Positions 1 through 35,878 of a DNA stretch of 35,878 nucleotides are shown one piece after another (positions within the stretch are counted from its first letter, which is position 1; every line of letters starts with the position of its first letter). Source of the DNA: a virus. A program made the translations under genes and the position numbers. The DNA lies in the IMG/VR virus record IMGVR_UViG_3300027509_000009; one strand, given 5' to 3'. The notes under the pieces are model-generated. The model saw only the letters and a list, made by a program, of their open reading frames with translations. It searched no databases and had not been told where the DNA came from.

Positions 1-444
1 TGCGATGTCAAAAAAGAGAGTCCCTCTGGTGTCGTCAAATCCAGCTCGTTTGCCAGCAACACTGAAAGCTTGGCATGGAAATCCTCCAACCACTGTGTCG
101 AAGTCGGGGAGTTCTTTTTCGTTGATTTTTGTGATGTCTCCATAGTTAGTGTGTCCATTGAAGTTCCTTTCGTAGACTTTAGTTGCGTATTTGTCGATTT
201 CGGAGTAACCAATACAATGAGGTTGTCCTTGGTTAGAGCCCCCGTCAGTGTGTTCATTATCTGGGTCTGCAGTAGCACCGGGATCTTGCTCTGAAAGGGT
301 GTGTAGTCGACCCCCTTTGCCATCGACTCCCTGCGCTGTCGCTTGCCCTCCTCGCTCCGCCTGTACATCAAAAGCCCTAGATATTCCAATTTCAAATCCT
401 CCTATGCCGCTAAATAGGCTTAAATATTTTAATTCTTTACTCAT
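1..444 (-). CDS. DNA (cytosine-5)-methyltransferase, N-terminal part; the gene crosses the circular junction and continues in 34848..35878
   Basis: Reverse-strand translation from ATG (444..442) gives MSKELKYLSLFSGIGGFEIG (motif I FxGxGG), then IGYSEIDKYATKVYERNF, then VVGGFPCQAFSVAGKRAGFDDTRGTLFFDIA (motif IV PCQ). The frame stays open to base 1. Bases 1..65 equal 35814..35878, where the same frame continues. It is absent from the ORF track because no stop lies inside the left edge. Joined length is 444 + 966 = 1410 nt (469 aa). Confidence 0.9.
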   Translation of the reverse strand, partial: MSKELKYLSLFSGIGGFEIGISRAFDVQAERGGQATAQGVDGKGGRLHTLSEQDPGATADPDNEHTDGGSNQGQPHCIGYSEIDKYATKVYERNFNGHTNYGDITKINEKELPDFDTVVGGFPCQAFSVAGKRAGFDDTRGTLFFDIA

Positions 445-614
445 TTGGACTCACTCTCACCATTGAGAGCAAGCACATCGATCTTACTGCAACAAACGGG
501 GCAGACAAGGTGTGGGGTAACTAATGCAGTCTTCCACCTATGTCCTCTTAAAAAACACTTAATATTCCAAAACCTCTCGGTACTCATACCCGGTTTTGTG
601 GTCTTCTTTACCAT
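441..614 (-). CDS. small Cys/His-rich (zinc-finger-like) protein, 57 aa, translationally coupled to the methyltransferase
   Basis: Hand translation: MVKKTTKPGMSTERFWNIKCFLRGHRWKTALVTPHLVCPVCCSKIDVLALNGESESK. A strong SD (AAGGAGG) lies 5 nt upstream of the ATG at 614..612. Its stop overlaps the methyltransferase start (ATGA). It is below the 60-aa cutoff of the ORF track. Confidence 0.55.
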   Translation of the reverse strand: MVKKTTKPGMSTERFWNIKCFLRGHRWKTALVTPHLVCPVCCSKIDVLALNGESESK

Positions 615-756
615 CTACGCCTCCTTATTTTTAGTTATCCTACGACCCATTTGCTTTGTGTCGTGACTAACAATATAACATGCAATAAGGGTCTAATTGC
701 AAGCACTTTCCATAAAACTAATGCATGTAGCGTACGGCTGCAGGGCAAAGGCACTA

Positions 757-942
757 TTAAGTAATCGATTGAGTCTGGGGTGGTGCTGGGGTCGGTCTGC
801 GTCGGCGGATAATTGGCGGCTCTGGGTCGGAGTCTTCTGGTCCTAGGGGGTCGTCCCCGATCTCAAGTCTGAGGTCGTCAGGGTAGGGACAATATAGATA
901 TCCGTCATGCTCTATATGGTCACAATGTCGGGGAAAATTCAT
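757..942 (-). CDS. hypothetical 61-aa protein with Pro/Arg-rich C-terminus (doubtful)
   Basis: It is an ORF-track entry and the first ORF downstream of the leftward promoter. It lacks the AGGAG-type SD seen before almost every other gene and sits in an unusually GC-rich patch. Confidence 0.3.
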   Translation of the reverse strand: MNFPRHCDHIEHDGYLYCPYPDDLRLEIGDDPLGPEDSDPEPPIIRRRRPTPAPPQTQSIT

Positions 943-1069
943 AAGCCCATTCTATCATAAAAGGTGTGAGGTTAAGTCGATTAAACACTAAAAGTGGGAA
1001 AACTGCGGGTAACCCACTAACGAAGCAAGATCAGTGTTCCAAAACCTCACTGATGAAGTATAACACATG

Positions 1070-1097
1070 GTTATAACATATAATTAGTGTTTGTCAA
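1070..1097 (-). promoter_or_regulatory. candidate sigma70-type leftward early promoter
   Basis: Read on the minus strand: TTGACA (1097..1092), a 16-nt spacer, then TATAAC (1075..1070). A T/A-rich tract lies upstream. It shares the decamer TTGACAAACA with the rightward promoter at 1637. Confidence 0.5.
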
Positions 1098-1117
1098 AAA
1101 GGGTAAAAATCTAAAAT

Positions 1118-1258
1118 CTGGCGGGTGGGAGGTAATATAGGGGACAGCCGGGACCCCGACCACCCACCCCCCCGCCCCCTATTGAGGGGGTACCCCACCC
1201 CCTTGCACGCCCTACCCACCCCACCCCCGGGGCCGCGACATATATATACACCCACCCA
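1118..1258. other. GC-rich island of G-runs then C-runs (G-quadruplex / i-motif / GC-palindrome capable)
   Basis: Plus-strand G-runs lie at 1123-1125, 1127-1129 and 1140-1143. Nine plus-strand C-runs of 3 or more follow between 1154 and 1228 (1154-1157, 1163-1165, 1167-1173, 1175-1179, 1193-1196, 1198-1202, 1215-1217, 1219-1222, 1224-1228). Embedded palindromes are GGGGTACCCC (1187..1196) and CCCCGGGG (1225..1232). The flanks are AT-rich. Confidence 0.7.
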
Positions 1259-1288
1259 TTGACACAGATTGATATATCCGAAATGCAG

Positions 1289-1514
1289 TAACAGGGGTCA
1301 GATACCATTCTATGTCGCACAATGTATCTTGTACGACCTGCGTTAACAGGGGTAGCCACCATGTCGCAATACAATCATGGCATAATATGTATGAAAATCT
1401 GTAGACACTTACGGTCTTAGTTTTAAATAAAAAAGAGTGTATATACATATATATGTTTTTTATTAATAGTGACACCGTAAGTGTCTACAAACGAAACAGG
1501 GGTATCTTATACGA
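1289..1514 (+). repeat. iteron-like direct repeats (AACAGGGGT x3, ATGTCGC(A) x3, GTATCTTrTACGA x2)
   Basis: AACAGGGGT occurs at 1290..1298, 1345..1353 and 1495..1503. ATGTCGCA occurs at 1312..1319 and 1361..1368, with an inverted ATGTCGC at 1235..1241. GTATCTTGTACGA (1324..1336) matches GTATCTTATACGA (1502..1514) at 12 of 13 positions. Confidence 0.65.
1400..1489. repeat. perfect 15-bp inverted repeat bracketing a 60-bp AT-rich spacer
   Basis: TGTAGACACTTACGG (1400..1414) is the exact reverse complement of CCGTAAGTGTCTACA (1475..1489). The spacer 1415..1474 is very AT-rich and includes TATATACATATATAT and A/T homopolymer runs. Confidence 0.75.
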
Positions 1515-1578
1515 TTTGAGTACAACCACACACCCCAGTTAAAAACCCCAATCCCAACTGTTGTAAGAATTACTAATT

Positions 1579-1598
1579 TGTAGACACTTACAAGTGTC
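1579..1598. promoter_or_regulatory. third copy of the TGTAGACACTTAC box, here as a compact palindrome (operator-like) about 40 bp upstream of the rightward promoter
   Basis: TGTAGACACTTAC lies at 1579..1591. GACACTT (1583..1589) and AAGTGTC (1592..1598) form an inverted repeat around a 2-nt centre. Confidence 0.5.
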
Positions 1599-1636
1599 CG
1601 CAAAATCCCCCTCACAATATTAAACATAAAAAAGTA

Positions 1637-1665
1637 TTGACAAACATGACCCAGCCATGTATTCT
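1637..1665 (+). promoter_or_regulatory. candidate strong sigma70-type rightward early promoter
   Basis: TTGACA (1637..1642), a 17-nt spacer, then TATTCT (1660..1665). An A-rich UP-like tract (AAACATAAAAAAGTA) sits at 1622..1636. Confidence 0.6.
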
Positions 1666-1671
1666 GGTTAT

Positions 1672-2244
1672 GTCAGCAAGCAACAAACACTGACGACAAG
1701 CACCTAACAGTTCAAGCCCCTAGCACCAACGGAACACTAACCGTTACAAAACAACCATAGTAACGCTACAGGCTCGACAACTAGGACAGAATCACCTTAA
1801 CAAACAGAACTACCACGACACAACCAATAACAGAATCTTTGCTTGTGGTGTAGTTCTCATCGATCTAATACAACACTGGCAATATAAGTACAGATGCCGA
1901 GGCTATAACTGCTTATGTATAAACATAGAATAATACAGCTTGTGTTGTCATTGTTGTATTAGATTTAAATCATGTAGCTGTTGCAAAGCATAGAGGCGAG
2001 AGAGATAATTTTGCTGTTTATACCTCTTAAGATACCATTAGAACCTTATGCCAACAGCCGTGCTTTGCACTAGCTACATGATAAGTTCGGCACAACGACC
2101 TGCGAGTCTCGGTGCGGAACAGTAGTAGCGAGTAAGGCGGAGGCCATTTTATCCCCCCTGATGAGTGGTCTCCACCCTGCTCGCTACTAGATAAATTCAT
2201 TGATAATATGAGGGTCAACGGTGCCCACCCCCGGTGGCTCTCAT
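1672..2244 (+). ncRNA. candidate large structured non-coding RNA or giant structured 5' leader of the early operon
   Basis: No plus-strand ORF of 60 aa or more, and no SD-led small ORF, lies between the promoter and the ATG at 2294. Region 1672..1835 is CA-rich and G-poor. Region 1860..2244 contains long helices found by hand: 1862-1875/1952-1965, 1971-1990/2061-2080, 2085-2093/2112-2120, 2123-2132/2180-2189 plus 2136-2145/2167-2176, and 2208-2214/2238-2244. Confidence 0.45.
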
Positions 2245-2259
2245 GTTGTCAATGACAAC
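2245..2259. promoter_or_regulatory. perfect 7-1-7 palindrome GTTGTCA-A-TGACAAC (operator-like) 35 bp upstream of the first early gene
   Basis: GTTGTCA (2245..2251) and TGACAAC (2253..2259) are exact reverse complements. The 1-nt centre is too small for an RNA hairpin loop, which favours a dimeric DNA-binding site. Confidence 0.45.
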
Positions 2260-2293
2260 AATTAATAAAATAATATGAAAGGCTTACTTCAAT

Positions 2294-2611
2294 ATGAAAG
2301 TAACAAACATAACCAACAGCAACGGAAATAAAGTTGCGAACCAGTTCATTATTCAATCGAAAGACGAAGAAATATTTCAAAGCTATGAAACACCAATAGC
2401 AAAATGGAAAGGGGGCGAGATAACTATTAGCCAGCACTACAATTACAGCAGAACCACTGCAAAGTATTTTAGACACTGGATGCGAAGCAATGGCTTCAAC
2501 GATACAGAAATTGACAGCTTGAGAAAACTATTAGCGAATGCCAGTTTTGGAGCTAATTTCATAGAGCTATTAGGCCGGAGAGTAAATATTAAATATGTAG
2601 AACGGGTATAG
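2294..2611 (+). CDS. hypothetical early protein, 105 aa
   Basis: ORF track. It is the first ORF after the long leader. I recognise no domain. Confidence 0.6.
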   Translation: MKVTNITNSNGNKVANQFIIQSKDEEIFQSYETPIAKWKGGEITISQHYNYSRTTAKYFRHWMRSNGFNDTEIDSLRKLLANASFGANFIELLGRRVNIKYVERV

Positions 2612-2613
2612 AA

Positions 2614-2805
2614 ATGACAATTAGAGAGATAAAATATATCTTAAACACTTACTTCCCAGAAGCAAAGACTCGAGCCAGCAAGTTTGGCGGAGTCTTTTTC
2701 TACACTGGAGTAAGTAGCTACTACATTAACCCTGGCGACACTATATTAGAGGTGATTGATACGCTCACAATAGCAAATGAAGAATTAAAATTAAGGAGTA
2801 ATTGA
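2614..2805 (+). CDS. hypothetical early protein, 63 aa
   Basis: ORF track. It starts 2 nt after the previous stop, so the genes are tightly packed. Confidence 0.5.
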   Translation: MTIREIKYILNTYFPEAKTRASKFGGVFFYTGVSSYYINPGDTILEVIDTLTIANEELKLRSN

Positions 2806-2806
2806 A

Positions 2807-2983
2807 ATGAATAACACACTTACAACCGACAAAGTGCGTTGCAATAATTGCATGTTAGTAATGAACCAGTATGTAGTAGATTGTAGCAATTGCCGAACAG
2901 AGCAATACTTAATGCAACCGTTCATGCAGAGTAAATCAGATATAGATAGCTACAGCTTAGACCTAGTAAAGATTAAGGAATAA
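2807..2983 (+). CDS. small zinc-ribbon-like protein, 58 aa
   Basis: Hand translation: MNNTLTTDKVRCNNCMLVMNQYVVDCSNCRTEQYLMQPFMQSKSDIDSYSLDLVKIKE, with two CxxC pairs. The SD AAGGAG lies 8 nt upstream. It is below the ORF-track size cutoff. Confidence 0.55.
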   Translation: MNNTLTTDKVRCNNCMLVMNQYVVDCSNCRTEQYLMQPFMQSKSDIDSYSLDLVKIKE

Positions 2984-2989
2984 TTAAAT

Positions 2990-3151
2990 ATGAACCCATA
3001 TATACACAATTCTTTAAACAGAGCTATTGATTGGCTCGAAAGTGAATACCCAGACGATGACGACATGCCAACCTATATATACGAAGCAAAGCAAGAGCTA
3101 CTACATATACACACACTAAAAGAACAGGAGCAACTAACATGTACACAATAA
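2990..3151 (+). CDS. hypothetical small acidic protein, 53 aa
   Basis: Hand translation: MNPYIHNSLNRAIDWLESEYPDDDDMPTYIYEAKQELLHIHTLKEQEQLTCTQ. An SD-like TAAGGAA lies upstream. It is below the ORF-track cutoff. Confidence 0.45.
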   Translation: MNPYIHNSLNRAIDWLESEYPDDDDMPTYIYEAKQELLHIHTLKEQEQLTCTQ

Positions 3152-3282
3152 GAGAAACACACGCTAAAAACTATCAACTATTAATTGATGACGGCTGGAC
3201 TGTTACCAATTACATTAACACAATTAACAAGCAAGTTCTTTACGCTCATAAAGGCAGCGAAAAGATTGAGATTAGTGTCTAA
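3139..3282 (+). CDS. hypothetical small protein, 47 aa
   Basis: Hand translation: MYTIRETHAKNYQLLIDDGWTVTNYINTINKQVLYAHKGSEKIEISV. The SD AGGAG lies 9 nt upstream. It overlaps the previous ORF by 13 nt. Confidence 0.45.
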   Translation: MYTIRETHAKNYQLLIDDGWTVTNYINTINKQVLYAHKGSEKIEISV

Positions 3283-3325
3283 TAGATAGGAGTAATTAAG
3301 GTTAAATAGTAAGGAGAATTAAACA

Positions 3326-3643
3326 ATGAGCATAAATTTCGACAACCCAACACAAAGAGAGCGCTTAAAAATGGATTTGCTGGAAGTTCTACCCGAGCAA
3401 ATAGCCCCAGGAGTAGATTCCCGGGATTATGTGATTGAGGACCTATTTAATCACATTGACGAACTCGAAAAAACAGCATCAGATTTTGAAGACACTACAG
3501 ACGACATGAGAGCAGCGCTTGACGATGCCGAGTATAGAGAAGACGAGTTAAATGACGAGATTGAAAGATTAACGGCCGAGTTAAGCGGAGCCGAGAACAT
3601 AATAGAGGAGTTACAAGGCAAAATAAAAGAATTGCAAGCCTAG
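3326..3643 (+). CDS. highly acidic coiled-coil early protein, 105 aa
   Basis: ORF track, with the SD AAGGAG upstream. The protein is very rich in D and E, for example DELEKTASDFEDTTDDMRAALDDAEYREDELNDEIERL. Confidence 0.7.
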   Translation: MSINFDNPTQRERLKMDLLEVLPEQIAPGVDSRDYVIEDLFNHIDELEKTASDFEDTTDDMRAALDDAEYREDELNDEIERLTAELSGAENIIEELQGKIKELQA

Positions 3644-3759
3644 TAATTTCGTGGGTGATAGCCAGTGCTTTTCTTTCGCATTTTTGTACGGCTAATCTAT
3701 AAAAGACAGCAATTTAGAAACTCTTGCGCCCACTCGACTTAAATTAATCAAAGGAGAAT

Positions 3760-4356
3760 ATGACAACTAGAGAAAAACTAATAATAACACTAGTCTCGTT
3801 GGTAGTATCTATCATCGTTCTAGTGGCGTTGACAGGCGGAGGCCAGAAACCCTCAACATCGTTTGACTGTTTCGAGGACGAATACAAGGCCATCGACATT
3901 AACGGAGACAGCGCCTGTATACATCACGAAGTAGTAGACGAGACAGTCAACGAGCCAGAAGTAGCGCCCCCAACTGTAGACGACCTTGAGGCAGACATAT
4001 TTGAAGACATTAACGAGATAAGAGCAGAGCGAGGGCTTGAGGCTGTAGTATATAATTCAATACTAGAGCAATCAGCAGACTTAAAAGCTTTGGACCATAT
4101 CGAGTTTGACTATTGGGCACATAACAACCCCAACGGCACAACCTGGTATTCATTCCCTAGGAATTTAGGCTGGGGTAAAGATGTTTCAGAGAATTTGGCT
4201 TGGGACTTTGACAGCGTTGACGATGTAGTCCCACAGTGGGAGTTAAGCCCTAGCCATGCGGAAAATATGTTTAACCCCAACCATGAGACCATTGGAATTT
4301 CTGTAATGCCTTTCAGAGGTGATTATATTTATGTAACACACTACGGGGGTAAATAA
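3760..4356 (+). CDS. membrane-anchored CAP/SCP/PR-1 (YkwD-like) domain protein
   Basis: ORF track, with the SD AAGGAG upstream. The N-terminus has a hydrophobic segment (LIITLVSLVVSIIVLVALTGG). The C-terminal region carries CAP-type motifs (IRAERGL, WAHNNPNG, SENLAW, SPSHAENM, IGISV). Confidence 0.65.
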   Translation: MTTREKLIITLVSLVVSIIVLVALTGGGQKPSTSFDCFEDEYKAIDINGDSACIHHEVVDETVNEPEVAPPTVDDLEADIFEDINEIRAERGLEAVVYNSILEQSADLKALDHIEFDYWAHNNPNGTTWYSFPRNLGWGKDVSENLAWDFDSVDDVVPQWELSPSHAENMFNPNHETIGISVMPFRGDYIYVTHYGGK

Positions 4357-4668
4357 ATGGAAGAAGAAACTTTCATCTGTCACAGATGTAACAGGAGCTT
4401 ATGGACCCAGTTCATATTGGACAAGCACCTAGAACACTGTGAAGCTGTAAGAATTGTCCCGAGGTCACCAATTAAAGTAAAAGGAAAGGAAACACCACCC
4501 TTGAGTAACAATATCAACTTAAAACTAGCTAGAGAGGCATTGGCAAAGGCAGATAAGCTGCACGACTCTGACACTATCAATATAGAGATTAACAAAGCTA
4601 TGGCCCACGCTTTAATAGCACTAGTAGAAAGACTATTAGAGGACGACAACGATGAAGAAGATAATTGA
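4357..4668 (+). CDS. C2H2-type zinc-finger-like protein, 103 aa
   Basis: ORF track. The N-terminal CHRCNRSLWTQFILDKHLEHC follows a CxxC-x12-HxxxC pattern. The C-terminus is acidic. Confidence 0.65.
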   Translation: MEEETFICHRCNRSLWTQFILDKHLEHCEAVRIVPRSPIKVKGKETPPLSNNINLKLAREALAKADKLHDSDTINIEINKAMAHALIALVERLLEDDNDEEDN

Positions 4669-4903
4669 TAAACTTTTAGGCGAAGACCCTGAAATTGATT
4701 TGTTGAGAGTCGAGAACGAACAATATCTTGAAGAATTGACCGAGTTGAAACATAAGTACAACGACTTAGTCGACACTTGCAATATGTATGCAGACATGGC
4801 CCGAGGTCATGGCAAGATAATCAAAGTCAAGGACGGCAACAAGAAACCGACCAAAGTTACAGTAACTGCGAAGAAGAAGAAAAAACCAACTAAGAAGAAA
4901 TAA
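4652..4903 (+). CDS. hypothetical protein with poly-lysine C-terminal tail, 83 aa
   Basis: ORF track. It overlaps the previous gene by 17 nt. The C-terminus reads KVTVTAKKKKKPTKKK. Confidence 0.6.
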   Translation: MKKIIDKLLGEDPEIDLLRVENEQYLEELTELKHKYNDLVDTCNMYADMARGHGKIIKVKDGNKKPTKVTVTAKKKKKPTKKK

Positions 4904-4915
4904 GGAAAGGAAACC

Positions 4916-6175
4916 ATGATTGAACTATACGACTACCAAAAGAAATATCTGTCAGATTTAGCTCCTAGAGCAATCATGGCAGCAGACACAGGCACAGGCA
5001 AAACATTCATGTCTCTAGCCCACTACAAAGAGCACAGCAAGCAACCACTATTGATCTTAGCACCAGCCTCAAAGATAAGAACAGGCGACTGGGAACGCGA
5101 GATAACCGAGTATTTCGGAGCAGGTAACGAGCCTGAGTACCAAATATTCAGTTATGAGAAGTTCAGCCGAGACCCAAGCGTAAAGCAATTCAAGGCTGGC
5201 GGCCGAGCTATCTGGCACCAGTTTGTTCCTAAGTTTGGTGGCGTACAACATGCTGTTATATGCGATGAGGTACACAGAGCCAAGAACCCACAGTCAGGCA
5301 TAGGCAAGCGAGTATTCGCAGCCACTAAAGATGCAGACTTCTTTATAGGTCTATCAGCGACACCATTGCCGAACGGCTGGATTGATTTTGCTAACTACTC
5401 CAAAATATTTGGTTTTGTTAAGCACATCACCCACTTTAAAAAGCGATATTGTCAAATCGAGGATTACAAAGGATTCCCCGAGATTGTGGACTACCACAGA
5501 AAAGACGAGCTAACTCAACAGTGGCAGTCTATCAGCAAGAAGCTAGACAAAGCAGACGCGCTTGACATGCCAGAACGAACATTCGTTGGCGTTAATTTCA
5601 AGCGACCAGCAAAATATGTCAAAACTATCTTGGACAGAAAAAACGATGATGGCGAAGTTTTGGACAGCGCCCCGGCACTAGCCCACGCCCTACGCCAGAC
5701 ACTTACCAGCCCGAAACTTTCTTACTTACAAGATCTTCTTGTCGGAACGACTGAAAATGTTGTTATATTCTACAACTATGTTTCAGAGCGTGAAGAAATA
5801 TTGAAGATGTTAGCTAAAAAAGACTTGAAAGACAAAGTGGTTTTTAGAATGGACGGCGAGAAGCACGAGCTACCAAAGAAAGAAGATTGGGCAGGAGTTA
5901 AAAACTCTGTCACTCTTTCACACTATAGGTCAGGCTCTACTGGCGTTGAAATGACTTATGCAACACAGGTTGTATATTTTAGCCCAACATATTCATTCGC
6001 GGATTACTTGCAGTCGATTGGCCGAGTCTACCGGAATGGTCAAAAGGAAAAAACAACTTTTTACAATTTCAGGACACCAAGTTCGATAGAGGCAGAAATC
6101 TACGAAACGCTAAGAGGCAAGAACGACTTCCAATTAGCACAATGGTTCAACAAGTTAGAACAGGACAATAAATGA
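4916..6175 (+). CDS. SNF2/DEAD-box family (SF2) helicase
   Basis: ORF track. Motif I is ADTGTGKT, motif II is CDEVHR, motif III is LSATPL and C-terminal motif VI is QSIGRVYRNGQ. An SD lies upstream. Confidence 0.9.
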   Translation: MIELYDYQKKYLSDLAPRAIMAADTGTGKTFMSLAHYKEHSKQPLLILAPASKIRTGDWEREITEYFGAGNEPEYQIFSYEKFSRDPSVKQFKAGGRAIWHQFVPKFGGVQHAVICDEVHRAKNPQSGIGKRVFAATKDADFFIGLSATPLPNGWIDFANYSKIFGFVKHITHFKKRYCQIEDYKGFPEIVDYHRKDELTQQWQSISKKLDKADALDMPERTFVGVNFKRPAKYVKTILDRKNDDGEVLDSAPALAHALRQTLTSPKLSYLQDLLVGTTENVVIFYNYVSEREEILKMLAKKDLKDKVVFRMDGEKHELPKKEDWAGVKNSVTLSHYRSGSTGVEMTYATQVVYFSPTYSFADYLQSIGRVYRNGQKEKTTFYNFRTPSSIEAEIYETLRGKNDFQLAQWFNKLEQDNK

Positions 6176-6402
6176 ATGAAAATATCCAAGTACCAACAGG
6201 AGAGTTCCGAAAATATATAGAGGTGGACGGTACTTGGAGACATGTCTATATAGTCAGCACGCATTGGCAGGTTGGTCTGTTTGGCGAAGAAACAAAGATG
6301 GTTCAATTCACTCTAACAAAAAAGTCAAAAACAATACACACTGCAGAGAGGAGCAAGTTCAAAGACCAGAAACCAAGAAAAGTCGTTGACAAGGCTCAGT
6401 AA
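6172..6402 (+). CDS. hypothetical protein, 76 aa
   Basis: ORF track. Its start overlaps the helicase stop (ATGA). Confidence 0.6.
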   Translation: MNENIQVPTGEFRKYIEVDGTWRHVYIVSTHWQVGLFGEETKMVQFTLTKKSKTIHTAERSKFKDQKPRKVVDKAQ

Positions 6403-6444
6403 GGCGTGGTACTATTAAATCATAAACAAGCAAAGGGTTTACAA

Positions 6445-6729
6445 ATGGAAAAATTGACGATTAAGTCTCTTAAAGAGATGGAAGCTGGTAGTATAATAGA
6501 CACTGGATTAGTGCTAGATAGCGCAGAGGGAATCAATGTCGATAATACTGGCAAAATGCTCAGGTGGGTCGCCTGTCGTGGTGAAATACATGACTGGTGT
6601 ATATATGTGCATTTTGCAGACAAGGACGAAAAGTTTGTCCGAGAAAGTGGCAATAAACTTAGAGGCGTTCCAAATATCAGAAAGTTAGTTGACTGCGATG
6701 ATGAAGCGCTAGATATGTATAGGCGATAA
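6445..6729 (+). CDS. hypothetical protein, 94 aa from the ATG (the track extends to a GTG at 6406)
   Basis: ORF track 6406..6729. The first ATG (MEKLTIKS...) is at 6445. The true start is uncertain. Confidence 0.6.
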   Translation: MEKLTIKSLKEMEAGSIIDTGLVLDSAEGINVDNTGKMLRWVACRGEIHDWCIYVHFADKDEKFVRESGNKLRGVPNIRKLVDCDDEALDMYRR

Positions 6730-7965
6730 ATGACCCAGGACAAAGCAATAGAAATGATGTTGGACGGCAAGAGTTTATTCTTGACTGGTGAACCAGGTGC
6801 AGGGAAAACTTATACATTAACAAAGTTTATCAAGCACTCGCGGGACCTTGGCAAGAGACTGGCTATTACTGCATCTACTGGGATTGCAGCCAGTCACATA
6901 GACGGCATTACTGTGCACTCTTGGAGTGGCCTTGGTATAAAAACCAGTATAAAGGACCATGAGCTTGATACTATGAGCTACAAGCCTTATATAGCAGATA
7001 AATACCGGCGATGTGATATCTTGATTATTGATGAGATATCCATGTTGCCGGGTTACTATCTCGACATGATAGACAGGGCAGCTCGTATGATAAGAAGAAA
7101 CGATAAGCCGTTCGGCGGGCTCCAAGTTATTCTTGTCGGTGACCTGTTCCAGCTCCCCCCAGTGTCGCAAAATGATGACCCAAGCTTTTCTCACGAGAGC
7201 GAGGCATGGAAGTCGTTAGACCTTGAAGTTGCCTATTTGACAGAGCAACACAGGCAAGGTGCAGACGATAAGCTACTTGGGTTGCTGCAGTCAATGAGAG
7301 AGGGAGACTTTTCGGACGATGAGATACAGACACTTGAGACCAGGGTTGGTCAGTCCCCTCCGGAAGAAATCACCCGACTGTATACCCACAATAAAGATGT
7401 CGACCAAATGAATCACCAAAAGCTAGAAGCTTTAGGCACTCCTATCAAGTCTTACAGAATGACTGAGAGTGGTGACGGTTACAGGGTCAAGGCTATGAAA
7501 AGGGGTATATTAGCCCCAGATATTTTGTACCTAGCTGTTGGTGCTGAGGTGATGTTTGTGGCCAATAACTGGGAAGAGGGTTTTGTGAATGGGACTAGAG
7601 GTAGAATAACCGGATTTGACGGCAATGTACCTCTAGTAGTGACTGACGATGGCAAGAAAATCCATGTCGTAGAACACTCTTGGAAATCTTACGATGAGCA
7701 AGGACAGGTGGTAATAGCAGAAGTTAAGCAATATCCTTTGAGACTTGCCTGGGCTGTAACAGTTCACAAGTCGCAGGGGATGAGCTTAGACTCTGCAGAG
7801 GTCGACCTTAGCAAAGCTTTTACCCCGGGCATGGGCTATGTAGCCCTGAGTCGGGTTAGGAGCTTGGATGGGCTGTTCCTTGTGGGGCTTGGGGGTGAGG
7901 CGTTCAGAATGGACGAAAACATCCGAGAGTTCGATAAAAAACTAAGATCAGGAAGGAGTAAATAA
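6730..7965 (+). CDS. PIF1/RecD/Dda-like SF1B helicase
   Basis: ORF track. Walker A is GEPGAGKT and Walker B is ILIIDEISM. Further motifs are LVGDLFQLPPV and, at the C-terminus, VTVHKSQGMSLD and YVALSRVRSLDGL. Confidence 0.9.
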   Translation: MTQDKAIEMMLDGKSLFLTGEPGAGKTYTLTKFIKHSRDLGKRLAITASTGIAASHIDGITVHSWSGLGIKTSIKDHELDTMSYKPYIADKYRRCDILIIDEISMLPGYYLDMIDRAARMIRRNDKPFGGLQVILVGDLFQLPPVSQNDDPSFSHESEAWKSLDLEVAYLTEQHRQGADDKLLGLLQSMREGDFSDDEIQTLETRVGQSPPEEITRLYTHNKDVDQMNHQKLEALGTPIKSYRMTESGDGYRVKAMKRGILAPDILYLAVGAEVMFVANNWEEGFVNGTRGRITGFDGNVPLVVTDDGKKIHVVEHSWKSYDEQGQVVIAEVKQYPLRLAWAVTVHKSQGMSLDSAEVDLSKAFTPGMGYVALSRVRSLDGLFLVGLGGEAFRMDENIREFDKKLRSGRSK

Positions 7966-8126
7966 TGCCTGAGGACAAATTAATAAACAGAACATTCACC
8001 CTGCCAAAGTCGCAAGACGACTGGCTGAATGATTTCATGGACGAGAAAGATCTGACTAGAAGCCAGATTATCCGCGCCATGATTAGGGACAAGATGAATG
8101 AGAAAGTGGAGGTCAAAAATGGCTAA
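7965..8126 (+). CDS. ribbon-helix-helix (CopG/Arc-like) DNA-binding protein, 53 aa
   Basis: Hand translation: MPEDKLINRTFTLPKSQDDWLNDFMDEKDLTRSQIIRAMIRDKMNEKVEVKNG. This fits a beta-strand followed by two helices. The SD GGAAGGAG lies upstream and the start overlaps the helicase stop (TAATG). It is below the ORF-track cutoff. Confidence 0.6.
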   Translation: MPEDKLINRTFTLPKSQDDWLNDFMDEKDLTRSQIIRAMIRDKMNEKVEVKNG

Positions 8127-8727
8127 TCTAGTATTAGTAATTTCTGCGAGTGGTACTGGTAAATCTAGTTCACTGCGGAATTTAAACAAGAAAGAAGCAG
8201 CAGTAGTTTTGTGCAGTGGTAAGGATTTACCATTCAAGCATGACTTGAGTACTATAGTACCTAAAACCTACATTGATGTGTTCAATGTCATTGAAAAAAG
8301 TAAAAAGCCTATTATAGTTATTGATGATATCAACTACATGATGAGCTTTGAGGAAATGAACAGGGTTGGTGAAACTGGTTATGCCAAGTTTACACAAATG
8401 GCCGGTAACATGTTCCAAGTTTTCAAACGCATAATCGACAAAGATAGTGACCAGACCTTTTACCTGTTAGCTCACGCTTCGGAAGAAGAGGACGGCAAAC
8501 TAAGGTTTAAGACTACTGGCAAAATGCTGTCAGAGAAGATTGTGCTTGAGGGTCTGACTAACATAGTGATTACAAACGAAATTGTAGATGATGAGTTTGT
8601 GTTCAGAGTCAGAACCGATGGCAAAGGTGTTAAATCACCAATGGGAATGTTTGATAAGGCGACAATACCTAACGACATAAAATTGGTAGATGACGCAATC
8701 AAAAAGTTCCAAGGTAGTAAACAATAA
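8119..8727 (+). CDS. P-loop ATPase, possibly a Sak4/AAA_24-like recombination ATPase
   Basis: ORF track 8098..8727. I prefer the ATG at 8119 (MANLVLVISASGTGKSS...) because GGAGG lies 6 nt upstream. Walker A is SASGTGKS and a Walker-B-like IIVIDDI is present. The gene sits next to the SSB-like and exonuclease genes. Confidence 0.7.
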   Translation: MANLVLVISASGTGKSSSLRNLNKKEAAVVLCSGKDLPFKHDLSTIVPKTYIDVFNVIEKSKKPIIVIDDINYMMSFEEMNRVGETGYAKFTQMAGNMFQVFKRIIDKDSDQTFYLLAHASEEEDGKLRFKTTGKMLSEKIVLEGLTNIVITNEIVDDEFVFRVRTDGKGVKSPMGMFDKATIPNDIKLVDDAIKKFQGSKQ

Positions 8728-8733
8728 TTAACA

Positions 8734-8893
8734 ATATGGACTGCTATGGGTGGTCGGTTGAGGTATAGAACTCCTTAAGAAAGTTTTATACCAAGATCCC
8801 AGCCAGTAGACAAACCAGCCAATAATGGTGATAGAATTCGCGCTTAGGCAAGGAAAAATCAGATCGAAGCCGACCCCTGATAGCAGTCCATAT
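8734..8893 (+). other. 160-nt intergenic element closed by a perfect 14-bp inverted repeat (structured RNA/DNA element or MITE-like insertion)
   Basis: ATATGGACTGCTAT (8734..8747) is the exact reverse complement of ATAGCAGTCCATAT (8880..8893). An inner helix pairs GGTCGG (8752..8757) with CCGACC (8870..8875). An internal hairpin pairs 8762-8772 with 8782-8792. There is no credible ORF inside. Confidence 0.4.
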
Positions 8894-9091
8894 AAATAAA
8901 GTAAATTAACAAATTAGTAAAGCTGTTGCAGGTGAGTAACTGACTTAACTAGTCAGCGCTACGCTAGTTGGGCAACCATGACGGTGGCAGCCAACGCGCA
9001 CTCCAGCCGGTCTGGATATTAAAAATACGCCACTTAAAAACGCTAGTCACTTGCACTGGCTTTACTAATTAAATAAGATAAGGAGACAATT

Positions 9092-9652
9092 ATGTCAAAA
9101 GTAGCAGATGTAAGTTTTAGTGACGAAGAAAAAGAAGAGATGGGCGGAGCGTATTTTGAATTAGGGATACACAAGGTTAAAGTCCTTTCAGTAGAATTTG
9201 ACCAGACAGAGGGTGATGACCCTAGAGTCTTCGCAGAATTCGTAGTAGTAGACCCAGACAATATCGAAAAAGAGGGCAAAGCTCGTCTATGGTTCCACAC
9301 TACAGGCGCTCGTAAATATAGCTTTAACACTATTAAGGGTATGTTCTCGCACAACGCTAAAGAAGAGAACAAAGAAGCTATCTCTAAGAAAGTTGATGCT
9401 GTTAAAGGAACTAAAGATCTTGCAAAGCTTTGTGAAGCTCTTATTGAAAAGGAAGTTTGGTATCAAGTCTCAGAAGACCCTAACCGAACCTACACTAAAG
9501 ATGGCAAAACCTATAATAGCTACAATCGTAATGTGACCGGGTATGAGCCAGCACCAGCAAAAGTTAGTGCCCCAGAAGCAGACTCAGACTCAGCCCCAGC
9601 AGCAGCGCCAGCAGAAACAGCAGCCGACGATGTAAACATGGCAGACTTTTAA
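9092..9652 (+). CDS. putative ssDNA-binding protein with acidic C-terminal tail ending in DF
   Basis: ORF track, with the strong SD AAGGAG upstream. It sits between the ATPase and the exonuclease. The low-complexity acidic tail reads APEADSDSAPAAAPAETAADDVNMADF. The functional call is inferred from context and the tail only. Confidence 0.45.
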   Translation: MSKVADVSFSDEEKEEMGGAYFELGIHKVKVLSVEFDQTEGDDPRVFAEFVVVDPDNIEKEGKARLWFHTTGARKYSFNTIKGMFSHNAKEENKEAISKKVDAVKGTKDLAKLCEALIEKEVWYQVSEDPNRTYTKDGKTYNSYNRNVTGYEPAPAKVSAPEADSDSAPAAAPAETAADDVNMADF

Positions 9653-10383
9653 TGAAGTTTAAATACTCGGCAGCCCCGCAGTTGAGCGAAGAGTGGATTG
9701 GTCTTGGGATGGGGGTTGTTACAGCAAGCAACCTCTATCGCTGGGAAGCAGTCTCGAAAAAAGATGGAGTTACACCATTAAAAGCTCGAGCTGATTACGA
9801 GAAAGAGTTGATGTTCGAGAGACAGTTTAACCAAACATTCTCTAAGTTCGTTAGTGGGGCTATGAGAGACGGGACTGAGTTCGAGGCTTTCGCCCGCAAG
9901 GAGTATGAAAGAGTTACAGGGAACACTGTTGAAGAAGTCGGTTGTTGGTACAATGAATTCTTCCGAGCAAGCCCAGATGGTAATGTAAAAGAGCCAAATA
10001 TCAAGGACCCCCAAGGCCATCTTGAGATTAAGTGGCTTAAAGACACTAACTGGACAGAGGTGCTATTGACCAAAAAGCCTTATGTCTCTAATGGCCAAGC
10101 AGATCACTGGAAACAGTGTCAGGGTCAAATGTTCGCTAGTGGCTTAAAGTGGACTGATTATGCAGCTTGTAATGAAACTACTGGCAAAATGATAATCATA
10201 AGGGTGTTCCCAGACAAGGAATACTTCAAATCCCTTGAGGCCTCCCTAAAACAACCAATAGTGATGGAAAAATTTGACCTTGATGGGGTACATGAGATAG
10301 GGGACCCTATTGCAGAAAAAGATTTAACAGTAGACCCTATCGAAAAGCCAACAATAACAAAAGATGAACTTAAGGATTTCTAA
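9652..10383 (+). CDS. YqaJ / lambda-Exo-like PD-(D/E)XK exonuclease
   Basis: ORF track. The sequence RASPDG...LEIKWLK matches the PD...(D/E)xK catalytic pattern. Size and recombination-module context fit the call. Confidence 0.8.
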   Translation: MKFKYSAAPQLSEEWIGLGMGVVTASNLYRWEAVSKKDGVTPLKARADYEKELMFERQFNQTFSKFVSGAMRDGTEFEAFARKEYERVTGNTVEEVGCWYNEFFRASPDGNVKEPNIKDPQGHLEIKWLKDTNWTEVLLTKKPYVSNGQADHWKQCQGQMFASGLKWTDYAACNETTGKMIIIRVFPDKEYFKSLEASLKQPIVMEKFDLDGVHEIGDPIAEKDLTVDPIEKPTITKDELKDF

Positions 10384-10391
10384 GGAGGAAT

Positions 10392-11003
10392 ATGGCAGAC
10401 AATTCAAAATTCAATAAGAGGACGATGGAGAATATCCACAAGATGTATTTTCTGGTAAGGGAGTACCCTCAAAAGAAAATAACAGACATGAACAAGGAAA
10501 CTCAAGAGGACAATGGCATCGCCGGACTCTTCCAAACATCGCCAATAGACTTCAATATCGCAGCATGGGGCGCAGTTGAACTAGGTTTAATCGGCATAAA
10601 TGATGACAAAAGCGTCGAGTTTAAGCCTTTGCCAGTAGGTTTCGAGTGGGAATTTGGCGAACTTGTAAATCACCTTATGGAGATGATCCCTTACGCCATA
10701 GGCAAGGTTAACGAGGGCGAAGACGATGTAGAGGAAAACTACCTTGCTAACTGGACTGCGGGATTCCCAGCCCATGATGTAATGATTGCAATGAGAAGAC
10801 TGATAGAATTAGAGGTTCTCAGTACTTACGATGTTAGCACTCAAAGTGAAGTCAAAGCCAACAGGGCTCAAAAGCGTAAAGGTGCTAAAGATGAGGTCAT
10901 TGTAGACACCTATACATTCTTCACTTTAGCGGCCAATGCAGACAAGAGATGGGGTGAAAAACAGTTTGCAAACAAAGAAAAGCTCCAAAGTCAAGGTAAA
11001 TAG
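10392..11003 (+). CDS. hypothetical protein, 203 aa
   Basis: ORF track, with the SD AAGGAGG upstream. Confidence 0.65.
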   Translation: MADNSKFNKRTMENIHKMYFLVREYPQKKITDMNKETQEDNGIAGLFQTSPIDFNIAAWGAVELGLIGINDDKSVEFKPLPVGFEWEFGELVNHLMEMIPYAIGKVNEGEDDVEENYLANWTAGFPAHDVMIAMRRLIELEVLSTYDVSTQSEVKANRAQKRKGAKDEVIVDTYTFFTLAANADKRWGEKQFANKEKLQSQGK

Positions 11004-11051
11004 TGTATAATGGGGTTGTCTTACTTCGGTTAGACAAACCCATTTGCTTGC

Positions 11052-11085
11052 AGAGAGCTCCTTTATCGGGGCTCTCTTCTTTTTT
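11052..11085 (+). terminator. rho-independent terminator
   Basis: The stem pairs AGAGAGCTCC (11052..11061) with GGGGCTCTCT (11068..11077). The loop is 6 nt and is followed by TCTTTTTT. Confidence 0.7.
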
Positions 11086-11097
11086 GAAAGTAGGATT

Positions 11098-11244
11098 ATG
11101 ATGTTAAAAGCTAGAAAAATAGAATGGAAAGGCAAGGTCGATGCAGTTTGGGATTATGAATTATTCGTCGGAGTTATAAAAAGCTGGATGAAAAAAGACA
11201 AAATCACAAAAGAGCAAGCCCTTGATAAATGGTTTGATATATGA
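11098..11244 (+). CDS. hypothetical small protein, 48 aa
   Basis: It lies in frame with track ORF 11044..11244, but that TTG-start extension runs through the terminator hairpin. The ATG at 11098 (MMLKARKIEW...) follows AGGA. Confidence 0.45.
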   Translation: MMLKARKIEWKGKVDAVWDYELFVGVIKSWMKKDKITKEQALDKWFDI

Positions 11245-11513
11245 GCGAGGTAGATGAGATTAGAGCCTTGATGGGGGACACCCAGGTAAGTAAAACGGAT
11301 GAGTATTTCGTGATGGCACAGTGTCTTGTTTGTTATGACTGGACAGAGATTGAGGGCACGCTGGAGATGCATGTCGAGCTGAACGGTTACACCAGGGGTC
11401 GGAGCTGTCGTTGCGGAGGGGCGTTCGACATCTCCTCTGTTATAAGTACTCGGAGTTTTAATCCTGATGCGGGGAAAAAGAGAAGACCTACTGGACATAA
11501 GCGCAAGCGTTGA
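11241..11513 (+). CDS. hypothetical Cys-rich protein with basic C-terminus, 90 aa
   Basis: ORF track. It contains CLVC...CRC cysteines and the tail KKRRPTGHKRKR. By eye it is GC-richer than the surrounding early genes. Confidence 0.6.
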   Translation: MSEVDEIRALMGDTQVSKTDEYFVMAQCLVCYDWTEIEGTLEMHVELNGYTRGRSCRCGGAFDISSVISTRSFNPDAGKKRRPTGHKRKR

Positions 11514-11543
11514 TGTATAATAGATAAGGTTTCATCCACGCCT

Positions 11544-11583
11544 AGGCCGACTGTATTGCGAGATCAGTCGGCCTTTATTTTTT
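11544..11583 (+). terminator. rho-independent terminator 1 at the end of the rightward operon
   Basis: A 10-bp stem pairs AGGCCGACTG (11544..11553) with CAGTCGGCCT (11565..11574). It is followed by TTATTTTTT. Confidence 0.75.
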
Positions 11584-11595
11584 AGCAGGTTATGA

Positions 11596-11634
11596 AGCCC
11601 CCAGACCAATGATAGTCTGGGGGCTTTTTTGTTT
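11596..11634 (+). terminator. rho-independent terminator 2 (an A-run on the other side may allow bidirectional use)
   Basis: An 11-bp stem pairs AGCCCCCAGAC (11596..11606) with GTCTGGGGGCT (11615..11625). It is followed by TTTTTGTTT. Confidence 0.7.
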
Positions 11635-11688
11635 AGCATGAGACCACGATGAAGTGATTTCATCCCATGCTGGCCTTGTCGGGGCGTA

Positions 11689-11943
11689 CTAGATATGGAG
11701 TTGCAGTTGTTCACTGCTCTTTACTCCACCACCTCCTTGGGTGAATCCAAACAGGTTGAGTATGCGCTCCCGGCGTTGGTAGGTGTTTCTTTCTTCCCGG
11801 CGATAACGCCGTTCTGATTGAATCTCTACCATGCAGATGTGCGCCTCGCGGACTTCATCTGGGGTGGAGTTGAGATCTTCTGCGACCACAGTGTTGTAGC
11901 GCATCAGCGCGTGCAACAAGTCATCGCTATAGGTTTCATACAT
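11689..11943 (-). CDS. hypothetical 84-aa protein (moron-like, Arg/Glu-rich centre, GGGG near the C-terminus)
   Basis: Track ORF 11689..11985. I prefer the internal ATG at 11943 (MYETYSDDLLH...) because GAGGAG lies 8 nt upstream. It is GC-richer than its neighbours and sits downstream of the tail-fibre stop with its own promoter-like sequence. Confidence 0.5.
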   Translation of the reverse strand: MYETYSDDLLHALMRYNTVVAEDLNSTPDEVREAHICMVEIQSERRYRREERNTYQRRERILNLFGFTQGGGGVKSSEQLQLHI

Positions 11944-12071
11944 AACTTCTTCTCCTCTTCCGAGATCGTCTGCGCCTAAGCACAAATTGGTTGTGCCTGT
12001 GCAACTGTTTGTTTATGGGTTTCACTAGAACCCCTTTCAATGTGCCAAGGGGATTTCCCTTAACTGCTACT

Positions 12072-12101
12072 AGTATATACCTGTTTTAGCGTTAGCGCTA
12101 A
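12072..12101 (-). promoter_or_regulatory. candidate promoter overlapping a palindrome, upstream of the 84-aa gene
   Basis: Read on the minus strand: TTAGCG (12101..12096), an 18-nt spacer, then TATACT (12077..12072). The -35 hexamer is one arm of the hairpin/palindrome TTAGCG-TTAG-CGCTAA (12086..12101). Confidence 0.35.
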
Positions 12102-12109
12102 TTTGCCCC

Positions 12110-13222
12110 TTATTTATTAGGGGTGAATCTCCCTCGTATAAAGGAATCAGCAACAATACTTATCGAATATGCTAATCCGGAGAATCTCAAATCTATCTCT
12201 TCGCCAGAAGTAACTTTAAACGCAGCAGATAGGCTAGTAACATACTCTTTGCCGGACTCGGACTGGAATCGCCAGTTATCAATAACATCAATCTTCTTAA
12301 CCCCATCGAGCCAAACACCCCAGCGCATAGAGTCGTCAGAGCCAGTACCACCTGTTATAGATAAAGTACCTGAAATGTCCAGCCACCCATCAGCAGGAGC
12401 AGTCCAAAGGTTGTTCGTTAAAGAGAAATTGTCCTCAGTGTCGGATTCTTCTTTAGCTTGCCATGTTATAACATGAGTTCCGTTATCTGATCCAGTCGTT
12501 TGAGTCGCAGTCTTTTCTGCAAAGAACATAATATCAGTAACTTTTTCTATTCTATCGTCAATCTCGGTTTGAGTGGCAGTAGATATAGGCTTGGCTAAAT
12601 CGCTAGTGTTGTCAACATTGCCTAGGCCAACATCAGCTTTTACCAAACTATGCCATTCAGTATCATAATCCGTACCACTGGCTTTTCTTATAACTTGACC
12701 AACAAGACCTCCTATAGCTACACCAGCACCGTCAGCACCATCTACCCCGTCAGCTCCTGCTGGACCAGTAGCCCCGTCATTGCCGTCTGTACCATTCGTG
12801 CCATCCACTCCATCAGCCCCATCTGCACCATCAACACCATCGTTGCCAGCTACGCCTTGGATACCCTGAATACCTTGTGGCCCAGTATCTCCAGTGTCAC
12901 CTTTAGGACCAGGAACAGTAGAGTCTGCGCCAGTGGCACCAGTAGACCCCGTAGCACCGGTTGCCCCTGTAGCGCCCGTAGGACCAGTAGGACCAACAGG
13001 ACCCGGCACAGTCGAATCTGCACCATCATTACCTGTTGCCCCAGTGTCACCCTTAGCTCCAGTAGCTCCAGTCGCACCCGTAGCACCAGTAGCACCCTTT
13101 AAAGCACCAGAGACTTCTACTGTTTTTGGTTCGGCTTTTTTTACCTCAATATTAACCTGGCTAGGCTTTGATACAGAGGCAGTTGTCCCCTTTTCAGATG
13201 ATACTGTTATTTCAGAGGCCAT
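12110..13222 (-). CDS. tail fibre protein with collagen-like Gly-X-Y repeats
   Basis: ORF track. Roughly 40 G-X-Y triplets are present ([22 protein letters not shown]...[10 protein letters not shown]...). They are followed by [17 protein letters not shown], a motif common after collagen-like stalks in phage fibres, and then by a C-terminal globular domain. Confidence 0.85.
12722..13096 (-). repeat. coding 9-nt-periodic GGN-NNN-NNN collagen repeat tract with an internal duplication ([12 protein letters not shown] x2)
   Basis: It spans about aa 43-167 of the fibre. The low-complexity GNN periodicity also generates the spurious overlapping ORFs in the track. Confidence 0.85.
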
Positions 13223-13621
13223 TTAAGACCCTATTTTTAAGTCCGGATACACTACAACATCAAAGAAATCATCATTGCCTGGGAACGATGTTGGGTCACC
13301 CGAAACTGGCACAAGTTGGAACTCGCCTAAATAACTGAGTTCTGTTTGGCCGTTAAATATTATGCCGGTCGTTGCAGAACCAGGGAAGACACAGGTATAG
13401 CGTTTATACGCTGTATCCACGCCTCTCTTGGTTTTTGTGATGTCTGAGACATCTGCGGATGTAAAAGTGCCTGTAATGACTGCTTTTGAGTTCGTGCCGT
13501 CGTCATCGACAGCCGGTTTCGCTATAAACTGTAGGGTGTCGGTAGAGACATAGTCGTCCGCAGCAATATCAAAATAGTGCTCTATTCTGTCGCCTCTCTT
13601 GAATTCTATTGTCTTTCCCAT
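13223..13621 (-). CDS. hypothetical virion or fibre-associated protein, 132 aa
   Basis: ORF track, with the SD AAGGAGG upstream. It abuts the fibre gene start. Confidence 0.6.
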   Translation of the reverse strand: MGKTIEFKRGDRIEHYFDIAADDYVSTDTLQFIAKPAVDDDGTNSKAVITGTFTSADVSDITKTKRGVDTAYKRYTCVFPGSATTGIIFNGQTELSYLGEFQLVPVSGDPTSFPGNDDFFDVVVYPDLKIGS

Positions 13622-13629
13622 AAACCTCC

Positions 13630-13899
13630 TTAGTTGTTTTTGCCGTTATCTCTAACAGTAGTATTAACACCGACAGCACCAAGTCCGACAAGTATTGAAT
13701 CAACAATCCCTGCATCGATATCGCTTAGACTACCACCTAACACTGCGCCACCAATTACAGCGACAATAGTCAGAACACTCTTAATGCTCTTATTCCTAGC
13801 CTGAGAGCTAGTCGCAGCCAGAGCTGCTCTAATTAATTTATATAGTGAGCCGAAGCCTGATGCTCCTGCTGTTAGTAATGCTATATCAAATCCGTCCAT
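13630..13899 (-). CDS. putative holin-like membrane protein, 89 aa
   Basis: ORF track, with the SD AAGGAG upstream. It has Gly/Ala-rich hydrophobic segments (VLTIVAVIGGAVLGGSL, ILVGLGAVGV) and lies immediately downstream of the endolysin gene. Confidence 0.55.
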   Translation of the reverse strand: MDGFDIALLTAGASGFGSLYKLIRAALAATSSQARNKSIKSVLTIVAVIGGAVLGGSLSDIDAGIVDSILVGLGAVGVNTTVRDNGKNN

Positions 13900-13908
13900 A
13901 ATACTCCT

Positions 13909-14871
13909 TTATTTTTTAAATCCGAACGCTATCGCCACTTTGGTCAATAACTCTCTGATCCAACTTATATCTTTCTCGACACTATCTAGTCTATCATCTT
14001 GTTTCTTATTTACAGCCTCGACAGCCTCAATGTCTTTATCTTGAGCTACATCTATTTTAGTAGGTGTTGGCTTGGCAACTGGCTTTGGAGCAGTCTTGTT
14101 TTGAAAGACAGTCTTACCACTTAGAGTGATTATACCAACTTTACTGCCCAACTTGCCTTTAGCGTTGGCTAAAGTGCTGTATGCGCCAGTCTGCTTACCG
14201 CTAACCACTACCTTATAAAGAGGTTTAGCAACAGGTTTCTTATTCTCGAAAACAGTCTTATTGCTCAATGTGATTTTGCCGATAGTCTTACCGAGTTTTT
14301 TCTTGGCGTTAGTCAGGGTTGAATATGCGCCAGTCTGCTTGCTATTAACTACAACTTTATACAAAGGCTTAACAGGCTTTTTAAGTTTAGCCAATTCAGC
14401 GTCAACCATCTTAACAAACCTAGTCCAGCCGCGCTTTCTAGTTTCCATAGGACAGTTCTTGCCAGTCCAGTGATGATGTTGAACCATTTGCTTAGTAGTC
14501 CAGCCTCGCTCGTGTAGAATTGCTGCTGCTCGATGCGCTCCATTTATTTCAGCTTTAGTAAATCTACTACCGCCAGAGAGCGAATAACAGATCTCTAGGC
14601 CTATACTGGTATTATTGCCTTTACCATATGAGCCATCCCCAGCGTGAAATGCCATGCGATTATGAGAGATTGAGCGGACATTCTCTATATCGTCTATAGC
14701 TTCGTGATAAGCTGTAGCCATGTTATTACTAACCATATAGGCTATTTCGTTTCTTGCACTAGCATCGTTAGATGTGTTGTGGATCGTCAAACTCGTTGGT
14801 TTCATGGTCCTCGGACTCTTCCTTGCATATTTGCTCGTAGGAAGCCTGTTTGTTACTACTTTATAAGCCAT
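13909..14871 (-). CDS. endolysin: N-acetylmuramoyl-L-alanine amidase (Amidase_2/PGRP type) with two C-terminal wall-binding repeats
   Basis: ORF track. The catalytic-domain motifs are TIHNTSN, AYHEAIDD, AFHAGDG, SIGLEICY and HHHWTGKNCP. A duplicated 43-aa module follows. Confidence 0.9.
   Translation of the reverse strand: MAYKVVTNRLPTSKYARKSPRTMKPTSLTIHNTSNDASARNEIAYMVSNNMATAYHEAIDDIENVRSISHNRMAFHAGDGSYGKGNNTSIGLEICYSLSGGSRFTKAEINGAHRAAAILHERGWTTKQMVQHHHWTGKNCPMETRKRGWTRFVKMVDAELAKLKKPVKPLYKVVVNSKQTGAYSTLTNAKKKLGKTIGKITLSNKTVFENKKPVAKPLYKVVVSGKQTGAYSTLANAKGKLGSKVGIITLSGKTVFQNKTAPKPVAKPTPTKIDVAQDKDIEAVEAVNKKQDDRLDSVEKDISWIRELLTKVAIAFGFKK
14098..14370 (-). repeat. tandem duplication (period 144 nt / 48 aa) encoding KPLYKVVV-x-KQTGAYSTL-x-NAK... 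wall-binding (SPOR-like) modules
   Basis: Amino acids 168-210 and 216-258 of the endolysin are near-identical in pattern. Confidence 0.75.
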
Positions 14872-15344
14872 TATATCTTCTCCTCCTCAATTATTTTAAA
14901 TTCATTTGAACAAAAGTCTGCTGTTTTAACTTTGTCTCCAATGTCGAATGTGAATTCTTGGCAAAATATGTATGTGCCGGGAGCTTCTGGAGTATTGTCC
15001 GGAAATAGGTTTAGCTCAGTACAAGCATCGCCCTGTCTTTCATAACTGATGCCATCTGGCAGTGTTCGCTCCTTAACAGAGACAGATCGTCCATCTATAT
15101 CTCTGAAATAGTTTCTAATGTTCTCTCTGGCCACTATTCTGACTTTAGGCTCTCTACAAAAAATAAAAGGTATTTTTTCCTCTGTGGTGAACTCTTGATC
15201 TCCGCCAATTTCAAGGCTCTTCACATTCAAGAAGTAATTGCCGTTAAAAACATCATAATAGATATTCGTGATAGAAGATTGCACAAGTTGGAATCCCACT
15301 ACAAATATGACAAAAAATGCCAAACTGTTTAAAAATTGCTTCAT
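14871..15344 (-). CDS. hypothetical protein with N-terminal signal/anchor segment, 157 aa
   Basis: ORF track, with the SD GGAGG upstream. The N-terminus reads MKQFLNSLAFFVIFVVGFQLV. Its stop overlaps the endolysin start. Confidence 0.6.
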   Translation of the reverse strand: MKQFLNSLAFFVIFVVGFQLVQSSITNIYYDVFNGNYFLNVKSLEIGGDQEFTTEEKIPFIFCREPKVRIVARENIRNYFRDIDGRSVSVKERTLPDGISYERQGDACTELNLFPDNTPEAPGTYIFCQEFTFDIGDKVKTADFCSNEFKIIEEEKI

Positions 15345-15550
15345 TTCTTGCCTCCAAAGACTTTAGTTATATCGAAGTCTGCTGATACACCTACACCAAA
15401 AGCACCCATTATCACATACCAGGGGATCTGATCTGTAGCTTCGTGAGTCATAATAGCTAACCCCATTTTAATTATGAATAAAAGAGCTGCGCTCCCAAAC
15501 CCGATCAACTGTACTGTCCTTTTGGCTAATTTATCTTGTTTTTCTGACAT
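15341..15550 (-). CDS. putative two-TM holin-like protein, 69 aa
   Basis: ORF track, with the SD GGGAGGG upstream. Two hydrophobic segments are present (LIGFGSAALLFIIKMGLAI, WYVIMGAFGVGV), followed by a charged C-terminus. Confidence 0.6.
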   Translation of the reverse strand: MSEKQDKLAKRTVQLIGFGSAALLFIIKMGLAIMTHEATDQIPWYVIMGAFGVGVSADFDITKVFGGKK

Positions 15551-15685
15551 GCCTTATTCCCTCCCTTAATAGTAATCCGGTCAATATACCCATCAGGTAG
15601 ATTACTATGGTGTTTGTTAGTAGGCTCGCTATGAAACCTGTGGTCGCTACTGCTAATGTTAGTGCTGGTTTTGTTACTGTTTCCA
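15530..15685 (-). CDS. possible small one/two-TM membrane protein, 51 aa
   Basis: Hand translation: METVTKPALTLAVATTGFIASLLTNTIVIYLMGILTGLLLREGIRHVRKTR. The SD is weak. It overlaps the next gene by 21 nt and is below the ORF-track cutoff. Confidence 0.35.
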
Positions 15686-15689
15686 TGTT

Positions 15690-16406
15690 TTATACCCAAC
15701 CTGTTACATTCGCGACTATAGTGAACTGAACGAAGTCTCCTGATGATAAGTCGGCAGGTTCTACACCTACACTTCTTGCCATTCCGGCGGATGTAGTGTC
15801 TATCTGTACAATCCCGTTTCCTCCATCTGAGTAACCACAAGCGAATGACCTGCTTATGGATGCTATCCCCATAGCCGAAAGGTCTAACTGCACTAGGTTG
15901 GTGCTACCATCGCCCATTGCTGAACCAATTTCAAAACTGAAAGCAGCAGTCAATGTGCTACCCACAAGATTTATGTTCGCTATTGAGACTGTAGAAACAA
16001 TAGATTGCTCAGTGTAGGCAGAATCGTAGTTGGTTCTTTTTTGTCTACCATCGTTATCGTGAGCTACTCTTGCAAGCCTGACCAATTCATCCATCTGGTA
16101 TGTAGTAGGCTTGATAACTGCTATCTGACCCGAAGTGTTCCCTGTATCTGTATAGCCTGGAGCGTAGCCATCTATGACTATATCCCCAGAGTCTTCATGC
16201 CCATACATGACAGTCATACTATTAGGATCTATATAGTTTTCCACAGTTTTGTCGCCAGTGACGACTATGAACTTGTTCGGCAAGTTTTCCACAGAGTCGA
16301 CATCCAGGGTCGCAGCAGAGATAGCACGATCATTTTCGATGTTCATAACTACTGCTTCGCCTGTACCATCGCTCACACTCAGCTCGTCATAACCTCTATC
16401 TGACAT
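15690..16406 (-). CDS. hypothetical virion protein, 238 aa
   Basis: ORF track, with the SD GAGGAG upstream. It follows the capsid gene and its terminator. Confidence 0.65.
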   Translation of the reverse strand: MSDRGYDELSVSDGTGEAVVMNIENDRAISAATLDVDSVENLPNKFIVVTGDKTVENYIDPNSMTVMYGHEDSGDIVIDGYAPGYTDTGNTSGQIAVIKPTTYQMDELVRLARVAHDNDGRQKRTNYDSAYTEQSIVSTVSIANINLVGSTLTAAFSFEIGSAMGDGSTNLVQLDLSAMGIASISRSFACGYSDGGNGIVQIDTTSAGMARSVGVEPADLSSGDFVQFTIVANVTGWV

Positions 16407-16461
16407 TGTAACTCCTCATTGATTTAACTTGATTATAGCATAAACGAATATAATAGTTCAA

Positions 16462-16488
16462 TAAAAAAAGAGACCCCGGAGGGTCTCT
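16462..16488 (-). terminator. rho-independent terminator after the capsid gene
   Basis: Read on the minus strand: an 8-bp stem AGAGACCC/GGGTCTCT (16469..16476 with 16481..16488), a 4-nt loop, then TTTTTTT (complement of 16463..16469). Confidence 0.8.
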
Positions 16489-16509
16489 AATTTAGCTAAG
16501 AACTACTGA

Positions 16510-17355
16510 CTAAGGAGTTTCTTCAAGAGAAGCAACGCCGTCAACTTTCTTACTAAGAACGAATGTATCACCTCGATCGCGAAGTTGGATCTCAGTTCCG
16601 CCGAAGCCAGGAACTTTCTCGATCACAACCATACCATCCGTAGATGGGTCCATCTTAGGTTTAACATTAATCACAGCGTTCTTATCTGCAACAATCATGT
16701 AAACAGTAGCTGTTAGGTAAAGATCAGGTACTTCAACAATTTTAACGCCTTTATGCTTACCTAAGTAACCATTCTTTGCGTCGGCGTAACCTGTGTCAGC
16801 GCCTGTAAAGTTAATCTGATCGCTCAACTGGGCACCAAACTCATAACCAACCCATGCAACCATGTTACCGGCAACACCACCACCAGTACGCACTTTGTTG
16901 ATAGTTTGGGCAAAACGCAATGGGATTGTACTAGCTTCGGTAGCTAGATCAATCTCTATTTTGTTACCTGCAGGACGAGATGCAAGGATTTTAGCAAGGG
17001 AGTACGCATCGTGAGCAGGAATGAATACCTGGTCAACTTGCTGCATAGCAACCTTTTTGGTGAACTGACCGACAGGGATGTCTTGCATTTGGGTCTTCTG
17101 AATTCTCAAAAGCATTGACTTGTTATATGCAAGTGTCAATACCTGCTCTACAGGGACAACTAAATCAGCAGCACCAAAAGGAGCAGTTGAGTTAGCCTCA
17201 TCGTATGTAGCAAGAGAGCCATTAGCGATACTCAGTACGCGAATACTTTGAGCATCTTTATGTTTGTAGTTGTTGTCGCTAAGATAAGGGACTACTACTG
17301 AACTAATTTTCAGTGGAACATCCATTATGTTAGCAGTTCTTGTGCCGTATGCCAC
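16510..17355 (-). CDS. putative major capsid protein, 281 aa (GTG start)
   Basis: ORF track. GGAGG lies 8 nt upstream of the GTG. The gene has a dedicated strong terminator and sits in the morphogenesis block. The call rests on context, not on a recognised motif. Confidence 0.6.
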   Translation of the reverse strand: MAYGTRTANIMDVPLKISSVVVPYLSDNNYKHKDAQSIRVLSIANGSLATYDEANSTAPFGAADLVVPVEQVLTLAYNKSMLLRIQKTQMQDIPVGQFTKKVAMQQVDQVFIPAHDAYSLAKILASRPAGNKIEIDLATEASTIPLRFAQTINKVRTGGGVAGNMVAWVGYEFGAQLSDQINFTGADTGYADAKNGYLGKHKGVKIVEVPDLYLTATVYMIVADKNAVINVKPKMDPSTDGMVVIEKVPGFGGTEIQLRDRGDTFVLSKKVDGVASLEETP

Positions 17356-17469
17356 TTTAAACCTCCAAGTTTATCTAAATTTTAAGTAAAATACCCTTTT
17401 TGCTTAAAGACATTGTATATTAAAGACAACGACAAGCGCAATAGGATTTGTGGTAAAATAGCTATATCT

Positions 17470-18825
17470 ATGCAAATACCTCTATACTTTAACGCAAGAT
17501 GGTACCAATCTAAGGCTATAAGAGCACTAGAAAATGGTGCTAATTTCGCTGTCTGGTGTTGGTCAAGGCGAGGGGGCAAAGACTTAACTGCGTTCTGTTA
17601 TGGGATTAAGAAAGCTGTCGAAGCCCCGATGAATGTCGTGATTATCTGGCCTACCAAAGTCCAGGGGTTCAAGAACTTCTGGACGGCTGTGGATAACGAC
17701 GGGGTTGCTATCCTCGACCGGATCCCGGAGGGGCTGATAGCCAAGAAGAGCTCAACTAAAGACGACATGAGCATCACCCTGATTAACGGCTCGACCATAA
17801 CGCTGCTCGGAGCGACCGACCCGGACGCGCTTCGTGGAGCGAACGGAAAACTATATATACTCTCAGAATTTGTCGACCTCCCTCCTGGACTACTTGGTGT
17901 CTTGCGCCCTGTTGTTGCAGTTAACGGGGGTCAAATAATCATACAGTCGACACCGAAGATAGATGGTGTTTCTGGGGCTACATTCCAGAGATTATTCAAC
18001 TCAGCTAAAAAGAAAAAAGGCCAGTATGCGTCCCTTATTACAGCTAAAGAGTATCTCAGTGATGAGCAGTTAGAATCAGTCCGGCAGGAGTATATAGAGG
18101 AATATGGCAATGATTTCCTGTTTCGCCAAGAGTTCCTTTGCGACTGGGGTCAAACATCACAAACATCTTATTATGGAGAGGCTCTCAAAAAGATGCGAGA
18201 AGAGGGCAGAGAGGTCGGTCATGTTTATAATGACCAAGAAAAGGTCTACACTGCATGGGACCTTGGTAGGACCGCGATAGTGTTTTTCCAGTATTATTTA
18301 GTGAATAACAAGCCTCAGCTCCATATAATTGACTATTATGAGACTCATGTTATAGGTAACGAGCCAATAGCCAAATTCGTGCTCTCTAAGCCATACAATT
18401 ACGGATGGCACTTCTTCCCCCATGATGGTGCTGTAAAAGACCAGAGCGACGGCATAACGAGGTTAGAAAAATTCAGAGACTTTGGTTTGGTCAATTCTAG
18501 CCTACTAAGAAGAGAACCAGTCGAAGAGGGCATAAAAAGAGTGGTATCTATGCTTAAACTTACCATTATGGACACTTTGCTTGAGAAGACATTAAAAGCC
18601 AAGCTAGTGCTTTATAAGCGCAAGTTCAATGGCACCACAGGCAACTATGAGGGTCCAGATCAGAAGACCCAGGCTCATGGAGCGGATGCATTTAGGTATG
18701 TTGGTGTTGCTATTGAACAAGAGTTTAATCAAGAAACCTGCGAGCTTTATCACTCGCAGGTTGGACAGTCAGAACTTTATGAATCAGAAGAGATTCAGAC
18801 CAATATGTACTCTCCGAGTTACTAG
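17470..18825 (+). CDS. terminase large subunit
   Basis: Track ORF 17413..18825 starts at a TTG; the first ATG is at 17470. The N-terminal ATPase region contains WCWSRRGGKD and LYILSEFVD. The C-terminal nuclease region contains TAWDLGRT and the typical HGADAFRY motif. Confidence 0.85.
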   Translation: MQIPLYFNARWYQSKAIRALENGANFAVWCWSRRGGKDLTAFCYGIKKAVEAPMNVVIIWPTKVQGFKNFWTAVDNDGVAILDRIPEGLIAKKSSTKDDMSITLINGSTITLLGATDPDALRGANGKLYILSEFVDLPPGLLGVLRPVVAVNGGQIIIQSTPKIDGVSGATFQRLFNSAKKKKGQYASLITAKEYLSDEQLESVRQEYIEEYGNDFLFRQEFLCDWGQTSQTSYYGEALKKMREEGREVGHVYNDQEKVYTAWDLGRTAIVFFQYYLVNNKPQLHIIDYYETHVIGNEPIAKFVLSKPYNYGWHFFPHDGAVKDQSDGITRLEKFRDFGLVNSSLLRREPVEEGIKRVVSMLKLTIMDTLLEKTLKAKLVLYKRKFNGTTGNYEGPDQKTQAHGADAFRYVGVAIEQEFNQETCELYHSQVGQSELYESEEIQTNMYSPSY

Positions 18826-19136
18826 GCCTTAGTCTTCTGGTCTACTTTAGCGTTCTTCTTAGCTTCGGCTTGAGCAACTTTCATTGCCTTATTCCGAGAT
18901 TCAACAGGGGTTTCAGTCTCTTCAGAGTCTTCACCGCTATCTTCTTCTGCTGGTGCAGAATCTTTTTTAGCATTTTCTGCTGCTTCTTTTTGAGATGCTT
19001 CTTGTTCTTTTTTGCGATCCTCGGCTTCTTTAGCCTTTAGTTCTTTAGCTGCTTTTTCAGCTTCTGCAGCCTTTTTCTTCGCTGCATCTGTAGCGGTCTT
19101 AGTTGCATCATTTTGAGTTGTGTTTCCGTCTGCCAT
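18822..19136 (-). CDS. Lys/Glu/Ala-rich low-complexity protein, 104 aa
   Basis: ORF track, with the SD AAGGAG upstream. Its stop overlaps the terminase stop on the opposite strand. Confidence 0.6.
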   Translation of the reverse strand: MADGNTTQNDATKTATDAAKKKAAEAEKAAKELKAKEAEDRKKEQEASQKEAAENAKKDSAPAEEDSGEDSEETETPVESRNKAMKVAQAEAKKNAKVDQKTKA

Positions 19137-19148
19137 AATTATGACTCC

Positions 19149-19691
19149 TTATTTCTTATTAGGTTTACTAGTAGAGCTTTGCTCTGGACTAATATTACCA
19201 TTCGCAGGGGGTGTTTGGGTAGGAGAAGCTGGAATTTTAGCTTTAGCAGTATCTTCATCTGCTGGGGTGTCAGGACTCTCAACACTCTGGCCACCATTTT
19301 CTTTTTCTTTGGCTATTAGTTCATCTCTTTTTTTCTGCTCATCTTTCAGTTTTCGCACATCTGCTTCATAGATTTCCCCAAAATCTTTATCAGATTTTTC
19401 AACGCCAGTGTTCTTCTTATCGTTGATATTAGAGATGTGTAGCAGGACATCAGTCTCTGTGACATTCTCTAATAAAACCTTACGAGCGTTTGCAATCGCT
19501 TGCATTTGCGTTGGATCTTTCAATATACGCTCAAGTTCGACAATCGTCTCAGGCGCTATTCTCCACCCTAAGTCCTGCCCTTGATGGGCATTTGGGTTGC
19601 GATCGCTGGTATTAAAGTGAGCTGCAATCATTGGCTCTGTTTCGCAGTTTCTTCTTTCACCGCTCTTTATGTTAAAAAATGTTAATGACAT
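19149..19691 (-). CDS. hypothetical morphogenesis-block protein, 180 aa
   Basis: ORF track, with the SD AAGGAG upstream. Confidence 0.65.
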   Translation of the reverse strand: MSLTFFNIKSGERRNCETEPMIAAHFNTSDRNPNAHQGQDLGWRIAPETIVELERILKDPTQMQAIANARKVLLENVTETDVLLHISNINDKKNTGVEKSDKDFGEIYEADVRKLKDEQKKRDELIAKEKENGGQSVESPDTPADEDTAKAKIPASPTQTPPANGNISPEQSSTSKPNKK

Positions 19692-19705
19692 ATAATCTCC
19701 TTTAT

Positions 19706-20761
19706 TTAATCTTCGTAATATTCTTTAGCAGCCTGTGCCCACTCTTTTTCTTCTGGGTCCATGTTGTCGCTCTGACTATTGTTAGAGAGTAAATCCTCTC
19801 TGTCAGATTGTGTTTTTTTCTTTTTCTTACTGACTTCTGCTTTCTTCTTAGCAACGACCTCTGCTTCTTCTTCGCCCTCCTTACTCTTGGCTATTTCGGC
19901 ATTTATCTGCTCGACATAAGGGGGTAAAACAGCATCGTAAAAAGACTTCATCGATACTGGCGCGCTGGTAATAATGCCAGTGTTCTTGTCTATAACAAGC
20001 GTTTTCCTGTACTCAGCCATGATTTTCTTGCTCAAGTTTGGCATATTGTCCAAAACTTTGCCGTACTCAGCTTTAACAGAATCAGCTTCATCTTTAACTC
20101 TTATGTTCTCACCAACGATATTTTCTATCTTAGAAGATACTTCGTCCTGCTGTTTCTCTAAGTGCCTCTGCGCTTGCATCAGCCACTGGGTAGCCTCTAC
20201 GGCAGTGAAATTGGTCTCTGTAGCTGGGTTCTGCAACGCCATAACATCTGCGATTGAGGTGATTGGGTCTCCGTCGGCATCAAGTAATTCAGTGGGTATT
20301 TCAGAAAACATCTGTTCACGAACATCTGCCGCGATTTCTTTTCGGTCGGCTTCAATCTCGAGTTGAGTTGTCCTTTGCAGCCTCTCTGCTTCGCGAGGAT
20401 CTAAAACTGGTTTTTCTTCTGGTGTATCCTCTTCATCTTCTTCTGCTTCTTCTGCTTTTTCTGGGTCAGAATCTTTTTCATCACCATCATCCCCTGGCTC
20501 TTCCTCGGGATTTTCTTTTTTCTCAGATTTCTTTTCTGGGTCGTCATCTTCTTTGTCAGGTTTTTCTTCCTCACCATCTTTCTCAGGCTTCTCCTCATCT
20601 TCCTCGTCATCATCGTCCTCGTCATCATCATCTTTTGGCTCTGATATCTCTACATCTTTGTCGGCAAGGAATTCAGCAGTCGCTTCTTCCCACTCATCAG
20701 CCTCAGTATTCTCGACTTCATCACCACCTGTAGCGTCGTTGTTTACTTCATCTGGATCCAT
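19706..20761 (-). CDS. putative scaffolding protein with extremely acidic N-terminal third
   Basis: ORF track. It lies between the portal and capsid genes. The first ~120 aa are D/E-rich, for example DDDDEDDDDEEDEEKPEKDGEEEKPDKEDDDPEKK. The function is inferred from position and composition. Confidence 0.55.
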   Translation of the reverse strand: MDPDEVNNDATGGDEVENTEADEWEEATAEFLADKDVEISEPKDDDDEDDDDEEDEEKPEKDGEEEKPDKEDDDPEKKSEKKENPEEEPGDDGDEKDSDPEKAEEAEEDEEDTPEEKPVLDPREAERLQRTTQLEIEADRKEIAADVREQMFSEIPTELLDADGDPITSIADVMALQNPATETNFTAVEATQWLMQAQRHLEKQQDEVSSKIENIVGENIRVKDEADSVKAEYGKVLDNMPNLSKKIMAEYRKTLVIDKNTGIITSAPVSMKSFYDAVLPPYVEQINAEIAKSKEGEEEAEVVAKKKAEVSKKKKKTQSDREDLLSNNSQSDNMDPEEKEWAQAAKEYYED

Positions 20762-20763
20762 TG

Positions 20764-21051
20764 TTACCCTTTCCTTAAGTTTTTAACCGCATCAATCGCT
20801 GAGTCAACCTGCTCATCTATGGGAGCTAATATAGCATAAGCTTTCTGCCTAGCCAATATTTCTATCTGTACATTCCCAACATCTTTGGCATCAACGCTAT
20901 TAAAATCCATCCTTAATCTATCCATTCCACCTTTCAAATGCTTAGAGACGGCCGTTAAGGTCGTATAATCAGCCTCGTCATTATCAGTGGCGAGGTCTGG
21001 AGCTGGCGCTGCTGCTGGTGAAAAAAATGGTATTTCTTCGTCTTGATTCAT
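20764..21051 (-). CDS. hypothetical protein, 95 aa
   Basis: ORF track, with the SD AAGGG upstream. It is the first gene after the internal promoter-like sequence. Confidence 0.6.
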   Translation of the reverse strand: MNQDEEIPFFSPAAAPAPDLATDNDEADYTTLTAVSKHLKGGMDRLRMDFNSVDAKDVGNVQIEILARQKAYAILAPIDEQVDSAIDAVKNLRKG

Positions 21052-21080
21052 TTGTTAACCCTTTGCTTGGTATTAAGTCC

Positions 21081-21109
21081 ATGATAACTCACTGGATGCC
21101 CCATGTCAA
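21081..21109 (-). promoter_or_regulatory. candidate sigma70-type promoter inside the late block
   Basis: Read on the minus strand: TTGACA (21109..21104), a 17-nt spacer, then TATCAT (21086..21081). It lies in the 116-bp gap between the portal gene and the next gene. Confidence 0.5.
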
Positions 21110-21137
21110 ACACCATCTGACCATACTAGATAGTTAC

Positions 21138-21168
21138 CCACAGGCATAAGCGCTTTATCCACAGGCAT
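21138..21168 (-). repeat. two direct copies of ATGCCTGTGG spaced 21 bp apart, just upstream of the promoter at 21081..21109
   Basis: On the plus strand, CCACAGGCAT occurs at 21138..21147 and again at 21159..21168. The 21-bp spacing equals two helical turns. Confidence 0.6.
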
Positions 21169-22934
21169 TACTGAGGTACACCAGGCATTTCAGGGAACTG
21201 TGGAAGAAGTGGTGCTGCTGGCTGTGGTTGCAATCTTGAGCTACTAGGGACTGTCTTTTCAAGGATTCTATCCTCTAATTCGCTAATCTTCTTTTGCTTC
21301 TCGAAGTCATTAGGGTCAGCGTTCTGAGTCATTGTTACTAGCATGTCCTGCAAGCCCTCTAGGGTCTTCTCTTCAAGCTCATCCTTGCCGATACTAAGCT
21401 CGATCTCAACACTCCAAGATTCAATAGAATTATAGTAGTCATTCCAGTCTATAGTGATTTTGTTATCATCACCGACTGCCGGGACATACTCAGGTGTTTC
21501 TTCACTTGGGACGAACTTAGACTCAGAGATGCGATTTATAGCAGTTTTAGCCTCATCGTCCAAGATTATCTCTGCTTCATTAGGTATCTTTTCATTGCTT
21601 TCTGGGTCTATATTCACATCTAAAACCTGCTCTGCAACCAGAGTATCAAGAGCAACAAGTGCATATTGTCTTAAAAAGCTTTCTATAAGGTTGGTTATCT
21701 GGTTAGTCACACTGTCCTGAACTGAGTTCTGCTGCTTAACTCCTGGACCTGTCTTAGAAAAGTTACCACCATTATTCACTGCGCTAAATGGTTGCCCCAT
21801 TATATTCTGTATCTGCCCAGATAAGAACTCCATCATAGGCTTAAATTGGCTTAAAGCTCCATTATCCATAGCGACCAACTCAGCCTTAGCGTTTTGGTCT
21901 AGCGCCTCCCAAACAGTACCCTGTTTCAACTGGATAGGTTTCGTAAATCTACCTCGCTTTAAGACAGGGGGCTTGCTGTTTAGTAAAAGCATGGAAGCTA
22001 TGTTTTGGTAATAAATGTTAGCTAGGTTCTGGTTCGGGGATGCCAGACGGACGCGGGACACACCGAAAGGCGTTAGCGGAGCCGGGTCTATCACGAGGAA
22101 GTTAATCCGAGGATAACCGAACTTAGACTTATTAGGTATAGCCCTCAGTCCCTCTTCTTCCAGTTGAGGGCAGAAAGTACAGAATTTACCGCCTTTGCCG
22201 ACTTCGTATTTAGTGACTAATTGATAAGTATTAGCAGAATACTCCTCTGCAGCCTTGGCTCTGGCATCTGATTGGTAGATGGAATATTTCATCATAGTTT
22301 CAGGTTCTATCTCTAGCAACCTTGTTAAGGCAGGGACATTCCAGCTAGTGTTAGGGTTAGACTTAGCAGCCTTGAGTATTTTACGAACTCTCGATTTTGT
22401 TAGGTTAGCAACAACATAGAAGTACCCTGCTTCACTGGCATCTTGGATGCCTGGCTCTGGGTCTACATCTGAGTAATGCATAAGTCTCATGCTTGTACCA
22501 AATTCATCCATCATAGTCCCAGTTTTAGTCATAAGAGGAGCATAGCCATGAGTTACAGCCTGTTCTGTGCCCATTTGCATAGTTGCCAAAAGGCTCTTGC
22601 CAAAAGTGTCTTCATTGAAAACATATTTACGCAAGAAGAATGAGCCTAATTGAGCTTTTATGCTGTTTTTAGTGCCGTTGATAACAGATGAATATATGGG
22701 CAGTTGTTGTAGTGAATTTCTCGATATCTGCCTAACTAGACCAGCAATAGTAGTGTCTCCAACATAAGCGGCATTTTTCTGCTTATTAAGAGGTACACCA
22801 TCAACGATGTTATCTAATTGGGGGAAGTCTTCTGTATGTTTTTCCCTGTTAGAGCGAGAAGTATCCCACTCACCGATGAGCTCGTTCATGTCAAGGTCTT
22901 TAACTGCTTGAGGTGTCTTGTATTCTTCTATCAT
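21168..22934 (-). CDS. putative portal protein, 588 aa
   Basis: ORF track, with the SD AAGGAG upstream. Its size and its position upstream of the scaffold-like and capsid genes are typical of portal genes. I recognise no unambiguous motif by eye. Confidence 0.55.
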   Translation of the reverse strand: MIEEYKTPQAVKDLDMNELIGEWDTSRSNREKHTEDFPQLDNIVDGVPLNKQKNAAYVGDTTIAGLVRQISRNSLQQLPIYSSVINGTKNSIKAQLGSFFLRKYVFNEDTFGKSLLATMQMGTEQAVTHGYAPLMTKTGTMMDEFGTSMRLMHYSDVDPEPGIQDASEAGYFYVVANLTKSRVRKILKAAKSNPNTSWNVPALTRLLEIEPETMMKYSIYQSDARAKAAEEYSANTYQLVTKYEVGKGGKFCTFCPQLEEEGLRAIPNKSKFGYPRINFLVIDPAPLTPFGVSRVRLASPNQNLANIYYQNIASMLLLNSKPPVLKRGRFTKPIQLKQGTVWEALDQNAKAELVAMDNGALSQFKPMMEFLSGQIQNIMGQPFSAVNNGGNFSKTGPGVKQQNSVQDSVTNQITNLIESFLRQYALVALDTLVAEQVLDVNIDPESNEKIPNEAEIILDDEAKTAINRISESKFVPSEETPEYVPAVGDDNKITIDWNDYYNSIESWSVEIELSIGKDELEEKTLEGLQDMLVTMTQNADPNDFEKQKKISELEDRILEKTVPSSSRLQPQPAAPLLPQFPEMPGVPQ

Positions 22935-22950
22935 AATTTCTCCTTATATC

Positions 22951-25035
22951 TTACCTTAAGTCCGGCTTAACTCCAAGATTCTCTCCCTCGTAAGAGATTG
23001 TGCGGAGTAGATATGAATTGTATCCCACCGGAGTCCTGTAGTACCATTGAACCTCTGAGGCTAAGTCATTAATAGGGACTTTTATTCTTTTATCGACTTT
23101 ATTCAACGAAGATGACGACTCTGTGAACTGGGTCGATTGTTGCAAATTAGGCGATGGCTGACTATTGTACACATACATTGGGTCAGAAAAACCGCCAGAT
23201 GAAGACCTTACATAAGTAGGACCCTCAAAGGTCTTCTCTTTAACCCTGATTCGCTCATTCTGGTCTTTATAACGGATTCCAACAGTTATCTCCCCAACTA
23301 TGTCCAGGATGTAGAAAACTGCTTGAACCATAGCTTGATATGCGTTGTGGGCATCGTTAACCCCTACCATAGCTCCAGTTGCAGAAGTCGCAAAAGGCTT
23401 TGCCCCCTCGCTAGTATAGTCAACTGTACCGAATGTATCGTAGAGTTTAAGTATTTTATTGCCTTGGCAGATATACACAAAAGCGGCCGAGCTTGGGGGT
23501 GATACGACACCTATCCACTGAGATTCAATTTCGAGAGTGTAGAACGAGCCACCATTGTCCAAGTCTCTAATCAATATTTCTGTTGGGGTGGTGTGCCCAT
23601 AAGCAGGGACAATGAAGTGAAACTTATTATTCCAACCAGCGCCAACTATCTCTGGTAATGCAGATACATTCACTCTCCGGAAATACTCTTCAATATCTTG
23701 GTCTACATTGTCTATCTGGAGAACATTCTGTAGCTGGGCTTTAGTATCCATAGAAACAAGCCCATCAGCAGATGCGAACATTAGTTGCCCCTTGTAATTC
23801 ACAACTCCATAAGGTGATGAAACACCTGCAGCCCCGTAGTTCTGCTCTGTAAAGCCCCATACAACAAAGGATTGGTTGCCGTAATTAATGGTCTGTTGCT
23901 CTAAAATACCCTGCTTTGAGATACCTTGAGTGTTGCTAAATAACACAGTTAAGGATGGGATACCCTGGTTATTCCTAAACCCTACAACATTTGAGGGGAA
24001 GTAATTAGTCCCCTTTGACGGCTCCGCCCGAAAACCGCCATTAGCAGAAGAGAAGTCGAGCGCTTTGTCCCCGTCACCACCGATGTAGATTTCGCCTGTG
24101 TCGTTGCCGTCTTCGTCCTTGATTCCGAACAATATAGGCCGTCCGTCAGTTTCTATGCCCAAGTCGGCTCTGGGGCCGTCTGTGCTGTTTACTGTAGGGG
24201 GGTTGCCCCTGCCCACATCTATTGCAAGGGTGTTGTTGTCGACAAATTTGCTCGTGTTCAGGTCGAGTCCGGGGGCGAGCATAAGCATGTCAGACGACTG
24301 GATAGAGCCACCATTAGCGGCTAAAGCTATATAAAAGTTCCAGTATGTTGCGCCAGCAGGGGCAGTCCCCGGTCGAGTGAATGTCAAATATTCAGAGCCA
24401 TCTTCGTCCCATTGGTCTCTAGGCTTATTTATTGTGTACTCTAAGATATCAGAGATTTCGGTTTCTCCTGTTGCAGAGCTATAGGTATAACCTGCGTATA
24501 TCTTAAAACTGCCGGAGTTTGTGATACCTGTTGGTGATGCAGAAAGTGCTGTAGTAGGGTTGGCTACTAAATCATACTTAACAACATCAAAAGTAGGGCT
24601 AGTCAGATCGACATAGGCAAGCTTATCCCCATTGCTACCATTTAATATAAGGAGAGCGTCTAAAGCCCTTAAGAATGTTGGTTTACCTCCATTGTTGGTG
24701 GTTACAGAGTTATCCCCACCACACTCTGTCCAGCCTGGATCATTGTCTTGGCAGAATCTAATCTTTCCATCATCAGCCACAAAATTATACACACCCCCTT
24801 GAGCCACAACTGCAGAGACTTCATAGACAGTATCTATTGCATCTGGCAACCATTGTTGTAGAGATTTTCTGTTACGAAGACGACCTTTTTGAGATAATTC
24901 AACATTTTTACTCTCTATAAATTGATTGCCCGCAGCCAGCTGCTCCCCATTAAGGAACAGACCACCAGACCAACCATCAAGATCAAGGCTACCGATCTTC
25001 TTTGTTGGCACTTTTACTGGTTTGGTGATCGCCAT
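22951..25035 (-). CDS. putative tail (nozzle / tubular-B-like) protein, 694 aa
   Basis: ORF track. It is a large protein between an adaptor-sized gene and the portal gene. The function is inferred from position. Confidence 0.45.
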   Translation of the reverse strand: MAITKPVKVPTKKIGSLDLDGWSGGLFLNGEQLAAGNQFIESKNVELSQKGRLRNRKSLQQWLPDAIDTVYEVSAVVAQGGVYNFVADDGKIRFCQDNDPGWTECGGDNSVTTNNGGKPTFLRALDALLILNGSNGDKLAYVDLTSPTFDVVKYDLVANPTTALSASPTGITNSGSFKIYAGYTYSSATGETEISDILEYTINKPRDQWDEDGSEYLTFTRPGTAPAGATYWNFYIALAANGGSIQSSDMLMLAPGLDLNTSKFVDNNTLAIDVGRGNPPTVNSTDGPRADLGIETDGRPILFGIKDEDGNDTGEIYIGGDGDKALDFSSANGGFRAEPSKGTNYFPSNVVGFRNNQGIPSLTVLFSNTQGISKQGILEQQTINYGNQSFVVWGFTEQNYGAAGVSSPYGVVNYKGQLMFASADGLVSMDTKAQLQNVLQIDNVDQDIEEYFRRVNVSALPEIVGAGWNNKFHFIVPAYGHTTPTEILIRDLDNGGSFYTLEIESQWIGVVSPPSSAAFVYICQGNKILKLYDTFGTVDYTSEGAKPFATSATGAMVGVNDAHNAYQAMVQAVFYILDIVGEITVGIRYKDQNERIRVKEKTFEGPTYVRSSSGGFSDPMYVYNSQPSPNLQQSTQFTESSSSLNKVDKRIKVPINDLASEVQWYYRTPVGYNSYLLRTISYEGENLGVKPDLR

Positions 25036-25769
25036 TAGTAGACTCCCGTTATATCACTATAATCCTCTACAACTACCTGATTAGCAGCCGCACTCTGCAT
25101 ATTCGCAGCTTTGACCCCCTCTAACAAGTTGTCGTACTTTTGAGCGTAGGATGGAGATAATCCACCCTGAACGATATCCGGTAAACTGGCATTTTTCGCT
25201 GTACCAAGCACGAGTAACTGTCTAGGGATAGGTAATTTGAATAAATCTACATTTTCAGAACCACTGGTACTGACTAGTTGAGGGAATTTATTCACTACAT
25301 CTGCAAAGATAGTACCCCCTATTTCAGTGTCATTCAGGGGTCGTGAGAATACTATTTGCTCTCCAACATAGCTAACTCTGTTATCTCTATTAATGTAGTC
25401 ATTTCTTGAGGTCAGTTGGTCTGGCTCAACAACATCCCAAGTACTGATAACTGTGCCATCTTGGGTTATATAAAGGGGTCTATCCTCTTCGGACACTAAC
25501 CTCAAGGCATCTCTAGGTAAATCGAAAGTGTCGGTCGCTTCGTCAATTTCACCTATTTCAGTGTCGTTTTTCCTCAAAAACAACCAATTAACAGGAGTAT
25601 CGTCAGGGTTCTTTTCAAAAGCTAATTCATCGAGAAATAGATTCAACCATATAGTAGTCTTAGCGACTGCCTCTTGGCCGTCAGCTTCACCTATATCTAC
25701 TATCAAACGATTATAGATAGTTAAATTTACTTCCTGAGTAAAAGCTTGTATTTGTTCTAAATTTGTCAC
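25035..25769 (-). CDS. putative tail adaptor / tubular-A-like protein, 244 aa (GTG start)
   Basis: ORF track. AGGAGG lies 7 nt upstream of the GTG. It overlaps both neighbouring genes by 1-4 nt. The function is inferred from position. Confidence 0.4.
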   Translation of the reverse strand: MTNLEQIQAFTQEVNLTIYNRLIVDIGEADGQEAVAKTTIWLNLFLDELAFEKNPDDTPVNWLFLRKNDTEIGEIDEATDTFDLPRDALRLVSEEDRPLYITQDGTVISTWDVVEPDQLTSRNDYINRDNRVSYVGEQIVFSRPLNDTEIGGTIFADVVNKFPQLVSTSGSENVDLFKLPIPRQLLVLGTAKNASLPDIVQGGLSPSYAQKYDNLLEGVKAANMQSAAANQVVVEDYSDITGVY

Positions 25770-28700
25770 CCTCTACCTCCTTTGTTAACCCCAATCTTTT
25801 TTAATTTTCGACTATAGCTCGCGACTTTCTGTAGTTGTGGGATGCTAGATTGTGCCTGGGAATATGTAGCACCTTTAGCTTGCAGTGGAGTAAAACTATA
25901 ACCTTTAGCGTTATTTGTGGCAATATTCGTAGAGAACTTCGCAGCCTTGCCACTACCACCACTACCACCACCACTACTACTCCTACCCTTTGAGCCTGAA
26001 CTGCCTCCTAAGTAATAATACTTCTTCTTCTCTACAAGTCCAGCATCAAACAGCGCTTCATCAAGTTTAGCTAATTTCTCAGCATAAGCAACTTCATCAG
26101 CATCTCCAGATGCCATCAACTCTCGCCACTTAGTAACTCCAATACCCCCGTCAGACGAAGACCTTTTCTCATAAGCAGTCACCATTTCTGGTTCTACTTC
26201 ACCATCTCTATATATCTTATAACGACCAATTTCGTCCTCATCTGCCTTTATATCGCTGTCTTTAGCATCAGGGTCTAACTTAGCCCTCGCAAGTCTATAC
26301 TCATAACCAGCTATAGCGGCATCATATTCGCCTCTTTCGGCTCGAGCATCAACAGCCTTGTCAGAACTAGGAATATAGCCATATTCTTCACCAAATTGGT
26401 AATCTTCAAGCTTTTCTTGCGCCCGGCGCTTTTCTCCGTTTGTAGAATCTGGGTCAGCCGCAACCTCATTGACCTTGTATTGAGCTCCAAGTACAGCGCT
26501 TTTGTAGTCACCCTCCTCTGCCAAGTCTGCTAGTCGTTCTGCGGTTGTTGGGATTTTTAGCTTGTCTAGCTGTCGTTTCTGGTCTCCGAGACTCAGGTCT
26601 TTGCTCTCCTGTATCCGAGTTTCTTCGTTGGCTTCAACGGCACTAGTGCCGTTAGTCACCCTGTCCAGAGGGCTCTTGGCGTTCTTGCCCTCTGCTCTAG
26701 GCAGTGTTTGTGATAAGCCAGGGATTTTATTCTTAAATTTATTCAGCTCTGTGCTCAGATAGTCTTTAGTGCCATCAGGGTTTTCGACCCTAGTATCAGA
26801 CCTCTCCCCTGTAGGGTTCAAGCCTGTCTGGTCTATTACTGAGTTCACATCAGTTAGAGCAGAGGGGATAGGTCTCCTGAGTATGTCCCCTGTAGCTTTA
26901 ACGGCTCTATCGCTAAAGTCTCCATAACCTGAAACCATCTCCTGTAGTGGGTTGTCACCAACCAAGTTAGATGCCCCTGTAGAAGATATAAACTGCTCTG
27001 CGAACTCGTTGAACACTGCTGGGTCGCCATCACTGTCCATGTACTTACTTATTGTATGACCACCTATAACATTTACCATTGAGGGTCCTAGAGATGAAAC
27101 AGGGATAGATTTGCCCGCAACCTGGACGAATGGACCGTTGAAATCTTCGCCATTATCGTCAGTGTCGGATATCATTCCAGACTGAGACAGGACTAAGCCC
27201 AATAGAGCCAATTCAGAAGCGTTGCCCGCAAATCGACCAATATCGTCAATAGCCCCCTGAGTGTTGCCATTACGCATATTCTTAATAGTGCTATAGACAT
27301 TGTATGCCATATTCTTGTCTGTTACGAGCCTTGTGAGGTTACCTGCTTGCCAGCTTTTGAAAGGTAGAGTCGCGGCATTAATAAGAGGTCCAGCATTAGG
27401 CAAGGCTCTTTCTATTTGCCCCTGCATACCGGTTATGACTGAATTTAGCTTAGTCTGGTGCAGGTTGTTGGTCTTCATGTGGAAATCTTGCGCCTCTAGT
27501 CGCTGTTTGGTGCTCAGAGTAACCTCTCCGATATCTGTGTAAAGGTCTAAATCTTTGCCCTTTAGCTTCAATTTTTGACCATCCTGTCGAGCTAACTCAC
27601 GAGCCCTCATCACTTCTGAACCCTGCGTCATCTTGGTAGCAGCCTCAGTCATATCACCAACAAAACGACCTGCTCTGGTTCTTCTTGTACTCTGTGAATC
27701 TGCACGAGTAGCTCTTTGGAGTTCTCCCATGAAATCAGGCACTCGTCTTCTATCTGTTTTTAAGGTTTTCGCACTCTCAACTGCGCCCTCAAGGTTGCCT
27801 TTTACTAAGGATTTAACATCTGAGGGGGCGAACTCGCGGTATTGACCAGAGTTGCCGGTAGCCTTGTTCAAGACTTTACCTATCAAGCCAGAAACTGCGC
27901 TGTCACGAACATCTGCCATTTGAGTTACACCAGTCACTAGAGGGTCAGAAAGTCTCCTCAAAGGAGAAGAAAGCATAGAAGTCTTGACTCCTTGCGCTAC
28001 TCTTTTACCTACACTGCTTTTAGGCATTAGCGACTGAGAATAGTCCCAAACATCACCTTGTAGATATTCATAGTTGCTTTGAGCTTCTCGGTATTTCTTT
28101 ATAAGTGCAGAACCTACTTCTGGGTCTACTTCTATTCCTGTCTCAATATCGTTTTTCAAAGCGTCTAAACTATCTTTCAAGCTGTTCACAGAGACTTCTT
28201 CGCCAGTGGCGCTATCTATCATTTCTATAAGCGAAGCTCTTTCAGCGTCTGGCAAATCAGCACCCAACTTCTTCTCGATTCGGTCTATCATGTAGTTTTT
28301 CTTCATTGGAGCTGGCATATTCTTAAATAATTCCTTAACCATTCTCAAGTCGCGACCAGCGTTGCTAGAGAACATTTGGATACTCTCCATAGCGTTGGTT
28401 AGCGCTCTAACGCCCTCAGGAGTGTTTGAACGGCCTAATCGATCAACTGCCGCTACTGTCTCGAAATACTCGCTAGGGTTGTTAATAACTATCTCACTGG
28501 CGAATTTTTCACTTAAAGCAGCATCATCCATTTGTCTCACACGAATTTTAGCCTCTGCCTGAACCTCTTCTATATTGAGTGCACTACCTTTAGGCAATAA
28601 AGTCTCTTCAACTTCTGCTCTAGCTCCATCATCTACTATCCTCTCTATAACTTGCTGACGAGTCCTTGGAGCAGGAGTTTTAAACTCTTCGGCTAATAAA

Positions 28701-30448
28701 GCCTCTTTAGCGGCAGTCATCTCAGCTTCGCGAGAAGCAGAAACACTACCCTCAGCCTGAGGGATTATTCCATTGTCAAGGGCTTCTTGCGCTGCTTGGG
28801 CATCAGACACCAATAATGGGTTGCCATTAGAGTCAACGCCCCCGACTGGAGCTACTTCTGGTGTTGGGGCTGAGTCGGCCGAGCTGACCACACCTTGCTC
28901 TCTAAGAGAGTCGACAGTAGCCTGGGCTCTGTTGAGCTGTTCTGCTGAGTCGGCGGAGGCCACGATATCCATAGCCCGGTCTAATTCTTCGGTTCTAGGG
29001 TCCATCTTCCTTAGTTGAGACCCATCCACTGGGTTCTTAAAGTCAGCCATAGGGACTTCACTGCTGATAGAGTCGGCCGCTTTAGCAAGTGCAAAATTAC
29101 TGGTTGGGTCAGGGATTTTGGCTGCATTAGTCGATTTCACCCCTGCTTCGATCTCGATAGATGGTTTCGATTCTGCCCCTGTTTTCTTTATTATACCCGG
29201 CAACTCTGGTGCTTCGATAGTCTTAGCGGCAGTAGTGCTCGCATCTGTAGCGCTATCAATAGCAGAGGTAACTCCCATTTTTTTAGGATTCATAGTAGGG
29301 ACTAGTTGGTTCAAACCAGCACCAGTAACACCAGCCTTAAGAGCGTCGGCAATACTCAAATTTTCTGTCCCCCCGAGATAAGCTTGAGCTCCGGTTCCGA
29401 GCGCAGTACCGGCAACGAAAGGCACAGCAGATTCTTTTATAGCTGTTTTCCCTCCAGCCTTGATTGCTTGTTTAGTCGCATAAGCCTTTGTACCTTGGGT
29501 TATACTCTGTTTAAAAGCGGCTTTACCTGAACCAACCACTGCAGACTTGGCAAGAGCGCCAGAACCGACTAAATCTAGGGGTGATGCGATTAATCCTAGT
29601 TTCTGGAGATTTCTCAGCTTATTCTGCATTTCTGGGTCGAGCGCGTCGAACTCTTCCTGTGTCATACCAAAATCAACTTTAGTCCTCATAGCCCCTAATT
29701 CATCTGCATATTCTTCATTACCCAAGCTCGAGGCTAGTTTTTCAGACCCTGCCAAGCCCAAGTTGAAAGCCGTACCAAAGCCAGGCACATACGAGCCTTT
29801 CTCTGCAACTTTATATAATCTATCACTAACAACATTAAGGTGGTCTATACCCTTTTTCAATCTAGCAGATTCAGCAGCCCCATCGTCGGTCGTTTTCTTC
29901 ATATACTCTGATAAAACGGAGTCTCCTGTGCCGTACTTTTTCATATAATCTTGAGCAGCCATAGTTCTAGCGCGACTTTCAGCACGATTATTCACAGCGC
30001 CCCTGTTCACCAAATTACGACTAAGCCAACTCTCTCCATCGTTGGTTTGTTTCTTGGCTTTCTCTAAGTTAGCCTCGTAAAGCTTCTCTAAAATCCGAGT
30101 TTTTTCTTGCTCTGGACTCACAGGAGCTTGCTCTTGTTGATAGAATAAAGGGTTGTTAAAAGCAGCAAGAGGCTTTTTCTCTAGTGGTTTCTGTTGTTCC
30201 TGAGCTTGAGCATCTAAAACAGATGGAGCAAGAGGTCCCTGATTTGACGGCTGACTGTAGTTATTAGTGTTGGTACGAGAATAAGGGCTAGAAGAACTTG
30301 AGAAAATACTATTTACCGCAGCGCTGCGTTTTGCTTCTAATTTTTCAGCATCCTCACGATCCCATTGAGCCTGTTGGCGCTGGTTTTCTTCTTTGTCCCA
30401 AAAATCTGCCTTTTGGAACGCTCTGGATATGCTGCTAAAAAGGCCCAT
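25766..30448 (-). CDS. giant virion protein, 1560 aa (internal/ejection protein candidate)
   Basis: It is an uninterrupted ORF in the track with the SD AGGGAG upstream. It is largely helical and low-complexity, with a Gly/Ser-rich C-terminal tract (GGSSGSKGRSSSGGGSGGSG). I recognise no enzymatic motif. Confidence 0.55.
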   Translation of the reverse strand: MGLFSSISRAFQKADFWDKEENQRQQAQWDREDAEKLEAKRSAAVNSIFSSSSSPYSRTNTNNYSQPSNQGPLAPSVLDAQAQEQQKPLEKKPLAAFNNPLFYQQEQAPVSPEQEKTRILEKLYEANLEKAKKQTNDGESWLSRNLVNRGAVNNRAESRARTMAAQDYMKKYGTGDSVLSEYMKKTTDDGAAESARLKKGIDHLNVVSDRLYKVAEKGSYVPGFGTAFNLGLAGSEKLASSLGNEEYADELGAMRTKVDFGMTQEEFDALDPEMQNKLRNLQKLGLIASPLDLVGSGALAKSAVVGSGKAAFKQSITQGTKAYATKQAIKAGGKTAIKESAVPFVAGTALGTGAQAYLGGTENLSIADALKAGVTGAGLNQLVPTMNPKKMGVTSAIDSATDASTTAAKTIEAPELPGIIKKTGAESKPSIEIEAGVKSTNAAKIPDPTSNFALAKAADSISSEVPMADFKNPVDGSQLRKMDPRTEELDRAMDIVASADSAEQLNRAQATVDSLREQGVVSSADSAPTPEVAPVGGVDSNGNPLLVSDAQAAQEALDNGIIPQAEGSVSASREAEMTAAKEALLAEEFKTPAPRTRQQVIERIVDDGARAEVEETLLPKGSALNIEEVQAEAKIRVRQMDDAALSEKFASEIVINNPSEYFETVAAVDRLGRSNTPEGVRALTNAMESIQMFSSNAGRDLRMVKELFKNMPAPMKKNYMIDRIEKKLGADLPDAERASLIEMIDSATGEEVSVNSLKDSLDALKNDIETGIEVDPEVGSALIKKYREAQSNYEYLQGDVWDYSQSLMPKSSVGKRVAQGVKTSMLSSPLRRLSDPLVTGVTQMADVRDSAVSGLIGKVLNKATGNSGQYREFAPSDVKSLVKGNLEGAVESAKTLKTDRRRVPDFMGELQRATRADSQSTRRTRAGRFVGDMTEAATKMTQGSEVMRARELARQDGQKLKLKGKDLDLYTDIGEVTLSTKQRLEAQDFHMKTNNLHQTKLNSVITGMQGQIERALPNAGPLINAATLPFKSWQAGNLTRLVTDKNMAYNVYSTIKNMRNGNTQGAIDDIGRFAGNASELALLGLVLSQSGMISDTDDNGEDFNGPFVQVAGKSIPVSSLGPSMVNVIGGHTISKYMDSDGDPAVFNEFAEQFISSTGASNLVGDNPLQEMVSGYGDFSDRAVKATGDILRRPIPSALTDVNSVIDQTGLNPTGERSDTRVENPDGTKDYLSTELNKFKNKIPGLSQTLPRAEGKNAKSPLDRVTNGTSAVEANEETRIQESKDLSLGDQKRQLDKLKIPTTAERLADLAEEGDYKSAVLGAQYKVNEVAADPDSTNGEKRRAQEKLEDYQFGEEYGYIPSSDKAVDARAERGEYDAAIAGYEYRLARAKLDPDAKDSDIKADEDEIGRYKIYRDGEVEPEMVTAYEKRSSSDGGIGVTKWRELMASGDADEVAYAEKLAKLDEALFDAGLVEKKKYYYLGGSSGSKGRSSSGGGSGGSGKAAKFSTNIATNNAKGYSFTPLQAKGATYSQAQSSIPQLQKVASYSRKLKKIGVNKGGRG

Positions 30449-30462
30449 TTAGAACTCCCTTA

Positions 30463-31554
30463 TTAAACTACTGCTAATCTTCTGCGGCTCTCTTCATCCT
30501 CTTGAGCGTTTTGAGGAGTAAATATTCCATTACTGGATACTCCACCTCCAAGATTACCACCTCTTATTTCTACTGTCTTATCACCAGCTCCTGCTAAGTA
30601 GCTCTCTAGGTCTGCTGGATTATATTCAGCACCCTTGGCTGACAGTGGAGCAGCCTGGACACGACTTTTCTTAGCGATAGTGTCATTAAGGTCGCCAGCT
30701 TGGTCAAGATACTTCTTAGAGTTAGATGTTTGCTCTGCATCATTGTATATTTCAGCCAACTTCTGCAAGAAAGTTTGCCTCTTCCCAGCGATAGACCCCT
30801 CTAGGGCAGTCCTCTGGTTAGTACGAGAAGTAGAAGCTTCGTTCCTACGATCTTCGTCCTCTTCTTCAAACTTATCATAAGCTTTGTCAAGACCCTGGGC
30901 GTTTATAGCCGAAGTCTCAACTGCACCACCAATATCTGCATTAACCTCAGAGGTCACTGCTCGGTTGGCAAGGTTGCGACCATCACCATTCAAAGCACCG
31001 ATAGAACCAAGGACACCACGAAGACCTCTCAAGCCCTGCGCAGCAGATACTAGAGAGTTCTGCTTATTCCGTTGTAGGTTGTTTGTATTTAAGTCAGAAG
31101 ATTCATCATATTCGCCTTTAGTACGAGTAGCCTCTCGGTCATATTTCTTAATGAGGGAGTCATAACTATCATCAATGTTGTCATAACCAATAGACTTTTC
31201 AGTGTCTAAACTTTTTATAGCTTTGTTTGTGTTGTTGATAGCAGCAGAATTTAGGACTGGGGCAGGAGCAGCCACAGCCGCTTTAGGGGCAGAATAGCTA
31301 GAAGAACCACCAGAATAACTAGGGGTAGGGGATGTAGCACCAAGTACATTTTCTTGAGCAGCTTTATTATTGATGGCGTTTGTAGTCCGGTCAGCGATAG
31401 CATAGGCTTCCGCAGAATAAGGCCCAACCATAGAGGTTGTGTTATTCCCACTGGCAAGTCTGGCATCTACTATTGACTGAGCAGTTATAAATTCTTTTGT
31501 ATCATTGTTTACTGGTATTGGCGCATTGACCCATCTTCCGTTTACTAGTGGCAT
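30463..31554 (-). CDS. hypothetical virion protein, 363 aa
   Basis: ORF track, with the SD TAGGAG upstream. It is the first gene of the structural block. Confidence 0.55.
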   Translation of the reverse strand: MPLVNGRWVNAPIPVNNDTKEFITAQSIVDARLASGNNTTSMVGPYSAEAYAIADRTTNAINNKAAQENVLGATSPTPSYSGGSSSYSAPKAAVAAPAPVLNSAAINNTNKAIKSLDTEKSIGYDNIDDSYDSLIKKYDREATRTKGEYDESSDLNTNNLQRNKQNSLVSAAQGLRGLRGVLGSIGALNGDGRNLANRAVTSEVNADIGGAVETSAINAQGLDKAYDKFEEEDEDRRNEASTSRTNQRTALEGSIAGKRQTFLQKLAEIYNDAEQTSNSKKYLDQAGDLNDTIAKKSRVQAAPLSAKGAEYNPADLESYLAGAGDKTVEIRGGNLGGGVSSNGIFTPQNAQEDEESRRRLAVV

Positions 31555-31591
31555 AAAATAATCTCCTAAATTTCAAAATTCTAATAACTTC

Positions 31592-31621
31592 ATAATAGCA
31601 TAAACACTACACTCGCAACAA
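31592..31621 (-). promoter_or_regulatory. weak candidate extended -10 promoter ahead of the structural block
   Basis: Read on the minus strand: TTGTTG (31621..31616), an 18-nt spacer ending in TGc, then TATTAT (31597..31592). It lies in the 77-bp gap between the VRR-NUC gene and the first structural gene. Confidence 0.3.
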
Positions 31622-31631
31622 TGGTAAAAAG

Positions 31632-31925
31632 TCAATCAAAAAATAAATCTAGCTTTGAGATACAATCGTCATAATTTTCAGGATACACCACCATGCCAGT
31701 AGACCAATCTTCAAACTTGACAATAGTCTCTTTTTGTAGCGGTTGGAACTTAGAATTCTTAGCTCCTTTTATTTCAAAGCCTCCCCACCAGCCCTCGTGA
31801 AAAGCTATTACATCAGGGCAACCAACAGGGACTCCCGGACCTGGTCTAGTTTTAATAACATAGCAACCCTTTGATTTTAGGTATTTAACGAGATTAGCCT
31901 GAGTCTTTTTTTCTGAGCTCATCAT
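31632..31925 (-). CDS. VRR-NUC domain nuclease
   Basis: ORF track. The sequence GCPDVIAF...GGFEIKG...QPLQKE matches the PD-(D/E)xK VRR-NUC pattern, and the ~97-aa size is typical. Confidence 0.8.
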   Translation of the reverse strand: MMSSEKKTQANLVKYLKSKGCYVIKTRPGPGVPVGCPDVIAFHEGWWGGFEIKGAKNSKFQPLQKETIVKFEDWSTGMVVYPENYDDCISKLDLFFD

Positions 31926-32683
31926 TTACTCTTAAATTTAGATTCCCAAGCATCCGATATCTGTGGAGCTTGCAAGTAATACACCCCATCTTTATTTTTC
32001 ACAGCCCCAAATGGTGCTTCTAGGACATAGCTGACTAAGTACATATCCTCACCCAAAACTCTTATGGTCTCAACTAGCTTGCCATCAATCTGGTCAAATA
32101 CCTCAGTTATAGCTTCAAACTTTCCACTCTCAGCAAGCAACAAGAGGTTTGCAGATATGACAGACTTCACTAGAGGTATGGTGGTTTCATCGCCTAGAGG
32201 TTCACCTTTCTTCATCGCAGTCTCTATCTGATCTTTTCTAGCGTGAATCATCAGAGGTACTTTACGAGGGGTATCAGCCATATTTGTTAATGTCTCCCTG
32301 AGAGTCATTGTGGCTATGTTTTTATCATCTGAGTCTTCTTCGGGGGCTTCTTTTATGGTGTCAAAGGTTTCGGGCGCTGCCAGAGCCGCAGCCGGGCTTC
32401 CGGGTTCAGCCGGGCCGAGCGCGACTTTTTTGGCTTCGGGGAACAGCATGAAGACCTGCGGGTATTCGACTCTAACTGGGGTCTCTATCTTCCCGTCGAC
32501 TCGGTCGATTGCCAGCTTTATTGGTCCGAGCTTGCCATCTGCACATTGCCTAACCAGGGACAAAACTGCACCCTGATAACCCTTGTAGTCAGTATCAAGT
32601 TCTGCTTTGCAGAATTCGTCCCATGTCCAGTGGATGACTTCTTCTAAAAACTGCCCTAACTGCCCTCTCTCTGTTTTGCTCAT
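31922..32683 (-). CDS. hypothetical protein, 253 aa
   Basis: ORF track. Both its start and stop overlap neighbouring genes. Confidence 0.65.
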   Translation of the reverse strand: MSKTERGQLGQFLEEVIHWTWDEFCKAELDTDYKGYQGAVLSLVRQCADGKLGPIKLAIDRVDGKIETPVRVEYPQVFMLFPEAKKVALGPAEPGSPAAALAAPETFDTIKEAPEEDSDDKNIATMTLRETLTNMADTPRKVPLMIHARKDQIETAMKKGEPLGDETTIPLVKSVISANLLLLAESGKFEAITEVFDQIDGKLVETIRVLGEDMYLVSYVLEAPFGAVKNKDGVYYLQAPQISDAWESKFKSK

Positions 32684-32931
32684 GGTTTCATGTTACACGA
32701 AAAACGATGTTTGTCGATTTTTGATTTTTTAATTATTTGTTTGCAATGAGGGCACCGCCAGTAGTTGTGACCATAGCCTCGTCTTTCAGATTTATTCTTA
32801 TGGCTTATGTGCCAATGAGTCCCGCAAGGGTAGTGAATCATTTCAGCATTTAAACTCCATTCTGTTTTTGACGCTGCTCTTTGCGCCTGAAATTCAGTGT
32901 CGTAAAATTTCTTTGTGTCGCACACCCTCAT
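32680..32931 (-). CDS. Cys/His-rich zinc-binding protein, 83 aa
   Basis: ORF track. It contains PCGTHWHISH...WRCPHCKQ...HRFSC. Confidence 0.6.
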   Translation of the reverse strand: MRVCDTKKFYDTEFQAQRAASKTEWSLNAEMIHYPCGTHWHISHKNKSERRGYGHNYWRCPHCKQIIKKSKIDKHRFSCNMKP

Positions 32932-32941
32932 TGTGCCCTTT

Positions 32942-33238
32942 CTATTTCATTAAATCGTCAAGGTCCTCTACTTTAGCTTCGATGGTCTCAGCTTGAATAT
33001 TCGATGATACTACTACTCGCTTGGTGTCGATTCTTTTCCACAGGGATATATCGACCACTGTCTGCCCTCCAGATTTGACCACAGACTTTTCTCTTAATTC
33101 ATGACCAGACCGGTCCTCTGGTTTAGCCATTTTATTGTCAACCCAGAGGTCATGTTTAGCAGCACGAATAGCGTTGTCTCTAGTGATCCGGTATTTAGCG
33201 AGCATTGAGCCCATCAGTGTTGTTTTGTCTCTAGGCAT
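32942..33238 (-). CDS. hypothetical protein, 98 aa
   Basis: ORF track. It overlaps the upstream helicase gene by 8 nt. Confidence 0.6.
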   Translation of the reverse strand: MPRDKTTLMGSMLAKYRITRDNAIRAAKHDLWVDNKMAKPEDRSGHELREKSVVKSGGQTVVDISLWKRIDTKRVVVSSNIQAETIEAKVEDLDDLMK

Positions 33239-34634
33239 CTCTGCTCCAATCTTTAAGTAGGCTGTCTTGCTCTACTAGTGTTAGGTTATCAATCCTCGCG
33301 TCACTGTTAGCTTCTTGGTAGAGGCCTAAACGGGTTTCAACCTGGGCTAAGTTTTTGTATGAGGCATCTCCCAGTAGATACATCTTGAGATCTTTGCCGG
33401 TCTCATCTCTAGCTGAACGACGGGTAAAGCCTTTTTCATCCATAGCTCTTCTGAGTACATTTATCGAGGATGCCTTGTAGCCATGTTCTGAACACCAGAA
33501 CTCATAGTCATTTTTCAGGCTGTTGTAGTTCTTGAATCCATAAATGTCATTCGCTACTAGGTCGTCTGCGTAAGTCTGTGCAGTGTTGGCATCAGTGTCG
33601 TATTTCTCTTTCATCTGAGTAGTGGTGTCGCTGAACCTAAATTCATAGTCCTGCTCTTTAAGCTTTAGCGCATACTTAATCATTTCACCGACAAAAGCGT
33701 CGATGAATTTCGGAGTGAATGTGCGATCTTCGTATGTTTCGTCCGGCTTAAATCTATTATTAAACGGTATGACCAGTGTTCGTCTACGAGCACCGTAACT
33801 CTTATCTCCGAACGCGGGGATATTATTAGCAGAGAAGATGTGATGTACATTTCCCTCGATCTCGACCATGTCCTGTGAGTGGAATTTATGAACTGAAAAA
33901 TTTTCATGCGTTCCGATCGACTTGTAGGTCCTAGTATCTTCAATAAATCCCTCTGAAGATTCTTTGCAAACATTCCCGAGCTTTCCATTGAGTTGTGGTG
34001 TGTCTCGCTCGTCTTCGAGTTGCTTAACCGTAATCTCCGTAAGGTACGGCCCGAATATCTTGTAAAGTAAGTGTACCAGTGTTGACTTTCCATTTGCTCC
34101 TCCTCCTAAATACCAGATCACTCCGGTTGGTTTTTTATACATTATTAATGGCGCTACGGATTGCATAATATCTCCATAGACCCCTTTATCCCCTTTGGCT
34201 AACTCCATCACAAATTTCAGTCTGCCATTACTGTCCACGAAATCCTCTCCTGAATAGTCAGTACCTCCATCGTGGGCTACTCGGTAAACACAATCGTCAG
34301 GAGTGAGCTTATCAGTCCACTTCATAGTTCTCATATCCCAGACCTTGCCACCAAATGCGATATAGCAATCTTTATTGCTCATGTCTTCTGCAGTGGTCCT
34401 AAAGAGGTGCTCGAGATCACTGATACGAGATTTACCAGTACCGAAACCAAAAGCACGATAACAAGCCTCCGCAAACCGGTCGCTAGTCATATCCACCCAC
34501 ATGCCGTCTTCTTCAATTATGGTTGCCCCTTTAAAACGGGCGATGCGCACATTCTTCGATAATCTTTCAGAGAGGATAAGCTTTACCGGCTTGCGCTCTC
34601 CGTTGTCTACTTCCTTAGTCATCCATGCCCGCAA
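33231..34634 (-). CDS. D5/P4-family SF3 replicative helicase (primase-helicase-like)
   Basis: ORF track. Walker A is GGGANGKST and a Walker-B-like region follows. The size and layout resemble the C-terminal domain of phage/plasmid P4-type primases. The track start is a TTG at 34634; the first ATG is at 34622. Confidence 0.8.
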   Translation of the reverse strand: MRAWMTKEVDNGERKPVKLILSERLSKNVRIARFKGATIIEEDGMWVDMTSDRFAEACYRAFGFGTGKSRISDLEHLFRTTAEDMSNKDCYIAFGGKVWDMRTMKWTDKLTPDDCVYRVAHDGGTDYSGEDFVDSNGRLKFVMELAKGDKGVYGDIMQSVAPLIMYKKPTGVIWYLGGGANGKSTLVHLLYKIFGPYLTEITVKQLEDERDTPQLNGKLGNVCKESSEGFIEDTRTYKSIGTHENFSVHKFHSQDMVEIEGNVHHIFSANNIPAFGDKSYGARRRTLVIPFNNRFKPDETYEDRTFTPKFIDAFVGEMIKYALKLKEQDYEFRFSDTTTQMKEKYDTDANTAQTYADDLVANDIYGFKNYNSLKNDYEFWCSEHGYKASSINVLRRAMDEKGFTRRSARDETGKDLKMYLLGDASYKNLAQVETRLGLYQEANSDARIDNLTLVEQDSLLKDWSRDA

Positions 34635-34851
34635 TCATTTCACTTAACAGTGGTAGCTTATACCCTATGACTATCTCGTTGGCGTGGGTAATGACTGGGA
34701 CTGTAGTTGTGTGAAATTCTTGCATCAACCATCCGCGAGTGAGTGTGGGGTCTTCATCAACATTCACTTCTTTGAATTCCACGCCTTTGAATTTTAAATA
34801 TTTCTTGACCATCTCGCAAGATGGGCACCCGTTGCCGCTATATAGAATCAT
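34615..34851 (-). CDS. NrdH/glutaredoxin-like redoxin, 78 aa
   Basis: ORF track, with the SD GAGGAGG upstream. The N-terminal CPSC active-site motif lies in MILYSGNGCPSCEMVKKYL, and the size matches a thioredoxin fold. Confidence 0.8.
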   Translation of the reverse strand: MILYSGNGCPSCEMVKKYLKFKGVEFKEVNVDEDPTLTRGWLMQEFHTTTVPVITHANEIVIGYKLPLLSEMIAGMDD

Positions 34852-35878
34852 TTTGCCTCCTCATAGCAACCCCGTTCAATCATCGCCGTAAACACAGCCT
34901 CGATAACATTTGTAGTCACCCCATTGCCACACATCTTGTAACGCTGGGTATTTGAGATGTCGTAGTCGTCTACTCCATAAGTGTCACCTCCATACTTAGT
35001 CCAATCGTCCGGAAATCCCTGTAATCTTTCACATTCTCTAGGGGTTAGCTTGCGTATTTTTGAATTATCTAAAGTCCCTTGCGTTGAGGCAGTATCGAGC
35101 GTATTAGCGATACCCTTACCAACTCTGCCACGCCTAGTCTTAGAGTTAGGGTGGGTGTAGTTGATCGAGTCGCCATCCTGAGCCTCTGAATAGCCTTTCT
35201 TGGTAGCTTCTTTTATAGCTACATAGTTATCTTTCTGAACTGATGTAATGGTATTTGTATTGCCATCTTTTCTCGCCTCAATAGTTTGCACAGGGGGATT
35301 ACCTCTACCTCTTTGAGCGACTATAACCCCATTCCTGCCATCGCCGTCTGGAGACCCTCTATAGCTAGAAGTCAAAGTCCCGGCTATGGATTGCTCCTGA
35401 TATTCTGTTCTGTGTTTTCTGGCTACTACAATCTTCGGCTCAAGCCCCCCACCCTGCATAGTGCTTAAGGTTGGGCTTGCCCCATCTGTTCCGTAGATCC
35501 TGCCTGTGTTTGGGTTTGGTCTGGCTCTGTGTTCGTGGATGTTGCCAATTTGCTTAATATCTTGCCCTGTTGTTCCGAGGATAGGAAATACTTGTCGTCC
35601 ACATCTGTCTCTAAGATGTCCGATAATGATAATCCGCTCTCTGTTTTGGGGAACTCCGAAGTCTTTGCTGTTAAGTACCTGCCATTCCACTCTGTAGCCC
35701 AAGTCGGAGAGAACCCCAATGATTGTCTGGAAAGTTCGTCCTTTGTCATGACTAAGTAGACCTTTAACATTTTCGAGTACCAGATGTTTGGGTTTCTTTT
35801 CTTTGAGAATCCTTGCGATGTCAAAAAAGAGAGTCCCTCTGGTGTCGTCAAATCCAGCTCGTTTGCCAGCAACACTGA
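34848..35878 (-). CDS. DNA (cytosine-5)-methyltransferase, C-terminal part (continuation of 1..444 across the junction)
   Basis: Track ORF 34848..35702 starts artificially at an internal Met. The same frame is open upstream to the window end: SVAGKRAGFDDTRGTLFFDIARILKEKKPKHLVLENVKGLL...GYRVEWQVLNSKDFGVPQNRERIIIIG (motifs VI and VIII). It continues to RKLTPRECERLQGFPDDW (motif IX) and YKMCGNGVTTNV (motif X). Confidence 0.9.
   Translation of the reverse strand, partial: SVAGKRAGFDDTRGTLFFDIARILKEKKPKHLVLENVKGLLSHDKGRTFQTIIGVLSDLGYRVEWQVLNSKDFGVPQNRERIIIIGHLRDRCGRQVFPILGTTGQDIKQIGNIHEHRARPNPNTGRIYGTDGASPTLSTMQGGGLEPKIVVARKHRTEYQEQSIAGTLTSSYRGSPDGDGRNGVIVAQRGRGNPPVQTIEARKDGNTNTITSVQKDNYVAIKEATKKGYSEAQDGDSINYTHPNSKTRRGRVGKGIANTLDTASTQGTLDNSKIRKLTPRECERLQGFPDDWTKYGGDTYGVDDYDISNTQRYKMCGNGVTTNVIEAVFTAMIERGCYEEAK
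35814..35878. repeat. 65-bp terminal duplication of bases 1..65 (circular-closure overlap)
   Basis: This is an exact identity read directly from the sequence. It lies inside the methyltransferase coding frame. Confidence 0.95.

Follow-up and report, generated by a model that had tools for sequence, protein, structure and literature searches.

The window analysed here, the whole stretch of 35,878 nucleotides, is the complete circular genome of an uncultivated phage. It has no detectable RNA polymerase gene, its promoters fit the sigma-70 consensus, and early transcription is predicted to use the host sigma-70 RNA polymerase. A blastn search with positions 1000-4000 found no match among 50,697 phage records, and a search of the genome collection found no relative of the helicase. 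Tblastn searches with the helicase and with a 588-aa protein (21168-22934, - strand), the latter matching annotated portal proteins, returned identities that were all below 28%, so we recognize no cultured relative and assign no host. Near-identical contigs from ENA, JGI and Logan carry 0-2 differences across 600-2700 and are uninformative for covariation. Approximately 60 related loci were collected through the helicase and through homologues of the DUF8033 protein encoded by the first early gene. At least ten related metagenomic phages of ~36 kb share the control region, the early promoter and the CA-rich tract described below (Table 1).

Table 1 Features of the early leader and its surroundings
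Feature	Position	Strand	Basis or detail
Divergent control region, conserved in relatives	1088..1600	.	context, outside the RNA
UP-like A/T-rich tract, 5' of the -35 hexamer	1615..1636	+	read from sequence
Sigma-70-type early promoter, TTGACA-17-TATTCT	1637..1665	+	predicted start near 1672
CA-rich, G-poor, weakly structured leader module	1672..1804	+	composition, nhmmer, folding
Small 5'-terminal hairpin, GUCAG(13 nt)CUGAC	1672..1694	+	MFE folds; at predicted transcript 5' end
Hairpin H0	1806..1857	+	8+2+5+3 bp, MFE
Hairpin H1	1862..1965	+	14 bp + 13 bp coaxial rod, branched 48-nt top
Third TGTTGTCAWTG copy, in H1 3' arm	1943..1953	+	perfect complement of 2250-2260
Hairpin H2	1969..2082	+	12 bp + 10 bp rod, inner stems
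Hairpin H3	2085..2120	+	36 nt, GTTC...GAAC
Hairpin H4	2123..2189	+	12 bp + 11 bp rod, C-rich apical loop
Hairpin H5	2197..2255	+	21-bp rod, many G-U pairs
Perfect palindrome TGTTGTCA-A-TGACAACA	2244..2260	.	overlaps promoter-like site 2246-2274
Weak Shine-Dalgarno AAAGG and first early gene, 105-aa DUF8033 protein	2279-2283; 2279..2611, ATG 2294	+	homology

The early promoter and its CA-rich tract

Within the control region upstream of the promoter lie a TTGACA on the - strand that points leftward (1097-1092), a C-rich tract at 1140-1260 and three copies of AACAGGGGT, and TGTAGACAC motifs at 1400 (+), 1481 (-) and 1579 (+) surround its A/T-rich centre. A scan for inverted pairs of TGTAGACAC gained no further family member with a leader. 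The early promoter that the preliminary description had proposed is real: its position and sequence are kept in at least ten related phages, and both the position and the -35 and -10 hexamers could be followed in L029, L032, L038, L043, L060, L072, L085, L087 and L088. With the sequence TTGACAAACATGACCCAGCCATGTATTCT, it matches the consensus at 10 of 12 positions and is the top site within 400-3400; relatives are equally A/T-rich at the position of the UP-like tract. Homologues of the first-gene DUF8033 protein begin MKVTNITN, and a literature search on DUF8033 found nothing.

As first described, 1672-2293 holds no + strand open reading frame of 60 aa or more and no terminator-like site, and the predicted transcript, free of both, reads through into the gene at 2294. 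Frames of at least 25 aa are limited to 1981-2073, 2048-2125 (+) and 2027-2218 (-). No Shine-Dalgarno was seen by eye for these small frames, and the two that were compared with Pfam (1981-2073 and 2027-2218) gave no match; a small-ORF reading of the leader was rejected on these grounds.

The first part of the leader had been called CA-rich and G-poor, and its composition bears this out: 1672-1835 is 43% A, 31% C, 14% G and 12% T, with the highest A+C (73.8%) and the lowest T among all 164-nt windows of the genome. Folding energy per nt is -0.16 kcal/mol for the CA-rich module and -0.40 kcal/mol for the structured part. All relatives have a CA-rich tract behind the promoter (A 33-48%, C 23-33%, G 13-24%). 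The composition of the module is conserved family-wide and its sequence is partly conserved, up to about 1783, with nhmmer alignments to relatives extending to 1775-1783. At the position of the small 5' hairpin, L088 carries GUCA...UGAC (by eye).

Six hairpins upstream of the first gene

All helices listed in the preliminary description are present in the sequence: 1862-1875/1952-1965 (13 Watson-Crick pairs and 1 G-U), 1971-1990/2061-2080 (18 Watson-Crick pairs, 1 G-U and 1 mismatch), 2085-2093/2112-2120 (8 of 9 paired), 2123-2132/2180-2189 (10 of 10), 2136-2145/2167-2176 (8 Watson-Crick pairs, 1 G-U and 1 mismatch) and 2208-2214/2238-2244 (6 Watson-Crick pairs and 1 G-U). The MFE fold lengthens these helices and adds a hairpin at 1806-1857 that had been missed, which makes six adjacent hairpins, H0-H5 (1806-2255), joined by linkers of 2-7 nt, with a mean pair probability of 0.87 across the whole folded domain. 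H4 had been drawn with a 21-nt loop; in the MFE fold this region pairs further, and what remains of the loop is 6 nt long and C-rich. Four of the hairpins (H1, H2, H4 and H5) form rods of 21-28 bp of double-stranded RNA. The apical loop of H5 carries CCCACCCCCGG, a sequence also found at 1220-1230, and the hairpin ends 24 nt upstream of the Shine-Dalgarno. Base composition shifts inside the block by eye, H1 being A/T-rich and H3-H5 G+C-rich. The ENA and Logan assemblies of the structured leader are identical and the JGI copy differs at one base, an A to G change at 2118 in H3 that turns a U-A pair into U-G and so keeps it.

The predicted structure is far more stable than that of other parts of the genome. 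The whole of 1672-2293 has an MFE of -210.5 (z = -11.7), whereas 22 control windows across the genome gave z values of -4.2 to +1.8. Folding favours the + strand, as had been claimed: 1805-2260 reaches -183.1 kcal/mol (z = -10.0) on the + strand and -156.7 kcal/mol (z = -6.3) on the - strand, a difference of 26 kcal/mol. The + strand helices contain 17 G-U pairs versus 2 A-C 1x1 mismatches, and the inner 13-bp helix of H1 has G-U pairs that exist on the + strand only. The block also contains a repeated 11-mer, TGTTGTCAWTG, found only at 2244..2260 (on both strands) and at 1943-1953 (3 matches versus 0.06 expected). As the copy at 1943-1953 is perfectly complementary to 2250-2260, it may take part in long-range pairing or be an operator half-site.

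The preliminary description had suggested a relative of ROOL or GOLLD and named HEARO and 6S for comparison, but no Rfam 15 model, including those of known ribozymes and riboswitches, matched the window at gathering score. At E values up to 10, the region 900-2700 gave only sub-threshold miRNA, snoRNA and sRNA noise from the hairpin shape and no CRISPR-DR family, and ARAGORN predicted 0 tRNA or tmRNA genes in the whole window. Three more specific ideas were rejected. A hammerhead suggested by CUGAUGAG in H4 has no GAAA, no stem III and no Rfam match. H3, the one hairpin examined as a solitary CRISPR repeat or RNA anti-CRISPR (Racr-like), has a stem pattern with 25 single matches and no arrays among 185,579 genomes, versus ~17 matches by chance on a rough estimate. 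A lambda-type nut site would call for boxA and, behind it, a boxB hairpin, both soon after the promoter; 1672-2293 contains no exact boxA (YGCTCTTWA) and one site with a single mismatch (2012-2020), and boxA-like matches are at chance level genome-wide (44 found versus 38.9 expected).

Leaders of related phages

The preliminary description had expected the helices of a functional RNA to be conserved in relatives, and they are not. Searches of ~60 related loci with 1780-2300 (nhmmer and word-7 blastn) found nothing, and IMG/VR, scanned with 19-mers and 17-mers from the stems, yielded no more than chance matches. No relative carries the segment 1805-2260, which is an addition specific to this lineage and does not represent a conserved family. 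The 3.1-kb block that it opens (1784-4903) is likewise lineage-specific, and DUF8033 is the one gene of that block with a homologue in related phages.

The leaders of the relatives are 181-290 nt long. In five of them (L029, L038, L043, L062 and L085), which we call class A, the leader holds a single stem-closed element of ~100-110 nt that ends just before the Shine-Dalgarno of the first gene, with a closing helix of ~25 bp that encloses two copies of AACGGGCUAC. Compensatory changes were found at 18 of its 33 pairs, covariation that supports an RNA structure. A stem-closed element also occupies the leader slot in L037, L072 and L088 (by eye), and the folds of L088 and L037 have closing rods similar to it; most of the relatives' slot elements are no thermodynamic outliers (z of 0 to -1.8). 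Rfam gave no match at gathering score in ten related loci, and none for the class A element in L029, L038, L043 and L085, the class A members covered by the scan; the covarying motif is a separate candidate RNA family, so far undescribed. A covariance model of the element, R1, recovers the five sequences it was built from and nothing else among 57 sources. Scanning for CGGGCTAC...ACGGGCTAC returned 120 loci, none of them class A-related by nhmmer.

The class A element itself is rejected for the present genome, in which the CGGGCTAC motif is absent by regular-expression search and R1 has no match. What the two have in common is the slot, after the conserved promoter and the CA-rich tract and before the first-gene Shine-Dalgarno, and a long closing rod; they differ in size, ~110 nt in class A versus ~450 nt in this phage.

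Possible roles and likeness to known systems

Most likely, the hairpin-packed RNA is a leader of unusual size for processing and stability and stands outside all known RNA families. In its specific form, as a cis-acting untranslated early leader that combines a CA-rich platform with lineage-specific dsRNA rods serving as sites of RNase III-type processing or as 5' stabilisers, we prefer this reading tentatively, at somewhat below an even chance. The promoter is conserved, the architecture is bipartite, stability is biased to the + strand, coding potential and terminators are lacking, and a covarying element stands at the same slot in class A. Double-stranded RNA of the RNase III type, that is, ~20 bp or more of coaxial helix in untranslated RNA between promoter and first gene, is provided by H1 (14+13 bp), H2 (12+10 bp), H4 (12+11 bp) and H5 (21 bp), and rods of 21-28 bp fit the length requirement of RNase III. 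Hairpins serve for such processing or stabilisation in the lambda pL-nutL-RNase III hairpin-N leader, at T7 R0.3 and at the early RNase III sites of SP82; this phage group did not appear in the papers returned by our literature search on RNase III leaders.

According to this model, 1672-2293 would be the untranslated 5' leader of the early operon for replication and host takeover, presumably transcribed by host sigma-70 RNA polymerase from 1637-1665. Its first module would offer a CA-rich landing platform of ~130 nt to a single-stranded-RNA-binding factor, for which Rho is the most obvious candidate, and its second, the six-hairpin stack (1806-2255), would act in cis, probably through cleavage or stabilisation. 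The hairpins would cut off or insulate the leader, setting a stable 5' end ~25-40 nt before the ribosome-binding site of the first gene. A simple processing role leaves the sixfold expansion unexplained, because the relatives manage with ~100 nt, mostly without thermodynamic outliers, and we know of no precedent for four tandem rods of RNase III size without genes between them.

A rival reading is an accessory RNA acting in trans, a single ncRNA or a set of small RNAs serving as decoy or sponge for a host RNA-binding protein, a dsRNA-recognising nuclease or a defence system, and acquired together with the lineage-specific early host-takeover genes. In size and stability the block goes far beyond the cis elements of the relatives, and it opens the lineage-specific block 1784-4903; such early blocks are the usual site of accessory and anti-defence functions. 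Its discrete hairpins with short linkers resemble a processed polycistronic precursor, and the predicted C-rich apical loops of H4 and H5 resemble exposed binding sites. We nevertheless regard a trans-acting role as unlikely, since the block matches no known family, has no terminator of its own and is not complementary to any sequence elsewhere in the phage genome, the CRISPR-repeat matches of H3 are at chance without arrays, and, with no homologues, the evidence of selection is the strand bias alone. A bolder version, which we rate as less likely again, would make the promoter-to-first-gene slot an exchangeable cassette for structured RNA, with the 450-nt six-hairpin version a new large ncRNA that is released from the leader and acts in trans on the host. 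On this reading the slot holds at least four unrelated types of structured RNA, one of them with clear covariation, and the version found here would, for example, be a decoy for a defence or RNA-decay factor that binds dsRNA or C-rich loops.

The inverted repeats might instead work as DNA, as operators and internal promoters or as cruciform or secondary-origin structures near the putative origin/operator region. The three copies of TGTTGTCAWTG are confined to this region, the perfect 8-1-8 palindrome covers a promoter-like -35 at 2246, a further copy covers a -35-like hexamer at 1945, the - strand too folds far beyond chance, and the segment adjoins the conserved iteron-like TGTAGACAC repeats and A/T-rich centre. 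More distant phages in which DUF8033 comes first have tandem strong promoters in 1.2-kb upstream gaps. Here, however, the excess of promoter-like sites over shuffles is only modest (14 versus 8.0 +/- 2.5 expected), and the sites within the leader are weak, with poor -10 hexamers. A transcript beginning near 2281 would lack the Shine-Dalgarno, the relatives replicate without the segment, and the greater stability of the + strand, where the G-U pairs are concentrated, also speaks against a DNA-level function. We consider such a function improbable.

A further proposal, in which the CA-rich tract is a Rho-utilisation site in an elongation checkpoint and the structured RNA either modifies polymerase, as HK022 put does, or blocks Rho, is improbable to a slightly greater degree. 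An untranslated RNA of 620 nt would be an obvious Rho target, and the tract, weakly structured and kept in composition in all relatives, has by composition only what distinguishes a rut site, at least 70-80 nt of C-rich, G-poor, unstructured and untranslated RNA. In 78-nt windows of 1672-1835 its mean C/G ratio is 2.1 and the maximum 3.0, compared with a 99th percentile of 1.85 elsewhere in the early operon (+ strand). YC dimers, however, are modest (14 per 164 nt, most C being preceded by A), boxA-like matches are no more frequent than chance (44 versus 39), and the RNA is unstructured directly after the promoter, where put RNAs sit. Moreover, the structured module is not conserved while the CA tract is, and so it cannot be the tract's obligatory partner. 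Least probable of all is a non-functional by-product, whether of recent inverted duplication, of miniature mobile elements in decay or of recombination that left debris at a mosaic junction, for although the segment is confined to one lineage, changes in base composition within itself (by eye) and has near-perfect arms that suggest it is evolutionarily young, it packs six different hairpins with 2-7-nt linkers into a compact genome, pairs preferentially on the + strand, differs by one base between the JGI copy and the otherwise identical ENA and Logan sequences, and has neither the further copies in the genome, the relatives or IMG/VR nor, by eye, the flanking target-site duplications of a miniature inverted-repeat element.

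If the hairpin block is functional, few untranslated leaders of small phages would be larger, with ~1.7% of a tightly packed 35.8-kb genome devoted to RNA structure, and the first transcribed element of the early operon would be swappable between lineages as accessory genes are. Within the family a shared promoter and CA-rich tract are followed by differing RNA cassettes, which makes for a natural comparison, and candidate leader roles to be compared are processing, mRNA stabilisation, Rho control and interference with host factors.

Among known systems, ROOL, GOLLD and HEARO share with this RNA the size class of 400-600 nt, the phage context and the many helices, but here there is a row of simple hairpins instead of an ornate multi-junction fold, no conserved family, and no match to the Rfam models of the three even at E values up to 10. 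HK022 put, a cis-acting pair of ~35-nt stem-loops directly after the promoter, is likewise a structured RNA 3' of an early promoter in a phage dependent on host RNA polymerase; the first ~130 nt are weakly structured here, and the structured part that follows has six times the size of put. In T7, whose early region has tandem promoters A1-A3 and R0.3 before gene 0.3, and in SP82 and SPO1, with RNase III sites in their early mRNAs, as here, several hundred non-coding nucleotides separate the first host-polymerase promoter from the first early gene and end in hairpins of RNase III size, which in those phages set mRNA ends and stability. The length in T7 is due to three strong promoters, whereas the promoter-like sites in the leader here are weak, and four tandem rods here contrast with one per gene junction. 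In the lambda pL-N leader, a large hairpin sensitive to RNase III stands between nutL and the ribosome-binding site of N, close to the latter. That leader comprises ~220 nt and one structure, compared with ~620 nt and six hairpins in this phage, which has no boxA or boxB above chance, no sequence similarity to that leader and no identified N-like protein. The two leaders nevertheless share an order, from an early sigma-70 promoter through a single-stranded platform for proteins and elongation factors and long irregular dsRNA to the first early gene, and both are untranslated and, as predicted for this phage, co-transcribed with that gene.

Hairpins of the early leader

All six helices listed in the preliminary description of the leader pair exactly as it gave them, and the minimum-free-energy fold lengthens them and adds a further hairpin at 1806-1857. 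The structured part then consists of six hairpins in a row (H0 to H5; see table), with 2-7 nt between neighbours, four of which are 21-28-bp rods. Across the whole folded domain, pair probability averaged 0.87, and the centroid structure retained all six hairpins. The stability of the leader is far beyond chance, with z = -11.7 for 1672-2293 and, for the + strand of 1805-2260, -183.1 kcal/mol and z = -10.0 (-4.2 to +1.8 in 22 control windows from the genome). An A/U-rich single-stranded spacer separates the end of H5 from the Shine-Dalgarno sequence 24 nt downstream. As had been proposed, no credible ORF is present in the leader and no terminator-like site lies between its start and the gene at 2294; no tRNA was found in the window.

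The - strand of 1805-2260 folded to only -156.7 kcal/mol, a value still well below chance. Of the pairs in + strand helices, 17 are G-U and would become A-C mismatches on the - strand, whereas only two A-C 1x1 mismatches were found in the opposite direction. The sole difference from the JGI copy within the structured leader, 2118 A>G, turns a U-A pair of H3 into U-G. The energy gap, the G-U bias and this pair-keeping change speak for an RNA transcribed in the same sense as the early genes rather than for a palindrome acting only as DNA.

Features of the window and of related phage loci (given as locus handle:coordinates)
Feature	Location	Strand	Description
H0	1806-1857	+	8+2+5+3 bp
H1	1862-1965	+	14+13 bp
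H2	1969-2082	+	12+10 bp plus inner stems
H3	2085-2120	+	4+4+3 bp
H4	2123-2189	+	12+11 bp
H5	2197-2255	+	21 bp
TGTAGACAC motif	1400-1408 (+), 1481-1489 (-), 1579-1587 (+)		
DUF8033 protein	ATG 2294	+	first early gene
Seven small ORFs	within 2294-~11,500	+	no family match; six without Pfam match, 53-aa ORF 8027-8188 outside the Pfam test
CAP-domain protein	within 2294-~11,500	+	
SNF2 helicase, PIF1/Dda helicase, Sak4, SSB, YqaJ-type exonuclease	within 2294-~11,500	+	
TerL		+	
Primase, structural genes, lysis genes		-	
C5-methyltransferase		-	assigned by reading the translation
Class A element	L029:7590-7700, L038:8195-8308, L043:780-915, L062:1-112, L085:6535-6643		
Class B element	L032, L060		shared CTCTTAGGGTGGG

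Conserved control region and lineage-specific block

The two ends of the 35,878-nt window overlap by 65 nt (1-65/35814-35878), which marks it as a complete, circularly assembled phage genome. This phage was assembled independently three times (35,878, 35,954 and 35,866 nt; L022 and L023 among them), and all three sequences begin within ~66 nt of one another, with one shared orientation, inside the C5-methyltransferase gene. Arbitrary breaks in a circular assembly would not be expected to coincide in this way; the cause may be the pipeline, or a boundary of coverage or of a repeat. Early and replication genes occupy the + strand from 2294 to ~11,500, and the leader lies in a 1.35-kb non-coding gap (943-2293) between divergent gene blocks. 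No phage RNA polymerase gene was found in the window and its promoters resemble sigma-70 sites, so the phage is expected to rely on host RNA polymerase for transcription. The closest cultured phages are below 28% identical to it in the helicase and in a 588-aa protein with matches annotated as portal proteins, and no relative was found among 185,579 reference genomes.

Helicase homologues number in the hundreds at 60-78% identity, many on 34-37-kb contigs, and ~60 fetched loci served as the set of relatives. With 900-2300 as the nhmmer query, 1050 to ~1780 aligned to at least ten of them, a region that includes a leftward TTGACA, a C-rich tract, three TGTAGACAC motifs, the rightward promoter (aligned as TATTGACAA-17-TAnnnT) and the CA-rich tract. 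Both the promoter and the tract of the preliminary description are borne out here. The promoter, TTGACA-17-TATTCT at 1637-1665, matches at 10 of 12 positions and is the best site in 400-3400. No other 164-nt window of the genome is as rich in A+C or as poor in T as the G-poor tract, 1672-1835 (A 43%, C 31%, G 14%, T 12%). Its mean C/G ratio is 2.1, against a 99th percentile of 1.85 for the rest of the early operon. As judged by comparison of sequences, conservation of promoter and tract shows that the predicted start of the early transcription unit is genuine and that the leader matters.

The TGTAGACAC motifs keep a fixed 81/179-nt spacing around an A/T-rich centre (1420-1470), an arrangement retained in at least eight relatives, and are probably binding sites for an origin or operator protein. 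IMG/VR phages unrelated to this one, GC-rich and AT-rich alike (L248, L251 and L252), likewise have an inverted TGTAGACAC pair flanking a TATATA centre. TTTGTCAAAAAGG (1088-1100), kept in relatives, reads on the - strand as a leftward TTGACA-16-TATAAC promoter facing two small ORFs (757-942 and 441-614, both -) and the methyltransferase; it forms a divergent pair with the rightward promoter, 540 nt apart. The C-rich tract between them (1140-1260), C-rich in relatives too, has canonical G-quadruplex motifs on its - strand, such as GGGGTGGGGTGGGTAGGG (reverse complement of 1212-1229), and the 11-mer CCCACCCCCGG at 1220-1230 recurs in the apical loop of H5 (2224-2234). Three direct copies of AACAGGGGT(A/C) lie at 1290-1299, 1345-1354 and 1495-1504, the first two inside a 20-nt repeat with 55-nt spacing.

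Homology to the relatives ends at ~1783. The preliminary description looked to homologues for covariation in the helices; for 1780-2300 the ~60 related loci gave no match, even at E = 10 or word size 7, and IMG/VR scans with stem 17-mers and 19-mers returned chance matches only. Near-identical copies in three other assemblies (ENA, JGI and Logan) carry no covariation signal, because they differ at two positions at most in 600-2700. The last TGTAGACAC lies 715 nt from the first early gene (220-390 nt in relatives), and the leader is 622 nt long (181-290 nt in relatives). Because its nine proteins lack homologues in the ~60 related loci (those of 2614-4903 altogether, whereas DUF8033 is shared at no more than 60% identity, and only with unrelated phages), 1784-4903 reads as a lineage-specific early block, from the control region to the SNF2 helicase, with the hairpin stack as its first element.

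Leader elements of related phages

The promoter is followed in all relatives by ~100-130 nt of CA-rich sequence (A 33-48%, C 23-33%, G 13-24%) and, in those examined, by a structured element with a long-range closing stem that ends just before the Shine-Dalgarno sequence of the first gene. The elements of different relatives are not mutually homologous. In class A, a ~25-bp closing helix surrounds two AACGGGCUAC copies, and 18 of 33 predicted pairs show compensatory double changes among the five sequences; the four loci scanned against Rfam (all but L062) gave no gathering-score match. Class A is a candidate new phage RNA motif in the same slot as the hairpin stack of the window, which itself has no class A element. 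The elements of L037, L072 and L087 differ again from classes A and B. By folding energy, most relatives' elements are ordinary (z 0 to -1.8), so that of the window is exceptional in size and stability.

Other phages with DUF8033 first (L088-L095) have no sequence similarity to the window; their 1.2-kb upstream gaps hold tandem consensus promoters, small ORFs and terminators. DUF8033 is the first gene after the promoter-rich gap in these phages except L088, which places a 54-aa ORF ahead of it. In L088 the gene directly follows a long closing rod (z = -6.4). Because stem-closed RNA recurs just upstream of the first ribosome-binding site, this slot seems to call for a structured RNA, and the class A covariation supports this.

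Possible roles of the leader

Our preferred, though tentative, reading is that the leader is cis-acting, because of its lambda-like order of parts, its rods of the length class of dsRNA that RNase III needs (21-28 bp) and the placing of H5 close before the Shine-Dalgarno sequence. Host sigma-70 RNA polymerase would transcribe the early unit from 1637-1665, the CA-rich tract would be a loading platform, possibly for Rho, and the hairpins would be sites for processing and for 5' stabilisation or insulation. This reading does not account for the need for six hairpins where relatives manage with one.

The hairpins could instead have arrived together with the lineage-specific block as an accessory RNA that acts in trans, or as several small RNAs released by processing. 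Their position, size, modular layout and C-rich loops fit this alternative, but we consider it unlikely. One concrete idea of this kind, H3 as a solitary CRISPR repeat, failed in Rfam and reference-genome searches. It is quite unlikely, too, that the leader is a swappable RNA cassette whose large version in the window acts in trans on the host.

The genome has three copies of TGTTGTCAWTG (0.06 expected), all in the leader (1943-1953 and 2244-2260) and over -35-like hexamers at 1945 and 2246. At 2244-2260 the motif forms a perfect palindrome (8-1-8) that overlaps a promoter-like site (2246-2274), and every base of the copy at 1943-1953 is complementary to 2250-2260. The motif is real; it may be an operator or take part in a long-range RNA pairing in competition with H1 and H5. 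Operators or internal promoters acting at the DNA level would suit its placing but, given the strand bias and poor -10 hexamers, are very doubtful as the main explanation. We give little credence to a Rho attenuator with an RNA antiterminator: the base composition of the CA-rich tract fits, but boxA is at chance level, there is no structure where a put-like RNA would sit, and conservation of the tract does not extend to the structured module. Non-functional debris is the least probable reading, since the hairpins are closely packed, their pairing is strand-biased and no other copies were found.

Membership of ROOL, GOLLD, HEARO or 6S, raised earlier, was rejected by Rfam searches, and the predicted RNA is an orphan, in no described family and with no detectable homologue. 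Structured untranslated leaders of phage early operons are already known as a kind; what is new is the size of this one, its tandem-rod layout and the evidence for a slot exchangeable between lineages. The same order of parts is found in the lambda pL-nutL-RNase III hairpin-N leader, with a sigma-70 early promoter, a single-stranded platform, long irregular dsRNA and the first early gene, and the T7 R0.3 and SP82 early RNase III sites are functionally close to it.
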